The translations under genes and the position numbers were made by a program. From IMG/VR virus record IMGVR_UViG_3300034001_000012, positions 1 through 50,514 of that record: a DNA stretch of 50,514 nt; one strand, 5' to 3'. Below are positions 1-50,514 of this stretch, piece after piece; position 1 is the stretch's first letter; each line of letters starts with the position of its first letter. Below the pieces are notes generated by a model. That model was not told the DNA's origin. It worked only from the letters and a program-made list of their open reading frames with translations, and ran no database searches. This DNA is from a virus (lineage: Duplodnaviria; Caudoviricetes).

Positions 1-45
1 CCGCCGCCAACTTTTAACAGCTCCAGGGAAAGGAAGCAATCGCGT

Positions 46-1023
46 TTGATCAGCATCTTCAACGGCCGGAGCCGTTCACTTGGCGAGACCTCAAAGCGTG
101 AGGTTCACCTTCAGATGTCTGTTTCATTTCGCCGTCATCTGATTCATTTCAAGGGGGCTAACTTGGCCGTCTTTATGGCTATTGCGCTACACGCTGACGA
201 CAGGGGCTGGGCGTGGCCGAGAGTCTCGACCATCAAGCGAGAGACCGGCTGCAACGAGAACACCGTGCACAAGGCGCTCAATAAATTGTGCACGATAAAG
301 ATCAAAGGGCGCCGCGTGCTGCTGCGCGCCAAGGAGCCGCCGTCGCATTACGTGGCTGACCCTCGGGACAAGAATTACACGCGCAATTTTTACCTGATCT
401 TTCCTTCGGATGAAGAACTGGGGCTGTATGAGCCGGGGGGCGATGAAGACTCAAACCGACTACAAAAAACCGTATATGAAAAAAGCGAGTCGCTTTTTTT
501 GGATACAGAAAAAGTGGATACGGTTTTTGCGAGCCAGTCTCTTAATACTAAAGAAGAACCAAGTATTAAGAAGAACCATGAAGATCAACAAGACACACAC
601 ACACACGAAGGAGAACCAGCGCCTGCGGCTTCGTCCGCCGTGTCTCAGCCACCAACGCAAGGTGTTGTGTGTGTGTCTGACGAAGTCACGCTCGACGATT
701 TTTGGGATTACGCGGGCAGCCCCGAGGGGAAGTCGCTTGAAACACCGGGCGCATGGATCAACACGAACTTTAACAACCCGGTCGCGCGCGAAACAGTCCG
801 CCGCTGGAAGCTGAGCCGGCAGCCGGAAATGATTCTGGAGACGCGGCAGGCACCGACTGACCAGCTCATGTTCTTCGGCGAAGCTGCTCAGATAGTTCAC
901 ACGATGATGGAGGCGCACAGTCGCGATGCGGAGAGCATCATCGCGGAACTGCCTGTGACTGACGAAGTGCGCGCACGCCTGCTGGAGAAATTTTCCGGCG
1001 GCGAGAAAGTGGAGGCTTTATGA
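46..1023 (+). CDS. Phage replication initiator with N-terminal winged HTH
   Basis: LAVFMAIALHADDRGWAWPRVSTIKRETGCNENTVHKALNKL is typical of HTH_36-like initiators; internal repeat-rich linker. Confidence 0.75.
   Translation: MISIFNGRSRSLGETSKREVHLQMSVSFRRHLIHFKGANLAVFMAIALHADDRGWAWPRVSTIKRETGCNENTVHKALNKLCTIKIKGRRVLLRAKEPPSHYVADPRDKNYTRNFYLIFPSDEELGLYEPGGDEDSNRLQKTVYEKSESLFLDTEKVDTVFASQSLNTKEEPSIKKNHEDQQDTHTHEGEPAPAASSAVSQPPTQGVVCVSDEVTLDDFWDYAGSPEGKSLETPGAWINTNFNNPVARETVRRWKLSRQPEMILETRQAPTDQLMFFGEAAQIVHTMMEAHSRDAESIIAELPVTDEVRARLLEKFSGGEKVEAL
463..678. promoter_or_regulatory. Candidate replication origin inside initiator gene
   Basis: Inverted repeats AAAAAAGCGA/TCGCTTTTTT, AAAAACCGTAT/ATACGGTTTTT, CTTAATACT/AGTATTAAG, direct repeats GGATAC x2 and AAGAAGAACCA x2, inverted (CA)n/(TG)n. 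Confidence 0.5.
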
Positions 1024-1092
1024 ATCGAGTTGTTGTTGCAGTTTCTATTCAACCTGATTGATGCGATTCGAGGCTGGTTCCAATAAATTTAT

Positions 1093-1172
1093 GGGCCGTG
1101 CATCCGAGGTCTCCTCCCGGACGTCACTCGCGAGCGTCCTGTGAAACCTGACGGATGAGGCAATCACGGCCC
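1093..1172. ncRNA. Candidate long nested hairpin RNA
   Basis: Stems GGGCCGTG/CACGGCCC, CATCCG/CGGATG, AGGT/ACCT, GGACG/CGTCC. Confidence 0.4.
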
Positions 1173-1210
1173 GACCCTTTCATGAAAATGATAGCTCCAG
1201 GTAATAGGCA

Positions 1211-1324
1211 ATGATCAGGACCCGTACGCAGATTTTCGCGGTCGCGACAATAGCGACGCTGCTCATCATCATCGTCGGCTATCTCTTCGACGCGCTGGAT
1301 AAGCTGGAGAGGTGGGGGCGATGA
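1211..1324 (+). CDS. 37-aa single-TM peptide (type I toxin-like), not in ORF track
   Basis: MIRTRTQIFAVATIATLLIIIVGYLFDALDKLERWGR; ATGA overlap with 10-aa uORF 1182-1214. Confidence 0.55.
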   Translation: MIRTRTQIFAVATIATLLIIIVGYLFDALDKLERWGR

Positions 1325-1351
1325 GCCGGGGAAGGAGCTGAAGGGCGACCT

Positions 1352-1549
1352 ATGAAGTGTGAGACATGCAAAGCGGACGCGCCACGTCTTCACCAGTCTT
1401 ACGACCCGAAAAAGCGTGGGGCGTTTGAATGCGACAAGTGCGCGCTCCGGGATAAAGGTATGAATTCAGGGCAGCGGGCGCGAATCAAGCAACTCAACGG
1501 TCCCACATCCGCCCGCGCGGCGACAGCCGCCCAGAAGGGGGTGCGATGA
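1352..1549 (+). CDS. Small Zn-ribbon hypothetical protein
   Basis: Two CxxC pairs; AAGGAG upstream; ATGA coupling to next ORF. Confidence 0.55.
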   Translation: MKCETCKADAPRLHQSYDPKKRGAFECDKCALRDKGMNSGQRARIKQLNGPTSARAATAAQKGVR

Positions 1550-1752
1550 CAGCAGCGGCGCCGACTTGCCCGAAGTGCCAGAGCACCCATGTTCGCCTGT
1601 GGACGTTTAACTACCGGCGCGGACGCTGCCTCAACCCCAAGTGTGGGTACACGGGAAGCGCGCGCGATTTTAACCCTGTAACAGAAAAGGCAAAAACCAA
1701 TGAGTCAAGCCATGAATCCAGACGTAAATCGAAACTTAATTGCCGCCAATAA
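1546..1752 (+). CDS. Small Zn-ribbon hypothetical protein
   Basis: CPKC...CLNPKC; coupled start. Confidence 0.55.
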   Translation: MTAAAPTCPKCQSTHVRLWTFNYRRGRCLNPKCGYTGSARDFNPVTEKAKTNESSHESRRKSKLNCRQ

Positions 1753-1999
1753 TGAGATGTCCATTCTTGAGCGGGTACCCATAGTTGAGCTGCCAACGAA
1801 CTCCGTCCAGTGCACAACCTGCTTCAGGGTTCTCTCACGGACGGAGCTGAAGAACGCAGGCTTCATCTGCATTGATTGTAACGACCGCGTGTGCGCGACG
1901 TGCGGGTGTACGGACAGCGTTGCCTGCGAAGGCGGTTGTACGTGGATTCAGTCGGGGGTGTGCTCTACCCATGACGAAGAAAGCATCAGGCGACGATGA
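1700..1999 (+). CDS. Cys-rich hypothetical protein
   Basis: CATCGCTDSVACEGGCTW motif common in phage ORFs. Confidence 0.6.
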   Translation: MSQAMNPDVNRNLIAANNEMSILERVPIVELPTNSVQCTTCFRVLSRTELKNAGFICIDCNDRVCATCGCTDSVACEGGCTWIQSGVCSTHDEESIRRR

Positions 2000-2220
2000 C
2001 CGAAATTAATAAAGGGCCTCTTAAAAAGATAGTGAGCACCAGGCGGGGCGAGACGGTTCTATTTGAAGGTACCCGCCACGCCCTAACGGTGCCGACCATC
2101 ATTCACAAACTCGAATGTGGCCACGAGGCTGAACCTCTCGTGCGCGTCGGCTGCCGCCTACCATATCCACCGAAGCGGCGCCGCTGCCGGCAATGCCTGC
2201 TGGAAGAGCAGGGTCATTGA
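1996..2220 (+). CDS. Hypothetical protein (LECGH...CRQC)
   Basis: ATGA overlap; Zn-binding pattern. Confidence 0.55.
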   Translation: MTEINKGPLKKIVSTRRGETVLFEGTRHALTVPTIIHKLECGHEAEPLVRVGCRLPYPPKRRRCRQCLLEEQGH

Positions 2221-2251
2221 TGCGCATGAGAGGTAAGGAGTTGGAGCTTTT

Positions 2252-2461
2252 ATGACAGAAATTATTTCTGACAACAATGAAAAGGGTCTGCGTGATTCTG
2301 ACGACTCGCGTGAGGCCGCAGGCAGTGAAGAGAGGGTTGATATTAGATGCCCGCGCTGCCTGCAAAAATTTCGGGGCGTGACTCCGGAGATGGCCGCTTA
2401 CATAAAGAACAACCTGTGTGCGGCGTGCCAGGCGGGCGGCGGGGAGAGGGAATCTAAATGA
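2252..2461 (+). CDS. Small Zn-ribbon hypothetical protein
   Basis: GGAG RBS; CPRC...CAAC. Confidence 0.5.
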   Translation: MTEIISDNNEKGLRDSDDSREAAGSEERVDIRCPRCLQKFRGVTPEMAAYIKNNLCAACQAGGGERESK

Positions 2462-2537
2462 CGAGGGACTATAGATGCTTCTATTTATGCCTGCGATCTG
2501 TTCGACACTATTTGAACTACTAAACAGGAAAATGCTC

Positions 2538-2747
2538 ATGACCGAAGAAGTAAAGAACTGCCCTCAGTGCAAGCAGCCCGCGCATAGCAAGCGTCATGTG
2601 CGAGGTGTGCCTAACCTGATTTGCGGCAACGGCCACAACTGGCCGCAGTTCCAGGAGCCGAAACCGGCGGCGCCTACTGAAGACCAGTGTAGGCGGGGCT
2701 TTATTGAGACCGAGTGGGACGGCTCCCCTAAGCGACGCTTCCCCTAG
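2538..2747 (+). CDS. Small Zn-ribbon hypothetical protein
   Basis: CPQC...CGNGH; start uncertain. Confidence 0.5.
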   Translation: MTEEVKNCPQCKQPAHSKRHVRGVPNLICGNGHNWPQFQEPKPAAPTEDQCRRGFIETEWDGSPKRRFP

Positions 2748-2785
2748 TCGATGCCTGAGTTTGATGGCTGGTGATAGAGGACTGA

Positions 2786-3094
2786 ATGAACTACCAGGAA
2801 TTCGCTAACAGACCCGCGATCGCATGTTCACGCCTGAACCAGTTCAGGAAAAATCTGCGCCAGCGGCTGATGACGAAGCTGGGCGCGACTGTCAGCCGCT
2901 GCTCGTGCTGCCGGGCGAAGGTGCTGTCGGCCCCATCATCCATCAAGCTGAACGAAGAGGACGGCGTGCCATTCCTCTGCGACGAGTGCAGGGAGCGGGT
3001 GAAACCTTTCTGCAAAGGGAACGCGGTTTTTGTCATTACGCCGGAGGCCCAGAAAGAGCTGGTGGCCTTCGACCTGGATGTAAGGCGGAATTAG
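2786..3094 (+). CDS. Hypothetical protein
   Basis: GAGGA RBS; CSCC...CDEC. Confidence 0.55.
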   Translation: MNYQEFANRPAIACSRLNQFRKNLRQRLMTKLGATVSRCSCCRAKVLSAPSSIKLNEEDGVPFLCDECRERVKPFCKGNAVFVITPEAQKELVAFDLDVRRN

Positions 3095-3110
3095 GAAGGC
3101 GGAAGCAATA

Positions 3111-3539
3111 ATGAATCCCTGTGAAGGCTGCGCGTACACGGAAGGCGCGGCGGCTAACCTGGAGCCGCAGAACAAACTCAATGGCCAGCTCTGCGTGCTC
3201 GGCGGCATACCCTTCTACTGCCATCACACGAAGTCAGGGGAAATAATAGACCTGGGCCATGAGGCCACGAACATCCCAGAAGTCCGGCGCGAACTCGTCC
3301 AGAGCGGCAAGATGGTCATCTGCCAGGGATGGAAGCGCGAGACGGAGGAGATTGCTCGCACCGGTTACTACGACAGAGCGCGTGACCTCAAGCGCGCGTT
3401 TGCCCTGCTAGGCCTGGGCTCGCTTCAAATCTTCATCACTACAGACGACGAGGCCAAAAAGCGTGTGGCTGCCAGGAATCTCAGGAATGTGATTCTGGCT
3501 TTGAATCGTTCGCGCGGATTCTCAGAGGTTAATGAATGA
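3111..3539 (+). CDS. Hypothetical phage protein (PCxxC...FYCH...ICQGW)
   Basis: Cys/His pattern seen in phage accessory proteins. Confidence 0.6.
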   Translation: MNPCEGCAYTEGAAANLEPQNKLNGQLCVLGGIPFYCHHTKSGEIIDLGHEATNIPEVRRELVQSGKMVICQGWKRETEEIARTGYYDRARDLKRAFALLGLGSLQIFITTDDEAKKRVAARNLRNVILALNRSRGFSEVNE

Positions 3540-3772
3540 TCTCCTTAGAGGCACTTAAGGTGCGCATCATTGAGCGGAGAACTCGGCTGAATGCCAATCT
3601 TGAATGGCGGACACGCCTGCCGCTGGCTGAGGCATGCCGAGAATATCTAAAGGCGCTGCCTCTAATTCGAGAACAAGAAAATGACCTGGCTCAGTACAGG
3701 AAACAAGCAGGTCTTCCTAAATATGCTGAGATAGATTTTCTGAAGGAGAAATCTGATGCCGCTGCTGTTTGA
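3536..3772 (+). CDS. Hypothetical protein
   Basis: ATGA overlap, GAGG RBS. Confidence 0.45.
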   Translation: MISLEALKVRIIERRTRLNANLEWRTRLPLAEACREYLKALPLIREQENDLAQYRKQAGLPKYAEIDFLKEKSDAAAV

Positions 3773-3965
3773 TCAAGATGGCATCCCGCTCGGCTGGGCC
3801 GATGTCCTGGACTCATTTTCGGTAGAGGAACTGAACGCGATGTGCGACGCCGTAGAAGATGGTGATGAAGAGCGCGCAGACCGGATTGTCGAAGCCGTCT
3901 ACGACAGCTACTACGCCGCGCAGGCCGATGCTCTAATAACTCGACTGGAGGCTGCCAATGACTGA
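3756..3965 (+). CDS. Acidic hypothetical protein
   Basis: AAGGAG RBS. Confidence 0.55.
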   Translation: MPLLFDQDGIPLGWADVLDSFSVEELNAMCDAVEDGDEERADRIVEAVYDSYYAAQADALITRLEAAND

Positions 3966-4185
3966 AGCAACAAGGGCAGAGCACGTGGAGTGGGCGAAGC
4001 GGCGGGCACTTGAGTACGTCGATCTAGGCCTGCTGGATGACGCCTGGGCGTCACTCGTGTCCGACCTGCAAAATCACCCTCAGACCCGTGACCACAGCGG
4101 CATCGGGCTGGGTATGAGGCTCTTAATAGCCGAGAAGCTTTCGACCGCCGGAGAGATGCGGAAGTTCATCGAGGACTTTCAATGA
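3958..4185 (+). CDS. Hypothetical phage protein
   Basis: GGAGG RBS, overlapping ORF chain. Confidence 0.6.
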   Translation: MTEATRAEHVEWAKRRALEYVDLGLLDDAWASLVSDLQNHPQTRDHSGIGLGMRLLIAEKLSTAGEMRKFIEDFQ

Positions 4186-4379
4186 ACGAACCAGACTATC
4201 AGGGAAAGAGTGACTGCGCCATCTTCGTTGATCCTCTGCCTAAAGCGCTCCGCCGCGCGGCGGATTTTATTGAGCAGTTGAAAGACGGCCCGATGGACGA
4301 CGGGCAGGTAGTGGTCGAAGGAGAGAATGAAGACGGGGATTGGCGCGTCCTTATTTTCTATGACCGTCAAGCACTTTAA
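4182..4379 (+). CDS. Hypothetical protein
   Basis: ATGA overlap. Confidence 0.5.
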   Translation: MNEPDYQGKSDCAIFVDPLPKALRRAADFIEQLKDGPMDDGQVVVEGENEDGDWRVLIFYDRQAL

Positions 4380-4391
4380 GTGCCGATTATT

Positions 4392-4419
4392 GGTATTGAG
4401 AAAACACATTCTCATTACC
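4392..4419. promoter_or_regulatory. Candidate tyrosine-recombinase crossover site (11-6-11)
   Basis: GGTATTGAGAA-AACACA-TTCTCATTACC, arms 10/11 inverted, about 160 bp upstream of the recombinase. Confidence 0.5.
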
Positions 4420-4490
4420 TACCCGCGGAAAAGGGATTTTTCGGCCCCCTCCGGGGCGCTCTTAGGCCGGTAAACGTTGGCCGAAATGTC

Positions 4491-4518
4491 AGCAGTAGGC
4501 AGTACGCAGTAGGCAGTC
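4491..4518. repeat. Heptamer tandem repeat (NGCAGTA x4)
   Basis: AGCAGTA GGCAGTA CGCAGTA GGCAGTC. Confidence 0.7.
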
Positions 4519-4578
4519 AAAGGGCAGAATTCGGCCTTTTGCGAAGTGCAGAAAATGCACGAAGTTTGAGCGAGGTGA

Positions 4579-5628
4579 ATGATGAGCTCGAACACCCAGA
4601 CTTTAAGTGTCCAGAAACGGTCTCAGCTAGGCGCCCTGCACCAGTTGCATGAGGCACCGGGCAAGCTCAGACGTGACGATCCTCTGGGCGGTGTGACTCT
4701 CTACCTGCGCACCCTTAAAGAGTCCGGGCGCCGCACGCAGCGCGTCAAGCTGGAGATGGCCGCGCGGATCCTCACGGGCGATGGGGATGCTTCGCTTCTC
4801 GATTACAACTGGCGCGCTCTTCGCCGCGGCCACGTCGAGTTCGTGCGCTCGGTGCTGGCCCAGACTTACGCGCCTTCGGTGGTCAACGCCTGTCTCTCCG
4901 CTCTCAAGGGCGTGGCCGAATGGATGATGCACCTGGGGCAGATTGAAGAGGCCGAGGAGCAGAGGATTCGCCGGGTCAAGGGTGTCAGAGCCGACCGGCG
5001 CGCTCGCTCAGGGCGCTCACTTTCAGGCTCTGAGATAGTTGCGCTCTTTCAGTCGTGCGAGCGCGACCGCGCGCGGCTCATAGGACTTCGGGACGCCGCC
5101 CTTCTGACAGTCATCTACGTCGGGGGCTTAAGGTGCAGGGAGACCTGTTCTCTGAAGCTCGCGGACTACAGCCCGCGCCGCCACCAGCTCTTCGTCGAAG
5201 ACGGTAAGGGCAATCGCGAAAGGCGAGCGTACCTTCGCGATGGCGGAGCGCGTAGAGCTATGAACGCCTGGCTGCGCGCCCGCGGGGAAGGAGAAGGGGC
5301 GCTCATCTTGCCCGTCACAAAAAATAACCAGGTCGTGATGCGCCCACTTTCGCGCGACGGGCTCTACAAGGCGCTGCAGCGCCGCGCGGTGGCCGCCGGT
5401 GTCGACCGCTTCTCGATCCATGACCTCAGGCGCTCGTGCGGCTCGCATCTGGTTGCGAAGGGCGCAGACCTGGACACGGTCAGGGACTACCTCGGCCACG
5501 TGGACATCAACACGACGATTGTCTACATCCGGCACGAGGAGCGAAAAAAGCAGGAGGCCTCGCTCAAGCTGAAGGTGAATTTCGGCGGGCGACGCAGAGG
5601 GCGCAAACGCCGCAAGCGCCGGCGCTGA
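4579..5628 (+). CDS. Tyrosine recombinase (Xer/integrase family)
   Basis: GLRCRE (R), GKGNRER (K), HDLRR, LGH, TTIVY catalytic set; Arg-rich C-terminal tail. Confidence 0.95.
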   Translation: MMSSNTQTLSVQKRSQLGALHQLHEAPGKLRRDDPLGGVTLYLRTLKESGRRTQRVKLEMAARILTGDGDASLLDYNWRALRRGHVEFVRSVLAQTYAPSVVNACLSALKGVAEWMMHLGQIEEAEEQRIRRVKGVRADRRARSGRSLSGSEIVALFQSCERDRARLIGLRDAALLTVIYVGGLRCRETCSLKLADYSPRRHQLFVEDGKGNRERRAYLRDGGARRAMNAWLRARGEGEGALILPVTKNNQVVMRPLSRDGLYKALQRRAVAAGVDRFSIHDLRRSCGSHLVAKGADLDTVRDYLGHVDINTTIVYIRHEERKKQEASLKLKVNFGGRRRGRKRRKRRR

Positions 5629-5636
5629 TTCGATCC

Positions 5637-5900
5637 ATGAGTACTGGGCCTCTTTGCGATAAGTGCCCGCGCGCAGCGCCGAGGGCGCGGCTCACAGTCT
5701 CGTGGAATCCATCCGGCGGCTGGGATGTGCTGGAAAGTGATAGGCGTCTCGTGAAGAACGTGAAGACACAGCAGCAGGCTTTTAGTAAAGCAGAATCTCT
5801 GCTCAATCAAATCTGCTCGGACGGGGAGACTTTCCTGGCCTGCAGTACTTGCCCTTACTTAGAGGCTGCCGACGTGGCCGAAAACTTTGACGCAATTTGA
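5637..5900 (+). CDS. Hypothetical protein
   Basis: Likely start MSTGPLCDKC after the recombinase stop. Confidence 0.45.
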   Translation: MSTGPLCDKCPRAAPRARLTVSWNPSGGWDVLESDRRLVKNVKTQQQAFSKAESLLNQICSDGETFLACSTCPYLEAADVAENFDAI

Positions 5901-5903
5901 CGC

Positions 5904-6353
5904 TTGAAGGAGGAAAGCGTGAGAGCAGTAAAGACTAATAAATGTACAGAGCATCCCGCAGAAGATGCCATCCACGTCGACCTGTGGACGAATAATGCTC
6001 TGTGCGTGCCCTGTACGCTCGACTACCGCCGCGAACAGATCAAGGGCAAAGCACCCGTGACAGTCAAGAAGCTCTCGGACATAGAGGTCAAACTCCCTCC
6101 GGGTCGTCACGCGGCGAAAATCTGCTTTCAAGTACTCGCGGGTCTCGTCCCCGGTACGCCGCTGCCGGAATTCACGGAAGAGTGGTGGATTTCCGGCGAC
6201 CAGTGGGAGGCCATCAACACTAACCCTGAAATGCATCCGGAGCATCACGATAATTTATTCGTTCGTTACCAGGACGAGGCGCGCTGGTATGCCGAGCGCA
6301 TCACCGACCCGCACGTCATTAACTGGGTGCGAGTTGAGTTCATCTACTTTTAA
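5904..6353 (+). CDS. Hypothetical protein
   Basis: In + strand chain; AGGAGG favours GTG start near 5919. Confidence 0.55.
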   Translation: MKEESVRAVKTNKCTEHPAEDAIHVDLWTNNALCVPCTLDYRREQIKGKAPVTVKKLSDIEVKLPPGRHAAKICFQVLAGLVPGTPLPEFTEEWWISGDQWEAINTNPEMHPEHHDNLFVRYQDEARWYAERITDPHVINWVRVEFIYF

Positions 6354-6733
6354 TGGACGCGTCCGTAGTGAAGCCTATGTCTGAACAGCAACCAGAGTTA
6401 ATGAGTGAGCATGACGTGCCGTGTCCCGGCTGTGGCCGTCCCATGCGGAGCAACGGCTACACGATGTACTGCGAGACGGCAGGTTGCGTTTTCAACTTTT
6501 TCAAACCGGTAGTCGATCACCTTCAGGTGACTATTCTTCCTTCAGTGCTCAAAGCGTCCGAAGTTGAGCGCGTCTATCGCGAGGGATTTGAGGCATTCCG
6601 TCGCGGCTTGCAGTTTCATGAGTGCCCTTACGCCAAGTCGGGCGCAGATGTCCCGGACGACGATTACCAGCGCGGGGTCGAATGGCGGCGCGGATGGAAT
6701 GATGCGGCGCTCGGAAGTGAAGCGAGGCCTTAA
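6353..6733 (+). CDS. Zn-ribbon plus Rmf/CrpP-like motif protein
   Basis: EGFEAFRRG...CPY...WRRGWNDA. Confidence 0.55.
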   Translation: MDASVVKPMSEQQPELMSEHDVPCPGCGRPMRSNGYTMYCETAGCVFNFFKPVVDHLQVTILPSVLKASEVERVYREGFEAFRRGLQFHECPYAKSGADVPDDDYQRGVEWRRGWNDAALGSEARP

Positions 6734-6736
6734 TTC

Positions 6737-6940
6737 ATGGGCGCTAAAAGTCGGAGGGATCCGTCCAAGCCCTTCATTGTGATGTTCAGGTGGGGCGTCT
6801 TCTACAGGCTGGGCAGTGCAGTGACGAGCGCCAGTGAGGCAGAGGGGTTTGCCACGCCTGGGACGGCACATCAAGCAGTCAGGGATTGTGATCTGGTCAA
6901 ACGGTTCGGCGGTTACTCCGTCGTCCCGCGCTGCAACTAG
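6737..6940 (+). CDS. Hypothetical protein
   Basis: Fills gap in + strand chain. Confidence 0.4.
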   Translation: MGAKSRRDPSKPFIVMFRWGVFYRLGSAVTSASEAEGFATPGTAHQAVRDCDLVKRFGGYSVVPRCN

Positions 6941-6974
6941 AGGGTAGAGCCAGAGTGGAAAGTGGAGGCCAAAG

Positions 6975-7646
6975 ATGAGAAATGACCAAGCGCGTGACAT
7001 TGCCGAAAGACTTGTCGAGTTAATGCGACCCTACTGCACAAGGATAGAGATTGCCGGAAGCCTTAGGCGCGGCAACCCTGTAGTTAAAGACGTTGAGATA
7101 GTTGCCATCCCTGTCTGGGAAGAGCTGAAGCCGCTGCTCGCTCAATCATCCTTCTTCGGTATGGATGAAGTGGTCGAACAAGCTGGGCGCGTTAATCTTC
7201 TTCATCGGTGGGCGGAGCGGGAAACAAATCAGGGCGGTCGCCTGCATGGTCAGATCAACTGGATTAAGGCGGGCCAAAACCCCGAGCCGCTGAACAGGGC
7301 GCCGTTCCCGGAGAAACTTTACTGGAGAGCCATCATCCCTGCAGGCACCAGTCTCAACACGTTTCATGACGTCAAGCTCGACCTGTTTCTGGCCGGTGAA
7401 GATAACTGGGGCAGCATCTTCGTCTACCGGACCGGCAGCCGCGATTTCAACATCGCCTGGCTCCGGTGGATGAAAGCGCATACATCGTTGCGCGCTGACG
7501 AAGGGTACCTGTGGCTCGACGAAGAGAGAATCATCACGCCGACCGAAGAGAGCGTCTTTCAGCTGCTCGGACTTGAATACGTCGAGCCGCGCGAAAGGGT
7601 AGGAGCCGAGGCCCTGAAACCATGGACACCGAAAGTCACAGCATAA
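6975..7646 (+). CDS. Minimal family X DNA polymerase (palm and thumb only)
   Basis: IAGSLRRG...KDVEIV, KLDLF, RTGSRDFN, TEESVFQLLGLEYVEPRER. Confidence 0.88.
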   Translation: MRNDQARDIAERLVELMRPYCTRIEIAGSLRRGNPVVKDVEIVAIPVWEELKPLLAQSSFFGMDEVVEQAGRVNLLHRWAERETNQGGRLHGQINWIKAGQNPEPLNRAPFPEKLYWRAIIPAGTSLNTFHDVKLDLFLAGEDNWGSIFVYRTGSRDFNIAWLRWMKAHTSLRADEGYLWLDEERIITPTEESVFQLLGLEYVEPRERVGAEALKPWTPKVTA

Positions 7647-7683
7647 GGGTGAAGGAATTTTTCACCCTGAAAGGAATCACCTC

Positions 7684-7932
7684 ATGAGCATCACGGGCGA
7701 TGAACTGAGAGGGATTACGGACGCGGAATTGAGGGAAATCTTTCGCAAGATAGCCGCGAACGAAAGACCGCACGGAGGCTTCTTAAGAGAATTTGCGACA
7801 GCGTTGCAGAAGGCCGATGACGACAACTTTCTTCTCCTGAAACCTTCGGCGCTGGCCTTCGCCATTAAATACAACCTCTGGGATTACCGGTTTGATGCGG
7901 ACGCCATCAAGGAATTTCCTCCATCGCAATGA
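7684..7932 (+). CDS. Hypothetical phage protein
   Basis: AAGGA RBS; HGGFLREFATALQKADDDN. Confidence 0.6.
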   Translation: MSITGDELRGITDAELREIFRKIAANERPHGGFLREFATALQKADDDNFLLLKPSALAFAIKYNLWDYRFDADAIKEFPPSQ

Positions 7933-8201
7933 TGAACGACAGCCCTGAGTTGCTGCACGTGCGCGTCGTCATACTGAAGAAGCTTTCGATGTACGCGCTC
8001 GTCGAGCTGACTACGACAACAGAAGGCAGAGCGAGAGTCATGCGCTTCGACCCCCGGCAGATGCCGCCCGTATCAATCGGCCCCTTAGAGGAATTGCCAA
8101 AGGTCATCGAGGCGTTCGTGGTCGCGATCATGAGGAGCAAGCGAAACGGATGGCGGGTGGTCTACGACGGCCAGCCCTTACTGGATAGCTCGGATAGGTG
8201 A
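7929..8201 (+). CDS. Hypothetical protein
   Basis: ATGA overlap. Confidence 0.5.
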   Translation: MMNDSPELLHVRVVILKKLSMYALVELTTTTEGRARVMRFDPRQMPPVSIGPLEELPKVIEAFVVAIMRSKRNGWRVVYDGQPLLDSSDR

Positions 8202-8839
8202 ATCCTCCACACCTTGAAAGCGGCGTGGCTTCTGAGTGTATGGAAAAGGTTGTGAGCGATAAGCGTTGTACAAAATGTGGCGAGGTAAAGCCGCTCACGT
8301 CTTTTGGTATGGCTAAGAGCAAACGCACGGGCAAGCAAACATACCCAAAGCCTTGGTGCAAATCCTGTCACGTAGCGTACACCAGAGAATGGCAACGGAA
8401 GAATACTGAGAGAATGCGCGAGTATCAGAGACGCTTCCGGCAGACCGAGGCAGGAAAAGCCTCTAACCGAGCGAGCAACAAACGATTCAGAGAGAAAGAG
8501 GGAAGCGCTGAAAAAATCAGGAAGAACAGAAAGCGTTGGGAGCAAACGGAGAGAGGTCAGGCATCGTTGCGCCGGTCGAAGCAGAAATGGCGGGACAAGA
8601 ATCCTGACCGCATATTTGAATGGCTGGCCAGGAATGCCATATTCGCAGGCACGGTCTCTCTGGACGCGCCCTATGGCAGTTATGGCACTTTGCTTGACTG
8701 TGTTGCCGACGACAACGCTGTAAACCCGCTCGACGCGCTCGTCGAAAGGGAGGCGCTTGCGGAAATCACTAAGCGGTTAATTCGAGAGAAAGGTTTTAGC
8801 GTGGATTTGGCTATTACGATAGTTGAGGAGCACATATAA
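8198..8839 (+). CDS. Zn-finger, basic helical DNA-binding protein
   Basis: KRCTKCGEVKPLTSF...WCKSC, Arg/Lys-rich helix, VSLDAP motif. Confidence 0.65.
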   Translation: MNPPHLESGVASECMEKVVSDKRCTKCGEVKPLTSFGMAKSKRTGKQTYPKPWCKSCHVAYTREWQRKNTERMREYQRRFRQTEAGKASNRASNKRFREKEGSAEKIRKNRKRWEQTERGQASLRRSKQKWRDKNPDRIFEWLARNAIFAGTVSLDAPYGSYGTLLDCVADDNAVNPLDALVEREALAEITKRLIREKGFSVDLAITIVEEHI

Positions 8840-8850
8840 GCGAGGTTCTG

Positions 8851-9123
8851 ATGACACGCAAGCATCTCAAAGTCTGGCGCGCCTTCTGCGAATGGCTCAA
8901 CGAGCAGAAGTGGAAGTCAGCCTACGCCTCCGAAGTGCCGAGTCAGTGGCGGCACCTGGTGTATATCGGAGGCAATCCGACCGGCAGAGCCGCGCACGAT
9001 CTACGCGTCAAAGCGAAGCTCATCTTCTATAACCCGGGCTGGGGCTGGAGGCTTAGGAAGAACTGGCGCGAGCGCCTTGAAGAATTAGAGCAGGGCACTC
9101 CTGCCATATCAGAGCAGGGGTGA
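8851..9123 (+). CDS. Hypothetical protein
   Basis: GAGG RBS. Confidence 0.5.
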   Translation: MTRKHLKVWRAFCEWLNEQKWKSAYASEVPSQWRHLVYIGGNPTGRAAHDLRVKAKLIFYNPGWGWRLRKNWRERLEELEQGTPAISEQG

Positions 9124-9154
9124 AAACTTTTCTTCACCGGTGAAGAGCTAATCC

Positions 9155-10654
9155 ATGCAGGAACTGACTCAGAAAGTTTCACTCGCAGCGCGCCTCATCG
9201 ATGAGTGCGAAGAGGAGCTGCGCCTGGCGCGCCGCCGCGTCTCAGACCTGGCGCACGCCAATTACCCCAAGCTCAAAGAGGAAGACTTCCAGGCGTTCCT
9301 TAAAGAGCCGTATGTCCTCATCCCGAAGCGCGGCCACGAGTGGTACTGCGCCGTGCCGCGCTGGGTGGACTTCGCCGTCGGATGGCTGGAGAGAGCAACC
9401 CCTAGCTACAACCTCTTCCTCATTAACCGCTACACGCTCTGGCTCGGCGAAGTGCCCGAAGCCCTGCGCGAGGCCACGGGGCTTGAGAAGCCTCCGGGCG
9501 AGCTATCGGTCGTCGATGGGAAGCTCATCTTCAACAAGGCTGATAAGCCCGCGGCAGAGCACTACAAGCAATACATCACACGCTTTGCGGGTGACACAGG
9601 GATAATTACCCGCGGGAAAGAGTTTCAACTCCTGGCTCAGCTCATCCAGGACGGCTACCTGCCCTTTGTCCCGCGCCCGGTGGCCGCCGCAGACTTGCGC
9701 GACCCGCAAGTCAATTTCAACTTCGAGGGCAAGTATCAATTCCAGCGCGAAGCCTACGACTACTTTCTACAGACGGGCGCCGTCGGCGTCTACTGGATGA
9801 CGTCTGCTGGGAAATCCTTCCTGGCCATGGCCGCGCTCGATTCCATCAAGGGAAGGAAGCTGATAGTGGTGCCGACGCGCACGCTCATCGACCAGTGGGT
9901 TAGCTATCTGAAAGATAAAGCGCCGCGTCTTTATCAGGAGTACAACTCCTATTACAGCAAGCAGGTTTATATAGTCACCTACTCTTCGTACGAGAAGGTG
10001 AAAAAGGAAGAGTGGGCGTTTGTGCTCTTCGACGAGTGCCACCGCCTGCCCGCTAACAGCTTCTCGAAGCTCGCGACACTCAAGACCAAATATCGCATGG
10101 GGCTCTCGGCCTCGCCCTATCGCGAGGACGGTCGCACCAACTTCATCATCGCGCTCACCGGTTATCCAATCGGCCAGGACTGGAAATCGCTGATAGCGAT
10201 CTTAGGCAAAGACTTTCACACCGTGGACGTGTGGGTCGTGCCTACAGCTGCGTCGAAGCTCGCCAAAGTGGTTGAGCTTTATCGCTCGGGCGTGAAGACC
10301 CTCATCTTCGCCGACTCGATTGAGTTCGGCGCGCAGATAGCCAAACGCTTAGGCGTGCCCCACGTTCACGGTGGCACTTCAAAGCGCATGGAGATAGCGC
10401 GCACGAGTAAGGCTTTCGTCGCCTCGCGCGTGATGGACGAGGGCATCTCAATCTCCGACCTGGAGCACATCATCGAAGCGGATTTTCTTTATGGCTCCAG
10501 GCGTCAGGAGGTGCAGCGCACAGGCAGGCTTCTACATTCGGAGGCCGGAGCAGCTCATCACGACATCATCATGACGCGTGATGAATTCGAGCAATACGGC
10601 AAGCGCCTGCACGGGCTAGTCGAGAAGGGGTTCAAGATAAACGTTCATCATTGA
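9155..10654 (+). CDS. SF2 helicase, XPB/Rad25-like
   Basis: AGKS Walker A, DECH, GLSASPYREDG, GSRRQEVQRTGR. Confidence 0.9.
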   Translation: MQELTQKVSLAARLIDECEEELRLARRRVSDLAHANYPKLKEEDFQAFLKEPYVLIPKRGHEWYCAVPRWVDFAVGWLERATPSYNLFLINRYTLWLGEVPEALREATGLEKPPGELSVVDGKLIFNKADKPAAEHYKQYITRFAGDTGIITRGKEFQLLAQLIQDGYLPFVPRPVAAADLRDPQVNFNFEGKYQFQREAYDYFLQTGAVGVYWMTSAGKSFLAMAALDSIKGRKLIVVPTRTLIDQWVSYLKDKAPRLYQEYNSYYSKQVYIVTYSSYEKVKKEEWAFVLFDECHRLPANSFSKLATLKTKYRMGLSASPYREDGRTNFIIALTGYPIGQDWKSLIAILGKDFHTVDVWVVPTAASKLAKVVELYRSGVKTLIFADSIEFGAQIAKRLGVPHVHGGTSKRMEIARTSKAFVASRVMDEGISISDLEHIIEADFLYGSRRQEVQRTGRLLHSEAGAAHHDIIMTRDEFEQYGKRLHGLVEKGFKINVHH

Positions 10655-10662
10655 AGGAGTAG

Positions 10663-11088
10663 ATGATGGCTGAGCTATTGCGCAACTGGAAAGACTCTGA
10701 AGTGAGTTGGTCTGAAGTAAGCGAAGGGCATTGGCGAGCATATTTCAATTACATTGAGATTGGCGGCTACAGCCTGAGAACCGAACCCATATACGCCTAC
10801 TTCGGCAACACCAAATTCATCACAGAGTTTAAGACGGAGGGAGAGGCGAAGACTGCCATCGAGCAGAAGTTTTACGAGTGGCTGCGCATTGCGTCCGGTG
10901 CCTTGGCAGATCAGCTGGTAGAGGCGAGAGAAGAAAGCCCTATAACGGTCGTCTGCCATAATTGTCAGGAGCCTGGAAAGGCACACTGGAATGCCTGCGC
11001 GCAGTGTGGTCACTCAATGAAGGGGCCGGCGGAAGAGTGTCGCAGGTGTAAGGCGGAAGCTGTCAGGGAGCAGGCGGCGCTTAACTGA
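10663..11088 (+). CDS. Hypothetical protein with C-terminal Zn ribbon
   Basis: AAGGAG RBS; three CxxC. Confidence 0.6.
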   Translation: MMAELLRNWKDSEVSWSEVSEGHWRAYFNYIEIGGYSLRTEPIYAYFGNTKFITEFKTEGEAKTAIEQKFYEWLRIASGALADQLVEAREESPITVVCHNCQEPGKAHWNACAQCGHSMKGPAEECRRCKAEAVREQAALN

Positions 11089-11196
11089 TGCCGAGTGTAT
11101 TTACATCACCGAAGATGCCAGGCGTCTGAATTACGCCGTAGAGGCCGGGAGTGTTTGAGTCACCGTTCATCATATTTGGAGTCTAGCACAAACAAT

Positions 11197-11472
11197 ATGA
11201 CGTGCCTGAACTGCGAGGAATTGATCAATCCTTTCGTCGATGAAATCGTGCCGATAAATGAGGGGCGCGACTGGATGCACCGCGAATGTTTACTCCGGGG
11301 CGTTATCGGGTCAGAAGACTGCATCAGGCGCGGGCCGCACGCGGTCGGTACTTGTAAGCCGGATGATACACGACTGACAAAACGAGAGGCGGCACGAGCG
11401 GCCGTGCGTGCCTGGGAAGAGAAGGAGCTGCTGAAGCAAGCGCTGACTCAGCACGTGAAGGCCGCAGGGTGA
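11197..11472 (+). CDS. Hypothetical protein
   Basis: Likely start MTCLNCEE; HREC motif. Confidence 0.5.
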   Translation: MTCLNCEELINPFVDEIVPINEGRDWMHRECLLRGVIGSEDCIRRGPHAVGTCKPDDTRLTKREAARAAVRAWEEKELLKQALTQHVKAAG

Positions 11473-12065
11473 AGAGAATGGATATAAAACAATTTGACAG
11501 GGCTTACGGAAGCGGTGGCCGCGAAATAGCAGTCAACGAGCTGCGCGAGAAGCTGGAAGACCCGCACCTGGAAGCGGTGGCCATGCTCATAGAGCCGCTG
11601 CGCCCGGGCGTACGCATCTTCTCCGCGACGGTAGAGTGGGAGCTGTACACGCCGCATACTTCCGCCAACTCCCTGTTTCAAGTCATTCACATGTTTTGGG
11701 AGGGCTTTGTATTCAGTGTCGCCGTCTACCAGAAGGATGACAGGCCGGAGATAAACAAGATAGCCCGTCGTTTCGGTCTGCACCTGCGCAACGGCTACCC
11801 TCAACTAATCCCGTTCCTCGGTCAGTGGGCGCTAGCTTCAGGCCGCAGGCCACTGGACATGAAGGCCAAATTGTTTCCCGTCAGACATCCTGGACTATAC
11901 ACGCTTGAGTTTGTCGAGTCGGCACAGCCGAAAATCTTTCCCTCGAAAGATTTCAACAGGCTGCTGCGCAAAGAGAATGAGCATCTCCGAGAGTTGTACA
12001 CGCGTCACGGCGTAGCTGAAGCGGTGATGAATGAGTTTGTCGGAGCCTTTGAGACAGAGACTTAA
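11469..12065 (+). CDS. Hypothetical protein
   Basis: 198-aa ORF coupled to previous. Confidence 0.6.
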   Translation: MKRMDIKQFDRAYGSGGREIAVNELREKLEDPHLEAVAMLIEPLRPGVRIFSATVEWELYTPHTSANSLFQVIHMFWEGFVFSVAVYQKDDRPEINKIARRFGLHLRNGYPQLIPFLGQWALASGRRPLDMKAKLFPVRHPGLYTLEFVESAQPKIFPSKDFNRLLRKENEHLRELYTRHGVAEAVMNEFVGAFETET

Positions 12066-12105
12066 CGGGGAGAAGAATCACGCATTATAAGGGGGAGCCT
12101 AGCAC

Positions 12106-12456
12106 GTGGAAGAGCCAGCAGAGAAGGATAAGAAAATACCCGGCTGGGTTTGTGATGATTGTGGCGCGCAGGGGCGGCTCGAAGTCAAAGCAGGTGAGTC
12201 ATGGGCCTCTCTCATAGATAAGACCCTGGACGCGCACGAGGCTGCTTCGCCGGACTGCGAAGCCCCCTTGTATGAGTTGTGCGGTCTCAATGATGAGAAG
12301 AAAAGAGCTTTCATCTCGGCACAGCTTTTAGCCCAAGGTCTCTGTAATTGTTTTAGCTGGAAGTATCTTGATCCGAAAAGGCACCGGGAAGATTGCTGCT
12401 ACCGCACCACAGTCGAGAAAGGCTTAAGTGAGCAGAAGTCCATGAGCACGATTTGA
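12106..12456 (+). CDS. Hypothetical Cys-containing protein
   Basis: GGGGAG RBS. Confidence 0.55.
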   Translation: MEEPAEKDKKIPGWVCDDCGAQGRLEVKAGESWASLIDKTLDAHEAASPDCEAPLYELCGLNDEKKRAFISAQLLAQGLCNCFSWKYLDPKRHREDCCYRTTVEKGLSEQKSMSTI

Positions 12457-12469
12457 TAAGTGATAAATA

Positions 12470-12709
12470 ATGTTTGGCTCTATCTATTATTCATACCGAG
12501 ATAAGAACGGCTGTGAAATCAGAGAGGGCGATCTGATTCGTGGCTCGACCGGCTCAACTTGGATTGTGCTGCGCCAGGGCCTCAATCTCTACGCGAAGTT
12601 GGTCTGCCGTCATAACCCGAAAGCCATGGAGACCTGGTGGCTATTTCAGATTCAATGCGTACGTGTAGAGCGCGTCGGCTCACTGCTCGAACGCATTACG
12701 CAGGATTAG
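12470..12709 (+). CDS. YopX-like C-terminal domain protein
   Basis: RDKNGCEIREGDLI motif. Confidence 0.6.
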   Translation: MFGSIYYSYRDKNGCEIREGDLIRGSTGSTWIVLRQGLNLYAKLVCRHNPKAMETWWLFQIQCVRVERVGSLLERITQD

Positions 12710-12954
12710 TTTTACCCGTCGGCTCGTCGCGGGTGATTGATCGAAAGAGACGGGCGCTTTACCTAATCTACAAATCGAGAGGAGAAAGCCCGCGCGGCCA
12801 TTACGAGGCTGGCCACCTTCCTTCTAACAGAAAATCACCTTGCTTAAGAAGGGATGCCCGGGCTAGATAATTCCGGTCCGGGCATTTCCTCTCAATTTGG
12901 GAGGAAGGGAAAAGTTGTCGCCATTAATGGCAGCTTATCCCCTCTATATAGTTG

Positions 12955-12982
12955 GAGTCTGATAATGTCGATTATGGTTTAG
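12955..12982 (+). promoter_or_regulatory. dif/cer-like XerCD site candidate
   Basis: GAGTCTGATAA-TGTCGA-TTATGGTTTAG (ATAA-N6-TTAT core) in intergenic DNA. Confidence 0.55.
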
Positions 12983-13107
12983 ACCTCACGCAATACTTAA
13001 AGGTTCAGTCAGGCGCTAAGCCCTGGGGAGAGGTCTGGGGCGAATTCCTTTACGTAGTCTGCATAATTATCCATCCATAACGCATACCGCGGGTCGCGAA
13101 TCGCATT

Positions 13108-13380
13108 ATGCATCTGTCTCACTCACTGTATATGATGGAGCCTATGGCTGAAGATGAACTGGATATTTTGAACTACAGACGTGTGTGGCTTCAGAAGTGT
13201 CCATACTGCGGTGGAAGCGACATCTGTTCGACGGCAGCGCCCTCCAGGATGATGGAGAAAGTCTACGAAGGTAAAAAAGAGATGGTGCGCCAGCAGGCCG
13301 AGTGTGAGAATTGCGGGCGCTCCTGGCATGACGTCTTTACGCTTACGCACATCGAAGAGTTGGCAGAGGGTGACGAGTAA
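13108..13380 (+). CDS. Zn-ribbon hypothetical protein
   Basis: CPYCGGSD...CENCGRSW; start uncertain. Confidence 0.55.
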   Translation: MHLSHSLYMMEPMAEDELDILNYRRVWLQKCPYCGGSDICSTAAPSRMMEKVYEGKKEMVRQQAECENCGRSWHDVFTLTHIEELAEGDE

Positions 13381-13394
13381 GACGGCCACTTCCA

Positions 13395-13424
13395 CATTTG
13401 ATTTTTATTTGATTATTCAAATGA
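13395..13424. repeat. 30-bp AT-rich element, copy 1
   Basis: CATTTGATTTTTATTTGATTATTCAAATGA, 29/30 identical to 43625-43654. Confidence 0.85.
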
Positions 13425-13473
13425 CCTACAGCTCCATCCCTACTAACCGCTGGCTGTAATAGGAGGAAGCTTT

Positions 13474-13737
13474 ATGAGCAGAGAGAGAGGTCCCTATACA
13501 GATGTTTGCGGCTTTGAGCGTTGGCACGATATCAGCGGGGTCTATCGCAGGAGATTCACTGACGTACTGACGGCAGTTGTCAATTACCTTCCTGGCAGCG
13601 ACGATAAAAACGGGGGCTGGGGTTACGTCCTCCTCTTGGAAGGTATGGTTGTCAGTGGAAGATATGACGAGGAGTGGACGGCACGAGACGCGATGGTTGC
13701 TGCGGTAGCGAAAGTCGAAATGTCTCACAATCCTTGA
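13474..13737 (+). CDS. Hypothetical protein
   Basis: AGGAGG RBS. Confidence 0.6.
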   Translation: MSRERGPYTDVCGFERWHDISGVYRRRFTDVLTAVVNYLPGSDDKNGGWGYVLLLEGMVVSGRYDEEWTARDAMVAAVAKVEMSHNP

Positions 13738-13870
13738 TGAACTTTACGCGAAGCGCGTCACGCGAGCCGCATCACGCGAATCGCACACACGACCCCTCCC
13801 CAGGCATGTCCCATGAATTGATAAAAGGCTAGTGCGTTGACCTCTAATATTATCGGACTCCGCGCCTGCC

Positions 13871-15232
13871 TTACCTTGATATGCCGAAATCACGATCATG
13901 GCCATCGCGCTCGATGCCGCGGTCCTGAGTTCGCTGATGCTCATGTCGTGAGAGCCTGTCTTCACGCGTCTGCGAGGCTATAGATCTATCGCGTTCCAGG
14001 CTTCGTTGTTTGAGGTACCCTGTCATCGAGTCCTCGTGGTCGACCAGAGCGGCTGCGCGCGCGTGAGCGTGGCCACAGCGGTCTGCCAGCCAGCCTACAG
14101 CCTCCTCTTTGCTCACCTCCCTGCCCTCAGTCTTCATGACCTGCTGGACGAGACTGACGGCAGTGCGCGCCATCAGATGCCCCTGCCTGTCGAAGGCTCC
14201 GCCGGGCGTGATGGTCACCAGGAGATTCTTATCCGGCTTAACGAAATCGATTGTCCCGCGATTGGCTCCGGCCAATCCTTTGTAGCCCATCATTTTCATC
14301 ACTGTGGCGTGGTCTACGTCCTGCACGCGCTCCTCGGCTCGATCGGCTCGCTCCTGTAAGTTCTGTTTCTGCTCTCTCAGCAGCTCGTTCTTATACCTCT
14401 CCTCAGCCACAAGGAGTTGCTGCTTTGAGATCTCCTGTCGCGCATCGGCCAGCCTCTTTTTCGTCTCATTCAGTTTGTTCCGGGTGTCTCTGGCCAGCAT
14501 CGCCTGGTGGAGCTGCGTCCTGATCGGCTCCTGTATCTGCTCTATCAGCGCCTTGGCAAACTCCTCCTTGAATACCTGGGCAGCATCCTTCGAGAGGCAC
14601 ATCCTGGGAGGCTGCGGCAGCCTGTCGTAATTGACCCTGATATGGGGGTCGCGCTCTATGGCCCGGTAGAACTCCTTGACAGTGGTGTGACGAGCGCGGC
14701 TTCCCTGCTCTCCGCGCTCCAGGCCAAGCTCTTTGACCTGTTCGGCCCAGCGGTCCTGCCACATCGAGAACTTCCCGCGTGTGCCGAAGTAGTGTTTACA
14801 ATTCAGCTTCCCCTTCGGGTCGATAGGTACCGTGTGGGCGTGAATATGCGGCGTGCGCTCGTCCATGTGAAGAATCGCTTTGACGCAGATGCCTCCGTTC
14901 TCTCTCTTCAGGAGGAACTCGCGCGCTGCTGCCGAAAACTGGTCTACTTTTTTGTGGTCGATTTCATCGTTGTCGTCGCGCCACCACTCGGGCGAGGCCG
15001 TGAGCAGCACCTCTATCGCTTCAACGGAATCGCTCCTGGGCTTCCCGCCGTGCTCTGCTATGACCTCTCTGACCATCTCAGGCGTGGGCCTGTCAGAGCC
15101 GAGAATAATCCGATTGTCTTTCTCTCGCGAGGGGTCGGCGTTCGGCGTTTCTCTCTGCCTGCCGTTGTGGAGGCTCGACGAACCAACGCTCCCGCCCTTC
15201 TGCTTTGCCATGCGAGCTATCGCGAATGTCAT
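13871..15232 (-). CDS. mobV: MobV/Pre family relaxase (plasmid recombination enzyme)
   Basis: MTFAIARMAK...HNGR.RETPNAD, TASPEWW, HMDERTPHIH, GLERG..GS.ARH; coiled coil; AAGGA RBS before ATG 15232. Confidence 0.93.
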   Translation of the reverse strand: MTFAIARMAKQKGGSVGSSSLHNGRQRETPNADPSREKDNRIILGSDRPTPEMVREVIAEHGGKPRSDSVEAIEVLLTASPEWWRDDNDEIDHKKVDQFSAAAREFLLKRENGGICVKAILHMDERTPHIHAHTVPIDPKGKLNCKHYFGTRGKFSMWQDRWAEQVKELGLERGEQGSRARHTTVKEFYRAIERDPHIRVNYDRLPQPPRMCLSKDAAQVFKEEFAKALIEQIQEPIRTQLHQAMLARDTRNKLNETKKRLADARQEISKQQLLVAEERYKNELLREQKQNLQERADRAEERVQDVDHATVMKMMGYKGLAGANRGTIDFVKPDKNLLVTITPGGAFDRQGHLMARTAVSLVQQVMKTEGREVSKEEAVGWLADRCGHAHARAAALVDHEDSMTGYLKQRSLERDRSIASQTREDRLSRHEHQRTQDRGIERDGHDRDFGISR

Positions 15233-15260
15233 GCTCTTTTCCTTCAACTCCTGAAGAACT

Positions 15261-15279
15261 AGGTATAGTGGGTACACCT
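15261..15279 (+). promoter_or_regulatory. oriT/RSA-like site candidate
   Basis: AGGTATAGTGGGTACACCT hairpin resembling MOBV RSA core, about 30 bp upstream of mob. Confidence 0.45.
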
Positions 15280-15616
15280 TTATTCCTTCCGTACCCTCTA
15301 TTTCATTCGCAATCACTGAACCATTGATTTTGTACGGGAGCCGATTTAACCAGCGCCGGCCAGGGGAGGAAGACAGGTGATTCGAATTTGGAGTGATAAA
15401 TCATGGCAGGGCAGCAAAGTTGCAAAGAGGAAAACGGATGCCGACAGATGCAGGGATATCAGAATTAACCGGTGAAAATATAGACAGATGAGCAAAGAAA
15501 AAAAAGTAGTCCAGTATCTATGTCCCTGCGCTCGAATACAGGGGGTAAAAATGTAGGTTATAAAATTACCGAATAAGTAGGCTACAAATTTATTGTGGAA
15601 GGGTAAGTGACAAAAG

Positions 15617-15892
15617 TTGGAAGGTAGATTGAACAAAATTTCGTCATATCTGGATGATGAGGAGTTGCATAAATTCAGGCAGATGGTGAAGGCGCGCGGC
15701 ATCACCGAATCTATGTTCATCCGGGAGATGTTAGGCTTCGATGTCAGACAGCGCGGTGCGCCGAAGGGGCACCGCCGGAAGAAGAAAGCGCATTCACCCA
15801 AGCCCGTGAAGTCGAAGCGGTCTGCGAGGATAGATGAGCAGCGCCCGGTCACTCGGCACAGCGGAGAGTCTCAACTATCCTTTCTGGATTGA
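15617..15892 (+). CDS. Ribbon-helix-helix (CopG/MobC-like) protein
   Basis: KISSYLDDEELHKFRQMVKARGITESMFIREML; divergent from mob; upstream GTAGGYTAYAAA x2. Confidence 0.7.
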   Translation: MEGRLNKISSYLDDEELHKFRQMVKARGITESMFIREMLGFDVRQRGAPKGHRRKKKAHSPKPVKSKRSARIDEQRPVTRHSGESQLSFLD

Positions 15893-16055
15893 TTCATCGA
15901 TTTCTGGCCGCTGTAGACGTTGTCATTTGGCAGGGCTACTTCCCTACTCGAAATCTAACCCGGTAGTGTGATAGAGAGTGAGCTGTGAGTGGCAACAGAA
16001 GAGCCGCCACCGCCTTTCAAATTGAAAGGCGAAATTTCCATGCATGGAGGGAATT

Positions 16056-16256
16056 ATGTCAGAGACGCTGTCAAAGAAGGCTCCCGTAGCAGAAGGCGCT
16101 GGCGCCGCCCAGGCTACAGGCGCTGCGCCTGAGATGAAGAAGGTAAAGCTCGAAACGGATCACACCCACGAGGGTGTGCCCCATAAAGCCGGAGACGAAA
16201 TTGAAGTGAACGAAGCTGATGAAAAATGGCTTCGCCAGGCAAAGATAATTAAATAG
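16056..16256 (+). CDS. Small phage protein (GDEIEV...KWL motif)
   Basis: GGAGG RBS; flanking hairpins at 16011-16031 and about 16281-16318. Confidence 0.65.
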   Translation: MSETLSKKAPVAEGAGAAQATGAAPEMKKVKLETDHTHEGVPHKAGDEIEVNEADEKWLRQAKIIK

Positions 16257-16450
16257 CCGGAGCCGTCTCCCAAAAATGAGGAAGCGGCAACACGGATAGT
16301 CATACGTGTTCCCGCTTCGTGCTTGAAAACGCTTGCTTATGTTAGGGGGATTCTTTAATCTGGAAAGCGCTTCGCAGCCTCCGCGTCCTCGCGCCGCTCA
16401 ACTCGGGCAGCCTTCACGACGCTTGAAAACCCAGGAAAGGTGATTCCCCC

Positions 16451-17194
16451 GTGAACTCTCGCAAACTCTTTCTACTCGCCGCAGTAGCCATCTATTTAAT
16501 TTCATCTGCTTTGCCTTGCGCCGCCCAGCGCAGACGCACCATGCCGCGCCCTCAAGTCGTGACTCCCGTGCTACAGTCCGTCTGCCGTCCCGGACAGACC
16601 GTAGACGAGAAGCTTCTTTTTTCTCAAACCGTAGGCTCCCTGGATGTACAGCCCGGACAGGTCAGAAATCTCTACTACTTCGGCCAGTCGGTCGCGCGCA
16701 GCACACAACCTCTTAATGATGGCGACATCATTGAAGTCACCATGCACGCCGGTGAGTGGATGGATTTTGAGCTTGTCAACGCTGACACACCCCTGACGCG
16801 CGGGCCTCAGTCGGGTGAGTTGTTCGAGTTCTTCCGCGCCAATGCCTTCCAGCCGTTCAGGCTGATGGCGAAGGGACAATCAATCCTCAGCTCCTACAGC
16901 CCGCGTGAGAATCCGGTCAGGCTTCGCTACACCATCCACCAGGGGCGCGTCCTCTTCAGCTACGTGCTGAGTGACGGTGCAATCGGCCAGGTCTATCAGT
17001 CAGAGCCGCATAGCTCCCCGCTACTCGTCCAGGTGCGTCTTGCTGGCGACGGTCAGTTTACAGACGGCTTAATCAAGAGGCCGTGTCAGCAAACAGCCGC
17101 CACCCTTCATGCGCCCGTTCAGCAGCAGCCCGTCACGAGCCGTCCACAGCTTCAGCGGAAACTGAGTTGGTTGGACTCGCTGTTTGCGTGGTAG
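16451..17194 (+). CDS. Secreted beta-rich protein (moron)
   Basis: Signal peptide MNSRKLFLLAAVAIYLISSALPCAA; AAGGTGA RBS. Confidence 0.7.
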   Translation: MNSRKLFLLAAVAIYLISSALPCAAQRRRTMPRPQVVTPVLQSVCRPGQTVDEKLLFSQTVGSLDVQPGQVRNLYYFGQSVARSTQPLNDGDIIEVTMHAGEWMDFELVNADTPLTRGPQSGELFEFFRANAFQPFRLMAKGQSILSSYSPRENPVRLRYTIHQGRVLFSYVLSDGAIGQVYQSEPHSSPLLVQVRLAGDGQFTDGLIKRPCQQTAATLHAPVQQQPVTSRPQLQRKLSWLDSLFAW

Positions 17195-17465
17195 ACGATG
17201 GCGGGAGCTTCGATTCAATCAGCGCCCGCGTCTCGTCGTCCGCGTCCAGAAACCTTTCGCCGTAGGTCGCGATGTTAGGAAGCTCCGCAAGTAGATAACC
17301 TTTGCGCATCAATGCAATCTGCTCATTGATGTGCTGAATTAAGAATTCTTCGTCAGTTTGCGCGGAGAGTTCTTCGTCCGTCTGCTGCCGGACTTCCCTG
17401 CGGTGTTTGCGTATGCCCTCACGCTCTGTTCGACTCAGCTCCAACTTCAAATCGGTGATTGCCAT
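17133..17465 (-). CDS. Hypothetical protein after tail adhesin
   Basis: GAGGG RBS before MAITDLKLEL. Confidence 0.55.
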   Translation of the reverse strand: MAITDLKLELSRTEREGIRKHRREVRQQTDEELSAQTDEEFLIQHINEQIALMRKGYLLAELPNIATYGERFLDADDETRALIESKLPPSSTTQTASPTNSVSAEAVDGS

Positions 17466-17496
17466 CCCTCTTGATTCTCCTAACGTTTCTTTCAAA

Positions 17497-20400
17497 CTAA
17501 AAAGCTAGTCCCGTCGTGTCGTAAGCGGTCTGCGCCACACGCACGTTTGAATAGACCGTGCCGGCATCCGAGACTTTCACGCGCGCCGCATACTTCGTCC
17601 CCTGCGATAGCCCGCCGAGCGCTGAGACGTTCGCTTTGGTAAAGCTGCTCGTGCCTGCCGCGAGCGTGGTGGAAGAGACGCCCGAAGACCAGAAAGCAGA
17701 TGTGTTCGGATCACCCGTGCCTACTGCCTTGAACTCAAAGGTCACGGTGCCCACCGCAGAGTTGAGATTGACGGCGAACTGCAACTCGGTAATGAACTGC
17801 GCGGTGTCCCTCAGATTGGTGGGGTCGGCGGCGTTGGACGAGGGCGGGACGCTGACGATGATTGAGCGCGTCGGCTGCGTGTAGCGCGTGATAGCTCCAT
17901 CGAGGACGGAGCCCGCCACCCAGTAGCGATAGCGAGTGCCGCGCACGGCCGTCGCGTCCGCGAAGAAGACGAGGGTGCGCCCGGCTCCCGCCGCGATTGC
18001 CTGCGTTGAGATGAGAGTCGCGACAGAGCCTTCTTCTTCACGGTAGAAGTAGACGGTCACGGTGCGTGCCGTCGAAGTGTAAATGTAAGTGATGACCGTC
18101 GGGTTGCCTGTGGCTGACGCTACCTTCGCCACGCAGTTATCAACCGAGAGGTCAGGTGATGGCGTCGGCGGCGGCGTGCGGAACCGCACGACGTTGGAAT
18201 AGAAACTCTTCGCCGTGTCCTTCAGGCGGAACTCGTACTCGTCGCCTGAACTAAGCTTGCAGCTTGAGGTGATGAAGTGATACTCAAGCGGTATGGTCAT
18301 GGTGCCGGGCGTGATGTCTCTCCAGGCCGTCTCTCCGACGCGCCGGTAGTGAACAGTTGAGGCGGGAGTCGTCCCGGCCTCTTCACCGGACTGGATGAAG
18401 AGGATGCCGCCCGAGTGAGAGACAGCAGCGCTCGTGCCTGCTACGGGCGGCATGCTGAGCGCGTTGACTGTCAGCTCCAGCGGAACGTCTATGCGCCTGG
18501 CCAACGTGGGCATGGTGTCATAGACGACGTTGCCCTGGATGAACTTCTCCTTTTCCGTCCAGCCCGCCTGATTGTATATACGCACAGCGTAGATGGCCTG
18601 AAACTCAGGGTGCGCGTAGCGCGCCGAGTGAGAGCCTATGCCGCAGATGCCGTCACCATTGAAGCTCACAGGCTCAAAGGTCGCAAGCTCATCACCGAAC
18701 TGGTTGAGCGCCTTGACCTGCGCGAAGCGCGCCGAATCAGTGTTGCCGAACCCGTCATCCGAAGCGATGCCGGGATAGCGTAGTGAGATTTCAACCTTGA
18801 CCGCATCCGAATCACCGCCCACGTACTGCCAGAATGAGACTTTGCCCGACGTGTACTTATGGAGCATTACTGCGGCGCGGTCGCGCCCGCGATAGACTCC
18901 TAGCGTCGTGACAGCATCTATAGCTCCGGCTTTCCACCTGTCAATCAAATTGCCCATGATGGAGAACCCGGTATTGATCTGGCCTGCCTTCTGGTTATCA
19001 AGCTGCCAGCCCTGCCCCATGGCACCGCCAGCAATCATTCGCAGGCTCTTGAGCAGCACGCCCGAACTGTTGAAGGAAGTATCAGCGTAGAGCGCGCTGG
19101 TTGAAGCGCCCGCCACGCGACGCTGCTCCACGCCGTTGAGCCTGTAGACCCAATCCGCGCCCTCGCGCCCCACGTAGAAGACGGTTGAGGTTGTATATGT
19201 GCCTTTGTCTATGCCCGGAGCGCCCGACTCCGAAACGTAGGCGTGGCCGTCACCACCTACCACCCAGCCCCTTTGAATGCTGGTGTAATTCTGGTCTGCG
19301 TCCGTAGTCGAAAGACCGACTACAGCCCACTTGTTGGTCTGGCCTGCTTTGAAGGTGATGCCGCCTGAGTAGCTGGCAGGAATACTCTCATAACTGGAAA
19401 ATCCGCTGTCACCCCACACGCCGTCCGTGCCGCCCGACTTGGTGAAATCATCATTTGCATCAAGCGCGACGTTTACTATGTACTGCGGGTGAATCTTCGA
19501 GCCTGAGAACGGAGCCAGCACGCCATTGACTGTGAGCTGACCGAGCGACGCGCCGCTCGCGTAGACCGAGCCGGCGACGGCAAGACCGCGCTTGGCCGTC
19601 GCTGTCTGAGTCCATGAGCCGAAGACCGCACCATTGCGAATAATGGAGAACGTCACGGTCGAGCCGGTGAGGTTGATAACCAATTTATCGCCGGTGACGA
19701 GCGCGCCCGGCCCGAAGCTCGTGCCTGCTCGTTGCGTCTGCGCGCCTGCGGTTGAAGTCCAGAAGTCGCCAGCGCCGCTAAAGACTATTGAGTGCTCGAA
19801 GTCTCCGCTCACACCGACATCACCGAGGGTGCCTGAAAACTTTATGGTAAAGCCGAACCCTCTGTAGGAACCTACTCCGCCAGTGCCGTCATAGATGGTG
19901 GATAGTTCACAGTCACCATAAAAGACTTGCCGGCTGAGCCATGCATAACAGGTACCCCACGCGGTTCCGGCTACAGTCTTCGTGATGCTCTGCGTCAGAG
20001 TGTTGAGAGTTCCGCCGACGAGTGTTGTGCTATCCCATAATCCGGCCTCTGTCTGCGGCGTGGTCGAGCCGTGCGAGACGAAGGAAGCGCTCTCAAGCGG
20101 CCCGCCCATCGTGATGTGATTAAAGGTGCCGTCTGCGGCCACAATACTCTGCGCGTAGACGGAGAGGATGTTCGCCTTGGAAATCTTCGCCACGCCGATG
20201 ATGGCTTCTAAGGTGGAGAGATATGGGATAAACGTATCTGCGCCGAAGCTCTGATTGGCGTCGAGCACCAGCCCGTTATAGAACTTCCACTTGCCGTCAG
20301 GTCTGCGCCACACTATCCACCTGTCGTAGGTCGTTGCATCGTGAGCGGGCGGCGTGTAGGAGCTCATGTCGGTGACGACGATTGAGGCCGCTGCCGATGA

Positions 20401-23400
20401 GCCCTTCGTATGACGCGCAATTACGATCTGGTTTATGTTCGGGGTGCGGCTGTCGGCGTTGATGGTCATCTGCCCTGTAGGCGAGAACCCGGCGGGCAGC
20501 GGCCCCACGGTGAAAGCTGCGCTCCAGGAGACGACTCCGCCTGAAGAGACGTTGATGGTGCCGCCCCCCGTCATGATAGGCCCTGCTTCGGCAGCGAGCT
20601 TGGAGAGCGCCGAAGTCGGGTCAATGGCTATGTCCTGGAAGCGCGCGAAAGTGTGTGAGCCTGTCGTAGACCAGTTGCGGTCATTCAATGTTGAAGTAAA
20701 CGCATCCTCATAGCAGACCCGGTACTCAATCGATTGGCCGGCAGTGAAGTCTAAAACAATCTCTTCCTTGACGCCCGGATAGCGAATCTGGTGGTCTGTG
20801 TTGGAGGCAGTCGTTGCGGGGAAAGAGCCGCCGACGGCGCGAGTCTGAATCACCGTGTACTTAACGCGACCGGGCGCTGCCGGTGGCGAGACGTGCAGCA
20901 CCACGAAGACCTCATTCTGCCTGACAGCATCCTTCGTAACTGTAGGTGCGCCCGGTGCCGCAATCGTGATGGTCTGAGGCACCCACGCGCTGGTCTTTCC
21001 AGACTTGTGAATGGTGCGCGCGTAGCGGGTAATCGTGCGCGAAGAGAATGAGCCCAGCAGCTCGTCGAACGCGCCCTTGGCGGTGGTCAGAATCCCAGTG
21101 CCGTCGTTGGCCGTCGCGTACTGATATTGATAGTTGCCCGAGACCGTCAACCGATGGTTGACGTACATGCCATCAACAAACGCGATGACGTAAGAGACCG
21201 GAGTGGCCGGGTCAGGAACGGTGTATGTGACGGTGCGCGTCGTCGAGGCGAAGAGGCCTCCGTTGAGCGCGTTGACGGAATAATGATAGACAGTGCGCCC
21301 GGAGGTGATCGGAGCTTTGTAGGTAGTGGCGCCGCCCTGCACCGCATCAACGAGCGTGCTCTGGCTTGTGTCGTCATCGGTGATAAGAAAGAAGGCAGCA
21401 CCAGTGGTCGCGGGGATTGAAAGCGTGATTGATTCGCCGTCTTCACTCGGCGTAATGACGCCGGGTTGGGAAGCGGCTGTGACAGTGACCGCGTTAGAAA
21501 CAGTCGCGGAGAATTTACCTTGAGCGTCCACGGAGCGCAGGTAGTAGGTCTGCGTGCCCGTGGCGAGCGCTGCGAATGAGCAGCGGTTGTTCGTGCCCTC
21601 GTAGACGAGCTGAGTAAAGAGAGAATCCCTCGCCACCTGGTAGCGCACGTTTGTGGCCAGCGCCTTCGTCCAGACGCCCTCAATCGTCGAGCCGTTCCAG
21701 GTGAACTGCGGGATGCCAGGTAGTAGTTGCGCCGCCCACGTGGGGTCTGAGTAGTCGCCGTTGGCCGCAATCGTGATTTCTTCTGTGACCGATTCGTCAA
21801 GCGTGCGGCCGGTGTCCGAGTAGGTCAGGACGCGCACTGTGTAATCGCCCATGACGGGCGCCGGAATGTAAAGCTGCCCGTAGAAGAAGCCTCCCACAGG
21901 GTCATATGCCGGGTAGACGCTGCCCACGAGCGACTCACTGGCACCGGAGCGCGTAACGAAGACCTGCGCGTACTGGCGCTGCGTGTCAGGCGGGAAATAA
22001 TTGAAGCGGAACGTGGTGAAGATGTTTGCAATGCGGGAGTACATCGCGTCACTAGACCACTTCTGTTCGAGCACGAGGTCTGTGACCGGCGGCGGCGCGT
22101 TGGCCTCGATAGCGTAGGACACTTCCGGGGCGTTAGATACTGCCAGGCCCCCGATCGATACGCCCTTGAATTTTCTCGTCAGCCCTATCTCTTCGACTTC
22201 CGCGTTGCGGCGCTTGAGCGCGCCGTTCATCAACACGACTTTCGATCCGATGGGTTTCTCCGTCCCGTCTGATGCGAAACGTGTGCGCAGGAAGCCGGAG
22301 ACGTCGTAGGCGGCCGTGTAAGGGAACGGTGGATTAGCGACGGGAGTTGCAGTTGTAAACTGCGTGAGTTCCCCGCCGACATAAAGCAGGTTCAGATTCG
22401 GGTTAGCGTCGAGCTCGCTTTCGGTGTGAGAGACGAGCGCGCCCGAATAAAGGTAGACGCGCACAGAAGAGGTTGAATCGAAGGAGCCACCCGGGTCAGC
22501 GGCCAGCACGGTGTTCGTCAGCCCCATGGTCGCGGGCTGCGTGATCGTCGTCAGCTCGTAATAGTCCGTCCCCGAGAGCTGTCTCTGGTAAACCACGCAG
22601 CCGCGCCAGGTTCCATTGCCTCTGCCGCACGCGGCCAGCCAGTAGCCTACGCCACGGTCTTCAGAGCGCATCGCCGGAGTGTCGAAGATGAACAGTTCGG
22701 TGTTGGCCGGCAATTCCACGCGCGGGCGCTCAATGCCCGTCCCCATGCGTCCCAGTTGATTCTGGTTATAGAGGGAAGCCTTTTCCGGCACGGCCTTGCA
22801 ACGGATGAGGCCGAACATGTCCGTCTGCATCGAGGTGATGCGAACGGTGTGCGTGGCGTCCACATCCTGTAAGGTGACGACCGCAGCGGGCGCCAGGTAT
22901 GCGTACTCTATGCCTAAGGCGAATTCCAGCGCCTCGCGCTCCAGATGGCGCGAGAAGAGCCAACGCAGTCCGACCTGGTGAGCCGTCTCTGCATCAGCCA
23001 CGATGGGGAAGTTGAGACTTGCAGGGTCGCGGCTATCACCCTCCTGCCTGGTTACTGGCTCACTGTTCTGGTGATAATCGAGCGTCTGATCGAGGAAGCC
23101 GACGTTCACTGACTCGGGCAAATCCATCACGTCGCGGCGCGTAATCTTGATGGAGCCCGCGGGCGACTGTGAGCCGTACTTGTACGGAGTGATTTTGTGC
23201 GCCGGAATGGTGACGTATGAAGCTGCCCCGCGCGGGACGGCGACGATCTTGCCGTCCAGGTCAATGACATCGAAGGCAAAGAAGTCCGCCAGGGCCTGAA
23301 TAATCTCCTGAAGCTGGATGCGCTGGCTGATGACGAGGCCGGGTACATAAATGCCTTCGAGCGCCGAGACGTCCAGCTTCTCTTCCGGGTGCTTGGCCAG

Positions 23401-24615
23401 GCCATACAGCTTGATCATGATCTGTGCGAGGTCTGTAGTCCCCTCGTCCACTTCGACCGTCCACTGGCGCATCTGCCCGCCCGGCAGCTCGTAATCCCCT
23501 ACCGACATAAAGCAGAGGTGCCGGTAAGCGGGCGTGGCCTCTGCGCCGTCGAACTGCACCATCAGCGGGTCTTGCGGTTGCGTCGCGGTGCCGTTGTAGA
23601 AATTGAACTGCCCGCGCGCCCCCGAGGCCGAGACTCCCGTCATCACGCCGTCCGCGTCAGGCCCCGTATAGTGGTTGTAGAAAGGGAGCGGGTTGTTCTG
23701 GTCTGCGGGGAAGCTGGCACCCTCATCAATCAGCCCCGTACGGTACGGCTGCCAGGGCTCGCGCGGCGGCAAGCCCGGCTCCGGCGGGTCATGCGGCCCA
23801 GGCTCCTGAGGCGGAATGATCGGCCCAATGTAGTTATCACTGACCTGGATGGCGTCTATCTGAGCGCTCTGGCCGGAGGTGCCCGCCCAAGCGAGCTTGA
23901 CTGTGTTTGTTAGCGCGGTAAGCTCTATGGGAATCTGGATGGCTTCATAAAGTTCAGCCCCGCCGGTCGCAGTCAATGCGAGAGCCTGTAACAACACGTC
24001 GTTAACATAGACGTTGACGGTCAGCCCTGTGCCTGACGAGTAGACGATTGAAAGAGTGCCGTCCGCAGTCTGCTGGGTGATGCGGTTGAACTTGACGGAT
24101 TCGCCGGCGGCATCAAGCAGTACTGCTCTGCCGCCGGAGGCTTCCGTGTTGTTAACGCGCGTAGCTCCGACGAGCGTATTCTCGCTCGCCTCCGCTTCGT
24201 AGAAGCTATAGAAGGAGTGCGCGCCCTCGCGGTTGATGATGAGGTCAGGCCCGTCCCAGACCTTCGTGATGCCGTTACTAATTGGCCCTTCGCAAAACGC
24301 AATCGCCAGGTTGGTGGTGTATGAATAGTGGCGCTCGGGCTGGCTGCTGGTACCTCCGCCACCGCCGCCCTTACCTGAAGACTGGCCGGGCGTGGTGGAG
24401 ATGTGCTCCTGCACCTCTGTCGACCAGAAGATGTTTCCCGCCAAGCGAGCCTTGCCGAAGACGCGCGGGCGCGAGCCGTTCAGCTCACTCGTCTGCAGGC
24501 GCACGTCGTCTACGCGCCCGCGGTCTACGGGCTGGATCTTCGGCTTCGGCGTAAGTGCGTATTGAACGACCGCTGCGCCGACGGCGATTGCGGCCATAAC
24601 TGCGAGCTGTGCCAT
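17497..24615 (-). CDS. Giant tail tip / host-specificity protein (GTA-type hub, CBM, FN3 and lectin-like domains)
   Basis: PRVFGKARLAGNIFW, SYTTNLAIAFCEG, TPAYR, LPESVNVGF.D...DY; follows DUF2163 and NlpC genes. Confidence 0.9.
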   Translation of the reverse strand: MAQLAVMAAIAVGAAVVQYALTPKPKIQPVDRGRVDDVRLQTSELNGSRPRVFGKARLAGNIFWSTEVQEHISTTPGQSSGKGGGGGGTSSQPERHYSYTTNLAIAFCEGPISNGITKVWDGPDLIINREGAHSFYSFYEAEASENTLVGATRVNNTEASGGRAVLLDAAGESVKFNRITQQTADGTLSIVYSSGTGLTVNVYVNDVLLQALALTATGGAELYEAIQIPIELTALTNTVKLAWAGTSGQSAQIDAIQVSDNYIGPIIPPQEPGPHDPPEPGLPPREPWQPYRTGLIDEGASFPADQNNPLPFYNHYTGPDADGVMTGVSASGARGQFNFYNGTATQPQDPLMVQFDGAEATPAYRHLCFMSVGDYELPGGQMRQWTVEVDEGTTDLAQIMIKLYGLAKHPEEKLDVSALEGIYVPGLVISQRIQLQEIIQALADFFAFDVIDLDGKIVAVPRGAASYVTIPAHKITPYKYGSQSPAGSIKITRRDVMDLPESVNVGFLDQTLDYHQNSEPVTRQEGDSRDPASLNFPIVADAETAHQVGLRWLFSRHLEREALEFALGIEYAYLAPAAVVTLQDVDATHTVRITSMQTDMFGLIRCKAVPEKASLYNQNQLGRMGTGIERPRVELPANTELFIFDTPAMRSEDRGVGYWLAACGRGNGTWRGCVVYQRQLSGTDYYELTTITQPATMGLTNTVLAADPGGSFDSTSSVRVYLYSGALVSHTESELDANPNLNLLYVGGELTQFTTATPVANPPFPYTAAYDVSGFLRTRFASDGTEKPIGSKVVLMNGALKRRNAEVEEIGLTRKFKGVSIGGLAVSNAPEVSYAIEANAPPPVTDLVLEQKWSSDAMYSRIANIFTTFRFNYFPPDTQRQYAQVFVTRSGASESLVGSVYPAYDPVGGFFYGQLYIPAPVMGDYTVRVLTYSDTGRTLDESVTEEITIAANGDYSDPTWAAQLLPGIPQFTWNGSTIEGVWTKALATNVRYQVARDSLFTQLVYEGTNNRCSFAALATGTQTYYLRSVDAQGKFSATVSNAVTVTAASQPGVITPSEDGESITLSIPATTGAAFFLITDDDTSQSTLVDAVQGGATTYKAPITSGRTVYHYSVNALNGGLFASTTRTVTYTVPDPATPVSYVIAFVDGMYVNHRLTVSGNYQYQYATANDGTGILTTAKGAFDELLGSFSSRTITRYARTIHKSGKTSAWVPQTITIAAPGAPTVTKDAVRQNEVFVVLHVSPPAAPGRVKYTVIQTRAVGGSFPATTASNTDHQIRYPGVKEEIVLDFTAGQSIEYRVCYEDAFTSTLNDRNWSTTGSHTFARFQDIAIDPTSALSKLAAEAGPIMTGGGTINVSSGGVVSWSAAFTVGPLPAGFSPTGQMTINADSRTPNINQIVIARHTKGSSAAASIVVTDMSSYTPPAHDATTYDRWIVWRRPDGKWKFYNGLVLDANQSFGADTFIPYLSTLEAIIGVAKISKANILSVYAQSIVAADGTFNHITMGGPLESASFVSHGSTTPQTEAGLWDSTTLVGGTLNTLTQSITKTVAGTAWGTCYAWLSRQVFYGDCELSTIYDGTGGVGSYRGFGFTIKFSGTLGDVGVSGDFEHSIVFSGAGDFWTSTAGAQTQRAGTSFGPGALVTGDKLVINLTGSTVTFSIIRNGAVFGSWTQTATAKRGLAVAGSVYASGASLGQLTVNGVLAPFSGSKIHPQYIVNVALDANDDFTKSGGTDGVWGDSGFSSYESIPASYSGGITFKAGQTNKWAVVGLSTTDADQNYTSIQRGWVVGGDGHAYVSESGAPGIDKGTYTTSTVFYVGREGADWVYRLNGVEQRRVAGASTSALYADTSFNSSGVLLKSLRMIAGGAMGQGWQLDNQKAGQINTGFSIMGNLIDRWKAGAIDAVTTLGVYRGRDRAAVMLHKYTSGKVSFWQYVGGDSDAVKVEISLRYPGIASDDGFGNTDSARFAQVKALNQFGDELATFEPVSFNGDGICGIGSHSARYAHPEFQAIYAVRIYNQAGWTEKEKFIQGNVVYDTMPTLARRIDVPLELTVNALSMPPVAGTSAAVSHSGGILFIQSGEEAGTTPASTVHYRRVGETAWRDITPGTMTIPLEYHFITSSCKLSSGDEYEFRLKDTAKSFYSNVVRFRTPPPTPSPDLSVDNCVAKVASATGNPTVITYIYTSTARTVTVYFYREEEGSVATLISTQAIAAGAGRTLVFFADATAVRGTRYRYWVAGSVLDGAITRYTQPTRSIIVSVPPSSNAADPTNLRDTAQFITELQFAVNLNSAVGTVTFEFKAVGTGDPNTSAFWSSGVSSTTLAAGTSSFTKANVSALGGLSQGTKYAARVKVSDAGTVYSNVRVAQTAYDTTGLAF

Positions 24616-24617
24616 AT

Positions 24618-24680
24618 CAGGTGACGGTTATCAGGTGTCGTGTGACGGGTGATGAGTTACAAGTGACAGGTGACAAGTAC
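24618..24680. repeat. Heptamer tandem repeat (CRRGTGA x9)
   Basis: CAGGTGA CGGTTAT CAGGTGT CGTGTGA CGGGTGA TGAGTTA CAAGTGA CAGGTGA CAAGTAC. Confidence 0.75.
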
Positions 24681-24709
24681 TCAGGCGAGTTCCTGCCCGG
24701 TTCGGAGGG

Positions 24710-25201
24710 TTAAAGTGCGAAGTGCGGAAACCTGTAGCAGGCTTTAATGTGCGGGATCCAGCGCGCAATCGGCTCGTCTACGACGCGCTTGATTGAGCGC
24801 CTGTTGTTGAAGGCATGGATGATCATCTCTTCATAGCGCCCGCACGCCGCTACCCCGAGATGACGGGCTACTTCGTCCTGCGGGAATTTGATCAAACAGA
24901 CATCTGCTTCCTGCCTTTCGCTTAAGGGGATTTCCACCAGGTTAGCTTCCAGCCCTTCACGGAGTTCTACGCCTGGGCAGTCCAGCGGGTAATCCGTGCG
25001 GTCTCGTAAGACCTTGTATCCCATGCGGCGCGCCAGCCAGACCAGCAGCCCCAGGCAATCGACTCCGGAGACAAAGGGGTCGCGCCCTTGATGCACCCAG
25101 GGGCGCCCGACGATTGTGCGCAGCAAGGCCACGGCCTCGGCGCGCGTCAGGCTCGAATCATCAAAATTCTGGTCGATGGTGATGAGCGGTGAATTCGTCA
25201 T
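24710..25201 (-). CDS. NlpC/P60 tail peptidase
   Basis: GRPWVHQGR...GVDCLGL...HLG...IIHA; start MTNSPL. Confidence 0.9.
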   Translation of the reverse strand: MTNSPLITIDQNFDDSSLTRAEAVALLRTIVGRPWVHQGRDPFVSGVDCLGLLVWLARRMGYKVLRDRTDYPLDCPGVELREGLEANLVEIPLSERQEADVCLIKFPQDEVARHLGVAACGRYEEMIIHAFNNRRSIKRVVDEPIARWIPHIKACYRFPHFAL

Positions 25202-25218
25202 AACGAAACTTATCTTCC

Positions 25219-26142
25219 TCACGACGCGCGCTTGATTCTGAGCGCCTTCTCCATGGGGACGTAGGGCGTGGCCCGGACGATGTTGATGATGTTGGCGTAG
25301 ACGCTGATGCACATCCCGTGTGAGAAGTCGCACCCTCTGCGCATGGTGTAAGGAGTGCCTTCGGGGATGATGGCGAACAAGGGGAGCTGCAGCACGGCCT
25401 TGTGGGTGGCCGAATCCCACTCGGCTATTTCGATGGTCGTGTTTATAGTCCCGCCGAAAGTGACGCGGCCGCCGGCGAAATACTTGTCGGGCTCGCCAAC
25501 CGTCGGGGCGAAGAAATATTCGTTCGTGGAGCCTGCGCCCACAGTGCCCGTGAAGGTAATCTGGCCGCCGTCGCCAGCCGCGGGCGCGTCCAGATCCACC
25601 GTGCAGTCCGGGTCGCCCAGGAATTTGGCCTGGCAGCGTTTGGTGTAGAGGTAGCCTATCCTGGTCTGGCCGACGTGCGTCAGCGGTCGCCCCTCCGCGC
25701 GGAACCGTCTCCCTTCCCGCGTGATCTCTCCTATCTTTCCTGAGAACTGAATCAGCTCGCCCATGGTAGGCTGCTTAAAGTTCAACAGGAACATCTCGAA
25801 ATCGGCGGAGTCCCAGTCCCCGCGCGCAATCGAGGCGGGCGTAATGGCATCATCGTCAAAGCCTGCTTCCACCTCCAGGCCACCAGAGGCCTGACCCGTC
25901 TCCTGGTCTACGGCAGTGGGGATAATGCCGTTGGTAGATTTGAAGACCACGCCCGGGTGGCCACAAAGCACGAGGTCTCGCGTGTGAGAGGTTGCACCCA
26001 GCACGGGCGCGGGACTGCCTGCAGCCGGAGTCAGTTTCCAGCAGACGGCCAGGTTGAGGTGACGCCCCGCCAGATAGTTCTTCAGGCTATCGACCGTGTA
26101 AGGCGAAACGTAATTGCGCGGTGTTCTGACGGCTTGAGTCAT
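25219..26142 (-). CDS. Tail hub protein (DUF2163/BR0599-like)
   Basis: CWKL, ATSHTRDL, CQAKFLGDPDCTVD, RGCD motifs. Confidence 0.88.
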   Translation of the reverse strand: MTQAVRTPRNYVSPYTVDSLKNYLAGRHLNLAVCWKLTPAAGSPAPVLGATSHTRDLVLCGHPGVVFKSTNGIIPTAVDQETGQASGGLEVEAGFDDDAITPASIARGDWDSADFEMFLLNFKQPTMGELIQFSGKIGEITREGRRFRAEGRPLTHVGQTRIGYLYTKRCQAKFLGDPDCTVDLDAPAAGDGGQITFTGTVGAGSTNEYFFAPTVGEPDKYFAGGRVTFGGTINTTIEIAEWDSATHKAVLQLPLFAIIPEGTPYTMRRGCDFSHGMCISVYANIINIVRATPYVPMEKALRIKRAS

Positions 26143-26160
26143 AATGGTGAAATGGAGGGA

Positions 26161-26183
26161 TTGAAAAAAGATTGATTAATCAA
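26161..26183. promoter_or_regulatory. TTGA-N7-TTGATTAATCAA element
   Basis: Same geometry as the 13395 and 43625 elements; contains palindrome GATTGATTAATCAATC (26170-26185). Confidence 0.5.
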
Positions 26184-26226
26184 TCCCGCGATGCTTAGGC
26201 GAGCTTGTACAGCTTTCCTGTACAGG

Positions 26227-26877
26227 TTATTCGTTGAAGACCTCAATCATGGGCACTTCCGGGATGGGGCCGAAGCCCCCTTCCTCGGTCGTGCGCAGGT
26301 AGTTATAAAAGACCTGGTCTGCGGGCAGCTCATCCACGTCGAAGCGCACGCAGACGTAGTGCTGGCCTTTCCACTCCAGGACGGCGCCGTTCGTCTGGGC
26401 GATGAGAAAAGTTACTTCTCCCGTCAGGTAGTCAATCGTGTAATGAACGCCTTCCGTCTTGAGGACGCCGCCGACCCAAATCTGAATCGTCCCCGGCTTC
26501 GGCTTATTTATAATGCGGTTGTCGTTGTTCGCACCGTTGGTGTAGGTCTTCTCCAACTGGTAGACGCTAGTCCCCGTAGCATACTGGCCGAAGGTCGCGC
26601 GCGAGCCGTCATCCGATTGCTTACAGTCCAAAGGGTCATACACCAGGAAGCTGCGCCCCATGCCCTTACAGCCACGGAAGAAGCTTCTGAGACGCTGGAT
26701 GTCAGGAATAGTGCGAACTCCGGGCACGGCGTTGAAGCGGGCGCGACCGTCATCCCACTTCGAGACGCGCGTCTCGTTGCCACTGCCGTCGGTGTAAATT
26801 TCCGTCAGGTACTTCACCGACGAAATTAAGTAATCGACCGCCAGCGGGAAAACTACATTGTCGAAAGAATCAGACAT
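26227..26877 (-). CDS. Distal tail protein (DUF2460-like)
   Basis: SGNETRVSKW, FFRGCKG...FLVYDPLD, YQLEKTY, VRFDVD. Confidence 0.9.
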   Translation of the reverse strand: MSDSFDNVVFPLAVDYLISSVKYLTEIYTDGSGNETRVSKWDDGRARFNAVPGVRTIPDIQRLRSFFRGCKGMGRSFLVYDPLDCKQSDDGSRATFGQYATGTSVYQLEKTYTNGANNDNRIINKPKPGTIQIWVGGVLKTEGVHYTIDYLTGEVTFLIAQTNGAVLEWKGQHYVCVRFDVDELPADQVFYNYLRTTEEGGFGPIPEVPMIEVFNE

Positions 26878-26891
26878 CTTCTCCTCTACCT

Positions 26892-29800
26892 TTAACTGAC
26901 GCGCGAGACGCCGCGCTGCGTGGCGCGCGAGATGTCGCGCGAGACGGTTTGTTTACTCTTCTCCCACTCCTGCGGGTTGGTGACTCCCTGGATGTAAATG
27001 TTCTGAGGAATGTGAACGGTGGGGCCCTGTCCGGACTTGAGACTCCCGGCCTTAATGAGTCCGCCTTGCGCCATGGGGCGCGGGCTGACAGAGCGCAATA
27101 TGTCGCGCCCCGAAGCCAGACCGCCGCGGGCAAACTCGGGGAAAATGCCTGTGGCCGTGATGAATTGAGAAAGTAGATTCCGGGTGCGGTTCTTGTAACG
27201 AGGGTCAGACGTTAACACCATCTCGTCATAGCCCGCTTCACCCGCGAGGATGAGTTGACCGCCGCTCCTGGCTGCGACGCCGCCGCCTGAAGCAAAGCCT
27301 CCGCCGAAGGCCGCAGCGCCGAACTCTTCGTCAGAGAGCGTACCGCCGATGAAGCTGCCGCCTGAGCTTCCGCCGCCGCCGGCGAAACCCAGCGCCGCCA
27401 TCAGAATCTTCGTCACGATCAGGCGGATGATGAGTTGCAGGAGCGCGGTTAAAAACGAGCGCACGAAATCAAGCGCAGCGTCCTTGGCCGATTTGGCTCC
27501 CGTCGCGACGTCCGTGAAGAACTGTGTCAGCCCTGAGGCCAAAGCGTCTTCGGCGGTCGCCTGAAGCTGGTCGCCGAAAGAGGCCTCTTCCTGGGTGGAC
27601 TGCTGGATGAGGCGCATCCTCCGCTCGATCTCGGCGGCGCGTTCCGGGTCTTTCTGCGCGCGCGCAATCTCTAGCTCGGCCTGCAATGCTTTCAAGAGCG
27701 CTTCCGCAGTCTGGCGGTGTAGCTGTAGGAGTTGCTGGCGCGAACGTATCTCCGACAACACACCCTGCTGCACGCGATCCTGGATGTTCGCTTCCTGGTT
27801 CTGTAACTGCTGCTCTAAGAGACGTGTTCGGCGCTCTGCCGCCTCTCGCTGCGCGTCCAGCGTCGGCTGGCCCAGATTCTTAGTCTCGCCCTTCAGCCGT
27901 TCGATCAGTTTTTGGAATTCCGGATTTAAGGAGAGGGTGGCAAGCTGCTGGAGGCGCGCGATGATGGCGTCCACTTCCCTCTTGTACTCGCGCTCTATCT
28001 CCAGGCGTTTAGTTGCCTGCTCTTCCTGGGAGAGACCTGAGAAGGCAATCTCGTCCGCGAGCGCCTGCTCCTTAAGCCCCCGTCGGCGCGCGGCGTCTTC
28101 CAGTTCGCGGTTAATCTGTGAGAGGTCTGCCGCAGCCTCTTTCTCGCTCTTCAAGGCTTCGAGAATGGCGAGCTGGCTACGGAGTTCGCGCAGGAGGTTC
28201 GAGGCGGTGGCCTGTGCAGCCGCGTCGCCGCTGGCCTTCGCCGTCTTCAGGTCGCTTTCGGCAGCCGCGATTTCGACGCGCAATTCCTTCAACTGCTCGC
28301 CAAGCTCTTCGTCGATGCCTATCTGGTCTGCCTTGCGCTGGCCGTCCTGCGTGTTGTCGGGGTTGATATTCTGCAGTTCCAGGAGCGCGGCGCGGTTGCG
28401 CCGGTACTGCTGCTCAATCTCTTTGAGGCGCTGTAACTCTTCGTTATCAACCTGTGCTTTGACATCCGCCTTCTGCAGTTTCAGTCTCGCCAGCTCTTCA
28501 GTCGCGCGCTTAATCTCGGCGTTCGTCTGGTCGCGCTCACGGTCTCCGTCTTTGCCCGCGGGGATTGAAGCCAGGCGGGTGCGCAGGCGTACCAAGTCTG
28601 CCTCGCGCAAGGTTATTTCGGCAGAGACGTCTGCCTCCAGAAGCGAACGCTTCTTAGAGAAGTAGGTGCGCACCGCCAGGAGCTTCTGGTCTAGGTTGCG
28701 CTGCAGCTCTTCGAGCGAGCGGCGATTACGGTCGCGCTCGTTCTCCAAATCCTGCCTGTCCTGCTCGCGCTGCTCGGCGTCGAGCGGCTCGAAACGTTCT
28801 TTCTTGCCCCCGCCCTTCTTACCACCGCTGCCCTTGAAATCCTTTCCGCCAGTTCCAATCCCCTCATCGCTCGCCTCCCCCTTCCAGGGGTTAAAGCTCT
28901 TCTTGATGGAGTCGGCCGTCTCTTTGCCGAAGCTCGGGTCACCGGGCTGGCCCAGTGTGGTGCTCGCTTCCCTGACATTGGTCGAGGCCACAGCCTTGTT
29001 ATATGCGTCGGCGGCCCTTTTACCGGCGGCATAGAACCTCGCTATGATGTTAGGCGCGAGCAGCGAATTGGCTAGCTCAAGCGCCTTCTGCTGCACGCCC
29101 GGAATCCCGCCCGAGATGGCATCCTTACAACCCTGGATGAATCGCTCGAACAGCTCTGCGCCCGCCCGCAGCACGCTCGCTCCCGCATCGCGCAGTGCTT
29201 TCAGCAGACTTGTAATCAGGTCAACGATAATCGCGATGAGGAGCTTGTTGAGGTTGAAGAGGATCTTGATGACGGCGTCCGAGATGTTTGAGACCACGCG
29301 AGCCAGCGCCATAAACGCCCCTGTTAGATCCCCGTCCAGCAGGCGAGCGATAGCCTCCACGATGCCGCCCACGACGCGCAGCGCCGTCAGCAGTACTGCG
29401 CTGATGATGTTCCACGCGCTCGCGATGACCGTCTTAACGGTCTCGCCATGCCGCTGCCAAAAACCTTCGATGGCTGCCAGCCCTTTGCTGACGAGCGACT
29501 GCAGGACGGGCAGCACACGGGTGAAGGTGCCATGGATTTCATTGAGCGCTTCTAAGACGAATGCTTTAACTGCGGCGAAGACCTTCTGCGTCGTCTCCTG
29601 GATACCAAGGAAATTATTTCGCCAGGCGATAACGGCGGCGATCACGGCTCCGGAGATGATGGCAGCCAAGGCGGCGAGTAAAGGTATTGCAGCCCCGACA
29701 ATGATGGCCACTTTCGCGCCGATGATAGCGACGGCCGCGATGATGGGCAGAAGGGCTGCTACAGCCAGCAGGATCGGGCCCAGGGCGACGGCTGCCACTC

Positions 29801-31130
29801 CCAGGGAGGCTACTATGACCTTCAGCGGCGTGGGCAGGCTCTTGAGGAAATCAATCACCATGCGCACGACTGGCAGGATGAGAGCCGACAACTGCTGCAG
29901 GATAGGAGTGAGAAACGGAAGGATGTACGCGCCCACTTCAGTCAGCGCGGCCTTCATCGTATTGAGGAAGATGGTGAACTGCGCTTTGAAGGTGGAGATC
30001 TGTTTCTGGAAAGCCGCGTCGGCTGCTCCCGTACTTGCGCCCCCCTGTTTGTTCTCCTCGTCTACCTTCTTTATGAAGTCGAGCTGTGAAAGAAGCTTTG
30101 TGACTCCGGCGCGCCCACGGATGTCGGGGAACAATTCGGCGATAGCCTTAGCCCGCCCTTCGGGTGACAGCTCATCAAGTTTTTTCTTTAAGTCTGTGAG
30201 AACGTCCAGAATGGGGCGGGCCTGCTTCGTTGCCTTGTCGAAGACCTCAACGCCTAATCCCTTCTCCAGTTTCTTCTGCGTCTCACTATTGCCGAGATGA
30301 TTGAAGACGTTATTCAAATACGTCATGTTCTCGGCAGCACTGCCGCCTTCTTTGGTCACGCCGGCGATGAGTGCACCCAGCGTCCCGATGTTGACCCCGA
30401 GAAGCTTTGCGCCGGAGGTGAGTTCGCCCAGCCCTCCGGCCAATTCAGCGCCAGTGACCACGCCGCGGTTGACCGTGTTGAAGAACACGTCCATGACGTA
30501 ATCCACCTGGTCAACCGACAGGTGATAGGCATTCAACACACCGATGGCGCTCGTGCCGAAGGTCTGCACGTCCGTGAGCGCCGCAGTCGCGCCGCGCCCC
30601 AGTTTCTCAGTCAGGACGAGCGCAGATTCCTGCGTGATGTCATCAATCGAAGAGAAGACGTCGTAGACTTCATCACCCAGTTTCGTTATTGACTGGGGGA
30701 TGCGCGTCTGCATCTGGTTGAGGGAGGAGAAGAGCTTGGAGGTGTCGAGGTCTGGACGAATAGCAGAGATGTTCGCGACCTGCGTCTGCAGGTCGCTGGC
30801 CAGCTTCGTCGCTGCAACACCTGCCGCCAATACGGGAGCTGTCACGCTGGCCGTTAGAACCGTTCCGACGGTCTTCATCCCTTGAGCGACCCCGTTGAGA
30901 GTCGCACTCAGAGACTGGAGCTTCGAATCCAATTCACTGCTTCCGCCTGCGAACAGAGAAAGACCCCTGTTCGAGGAGGAGGCGCTCGCGCCAACCTTAT
31001 CAATCGAACTAGAGGTCTTGTCTGCCTGGTTCTGAATTTTCTGGAGCTTGACGAGTTGATCGACAAGCTGCTTTATTTCACCCAGCCCGCGGACAATGGC
31101 TTCGATATCGATGGTGATCTTCTTTGCCAT
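26892..31130 (-). CDS. Tape measure protein
   Basis: 1412-aa helical protein, TP901-like core, hydrophobic segment, GFASGG...AGEAGYDE C-terminus. Confidence 0.95.
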   Translation of the reverse strand: MAKKITIDIEAIVRGLGEIKQLVDQLVKLQKIQNQADKTSSSIDKVGASASSSNRGLSLFAGGSSELDSKLQSLSATLNGVAQGMKTVGTVLTASVTAPVLAAGVAATKLASDLQTQVANISAIRPDLDTSKLFSSLNQMQTRIPQSITKLGDEVYDVFSSIDDITQESALVLTEKLGRGATAALTDVQTFGTSAIGVLNAYHLSVDQVDYVMDVFFNTVNRGVVTGAELAGGLGELTSGAKLLGVNIGTLGALIAGVTKEGGSAAENMTYLNNVFNHLGNSETQKKLEKGLGVEVFDKATKQARPILDVLTDLKKKLDELSPEGRAKAIAELFPDIRGRAGVTKLLSQLDFIKKVDEENKQGGASTGAADAAFQKQISTFKAQFTIFLNTMKAALTEVGAYILPFLTPILQQLSALILPVVRMVIDFLKSLPTPLKVIVASLGVAAVALGPILLAVAALLPIIAAVAIIGAKVAIIVGAAIPLLAALAAIISGAVIAAVIAWRNNFLGIQETTQKVFAAVKAFVLEALNEIHGTFTRVLPVLQSLVSKGLAAIEGFWQRHGETVKTVIASAWNIISAVLLTALRVVGGIVEAIARLLDGDLTGAFMALARVVSNISDAVIKILFNLNKLLIAIIVDLITSLLKALRDAGASVLRAGAELFERFIQGCKDAISGGIPGVQQKALELANSLLAPNIIARFYAAGKRAADAYNKAVASTNVREASTTLGQPGDPSFGKETADSIKKSFNPWKGEASDEGIGTGGKDFKGSGGKKGGGKKERFEPLDAEQREQDRQDLENERDRNRRSLEELQRNLDQKLLAVRTYFSKKRSLLEADVSAEITLREADLVRLRTRLASIPAGKDGDRERDQTNAEIKRATEELARLKLQKADVKAQVDNEELQRLKEIEQQYRRNRAALLELQNINPDNTQDGQRKADQIGIDEELGEQLKELRVEIAAAESDLKTAKASGDAAAQATASNLLRELRSQLAILEALKSEKEAAADLSQINRELEDAARRRGLKEQALADEIAFSGLSQEEQATKRLEIEREYKREVDAIIARLQQLATLSLNPEFQKLIERLKGETKNLGQPTLDAQREAAERRTRLLEQQLQNQEANIQDRVQQGVLSEIRSRQQLLQLHRQTAEALLKALQAELEIARAQKDPERAAEIERRMRLIQQSTQEEASFGDQLQATAEDALASGLTQFFTDVATGAKSAKDAALDFVRSFLTALLQLIIRLIVTKILMAALGFAGGGGSSGGSFIGGTLSDEEFGAAAFGGGFASGGGVAARSGGQLILAGEAGYDEMVLTSDPRYKNRTRNLLSQFITATGIFPEFARGGLASGRDILRSVSPRPMAQGGLIKAGSLKSGQGPTVHIPQNIYIQGVTNPQEWEKSKQTVSRDISRATQRGVSRVS

Positions 31131-31133
31131 TTG

Positions 31134-31822
31134 CTAGGCGTCCGTGAGAATGATGAGCGTCTCATCGTCGGCTTGGGTTGCGGGGCGTGGGTTGCGGAGT
31201 TCCGTGACGGCTCTCCGGATGGATTTCTCGTCGGATTGCGCGCCGATGGCGACGGCTTCTATTAAGTCAGCCTTGCGCCGACACTCCCGCTTCATCGCGG
31301 CAGCGCCAAGGACGCGCACCTGCGACATGGTGAATCCGAGAATGGTGTCGAAGTGGTAGCCGCCGCCGACGAGCGCGTCTACGAGGTCTGGCCAGTCCCA
31401 GCCGCCTGCGTCATCTGGTTCGTCGCTGCTTTGAATCTCTCCGTCAGTGTCGCCAGATGCGGCATGACGTGATTGACGAAAAAATCCTGGTTCTCGCTGA
31501 TGACGACCGCCAGTAGCTCAATGCCCTGGTCGAGCGGCAACTTATCGAACCACTCGCGCGACTTCCCGGCTGCGACCGCAAGGCACATCAAGACGTCTTC
31601 GCCTCCGAGCATGAACATCTCTTTGGCGTCGAACTGCCCGTCAGCGCTGACGAAGCGCAAGAGCGCGTAGATGTGGCGCAGGACTTTCGGCAACTGGCCG
31701 AGCGTGAACGGGTAGATGGTCAGCGTTTCTGGCTCAGCTCTGCCGTAGGGTTGAACTTCGACCTGGTTGGCCTGCGGGATGAGTTCCTGGAGGGAATCTT
31801 TTTCTTCGTTTTTGTCAGACAT
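31134..31822 (-). CDS. Tail assembly chaperone G/GT pair (G = 31379-31822; GT via -1 frameshift)
   Basis: Position between tail tube and TMP; slippery T TTT TTC at 31484-31478; -1 frame open to 31134. Confidence 0.8.
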
Positions 31823-31975
31823 GAAATTTTCCAGAGAAGGGATGTTTGAAGGAGGGGTACGGGGCGGGCGGGGTTTGCCAGGTTTCCGCGCGCTACAAGC
31901 TCCCGGCGGGGACGCCCCGTACTATAGTTGGCAGGTTAACTTCCTCAACTAATCAGCGATTAAGTAATCACTGAA

Positions 31976-32764
31976 TTAAGCGGGAAGCTGCGCATCCACA
32001 TAGGAGACGCGACCGAACGCACCCAGCGTCGAGTCTGACGACTTGGTGGAATCAAAGAGTGCCGTGAACTCTAGCTCCAGCGTAGCCGACTCGTCGTTGA
32101 TGAGCGGTATCTCCTTTGCTGGGTCGCCCTGGAGGCGATAAACCTCGGCGAACATGCGCTTGTTACCATTGGCCGTGTTCTTGCCGTGGAATTCGACGAA
32201 GAACTCCAGGTCGCCGGCGTTAAGGATGACAACCTGGGTGCGCGACGCGTAGGAGTAGGCGGCCTTCAAAGGCGGCGTGAAGCCCGTGAGGTTGATCAAT
32301 TCTATCTGGCCGAAGCCCGCGTCAATGATCCTGTAGTTCGTGCCGAGCACGAGCGTCGCAGGGGTGCCAGCCGAGTCGGTGATGACTACGGAGGAGACAT
32401 TCTCCTGCTTCAGCTTCCACAGGTCGTCCGCGGCGAGAGATGCCGGGGACAGCTCACCCGTGACAGAGCTTGAACTGATCGAAACCTTTGTACCGCCCGC
32501 GACCAGCGCGAGATTTTCGGCGTGGACGGATTTCAGCTTGATCTTCACCTTGGCCTTGCGCTGTTTGGTGATGACCTTGTCAATGAGGTTTTCGGGACTC
32601 GTAGAGTCCTTCACCTCTTCCTTATCCACTTCCGGCTCAATGGAAACTTCGGGCGCGTTGCCGACGAAGCGGGCCGCGTTTTTCGTCCCGTCGGAATTGA
32701 CCGTACCGAGGCACACTTTGCCGACGTTCCGCATGTAAACATTTTTCTGTAGCGCTAATGACAT
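31976..32764 (-). CDS. Major tail tube protein
   Basis: RFVGNAPEVSI, ENLALV, LELEFTAL; position. Confidence 0.85.
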   Translation of the reverse strand: MSLALQKNVYMRNVGKVCLGTVNSDGTKNAARFVGNAPEVSIEPEVDKEEVKDSTSPENLIDKVITKQRKAKVKIKLKSVHAENLALVAGGTKVSISSSSVTGELSPASLAADDLWKLKQENVSSVVITDSAGTPATLVLGTNYRIIDAGFGQIELINLTGFTPPLKAAYSYASRTQVVILNAGDLEFFVEFHGKNTANGNKRMFAEVYRLQGDPAKEIPLINDESATLELEFTALFDSTKSSDSTLGAFGRVSYVDAQLPA

Positions 32765-32816
32765 TTTGACTTTCCTCTCAGAGAGTGTTGGTAGGTATGG
32801 TTGACTTTGGCGAGAA

Positions 32817-33356
32817 TCACTCGAAAGTGATCGTACGGGTGACTTTGACTTTGAGCGCGAAGAGGTAGATGTGGCAGAGGGCCTCAGCCGATTGCCACCA
32901 GGAGACTGAGATGAGCTGCAGCTGCTTGTGACCTTTAACCCCGGCGAGCCCCAGCTTGGGCTTCTTCATGAAGGCAGCTTCGGCGGTGTCTTTCAGATTC
33001 ACGCATTCGACCTGCGAGTTATCCGCGTCCGTGCCCTGGCGGTAGGCTTTGACCAAGCCGAGCTTGAGCGTGACCTCCGAATCGGAGTCAATCGTTTGTC
33101 CCGCAAGCTCGCTCTCGTCCAGATTCTCAAAATAATCCTCTTCAATTTTGTTCGTCGAAGGTGATGTGAGATCAACCATCCAGGTATGCACGATTCTTTC
33201 GCCGTCTACCACGTCCTGGTCACTGCGAAAATCATCCGCCGAGTCACCCTCCTTGACGGGCAGCCAGCGCGGAACCACCTGCGCCTTCACGTCCTCGGCC
33301 TGGAGGATGTCGCAAGCTGCTGTAATGATGTCGATGGTCGAAGGCTGTAGACTCAT
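32817..33356 (-). CDS. Putative tail terminator
   Basis: Synteny, size. Confidence 0.6.
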   Translation of the reverse strand: MSLQPSTIDIITAACDILQAEDVKAQVVPRWLPVKEGDSADDFRSDQDVVDGERIVHTWMVDLTSPSTNKIEEDYFENLDESELAGQTIDSDSEVTLKLGLVKAYRQGTDADNSQVECVNLKDTAEAAFMKKPKLGLAGVKGHKQLQLISVSWWQSAEALCHIYLFALKVKVTRTITFE

Positions 33357-33877
33357 ATCTTTAAGTGGCGGTCAATGTAATCGTGCACGAGGTCTGAGGC
33401 TTCTCCTTCAAGGATGACGCGTGCGGTTTCGATGGGGAACCTCCCCTTAATGCCGTCCTCGTGGATGTGGCGGTTGATGAGAAATGCAAGCTGGTCTTTG
33501 GTAGTTGAGGCGTCCGTGGGCTGCAAGCCCACGACGTCAATCCAGTGGCGGATAGCGGGCGGGGGCGCGAACTTTGCGTCCTTGGGGCGTCCCCATTCAA
33601 TCGTCTCCACCTTCTCTCTTTTGTCTTCGGAGAAGATGTGAGTATGCACGCGGCTCCCGCTCTGCCCGACGAACTCCGTCAGCCCGCGCCATGAATCGAG
33701 AAAGTCCTGTTCGGCGATGGCATCTACGTCATAAATCTGCTCACGGACGAGCTGGATGGCGCGCGGCTCAACTACGTCCTGCATCGCGTCGTAGACGGTC
33801 TCAGGCAGTTCATCCTTGAGCGCCAGGAGTGATTCCGGCAGCGGGTCGATGTCAATGATCAGTGAATAAGGCTTCAT
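33353..33877 (-). CDS. HK97 gp10-like neck protein
   Basis: IEWGRP...PPP.AI..W...GI.GRF pattern. Confidence 0.65.
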   Translation of the reverse strand: MKPYSLIIDIDPLPESLLALKDELPETVYDAMQDVVEPRAIQLVREQIYDVDAIAEQDFLDSWRGLTEFVGQSGSRVHTHIFSEDKREKVETIEWGRPKDAKFAPPPAIRHWIDVVGLQPTDASTTKDQLAFLINRHIHEDGIKGRFPIETARVILEGEASDLVHDYIDRHLKI

Positions 33878-34245
33878 GCCTTTTCGCCCGTCGTCTCAAA
33901 GCTTAATTGCCAGTACTTGGGGTTGTCGCTGAGCGTCGGCCTGGCGTCAGTCTTCCTGTGGTTGAGCCCGCGGTATCTGAAGCCCGACACCATCTGGATA
34001 ATTTCACGAGTCATATCATCACGATCGTCGGTAATGAACATGCTGATGACTGAGGCCTTCTTGCCGTCTACCTCCTCATCTTCATAACTGATGAACCACC
34101 CGCCATCGACCGTGTAAAGAACTTCGTAGCCGCCCTTGTTGGGGCCCGACTGCGCTTTTTTCACCAGCTCCACCGTTTGCGGCATTTCGAGCTGGTTGCG
34201 GGCATTGTCCAGGCTCTGGCGCATTTTCTGAGTGTAATCGGGCAT
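33874..34245 (-). CDS. Putative head closure protein
   Basis: Synteny; start MPDYTQK. Confidence 0.5.
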   Translation of the reverse strand: MPDYTQKMRQSLDNARNQLEMPQTVELVKKAQSGPNKGGYEVLYTVDGGWFISYEDEEVDGKKASVISMFITDDRDDMTREIIQMVSGFRYRGLNHRKTDARPTLSDNPKYWQLSFETTGEKA

Positions 34246-34253
34246 CGCTCTAC

Positions 34254-34745
34254 TTAGCCGAACGTGAGAGGCAGGAACTTTTCGGCCATCGCCAGGCAAT
34301 GGTCGTAGGTCTTGGTGTCGAATTCGAGCTTGCTGAATTTCATCTTCGCGTCGGGTACGACCTTCGAAGCCTTCAGAAGCCAGCCCGCGCGCGCAGCCGC
34401 GCGCGCGTCGTAGATGTTGGTGAAATCAGGGCCGAACTGCTGCCAGACGGCATCCCCGTCGTAGACTGTTGCTGCCTGCCTTGTTGGCCAGTAGCCGGGC
34501 TCGGCCACGCCGGAGGTTCCTCCCTTCACACACCTGTAGCGGCTTCCCGTGCGCACCGTGGGCAACACCTCGTCACCCACGCTGTATTCGGTCTCAGCCG
34601 TCCACGTGCTCGCGAGCTTGTGGTTGTCAAGGAGCGTGTCCAGTTCGTTGCCATCGCCATCTGTCGTCAGCGTTGGTTCAACTGCCGGCTGCAGCCAGAG
34701 AATGAGTTGCGCGCGCGCCGCGGCGCGGTCTGTCTCGTCAGACAT
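34254..34745 (-). CDS. Head-tail adaptor with inserted CBM5/12-like module
   Basis: YDARAAARAGWLLKA adaptor motif; WTAETEYSVGDEV...YRCVKGGTSG..EP insert. Confidence 0.65.
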   Translation of the reverse strand: MSDETDRAAARAQLILWLQPAVEPTLTTDGDGNELDTLLDNHKLASTWTAETEYSVGDEVLPTVRTGSRYRCVKGGTSGVAEPGYWPTRQAATVYDGDAVWQQFGPDFTNIYDARAAARAGWLLKASKVVPDAKMKFSKLEFDTKTYDHCLAMAEKFLPLTFG

Positions 34746-35017
34746 TAAGCTTCGGCCTCCTGCAAGCGGCGGATGACTGGCGCGGGCAGGTCGGGAATCT
34801 TTTCCCCTTTCGCCACCGGCGCGAAAGACTCACTGGTGACGATGACGGTGAAGAGATGCCTCAGCTCGTCATAGAAGGCTTCGACGAACGCGGCGTCTTC
34901 GGGGAGTGGGTTAGCTATAACTTCAAAAATCCCGCAGCCCAAACACATGAAGACCTCCGGCGTTACGCACAGTAGCGCGACACGTGCAGGCCTGGTCTTC
35001 AATTCCGTGTCAGTCAT
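34745..35017 (-). CDS. Hypothetical protein
   Basis: TAATG coupling both sides. Confidence 0.6.
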   Translation of the reverse strand: MTDTELKTRPARVALLCVTPEVFMCLGCGIFEVIANPLPEDAAFVEAFYDELRHLFTVIVTSESFAPVAKGEKIPDLPAPVIRRLQEAEA

Positions 35018-35739
35018 TAGTTCGTAAACTCACCATTGCGGAGGAAGCCGTGATAGTTGCGCGTGGCGATGCTGCCCGCACCGGCGCCGCACGTTACGCC
35101 ATTCTTATCAACGGTGATGTTCGGAGCCTGGCCGTGACGAACCCAGCACTTATGAGGCCGCGCGTCCCTGTAGCTTTGGCACAACTCGTACTTGTGCGAG
35201 AGATAAGGCACGCCGCACTCGGCGCAGGGGCTGTCGCAGTTGTTGGCTCGCCCGTCTATGTTCCAGGGAGTGTTGTCGGGAAGGATGACAACGAGGGAAT
35301 GCCCATCCGGGCCGCGATAATGATCCGTGCCCTCGATTAACATCCAGTCGGCGTGATACATCGCGCCGGGCGGGAGTTCTCCCAGGGAGAGCAGCTCTCC
35401 CGTATCTGGGCGCAGCCACAGCCGGTCGGTCGCGAGTTGCCAGAAGTCTACGTCTTTGAACTCGTAGCCGCACCTGCACACCCGAGGCCAGCGCTCATCA
35501 TCGTGCGGCCAGAAGTCGCCCTGCGTGATGCGCTCGTCCGTCTCCAGCCCGACGGGTATAGGCACCTCTATGGTGTCAATCAGTACCGATTCGTCGTGGC
35601 AACTGTATTCGCCGCCGCGTGCCGGGCAGGGCAGAAGATTCTTCGCGGGGGTGGAATCATAGTTCCACCGCGACGCGTAGCGGCGCAGGGAGCGACGTAC
35701 GCTGGTCGAGCGCTCGACTGTGAAGCAACGGATACTCAT
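35017..35739 (-). CDS. Cys/His-rich protein, possible DUF6527-like C-terminus
   Basis: HKCWVRHG.APNITV...CGAGAGSI...YHGFLRNG. Confidence 0.6.
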   Translation of the reverse strand: MSIRCFTVERSTSVRRSLRRYASRWNYDSTPAKNLLPCPARGGEYSCHDESVLIDTIEVPIPVGLETDERITQGDFWPHDDERWPRVCRCGYEFKDVDFWQLATDRLWLRPDTGELLSLGELPPGAMYHADWMLIEGTDHYRGPDGHSLVVILPDNTPWNIDGRANNCDSPCAECGVPYLSHKYELCQSYRDARPHKCWVRHGQAPNITVDKNGVTCGAGAGSIATRNYHGFLRNGEFTN

Positions 35740-35963
35740 TACCTGGTTTTGCTGCTCTTCCTTGACTTGTTCTCAGGCGCTCCGGAGATCGCCTTGTTCT
35801 CCGCCGGAGACGGGACTGCTTTAGCCCCGTCCTGACGTATTACGTTGTCGCTTTCCGTGCGCACCATCTGACCATCCTTAAGCTGCATCTCAACCACAGA
35901 GCCGCGCATGCGCAGCACAGTGGCGGGGATCAAGACAGCTTCATCTGGATTAAAAGTTTTCAT
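35739..35963 (-). CDS. Small head-associated protein
   Basis: AENKA/PENKS repeats typical of post-capsid ORFs. Confidence 0.6.
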   Translation of the reverse strand: MKTFNPDEAVLIPATVLRMRGSVVEMQLKDGQMVRTESDNVIRQDGAKAVPSPAENKAISGAPENKSRKSSKTR

Positions 35964-35974
35964 AAACGGTTACT

Positions 35975-36126
35975 GGTGAATAAAGGCTGCGGCAGTGCCT
36001 AAGAGCTTCAACCACTTCAGGAGTACCTAAAGCTGTGGGTCTTTCGGGCGTACTCGTTTGCACCTGCTACTACAACGCCTTATTCGCGCGTGCGAAGCCT
36101 CGCACGCAGCCACAGCCCTCATCACC
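35975..36126 (-). ncRNA. Candidate multibranch structured RNA
   Basis: ~18-bp closing stem plus internal stems GCGTGCGA/TCGCACGC, GGTGC/GCACT, GAGTAC/GTACTC. Confidence 0.5.
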
Positions 36127-36135
36127 TTCGCGTGC

Positions 36136-36579
36136 TTAGACCGAAACCGCAGCCGCGTCCTGCGACACGGGCAGATAGCGCCCGTTGAAGAGCAAGACCT
36201 GCACGCTGTACGCGGTTGAAGGCGTAGTGCCCGCAGGCGTGCCGACGATGCGCAGGTAACGCTCGCGCTTCGCCAGATTGATGTTCATCACGTAGGAGTT
36301 ACCCTTCGTGGCGTCAATCGCCTGGCCGGCAATCTGCGCGAAGGCCGCTCCCGCGACATCCGCAAACGCGTCCACCGAACCGTTGTCGCTCGACTCCTGG
36401 ACTTTCACGTCCAGGGTCTCGTCGCCGGTTGTGCGGTCGTGCGCGCCGATGTGCAGGATGACGAGCGCGCGCTCGAAGCCCTGGCAGTCAACTCCGGCGC
36501 CGTTGGCGCCTGCGGTGCGTACCTCGGGATCGAGCGAAGGCTTGACCAGCACGTGTTCACTCGGAGTATGGATATTCAT
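36136..36579 (-). CDS. Capsid cement/decoration protein
   Basis: Directly after MCP; beta-rich, VKVQESSDNG, RYLRIV. Confidence 0.7.
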   Translation of the reverse strand: MNIHTPSEHVLVKPSLDPEVRTAGANGAGVDCQGFERALVILHIGAHDRTTGDETLDVKVQESSDNGSVDAFADVAGAAFAQIAGQAIDATKGNSYVMNINLAKRERYLRIVGTPAGTTPSTAYSVQVLLFNGRYLPVSQDAAAVSV

Positions 36580-36685
36580 CTTTACTTTCCTTCTATTCGG
36601 AGAAGAGACGGAGGTGGCAAAGGCTGTCAAGGCCGCTCCGTCTCGTTGGATTGATCAATCGGATAAGAGTGAAGGCGAGATGCCT

Positions 36686-38056
36686 TTAGGCGGCGACTTT
36701 CTGAACCTTCAGTCTCCAGTCTTCGACGACCTGACCGCCGAAGCGGACGCGGCCCAGAAGCACTATCTGGTTCTCCTCGGCGTAGCGCTCGCGCAAGACC
36801 TGGATGGTGAAGCCGATGCGGTTGACAAGATAGTAGCCCTTGGCGTCGCCGAAGATAAGCGGGAAGGCATTGGCTGCCACGTCCGGCATGAAGCCGCTCC
36901 AGATGTACGGATAACCGTTGACCTCTTTGAAGCGACCCGAAGCGAGGCCCTGGTCTCCAGCGCCGTAGGTGACGAGCGGGCGTCCGTCCGAATCCTTCAG
37001 CTTACGAATCGCCTTGCCCGTGTTGGTCTTGTTGAAGTACAGCTTCGCATTCTCGTCATACTGCTCAGGCAAGCTTTCCGTCAGGTCGATGAGACCATCG
37101 CCCGTGACCAGGTTAGCGTCGCCGGTCTTGACGATCGCCGGCTGGTTCGCGCCACCCGGATTCATGAGGATGCCGGCGGGCTGGCCCTGGCCGCTGCCGT
37201 TGATGATCATGTCATCTTTGAGCAGTGCAATCGTCTCGAAGAACTTGCCGCTAGCCCAGGAGACGAGCGGGAAAGCCGAATCCTCAATCATGTCGAGCGT
37301 CAGAGGCAGGCTCATCATCGCCGTGTGGACGGGGATGCGAACCTGGCCGAATGCGGGATCTGTGACGCGGTGCGCGGTCGCGCTCGAAGGGAGTTCGCCC
37401 GTCCAGGTCACACGCATGCCCGTGGTGTACTTGTTGTCTGCCGTATAGTTGACCTTGGAGATGTTGAGATTGTCGCGGCTGGTTTGCAGCTGCTCAACCA
37501 GGCCCAGGATGCGGGTCGGCGTAGGCTTCCTCTCAATGATGCCCATCTGTATGTCGTCGGGCGCGATGAATCCGCCCGCCGAATCCACTCCCTCCTGGAG
37601 CGTCTTGCGCTGGCTGGAGGTCAGGTTCTCATAACCCTTGCGCAGATAGTCACGGTAGGAACGCTTGTAATCGAGGGTGGAGATGGCCGCAAGCTGCTTG
37701 CTGTCTAAACCCAGTTCGCCCTCCTCGTAGACGGCTGCCAGCGTCTTGCGGTCGATGACCGTATCACCGGCGGGCTGGAAGCCCTCGAACTTGACTTCGC
37801 CGGGCGTGCCGGCCGAATGGCGCAAGCTGCCGGGCGCAGGCTCGTCGTTCAGCTTCTTCAGCTCGGCCTCGTTCTGATCGGCGAAAGCCTCGCGTTCCTC
37901 GGCCTTGGCGCGGTCGGCCTGTATGCCTTTAATCTCTCCGATGAGAGTGTCGGATTCCTGAAGCTCCGCTTCAGTGGCGTCCGTCTTCGCCAAAATCTCC
38001 TGCACGCGGGCGCGCTTTGTCGCCTCTTGCTGTGCTAACAGTTGTGATCTTTTCAC
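36686..38056 (-). CDS. Major capsid protein, HK97 fold with delta domain
   Basis: Coiled-coil N-terminus, GGFIAP, NGSGQGQPAGI, LKDSDGRP, FGD. Confidence 0.97.
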   Translation of the reverse strand: MKRSQLLAQQEATKRARVQEILAKTDATEAELQESDTLIGEIKGIQADRAKAEEREAFADQNEAELKKLNDEPAPGSLRHSAGTPGEVKFEGFQPAGDTVIDRKTLAAVYEEGELGLDSKQLAAISTLDYKRSYRDYLRKGYENLTSSQRKTLQEGVDSAGGFIAPDDIQMGIIERKPTPTRILGLVEQLQTSRDNLNISKVNYTADNKYTTGMRVTWTGELPSSATAHRVTDPAFGQVRIPVHTAMMSLPLTLDMIEDSAFPLVSWASGKFFETIALLKDDMIINGSGQGQPAGILMNPGGANQPAIVKTGDANLVTGDGLIDLTESLPEQYDENAKLYFNKTNTGKAIRKLKDSDGRPLVTYGAGDQGLASGRFKEVNGYPYIWSGFMPDVAANAFPLIFGDAKGYYLVNRIGFTIQVLRERYAEENQIVLLGRVRFGGQVVEDWRLKVQKVAA

Positions 38057-38154
38057 GGTTCAATTCCTCTTGGGTTGGAGCCCGCGCGGGGTGTGCCAGG
38101 GATGGCAGCGCCGGGCTAAGATTAGGTGGGATAGCGTCCCCGGCCTGGGGAGTA

Positions 38155-39723
38155 CTATTCTTGCGGGACGGCGATGCCAACATTCGCCGCTTCTGTGATC
38201 AAAAAGTCTCTTCGAAGCTTCAACGCACGTTCGGAAGTGTCTGACTTCGGCTTGGGCTCCGCATCTTTGCAGAGCGCATCCATGTCGTCATGTACCTGCT
38301 GCATCGCCTCGCTTGCTTCCTTGATGCGTGTCATCGCTGACTGCATCCGCTCGCGGTTGGCGGCGCTGATCGTACGTCCCTCTTTAACGCGGTAAGCTTG
38401 AATCGATCTGCCGCGTGTGACGAACTCCTTTACGGTAGCAAGCACCTTATCGGAGTGAACCGCGAACTTCAGCCCGGCAAGCAGGCCGTGTTGTGCGGAT
38501 AAAGATTCTTCCTCTTTGAACTCCGCATTCGCTTTCCCGTCGCTCAGATACATGTAAGGCGAGCAGGACGATTGCGGATAACCCGAGAGCGGGATGATGG
38601 TGCGCTCTTCGCCTATGACAATGGCGAGAGCATCGAACCTCAGAGCTATCGGTTGAAACTTTTCTATCTTGGGAGGCTCAGCGTTCGCTTCGACATAAGC
38701 GAGCGTGATGTGCGGGTCAAAGCCGTGGTCTCTGCGCGGTGCCACACCAGCGCATTCCAGGACGTATGCAACCCAGCAGTAGAGCTCCGCCAGCCCCGGC
38801 ATGTCCACGCTGGCATAGAGCACCGATTTGTTGTCGGAGTTCTTTGTCGGGCTGAAGGTGCCAAGCCCTGAGACGCGCCCAGTGAGCGGCGTACGCCACG
38901 AAGCTAGGTCTTTCACGGCCACCATAGCCTTGGCGACCGTCATGTCGTCGAGTGCCGCCACGTCGCCGCAATAGCAGAGCGTCAGGTGGAGCTGGTCTGC
39001 CGCTTCCCCGCCCTCCAGGGCGAGGGCCTGCGCAGATTCAGGAGACAGGAAGAAGCCGACGAACAGGCCCGTGTGCTCGGCACCGGCTGCGGCATTGCTG
39101 AACGCGCCCTTGACTTCCGTCACCGCAGCTTTAGGCTCGGCGCCGACGCTCACGATTGAGACCTCGTACAGCTTGACCTTGAGCAGCAGGCGGACGCGCG
39201 CCGTTCTTTTCAGGCGCTCGATGATTTCGGGCGTCGGATTTTTGACGTACTCAATCGCCTCGAAGCCTGTCACATAACGCCACTCTTCGGCGACGTAGCC
39301 GATGGAGAGCTTGACGGATTTGCCTTTATCGAGCCGGTTCTTAACCTTCAGGCGAACTTGCTGCGCGTCGTCGGTCGGATGGAACTCTGATCGGATGAAA
39401 AGACCCTGCTCGTCTTCGTGAGCGTCAACGATGATTCCTATCTCATCTTTAATCCCCCAGTCGTGATCAGGAGCTGTCCAGCCCGCCTGGATGAACTCTG
39501 CCAGCGATTCCTTGAAGCAGCCTGCGACCGTAATGTCGTCGTAAGAGTCCAGGCTGCCCAAATTGTTGCCGTAACCCTCGAAGCCTCCATGCCCGTCAGC
39601 CAGCGCTTTGAACGGCGCCAGGTCAACGAACTTATATTCACGTGTAGACTGCTCGGTGGCCTTCTGCGAAAAGATTTTCTTTGTGGAGTCGGACATGAAT
39701 TTACTCTTGCGGGTGACAGCCAA
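38155..39723 (-). CDS. HK97-type prohead protease fused to Acb1-like 2H phosphoesterase
   Basis: FEGY, DSYDD, DHD, LSIGY, LYEVSIV protease motifs; HLTL and HITL motifs; GRTISAAN tail; start may be 39696. Confidence 0.9.
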   Translation of the reverse strand: MAVTRKSKFMSDSTKKIFSQKATEQSTREYKFVDLAPFKALADGHGGFEGYGNNLGSLDSYDDITVAGCFKESLAEFIQAGWTAPDHDWGIKDEIGIIVDAHEDEQGLFIRSEFHPTDDAQQVRLKVKNRLDKGKSVKLSIGYVAEEWRYVTGFEAIEYVKNPTPEIIERLKRTARVRLLLKVKLYEVSIVSVGAEPKAAVTEVKGAFSNAAAGAEHTGLFVGFFLSPESAQALALEGGEAADQLHLTLCYCGDVAALDDMTVAKAMVAVKDLASWRTPLTGRVSGLGTFSPTKNSDNKSVLYASVDMPGLAELYCWVAYVLECAGVAPRRDHGFDPHITLAYVEANAEPPKIEKFQPIALRFDALAIVIGEERTIIPLSGYPQSSCSPYMYLSDGKANAEFKEEESLSAQHGLLAGLKFAVHSDKVLATVKEFVTRGRSIQAYRVKEGRTISAANRERMQSAMTRIKEASEAMQQVHDDMDALCKDAEPKPKSDTSERALKLRRDFLITEAANVGIAVPQE

Positions 39724-39790
39724 GTTGGTTCAATTAGGTAGGTCGTGGGCGGCACTGAAGGGAAAGGAGGCCGCCCGAGGTTCGTGGGTG

Positions 39791-39839
39791 ATTATGAGAA
39801 AATTTCAGGAATTGGCAATTCTCCGAACGTCACTTGAAG
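39791..39839 (-). promoter_or_regulatory. Putative late promoter for head operon
   Basis: TTGCCA-N16-CATAAT; 25-bp box 39815-39839 identical to 47592-47616. Confidence 0.7.
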
Positions 39840-39856
39840 CGGTGGAGGCATGCGGA

Positions 39857-40090
39857 TTAAGACTTCTCTATCAATTCGTAAATATCTGCGTATTCGACCG
39901 GCTCAACCCAGTCATTACAGCAGAGGCAACCCCCGTCGTTGGCTCCCGTTAATAAATCTCCTATGAGATATATTTCGCCCGTAGCAGATTTGATTAACAT
40001 TCCAGCATGAAGCTCGATTTCCGCTTCAGGAGTCCACGGGCGCCAGGTCAAGTGGCTTGCCAGCTTTTCATAGTTCTTATCGATTTCCAT
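39857..40090 (-). CDS. Hypothetical protein
   Basis: GGAG RBS. Confidence 0.55.
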   Translation of the reverse strand: MEIDKNYEKLASHLTWRPWTPEAEIELHAGMLIKSATGEIYLIGDLLTGANDGGCLCCNDWVEPVEYADIYELIEKS

Positions 40091-40119
40091 TCAACAGCTC
40101 CGCCTATCACTTTTCTCAA

Positions 40120-40536
40120 TTATACCCGCTTGCGGCCGATGTGGCGCCAGGAGGGGCGCTCGAACTCGGGGATGTAAGCAGCTCCCCAGACCATCAGAGT
40201 TAGCAGCAGACGGTATTTGAATGGATGCCAGTAACGCCGCGCTCGAGTACGCCACCAGTAGTAGAGCCAGAGTAACTTATTCAGCCCGTCCGTGCGGGAA
40301 TATAGGGCACCGTCATAGCACCAGTAAGCTTCATCGTCATCATCGATTAATTTCAGCGGCCACGGCAGAAAGTTGATCTCTTTCGGAAACTCGTCAACGC
40401 TTTGATTGAGTTCGAAACGGAGCGTCTGCCTGTCGATGATGACGGGTAGATTGGCGTCGCCTTCCCATTTGTAGGTGACGTGACGACGGCCGAGAGGCAG
40501 TTGATGCCACGTGGCAATGATGGTTGCGTATTTCAT
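40120..40536 (-). CDS. Hypothetical protein
   Basis: GAGGA RBS. Confidence 0.55.
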   Translation of the reverse strand: MKYATIIATWHQLPLGRRHVTYKWEGDANLPVIIDRQTLRFELNQSVDEFPKEINFLPWPLKLIDDDDEAYWCYDGALYSRTDGLNKLLWLYYWWRTRARRYWHPFKYRLLLTLMVWGAAYIPEFERPSWRHIGRKRV

Positions 40537-40549
40537 TAAGTCCTCTCAC

Positions 40550-41956
40550 TCATGCGGCTAACTTTGCCGGCGTGCCTGTGTCTTCTTCCGGCGGGAGTTC
40601 CTGCTTCGGGGTGGCCTGAGAGAAATAAACATCGTCGCTCGTCTCAACCTTCAGGCCCGCGCGCGAGCGCGCTTCCGAGCGCTTCATCCATCCGCCCTTG
40701 TATGCTGTCGAGAGTCGCGTGTAGAGCTTGTTCTGGTCGTCCTGCAGGACGCGCACCTGCGTCAGGTCATGGCGCAGGTTGCGCTTCTTATTTTTTTCGA
40801 ACTCCGGCAGGTACTGGAGGTTGAGCTGCCCGGCGATGATGCGATGCAAGGGGATGACGTATGACTCGTAGGCCGCTTCGCGCATCTCGCCAGCGTTGTG
40901 CATCGTGTTCCGGTCTAAGCCTGCTCCAAAGCCCAGTACGGAGGCCGGAATGCCTATTACTGAGGCTACCCTTTCTTCCGGCACCCGCCGGAGCATCTTC
41001 ATGTCCATCTCCTTCGGGCTGAAGGAGAGCTTATGAATTTCGATACCGACGCCGTTAACGACGGGTTTGCCGCGCTCGTCTCCGGTGGTGCGCCTGACGA
41101 ACTCTTCCTTAATCTTGCTAAGGTCTCCTTCCACGCTGCCTTCTTTGGGGCTGACGGCGAAGGGGAACACGCCAGAGTTCTTCATGATCAGGGCACTGCA
41201 GTTCGCCGCTTCGTTGTCGGCAAATATTTCGCGCAGGAGTGAAGCGAAGTCAGAAAGCCCTTTGCGTGGGTTCTGGGGGTCGATGCCGTTGCGGAAGTGA
41301 ATCATATCCTCGGGCTTTATCTCCCACTCCACGCCGTTGATCAGATAGGCGTAGTGGCTGATATAGACAGAATCATCTCCGACAGGCCAGCGAGGTTCCA
41401 CCAAATAATACGGCAGCGGCCAAATCTGAATCACCTGCCCCTGGCGGTTGCGCACTTTCCAGAAGTAGACGTTCCCGTCAATCATCCAGGAGAGAGAAAA
41501 GAACATCCAGAGGAGTTCGCCTGAGTAGTAAGGGTTGGGCTGCTGGAGCCGCAGGGCGGCTTCGTGGTCTTCAATGATATTAAGGTTTCCCCCGGCATCC
41601 TTTTCAACGACCTGGAGAGGAGCTTCCGGCAGCGTACGCCCCAGCCAATTGACGGCAGCCATCACGAGGGAGCTCTGCTTGAGGTCTCCGACCTCCCGCG
41701 CGTAGTCAATGCCGCTGTTCATGAAGCGGCCGAAGATGGAGAAGAAAAACTTCTCGAAGTTTGAGCCGTAGCCGCCGTCGGCGCCGTAGTGGCGCATCTG
41801 GCTGGCGAAAGCCGATGCTTTTCCGCGCAGCGCAGAAACTGCCGAGGAGAAGCGCTCCTTCACCAGGCCGAACGTGGACTGGGCAGTTTCAACCTCAGAG
41901 GGCGACATGCGCCGCTGCTTCTGTAATTGCTGGTTCCTACTCATGCGATCTCCCAC
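40550..41956 (-). CDS. Portal protein, HK97 family
   Basis: PNPY, DGNVY, MIHFR, RVASVIGIP motifs; follows TerL. Confidence 0.95.
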   Translation of the reverse strand: MGDRMSRNQQLQKQRRMSPSEVETAQSTFGLVKERFSSAVSALRGKASAFASQMRHYGADGGYGSNFEKFFFSIFGRFMNSGIDYAREVGDLKQSSLVMAAVNWLGRTLPEAPLQVVEKDAGGNLNIIEDHEAALRLQQPNPYYSGELLWMFFSLSWMIDGNVYFWKVRNRQGQVIQIWPLPYYLVEPRWPVGDDSVYISHYAYLINGVEWEIKPEDMIHFRNGIDPQNPRKGLSDFASLLREIFADNEAANCSALIMKNSGVFPFAVSPKEGSVEGDLSKIKEEFVRRTTGDERGKPVVNGVGIEIHKLSFSPKEMDMKMLRRVPEERVASVIGIPASVLGFGAGLDRNTMHNAGEMREAAYESYVIPLHRIIAGQLNLQYLPEFEKNKKRNLRHDLTQVRVLQDDQNKLYTRLSTAYKGGWMKRSEARSRAGLKVETSDDVYFSQATPKQELPPEEDTGTPAKLAA

Positions 41957-43332
41957 TTCCTTCTCTTCGGTGTCATCAGCCCGTATCGCACCGAGTCATA
42001 CGGGTCGTCCCCGCCATTGCCTTCCTCGTCAGCGTCAACCTTGAGCACGTCCTCCGGGTTCTTCGGATCGTGCTGCAAGCTTGGAAGGCACTCAATTAGG
42101 CGCGCACACTTGCTTGAAATCTCCCACTTCGGTTCAAGGCCGGCTTCCGAGTCGCCCATCAAATCAAGCAGCAGGGCTGCGCCGTTGACCCGATCATCAT
42201 TCGCCTTCTCCAGCTTGATGCCGCGCTCAAGATACTGATCCGCGATAGTCTTCGCGTTCTCATCCCCACGCTGACTAAAACAATCATCGCCGGCGTAGAA
42301 GCCCTTCAGCCGGTCGAGCGAAACACCGTTGCGCTCCAGCATGGCTTTAATATTGTCAGCATGCTTGGACACGTGAGTCTTTCGCTGGACATATTCGTCG
42401 AGCGTATATTTTTTACCGTCGGCTTCGGCGTGCAGATATACAGCCGTGGGATGCGTGAAGCCGTAGTCGAACGAAGCCCAGACAGTCCAGTTCTCAGGCA
42501 CCTTAAACCAGGGCTTGACCATGCGGTCGTGTTGCCAGTTGGAAAAGAATTGCCCCGCCTCAATGTCCCAGTCGCCATCCATCCAGGCGGCGCGCAACCA
42601 CCCCTTCAAATCTTTAAGGACGTTAACGTAATCACGATTCAGGAAGGCGTTATCTTTATAGGTGGCGAAGATGAAACGCGTATCAACCTCTTGGTTAAGG
42701 CGCGCTGGATTGATGATCCTCCGCTTAAACCATGCATGGCCGATGCCGCCCGGGTTAGTGGTGTAGTAGGTGCGAGGCCTCCAGTCGCTGCGGCTCGTGC
42801 GCACGCAGGTTCGGATGTCCGTAATCTTCTTCTCGGTGAGCTGAGTGGCCTCTTCGATGCCGACGCCGTCATACTCTATTCCGAGATAGGCATCGATGTC
42901 CGATTCGTTACGATAGTGACCCAGCACGATACGGGACTGGTTAGGGAAGAGCAGCAGACCGGCTTGGGTTTTATATTCGTGCGGGGTGTAGCGGAAGATG
43001 CGCCGCCGGAGGTCGTCAAAACTTTCCTTAGCAGATTTGAGCACCTTGCGCAGGAAGAGATATTTGAGGCCGTCACGGCGCTGGCAGTCGTCGAGGCCGA
43101 TTTGAGCGAGCGTGCCGTGCGATTTCGCGCCCCCGCGCGCACCACCAATCCCTACCTGGGTCGGCCCGTCGGGTAGATCACACTCACGCGCTGCGGCGTG
43201 CATGAGCAGCTGCTTGGGCTGCGGGCAATAGCCGGCTCGCAGAAAGTTAACGAGCGCGTCCTTAGGGAGTCCGGCGTTGCGCGCGGCAAACGCCAACCTC
43301 TCAGCCGCCTGTATTTGCGTCGCCGTCGCCAT
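41941..43332 (-). CDS. terL: Terminase large subunit
   Basis: GGARGGAKS, IEEATQL, TTNPGG, FDYGF, DDPYDSVRY; likely start MATATQ. Confidence 0.96.
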   Translation of the reverse strand: MATATQIQAAERLAFAARNAGLPKDALVNFLRAGYCPQPKQLLMHAAARECDLPDGPTQVGIGGARGGAKSHGTLAQIGLDDCQRRDGLKYLFLRKVLKSAKESFDDLRRRIFRYTPHEYKTQAGLLLFPNQSRIVLGHYRNESDIDAYLGIEYDGVGIEEATQLTEKKITDIRTCVRTSRSDWRPRTYYTTNPGGIGHAWFKRRIINPARLNQEVDTRFIFATYKDNAFLNRDYVNVLKDLKGWLRAAWMDGDWDIEAGQFFSNWQHDRMVKPWFKVPENWTVWASFDYGFTHPTAVYLHAEADGKKYTLDEYVQRKTHVSKHADNIKAMLERNGVSLDRLKGFYAGDDCFSQRGDENAKTIADQYLERGIKLEKANDDRVNGAALLLDLMGDSEAGLEPKWEISSKCARLIECLPSLQHDPKNPEDVLKVDADEEGNGGDDPYDSVRYGLMTPKRRKWEIA

Positions 43333-43627
43333 AAATACGATCAATAGCGTCTGCAATAGGCGGCGTGAGATCTTCGCGCTCGTCCTCCTGCTGCTCGACT
43401 CTGGGTACCGGTGTGCCGTAGAGGTAAGATAAAAGGAGCTTACGAGACTCACTGCGCACCCGAAAAGATACGGAGGTTGAGTCCACAACGAGCTGGGTGA
43501 ATATCTTGTCCAGCTCGCCCTTCTTACAAGCTTTAGTAAGTCGCTTATGAAGGTCATCTTCGACCGCTTTACGCTTGCGTCCGGCCCCGGCGCGCGCGCC
43601 TCCACTTTTTCCAGCTACACCTGCCAT
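43301..43627 (-). CDS. terS: Terminase small subunit
   Basis: GKSGGARAGAGRK N-terminus; overlaps terL start. Confidence 0.8.
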   Translation of the reverse strand: MAGVAGKSGGARAGAGRKRKAVEDDLHKRLTKACKKGELDKIFTQLVVDSTSVSFRVRSESRKLLLSYLYGTPVPRVEQQEDEREDLTPPIADAIDRIYGDGDANTGG

Positions 43628-43654
43628 TTGATTTTCATTTGATTATTCAAATGA
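43625..43654. repeat. 30-bp AT-rich element, copy 2, covering terS start
   Basis: CATTTGATTTTCATTTGATTATTCAAATGA. Confidence 0.85.
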
Positions 43655-43656
43655 GC

Positions 43657-44268
43657 TTATATTCGTGCCCCGCACGTCCCACACACGGCCTCTATTTGAG
43701 CCCGCGTGATTAGTGGCTCCATTTGGGCAGCTTCGACCATCAACTGCACATTCGGGTGAACTGCTCCGACGCCATACCTGCGCACTATGGAAATAAATTC
43801 GCTTACGTCATGCGCGCGTTTAACGAGCTTCGGGCGCCCTTCGTCGTCAATAACGGGCTCCCCCTCCTTGTCGAACTTCGGGCGGTAGTGCAGGAGCTCG
43901 TGCTCGACCAGCGCGCAAAAGGCCGCGTCCGAGCACGTGGCCGCGTAGGGGGCGTAGAGCCAGATTCTTGCCTGCGGCACTCGCCCGTGCATGAGACATA
44001 GGTGATCAACCCGCTCGGCTGAAGGCCAGGGTTTCCCGTTCACCTGCACAATCTCCGCCATCCCTGCGACCGGCATCCCACCGTCAATGTATTCAACATT
44101 CGTCCACAAGAAGACGATGTCCGCATTGCGCAGGTGTTCATGTTCGGGATTGATGAGCGGCGAGTCCTCGTTGATAAAGCAAGCCCTTGCCCAGTCAGCC
44201 ACCTCATTAGCAGGTTCTAACTGATAACCGATTTGGTGAAGATGTTCCGGAGGGTGGGGTCTGTTCAT
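43657..44268 (-). CDS. Putative phage metallopeptidase
   Basis: LVEHELLH (HExxH) and HDVSEF..IVRRYG. Confidence 0.8.
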   Translation of the reverse strand: MNRPHPPEHLHQIGYQLEPANEVADWARACFINEDSPLINPEHEHLRNADIVFLWTNVEYIDGGMPVAGMAEIVQVNGKPWPSAERVDHLCLMHGRVPQARIWLYAPYAATCSDAAFCALVEHELLHYRPKFDKEGEPVIDDEGRPKLVKRAHDVSEFISIVRRYGVGAVHPNVQLMVEAAQMEPLITRAQIEAVCGTCGARI

Positions 44269-44274
44269 TAAAGC

Positions 44275-44511
44275 TCAGGCCACTTCGGCTGTGGGCTGCC
44301 ACTGGTTAACAATTTCAATGACTTCCTGCGGCGTGCAGTAGTCGCTGATGATGTAGAGTTTCCTGTCGGGCGAGCGAATGACGCGCGTGCGCAGGGCTGC
44401 GTAGACGTCCCACCCGCGTTGCAGGAGCGCGATAAAAATCGCCATCGTAAGCGCTTCTTTCATTTCAACGATGCTCCGGTTAATAAAGCTAAGGCAGGCG
44501 GCAGAGGTCAC
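44275..44511 (-). CDS. Hypothetical protein
   Basis: In - strand chain; start uncertain. Confidence 0.4.
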   Translation of the reverse strand: MTSAACLSFINRSIVEMKEALTMAIFIALLQRGWDVYAALRTRVIRSPDRKLYIISDYCTPQEVIEIVNQWQPTAEVA

Positions 44512-44583
44512 AAACCTTCAACATGCCGCCTGCCTCGTCGATCCCCCGTTCCTGTAAGGTACTATTCGGGGATGGAAATTGAT

Positions 44584-44895
44584 TTACTGGTAAGTCCGCC
44601 GCAATGATTTGGGAGGGCGACGGCCTTTGCTCGATTGTTTGTAGCTGCGCCACATCTTTTTGGCCATGGCGCGCCGTTCCTTCCGGTTGGCGGTCGGGAC
44701 GATCACGTAACCCGGAGGCGCGGCTGCTCCGTCCGGTATTTCAATTACAGGTGCCTGAGGGGCCGAAGGGGCGCCGTGAAGCTCTATCCCATCCCGGATT
44801 TTGATAATCGGTGGCGCGTTTTCCGCGTAACGTGGGTCATCAGCAGGAGAGAGAGGCTGCGGGTGTAAAGGGATTTCCTCCAGGGGCTGATTCAT
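44584..44895 (-). CDS. Hypothetical protein (NRKERRA motif)
   Basis: In - strand chain. Confidence 0.5.
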   Translation of the reverse strand: MNQPLEEIPLHPQPLSPADDPRYAENAPPIIKIRDGIELHGAPSAPQAPVIEIPDGAAAPPGYVIVPTANRKERRAMAKKMWRSYKQSSKGRRPPKSLRRTYQ

Positions 44896-44904
44896 GGCTG
44901 TGCC

Positions 44905-45336
44905 TTAAGCGTTCAGCCGCGCCGCAGCGCGCTCTGCCCGCCATTTATCTTTCGCCTCTCGGCGCTCGGCGCGCCTGCGCTCTGTACGCGTGCGCGGGTC
45001 TGCCGGGTCTGCCGAGACGACCGAGCGCGCTCTGACGAAGCGAGAGGGAGAATTATCAATCGCCGGCTTATGGGTGCCTTTACGCTTCGCTGCCCTTTTC
45101 GGTCTCCAGTTCGGGTCAGAGGGGCGTGTGCAGATGGTATCCACATCAATCAGGGCTCTTGTGTAGATGCTCAGAATGCCCTGGCGATAGAGATGCTGGC
45201 GCACGGCGCGCGACGGCTTGCCCAGAGTGATCATTTCAGCACCAACTGTCTGCTCCAGCTCTGTCACGCCAGTCGGTGCCAAGGAGACTTCCGCAATCGG
45301 GGCGGCCAAGGGCTGATGAATGGGTGTAGTCTGCAT
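44905..45336 (-). CDS. Basic hypothetical protein
   Basis: AAGGT RBS. Confidence 0.5.
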   Translation of the reverse strand: MQTTPIHQPLAAPIAEVSLAPTGVTELEQTVGAEMITLGKPSRAVRQHLYRQGILSIYTRALIDVDTICTRPSDPNWRPKRAAKRKGTHKPAIDNSPSRFVRARSVVSADPADPRTRTERRRAERREAKDKWRAERAAARLNA

Positions 45337-45347
45337 GCTTACCTTTC

Positions 45348-45719
45348 TTACTTGCGGTCGCGAGTCGTTAAAATCTTGTAGATGTCGTCGATTCTCTGGC
45401 TCGTGACGCCACCCTGCCTTTGAATCACATCCAGTTTGTCGTCGATGGACTTCCAGCGGGCTTCATGCTCCGAGCGCGGCACGATCTGTGACTTGATTTC
45501 ATTGACCTGGCTTTCGCGCGCCCTCTGTTCCGTCTTAGCGTCAGTCTCGACCGAATTCAGCCGGTGGAGCACGTCGCCCTGTGTCGCCCAGACCGTCGCG
45601 GCAGCGAAGATGATGCCGAGCAGGATAGGTGCCAGGACGGAGACGATCAGAGGATGGGCGAGCCACGACATGCTGCGCGGCGCGGCCCCTCTACCCGGAA
45701 TTAAAGCTTCTGACTCCAT
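45348..45719 (-). CDS. N-terminal TM plus coiled-coil lysis-region protein (holin- or i-spanin-like)
   Basis: LIVSVLAPILLGIIFAAATVW then coiled coil. Confidence 0.6.
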   Translation of the reverse strand: MESEALIPGRGAAPRSMSWLAHPLIVSVLAPILLGIIFAAATVWATQGDVLHRLNSVETDAKTEQRARESQVNEIKSQIVPRSEHEARWKSIDDKLDVIQRQGGVTSQRIDDIYKILTTRDRK

Positions 45720-45730
45720 CGTCTTATGTG

Positions 45731-46399
45731 TTAGCCGCGAGCGTATTGCTCTAGCAGGGCTATCTTCTCGGACTCGTAATTGAGCTTGAAGTACTCGCAG
45801 AGCGCACGGTCTGCCGAAGAGGCTGACTTATCAGGCATCTGTGACTTGAGCAGTCTGAGCCTCTTGCCGTCGTATGGCGCGCGGTTCAACGCGAACCCTA
45901 AGCGCAGGTAATAGTCGTTGTAGTTTTCCTGGAAGACGGCGCGGGCTTTAAGCAGTTGGGAAGCGAAAAGTGCGGCCACAACGTCTATGCCAATTCGCAC
46001 CGACGCGAGAATTTTTTGCAGCGTCCTTTGCGTCGCAGGGTCGTTGAATTTGAACTGGAAGATGTTGTTGAATTCAACCAACTCGTCGACGAATCCGCCG
46101 GAGAGTTCGGCCAGACTCGCACCTGACTTGATGCCTTGCTGAAAACGGGTGTTGAAGGCCGCGTATGAGTTGCTAAAGGCGGAAACTTTTTGAGAAAGTT
46201 CTCTGGCCTCATCTTCCGTGTATTTGACGCCTGCGGCGGCAAGCTGCGCGGGGATGTCGACGCCGGAGAGAAACTGCACGACCGCGTTGCTCTTCTGGGC
46301 TGCCTGCGCCAGTTCCGAGCGGCTGCACGCCACCGTGTTAAATACCATCAAGGTCACGAGCACGAGCGCGAGGCACATGCGTGCGAAAGTCCTGTTCAT
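45731..46399 (-). CDS. Lipoprotein in lysis cassette (spanin candidate)
   Basis: Hydrophobic leader ending in lipobox TVAC. Confidence 0.6.
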   Translation of the reverse strand: MNRTFARMCLALVLVTLMVFNTVACSRSELAQAAQKSNAVVQFLSGVDIPAQLAAAGVKYTEDEARELSQKVSAFSNSYAAFNTRFQQGIKSGASLAELSGGFVDELVEFNNIFQFKFNDPATQRTLQKILASVRIGIDVVAALFASQLLKARAVFQENYNDYYLRLGFALNRAPYDGKRLRLLKSQMPDKSASSADRALCEYFKLNYESEKIALLEQYARG

Positions 46400-46716
46400 T
46401 ACGAATTTTTCTCCTTAACTGGTCTGAATTGTCTGCGTATGGAGTGCATCATCGGTTGGCTTGGGAGCTGTCCAGCGCCCGAGAGCCTTTGGATAGTCCA
46501 GTGAGCTTTGTCGATGAAGGCCCAGATTTTCGGCCTCCACTCCCCGCCCCCTTCGCGCGGGTACCACTCCTCCAGAATGGGAAGGATGATGTTGAGCGTG
46601 CGCAGCGTGGCGGTGGCCGCCGTGACGATGGCCGCGGCGAACGTCGCCAGGTAGACCAGAACGGTCTCTACCCACAACTGGATGTCCGCCGGCGAAAGTG
46701 TGCTGAGAATTGCCAT
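46399..46716 (-). CDS. Putative holin
   Basis: TM segment; adjacent to endolysin. Confidence 0.55.
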   Translation of the reverse strand: MAILSTLSPADIQLWVETVLVYLATFAAAIVTAATATLRTLNIILPILEEWYPREGGGEWRPKIWAFIDKAHWTIQRLSGAGQLPSQPMMHSIRRQFRPVKEKNS

Positions 46717-46743
46717 AAGATTATGGAGCCCCTGATGTATTGA

Positions 46744-47286
46744 TTAAAGAATGTGCGCCGCCTCGAAGTGCATTCCGTCAAGCCTGTTGGAGAAATGCCC
46801 GCCCCAGTAGAAGCCGTTTTCATTCGCCAGCGCGACCAGTTCCATGACGGAGCCCTGCGCCCCGCGCGGAGCGGGCTGGCGGCCTAGCGCGTTCCAGGGG
46901 GCGTTGAGGTCGAAGGCCGAGCCGAAGGCGTGGTTAGAAAGAATCGAGCGGCTGCCGCGAATGAAGCGCGGGACGTAAGAGCCGCCCCAAGAGAGGATGT
47001 ACTTCAGCAACCCGGCCTGCTCCCAGGCGGCGAATAGAGAGACCGTCTGCGGCACTACCAGCCGGTGCAGAAGGATACAGCCGTCATGCGGAGCGTAAGG
47101 GACGCCTTCAAGCTGCGGGATGTAAGCACGGACGATATTCAGCTTTGCCCAGTTGTCCGTGACGACTATGTTTTCAGGATTGCCCTTGACAGGCTTAGCA
47201 ACATACTTGAAGGTGCCGAAGACGCGCTGGCGCTCGGGGGTGCTGATGAGCGGTTTGAAGTTTGGGTTAGGGGGGTAAATTTCCAT
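46744..47286 (-). CDS. Endolysin, M15 family Zn peptidase
   Basis: R...SNHAFGSAFD, WGGHF...DGMHFE; likely start MEIYPP. Confidence 0.92.
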   Translation of the reverse strand: MEIYPPNPNFKPLISTPERQRVFGTFKYVAKPVKGNPENIVVTDNWAKLNIVRAYIPQLEGVPYAPHDGCILLHRLVVPQTVSLFAAWEQAGLLKYILSWGGSYVPRFIRGSRSILSNHAFGSAFDLNAPWNALGRQPAPRGAQGSVMELVALANENGFYWGGHFSNRLDGMHFEAAHIL

Positions 47287-47329
47287 AGCAGAATGTGGGG
47301 TGAAGAAATCAGAAGGATTAAATGACCGG

Positions 47330-47474
47330 TCACGCGCGCCGCGAGAATCGTCCAGTGAGCGCGAAGGAAGGGTACGCTCGGAGGGTGACGTGCGGCGGGT
47401 CGCATATAGCGGCAGGCTACTTGTCGCCATGACTGACGACAGCGATGATGTAAGACTCCGACCGGCGCGCGTGA
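47330..47474 (-). ncRNA. Candidate multibranch RNA in late leader
   Basis: 12-bp perfect closing stem TCACGCGCGCCG/CGGCGCGCGTGA; inner stems TCGGAG/CTCCGA, TGTCGTCA/TGGCGACA, TAGC/GCTA. Confidence 0.5.
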
Positions 47475-47567
47475 AATATCAGAGAACGTAGGGCGCCCGC
47501 TTTAACAGGGCGGGCGCCCACTGTCGGAAGACGGCAGCCACCAACCGTCTTCCCTGCCCCGCGTCGC

Positions 47568-47616
47568 ATTCTATGGGATTTTTATGAAGTAGCAATTCTC
47601 CGAACGTCACTTGAAG
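47568..47616 (-). promoter_or_regulatory. Putative late promoter for lysis/packaging operon
   Basis: TTGCTA-N16-TAGAAT with the shared 25-bp box. Confidence 0.7.
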
Positions 47617-47636
47617 AATTTTTGTAGAATCAAAGT

Positions 47637-48287
47637 ATGAGTGAAGAGTTTCCTGAATTTATTTACGACACGGATGATTGGCCTGATGATGTGGACGCGA
47701 CTGAGCTATTCGATAGCCCAAATCAATCAGGCTTTTTCATAGAGAGGCTGGATCCGACAAGCGCATTAAACATTATCCGCAACAGGCCGGTTGATGAAAC
47801 CTTATACCGGAAAGTTACTCTTTCGGTGCCTATAGATTGGAAGTTCGATATTGGGGAGCTGATTTCGATTGATGATTCAATTTATCGGGTGTTGGCAGTA
47901 CTCCAGGAAGACATTCATCTATTTGAGGCAAAGAAGCGCGTAACCCTTCGCATCGAGCCTTACGAGGGTATTAAGGAAGAGAGCAGACTCGTCCTGAATA
48001 ATCCCGATCCGAATATCCCGCGTTGTGGGGAGTGTAATGAACCACTGACAGGCTTAGTCATCTTACCCACCAAACTAGACGACGAAGGCCGGGTGGATGA
48101 AGTGAAATGGGTAGCATCTCATCACGGCGTGGAGATAACACTGGAAGGACTTCACTATACTCTGTGGCCTGGCGCTAACCCGTTGCCTAAACATTTCAGC
48201 CATCTGTACGTCAGGTTCGAGGAGCGCGATATTGTATGCATCCCGCCTCCTCATGATCGTCCTGCGTGCACGGATTTTCGGTATTAA
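47637..48287 (+). CDS. Lower-GC counter-oriented hypothetical protein (moron)
   Basis: 216-aa ORF; TAGAAT 6 nt before ATG. Confidence 0.65.
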   Translation: MSEEFPEFIYDTDDWPDDVDATELFDSPNQSGFFIERLDPTSALNIIRNRPVDETLYRKVTLSVPIDWKFDIGELISIDDSIYRVLAVLQEDIHLFEAKKRVTLRIEPYEGIKEESRLVLNNPDPNIPRCGECNEPLTGLVILPTKLDDEGRVDEVKWVASHHGVEITLEGLHYTLWPGANPLPKHFSHLYVRFEERDIVCIPPPHDRPACTDFRY

Positions 48288-48507
48288 TTACAGTTAACTC
48301 ACGGCCATCATGTAACAGGATTGAGCCCGGCTCTTTACCATGACCGCAGCATGAATTGGCTGTGTAGATGCCCGCCGCGTTCAGCGCATCAACGATGTCG
48401 GCGATGCAGCTATCAACAGGCTTCATGTCTAACCGGGCCGCGCCCGTATGAGATAGGCTCGCAGGGATTAACACTCTCAGAAGTCTTGTATCGCCCCAGC
48501 TACACAT
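48211..48507 (-). CDS. Small protein with Tyw3-like N-terminal motif
   Basis: VDSCIADIVDALNAAGIYTANSCCGH. Confidence 0.6.
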   Translation of the reverse strand: MCSWGDTRLLRVLIPASLSHTGAARLDMKPVDSCIADIVDALNAAGIYTANSCCGHGKEPGSILLHDGRELTVINTENPCTQDDHEEAGCIQYRAPRT

Positions 48508-48766
48508 ACATCAGACCGATGACGGGATGAAGCTTAAAGCGCGCTGGCACCTTGGGCGCTGATTCGAGCGCTGCCAACCGTTCATTCAATCGCGCCTGTT
48601 CAGCCTCGGCAGGGGTGGGCTCAGCTCCGTACTTGAATCTCTCCCAAAGCTTCACATGGGCGCACATCTGTTTGACGGTGCTGCGGTGGAAGCGACCGCG
48701 CGCGTGATCCTGCTCCATGCGGGCGACCATGTTCATTGTTGAGATGAGCACCAGGTTTGTTTTCAT
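48500..48766 (-). CDS. Hypothetical protein
   Basis: Coupled ORF chain. Confidence 0.5.
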   Translation of the reverse strand: MKTNLVLISTMNMVARMEQDHARGRFHRSTVKQMCAHVKLWERFKYGAEPTPAEAEQARLNERLAALESAPKVPARFKLHPVIGLMYV

Positions 48767-49050
48767 TGCGATGATAAAATATTGCTTATTGCCTTTCGCA
48801 GCAAATCTTCACGGCTGAAATCTTTCGCATACTCCCAGGTATCTACAATCATACAGCCGTCGGCCGCGCGCACTTCGAGGGAGAGTCGTCTGCCTTCCTC
48901 CTTCGGATCTCGCTCGCCCATCGGCGTAATTGTAATCTGGCATCCCCGGTAGGACGCCTCGAACTCGCGGTCAGTGTTTGCGCGCACGTCGCGAATGACG
49001 CGCGTCTTACCGTCAACATGTAGGCTGATTGGCTTTCGTGCTTCTTTCAT
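48763..49050 (-). CDS. Hypothetical protein
   Basis: Coupled ORF chain. Confidence 0.5.
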   Translation of the reverse strand: MKEARKPISLHVDGKTRVIRDVRANTDREFEASYRGCQITITPMGERDPKEEGRRLSLEVRAADGCMIVDTWEYAKDFSREDLLRKAISNILSSQ

Positions 49051-49367
49051 TACCTTGCCCCTCTTCTTCTGCGTGCATTCTCTGCCCGCCGCTCTTTACG
49101 GTTCTGAGGCTTATGTGGGAAGGGTGCAGATAGCGTCGGCGTTGGCCGCAAGAGCTCTGGCTCGACCGCCAGGGCAATGTTCACCCGGAGTTCTAGCTGC
49201 CTGGCGGTCGCTGCCATATCAACTGCACTAACTCCGCCGATTACGAGTATCCTGCGCACGGCGTCATCCGGGATGGCCAGGCGTCGCGTCTCTTCTACAA
49301 TCCGCTCTGCTGTGTGGAGGTCAACGGGCTGTGTCCGTGCGATCTCAAGTGCGAGTTCATCACTCAT
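49050..49367 (-). CDS. Hypothetical protein (NRKERRA motif)
   Basis: Likely start MSDELAL. Confidence 0.5.
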   Translation of the reverse strand: MSDELALEIARTQPVDLHTAERIVEETRRLAIPDDAVRRILVIGGVSAVDMAATARQLELRVNIALAVEPELLRPTPTLSAPFPHKPQNRKERRAENARRRRGAR

Positions 49368-49386
49368 AGGGTGCAATGCCTTTATG

Positions 49387-50052
49387 CTATGCAACAAGGC
49401 TTTGCCCGGTCTTGAAAGTGGGAATGAGAGCGGGCGCATAATGAGCAACCGAATTCCTCTCGACCTGGCAGAGCAGCCTGATGCGCGCGTCTGCAACCTT
49501 CGAAAAGTTCAGCGACTTAGCCACGCCAAACCGATTCATTCGCACGTTGTCACGCCAGGCGCGCGCCCATCCCGCAGAGACCCAGTAGACGTTGCTCGTG
49601 CGCTTCTCCAGCACCATGAAGCCCGCAATGTTGCCGGCCCGCTCCGAAGCGTACAGGTTATCAACCTGGTGCTCTTTGAAGTTTTCGATTGAGATGGAAG
49701 GCCCGGCGAATTCTTTGGCGTCGAATTCAATGTGATAACCGAGGATGCCGCCCACATAGTCGGGAGCGCTCTTCACCCGGAGGAGCGGTGCGCCGCCCCT
49801 CTGCTCTCGCCGAGTCGTCCCCTTAACATCAACGAAATAGATTTCGGTGCGCGCGCGCAACTCGGGCTCAGCACTTTTCCAGCGCCATTCATTCACGTAA
49901 GAGTAGGCGTTAGGAATCTCGTAGACGTGGCCCCAGTGCTGGCGGTCATACCAGGTGTGGGTGTTCTTCAGTATTCCCTGGAATAGACGGCCCCGGTTAG
50001 CGTGAGACGTGTTGCGTTCGATGAATGATAATTGGTGGTGTACAGGCATCAC
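49387..50052 (-). CDS. recU: RecU-like Holliday junction resolvase
   Basis: NRGRLFQ..L, KSAPDYVG...EFDAKE, KEHQVDNL. Confidence 0.85.
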   Translation of the reverse strand: MMPVHHQLSFIERNTSHANRGRLFQGILKNTHTWYDRQHWGHVYEIPNAYSYVNEWRWKSAEPELRARTEIYFVDVKGTTRREQRGGAPLLRVKSAPDYVGGILGYHIEFDAKEFAGPSISIENFKEHQVDNLYASERAGNIAGFMVLEKRTSNVYWVSAGWARAWRDNVRMNRFGVAKSLNFSKVADARIRLLCQVERNSVAHYAPALIPTFKTGQSLVA

Positions 50053-50507
50053 GCAGCCGCCTGTTCTAGCATCGCGACCTCGACTGCGCCGGCGCGGATG
50101 GCGTCTGTGATCTTGATGCCTAGCCTCTGCCGCCGCTTGATGTAGTCGTCATAAACGGCGCGCTGCTCAGGCGTCATTGTTTCTAGGAAATGCTCTGAAT
50201 GACGCCTGAAGACTGAGTTGGAATCTCCGCACCTGAGACGCATGTTCTTGGCGGCCAGCTTGAGCTGCTCGTTGCGGCGCTCCCTGCGACACGTGTTGCA
50301 GCAGGTGACGCGGTAACTGGTTAAATTCTTGGCGGGGACATTGCGTGTGCGCCCACAGGTGCATAGACACTCCCAAATCGCCCCTCGTGCGGGATCGATC
50401 TCAACTATGCGTTGTGGTTTCAGGTCTACGAATTCGTCTTTAGAAAGATCTTTGACGCCTCTGGGCAGAAAGGGGATGAGTTGCCCGCCGGAACGAGGAT
50501 GTTGCAT
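50049..50507 (-). CDS. Zn-binding protein (HNH/AP2-associated N-terminal motif)
   Basis: WECLCTCG...NL...TCC. Confidence 0.55.
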   Translation of the reverse strand: MQHPRSGGQLIPFLPRGVKDLSKDEFVDLKPQRIVEIDPARGAIWECLCTCGRTRNVPAKNLTSYRVTCCNTCRRERRNEQLKLAAKNMRLRCGDSNSVFRRHSEHFLETMTPEQRAVYDDYIKRRQRLGIKITDAIRAGAVEVAMLEQAAA

Positions 50508-50514
50508 TCGAGGA

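Follow-up and report, generated by a model that had tools for sequence, protein, structure and literature searches.

A 2H phosphoesterase domain on a phage prohead protease, distinct from both Acb1 and LigT/ThpR

Which kind of 2H phosphoesterase does a phage build into its prohead protease, and what might such an enzyme do on a head protein? The question is raised by a 50,514-base record of an uncultured phage (hereafter the window; CheckV completeness 74%, so the record is possibly incomplete), in which one gene of the head module encodes both domains on a single chain. A first-pass annotation, made from the letters alone, had described the added domain as 'Acb1-like' and had proposed that the phage thereby tethers a signal-destroying enzyme to the very protein that trips the CBASS alarm.

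The locus and the domains of the fused protein

The head module of the window runs in the order terminase, portal, two small ORFs, protease and HK97-type capsid. The features that the argument needs are as follows.

41941–43605, minus strand: terminase large subunit, late head module context (PHROG phrog_2)
40550–41956, minus strand: portal protein without a 2H domain (the homologue in the related locus L027 does carry one)
38155–39723, minus strand: prohead protease–2H phosphoesterase fusion gene, an open frame of 522 aa from TTG; likely start ATG 39696 (513 aa), where the public protein record of 513 aa also begins, at residue 10
39109–39591, minus strand: S78 (HK97-type) protease domain, aa 45–205 (Pfam PF04586, E 4e-10)
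39109–39111, minus strand: Lys205, where the protease domain ends, a predicted site of self-cleavage (K then G/S; linker of pLDDT <50)
38581–39078, minus strand: 2H phosphoesterase domain, aa 216–381 (Pfam PF13563 and PF02834; AlphaFold2 pLDDT 91.7)
38973–38988, minus strand: first catalytic motif, H246-L-T-L-C-Y251 (HxTxxY)
38695–38712, minus strand: second catalytic motif, H338-I-T-L-A-Y343 (HxTxxY; HxTxxR in ThpR)
38515–38556, minus strand: linker after the 2H domain with YxYL (aa 390–393), Lys397 and Lys403 (pLDDT <50), candidate second cut sites
38182–38466, minus strand: C-terminal helical tail with KEGRTISAAN, common to 2H-free proteases
36686–38056, minus strand: HK97-type major capsid protein (Pfam PF05065, aa 161–451)
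37604–37606, minus strand: capsid Lys151, predicted substrate site closing the N-terminal scaffold region (K in 5/5 aligned capsid proteins)

The description of an intact 2H domain on an S78 prohead protease was borne out by Pfam matches to both domains, by the presence of both HxT motifs and by an AlphaFold2 model of the 2H domain alone (mean pLDDT 91.7). The Peptidase_S78 match scores 40.4 bits against a cut-off of 21, and His87 (39463–39465) and Ser140 (39304–39306) are invariant in 11 of 11 aligned proteases; we take these two to be the catalytic residues of the S78 domain. The protein resembles the HK97 gp4-type protease in its domain match, in the conserved His and Ser and in the placement of its gene between portal and HK97-type capsid, and the capsid protein, as in HK97, has an N-terminal scaffold region with a Lys at its end; unlike in that protease, a 170-aa enzyme separates its protease domain from its helical tail. 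When the whole protein was modelled with AlphaFold2 (pTM 0.45), protease, 2H domain and helical tail folded separately, connected by linkers of pLDDT <50.

The 2H part is matched by Pfam 2_5_RNA_ligase2 over aa 241–370 (E 2e-8), and its HxT/HxT tetrad consists of H246/T248 and H338/T340. Both motifs lie where the first-pass annotation had placed them (HLTL from 38988, at H246; PHITL from 38715, with H338 at 38712), and the C-terminal KEGRT segment begins at 38385. As the model reaches pLDDT 91.7 and matches solved 2H enzymes with Z up to 18 (VIA), the 2H assignment is not due to chance. Both motifs are intact in 161 of the 163 rows of the family classified below. Two arginines of the family are missing from the window copy, R289 (88% of the family) being replaced by Thr and R315 (85%) by Tyr; these positions vary among close relatives as well. 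A family profile was needed for the structural assignment, the domain sequence alone giving chance matches only against solved structures, and a scan of viral contigs with the single protein as query returned no match. In the ESM Atlas the domain lies near viral clusters that include LigT-like and Acb1 families, each of them below 0.9, which is a lead only.

The G+C content of the 2H domain is 0.62, against 0.56 and 0.55 in its flanks, a mild difference only. An internal restart that would yield free 2H protein was considered and rejected: a crude scan for ribosome-binding sites flagged only GTG codon 191, which lies inside the protease domain and is unsupported. Among the GTDB genomes searched for a host, the best matches reached only 32–36% and no host was assigned; the relaxase of the phage is ~30% identical to cyanobacterial plasmid relaxases.

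Comparison of the 2H domain with Acb1 and LigT/ThpR

The T4 Acb1 motifs which the first-pass annotation had cited (TGLYV, IHSTICY and PHITLSY) proved correct against the T4 sequence, and the likeness at the active site is real. The window domain and Acb1 (T4 gp57B; FBB1 7T26/7T27; PF23474), the latter defined as an anti-CBASS nuclease by Hobbs et al. 2022 (PMC9117128, available in part), have in common the 2H fold, the HxT/HxT pair, a TGLx start, phage origin and a Tyr at +5 of both His motifs. At +5 of the second His, Tyr is found in 154 of the 163 family rows and in 57 of 59 Acb1 rows, whereas Arg or Lys occupies this position in 15 of 16 LigT rows. ThpR, according to the available part of Remus et al. 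2014 (PMC4201822), is defined by HxTxxF plus HxTxxR, with Arg130 essential for activity.

Beyond the motifs, profile and structure place the domain elsewhere. Against Pfam Acb1 (PF23474) it scores 15.5 bits (E 0.015; gathering cut-off 27), while T4 Acb1 itself scores 202.7 bits; against PHROG 755 (the T4 57B family) the E values are 0.0027 and 5e-68, respectively, and by BLAST only the motifs of the window and T4 proteins align. The best solved matches to the model are drCPDase, Thermus LigT, E. coli ThpR and human Usb1 (Z 15–18). By VIA, drCPDase (5H7E) gives Z 18.1 (rmsd 3.1, 164 aligned), Thermus LigT (1IUH) 17.1 (2.8, 159) and E. coli ThpR 16.2, compared with 10.7 for Acb1 7T26 (rmsd 3.4, 130 aligned; Acb1 range 10.2–10.7) and 11.5 for PDE-9. 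The model is thus nearer LigT (Z 16–18) than Acb1 (Z 10–11), an outcome that the first-pass annotation had itself named as refuting, and Foldseek agrees, with LigT-type folds nearer and Acb1 only at rank 34. By hhalign, the family profile matches LigT at 99.0% (E 7e-18) and Acb1 at 94.7% (E 6e-8), the Acb1 alignment having no more than 6 rows; once the profiles were deepened to 59 Acb1 and 16 LigT rows, LigT outscored Acb1 in 163 of 163 family rows (means 38 vs 12 bits). The two His are spaced 92 apart in the window protein, farther than in LigT (median 84) or Acb1 (median 70). The window model also has a helix after the first motif, unlike Acb1, and T4 Acb1 is a stand-alone gene, unlike the fused domain.

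Acb1 also has three base-stacking aromatics and a C-terminal lid. Of the aromatics, Y12 aligns to F221, in a column that is not conserved as aromatic in the family (Met 54%), and W74 and F107 land in low-confidence or conflicting alignment columns. For the Acb1 lid (E141 and W147), the window protein has no Trp anywhere past residue 317, and the YxYL segment, considered as an Acb1-type lid, was rejected, being present in six 2H-free proteases too. Lids differ among active 2H PDEs in the available part of Doherty et al. 2025 (bioRxiv 10.1101/2025.08.21.671373), and the absence of a lid therefore weighs on Acb1 membership more than on function.

An unrooted tree of 55 rows (18 Acb1, 16 LigT and 20 family rows included) put the 18 Acb1 rows on one side of a branch (support 100/100, stem 1.98) and the 16 LigT rows, a narrow sample confined to a single bacterial phylum, on one side of another (100/99), with the window protein outside both. 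The 20 family rows fall between Acb1 and LigT, and the family was not recovered as a single clade. Acb1 identity was rejected, based on the sub-cut-off Pfam score, the structure nearer LigT and the separate Acb1 clade; of the label 'Acb1-like', what stands is the pair of HxTxxY motifs, as opposed to the HxTxxR of ThpR, and what falls is membership in the family by profile, structure and tree. Identity with LigT/ThpR (4QAK, 1IUH, 5H7E; TIGR02258) was likewise rejected, given HxTxxY twice, the missing essential Arg and the separate LigT rows in the tree. The nearest solved scaffold, the GxGxF strand and the helix after the first HxT are common to the window domain and LigT/ThpR; unlike LigT/ThpR, the window domain is phage-borne, joined to head proteins and of the HxTxxY/HxTxxY rather than the HxTxxF/HxTxxR type.

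By sequence and predicted model, then, the domain is an Acb1-like active-site signature on a LigT-like scaffold, and its profiles and place in the tree assign it to a large third phage family that is distinct from both Acb1 and bacterial LigT/ThpR. The available part of PMC11410667 terms Acb1 itself LigT-like and reports that several LigT-like lineages cleave immune signals, so the label 'LigT-like' leaves the substrate undecided.

A swappable slot, predicted cut sites and the partners of the family

The first-pass annotation regarded the domain as an insert between the protease and its usual tail. The 2H domain does lie there, but it is not a plain insertion. Among ten close proteases (287–914 aa searched), three carry the 2H domain and seven do not, and in six to seven of these seven the same slot is filled by an unrelated helical module of ~71 aa, for which name searches gave no family identity. 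Across relatives the slot holds the 2H domain, the helical module, another domain or nothing. Since the helical module fills the slot in close as well as more distant proteases, the alignments suggest that the 2H domain most likely displaced an earlier module. The three close 2H-bearing proteases are 63–67% identical to the window protein in the protease domain and six 2H-free ones 69–72%, while the 2H domain of the window protein is 64–67% identical to those of its fused orthologues, similar to the protease domain. A single origin of the five proteases that bear a 2H domain was neither established nor refuted (p-AU 0.32) by a protease tree that lacked the seven rows meant as outgroup.

The slot is bordered by Lys residues at which the protein may be cut. 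A K-[GS] pair closes the protease domain in the window protein and in 10 of 10 close relatives; across the viral loci, K stands at this end in 14 of 14 and G or S follows in 12. HK97 capsid, according to the available part of PMC10275583, is cut at K103/S104. After YxYL, most relatives have K-S, and the window has K397-A and K403-E. Cut sites were judged by Lys conservation alone, without a null model, the density of K-[SAG] being uninformative (3 of 13 Lys in the capsid scaffold vs 2 of 15 in the mature part). Judged by this conservation, cuts at Lys sites probably release the 2H domain as the head matures. The earlier suggestion of autoproteolytic release keeps its fit to Lys sites in low-confidence linkers, and is weakened at the second window site, which is not a clean K-S/G.

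Fourteen related viral loci were compared: a protease fusion was found in two, the 2H domain elsewhere in one, and none in the DNA fetched for the other 11. The exception, L027, is 64% identical to the window in the capsid, 69% in the protease domain and 47% in the portal. Its protease has no 2H domain, and its portal bears a different one, which scores 27.6 bits against Pfam Acb1 (cut-off 27) and E 9.5e-13 against the T4 57B PHROG. This single case suggests that selection favours a 2H enzyme on some head protein rather than on the protease only. The added value of the present locus lies in this combination, a swappable slot with close relatives on either side and a portal-borne counterpart in a sister phage.

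The domain matches 3442 clusters at 50% identity (E up to 0.001), of which 1789 at E up to 1e-10. Partners were classified in 163 rows, made up of the window protein, 27 search matches and the new rows from the best 150 of the 3442 clusters. Protease-type partners number 90, portal 20, MuF 7, short or stand-alone proteins 22 and others 24, counts that lean to proteases because the clusters sampled were the 150 nearest to a protease-borne query. The proteases comprise Mu gpI-like (48), S78-like (20, with 9 of these labels weak at 17–40 bits), XkdF (15), phrog_15531 (4) and DUF2213 (3) types, and within fusions the 2H domain may sit on either side of the protease. On the domain tree at least 31 switches of partner are needed for the 120 tips that bear a label, against a mean of 65 after shuffling, which argues for repeated recruitment to head proteins. 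The family domain is carried by 33 cultured-phage records; for example, gene 18 of Arthrobacter phage Edmundo and gene 7 of Microbacterium phage ValentiniPuff each combine it with an XkdF protease. Arthrobacter phage Laroye (gene 18) is another cultured carrier. Homologues are annotated 'aldolase' or 'RNA ligase', and in Arthrobacter cluster AL the fusion is present in cultured phages but mislabelled. Fusions of the family also include capsid proteins. The C-terminus of one portal of known structure, 8HDS (Pam3), matches Acb1 weakly (E 0.063).

Proposed function, alternatives and implications

The reading that we favour, with a probability of about 0.5, has the protein produced late, along with the head genes, and its 2H domain degrading a nucleotide alarm signal inside the infected cell at head assembly, whether still fused or freed. 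From the gene position, the fusion would be expressed late, abundantly and alongside the head genes; the conserved motifs suggest a phosphodiesterase; and the substrate, by analogy and with ThpR-type RNA end healing excluded, may be an oligonucleotide of an immune system, for instance a CBASS signal. Lys-specific cuts by the protease itself could then release the enzyme. On this view, fusion would serve to produce the enzyme, and to put it in position, just as heads are assembled and CBASS fires. Among the carriers the protease is the favourite rather than the sole one. Such a late signal nuclease is argued for by motifs intact in 161 of 163 rows, by the Tyr in place of the essential ThpR Arg and by the RNA ligase search, which found none among 70 window proteins or domains (14 + 56) compared with Pfam at CheckV completeness 74%. 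It is argued for as well by the repeated recruitment to head proteins, the portal-borne 2H domain of L027 and the Lys-bearing linkers between separately folding domains. Two lines of published work point the same way, as far as the cited texts are available: nucleotide messengers are cleaved by a range of phage 2H lineages other than Acb1 (Doherty et al. 2025), and CBASS, which fires late, is switched on by the activity of the T4 prohead protease (bioRxiv 10.64898/2026.03.04.709575). Against this reading stand the nearest solved folds, which are RNA 2′,3′-cyclic phosphodiesterases, the missing counterpart of lid Trp147, the two lost family arginines, the irregular second Lys site, the K-[SAG] density and the two structural groups of Doherty et al. 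2025 that cleaved none of 18 substrates.

A narrower version is the one that the first-pass annotation had favoured, in which the 2H domain is tied to the protease for the reason that protease activity activates CD-NTases, a 1:1 tether quenching the signal at its source. The T4 and Bas13 prohead proteases differ from that of the window; they presumably share a fold with S78. Their activation of CBASS CD-NTases, which the annotation took as its premise, is in print: in the available parts of the sources, T4 gp21 protease activity activates EcCdnG, and the scaffold domain of the Bas13 protease activates CBASS and triggers EcCdnD12 toxicity (10.1101/2023.05.21.541620). Of the 141 fused rows, 90 join the 2H domain to one of five protease types, before or after the protease, and proteases are indeed the commonest partner (90 of 163). 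The specificity of the tether is nevertheless weakened by the 27 of 141 fused rows that are portal or MuF fusions, by the seven of ten close proteases without the domain and by L027, whose 69%-identical protease lacks the 2H domain that its portal carries; moreover, as the slot varies in content among relatives and is sometimes empty, proteases may be no more than tolerant of cargo, and no report of this S78 protease type cleaving a CD-NTase was found in the available portions of the CBASS literature. We consider a dedicated pairing of trigger and antidote unlikely. Similarly tentative is its broadest form, that prohead proteases of five types or more repeatedly recruited a third 2H lineage in response to CBASS sensing the protease, trigger and quencher forming one chain whose timing or confinement to the prohead may evade Panoptes-like decoys that punish free Acb1.

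The predicted Lys sites in flexible linkers flanking the domain would also suit an effector that is loaded into the prohead, freed there and ejected into the next cell, where type III CRISPR signals, other signals or RNA would be its early targets, and the portal, MuF and capsid fusions fit the polyvalent-protein model of Iyer 2017 (PMC5512222, available in part). A folded 170-aa domain would, however, have to remain in the head and traverse the tail, and CBASS fires late, when a few injected copies would presumably matter little; we consider virion delivery unlikely as well. Both this and the trigger–antidote pairing overlap with the late-nuclease reading and are not exclusive of it, whereas the two remaining explanations are true alternatives. 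An enzyme directed at RNA, that is, a LigT/Usb1-like 2′,3′-cyclic phosphodiesterase or RNase acting on RNA ends and unrelated to second messengers, would account for the solved matches (drCPDase, LigT, ThpR and Usb1), for the LigT lead in profile comparison and for a His–His spacing closer to LigT than to Acb1. The HxTxxR Arg essential in ThpR is absent, though, an RNA ligase was not found in the window and the prohead seems an odd site for RNA repair, which leaves this explanation rather improbable. A passenger, neutral or in decay, carried in a linker slot that tolerates it would agree with a domain that is dispensable in seven of ten close proteases and that has lost two family arginines, yet such decay is hard to reconcile with catalytic motifs intact nearly throughout the family and with an identity to fused orthologues kept at the level of the protease domain; we regard it as very improbable.

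Parts of the late-nuclease reading are already known, namely head-protein 2H fusions (2017), a mention of protease fusions (2025) and the idea of signal degradation. In Iyer et al. 2017, fusions of 2H domains with MuF or portal are described and an RNase or signal-degrading role is suggested; the present family shares with theirs the head-morphogenesis fusion without an RNA ligase partner, with 20 portal and 7 MuF rows, while the available part of that paper names MuF and portal, not prohead proteases, and holds neither cut sites nor a swappable slot. In the available part of Doherty et al. 2025, 13 of 75 phage 2H enzymes bear extra domains, 'proteases' being included in one clause; PDE-13 and PDE-16 are multi-domain, PDE-9 is solved (9Q2G/9Q2Y), and two structural groups cleaved nothing in an 18-substrate panel. 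Those PDEs are, like the window domain, phage 2H enzymes distinct from Acb1, and the window family may be among the ones assayed. The words 'fusion' and 'fused' are absent from the available part of bioRxiv 10.64898/2026.03.04.709575, and across the open-access literature (subscription papers being outside its scope) protease–2H fusions presented as paired trigger and quencher were not found. Further related literature is PMC7302621, PMC5513430, PMC13728456 and 10.1101/2024.08.21.608784.

Taken from the sequences, the fusion is real, well formed and common in phages, the Acb1 label is wrong, and the function is a prediction. The surprise is limited, the general idea being in print and the locus one of many. 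The 2026 finding on prohead protease and CBASS makes the pairing of a sensed protein with its antidote directly testable. If the domain cleaves immune nucleotides, thousands of head genes labelled 'RNA ligase', 'aldolase' or 'protease' would hide an anti-defence enzyme to which the Acb1 profile is blind, and phage head proteins would be modular carriers of counter-defence.

Occupants of the slot between the protease domain and the helical tail

The position that is filled by 2H in the window protein is occupied in many proteases by a helical module of ~71 aa (the related proteins P0168-P0173, P0175, P0007 and P0010, and protease ORFs of the related phage loci L029, L032, L033 and L035), with P0007 and P0010 each carrying both this module and 2H. 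No family match to the module was returned by family searches. By eye, a third kind of domain, unnamed and of ~110 aa, was seen after the protease in another related locus (L034:7989-9590), and a domain judged by eye to resemble it is placed after 2H in P0016.

2H domains in other protein contexts

In the close phage L027, the protease is without 2H, unlike the portal, which has a C-terminal 2H domain with a score barely exceeding the Pfam Acb1 cut-off. Fusions of 2H with an XkdF protease were found in cultured phages, where the annotation of the Arthrobacter gene varies among aldolase, RNA ligase and protease.

L027:3240-5216, portal with C-terminal 2H domain
L002:3833-4945 and L003:3752-4924, 2H + XkdF protease fusions, Arthrobacter cluster AL gene 18 and Microbacterium phage ValentiniPuff gene 7

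The window-type 2H is also shared by five long polyproteins (P0091, P0051, P0075, P0060 and P0073), within which it is combined with a methyltransferase, DNA ligase and XkdF protease, with a protease-like region and capsid, with ParB, or with GNAT or PcfJ domains.

Other genes of the window

Of two unannotated ORFs in the portal-protease interval, that of 138 aa has a 30% homologue in L027, immediately after the portal. The 240-aa Cys/His-rich ORF of the head-tail region, for which Pfam and PHROG searches gave no match, has counterparts in L026 (another related locus) and L027 at 50-66% identity.

40120-40536, (-), unannotated ORF, portal-protease interval
39857-40090, (-), unannotated ORF, portal-protease interval
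35017-35739, (-), Cys/His-rich ORF, 240 aa

Further genes were recognized as follows.

6975-7646, (+), PolX thumb-domain protein
9155-10654, (+), superfamily 2 helicase
43657-44268, (-), phage metallopeptidase-family gene, immediately upstream of the terminase genes
49387-50052, (-), RecU-like resolvase
4579-5628, (+), tyrosine recombinase
13871-15316, (-), MobV-type relaxase
15617-15892, (+), ribbon-helix-helix protein

With its relaxase, ribbon-helix-helix protein and tyrosine recombinase, this tailed phage is possibly temperate or plasmid-like.
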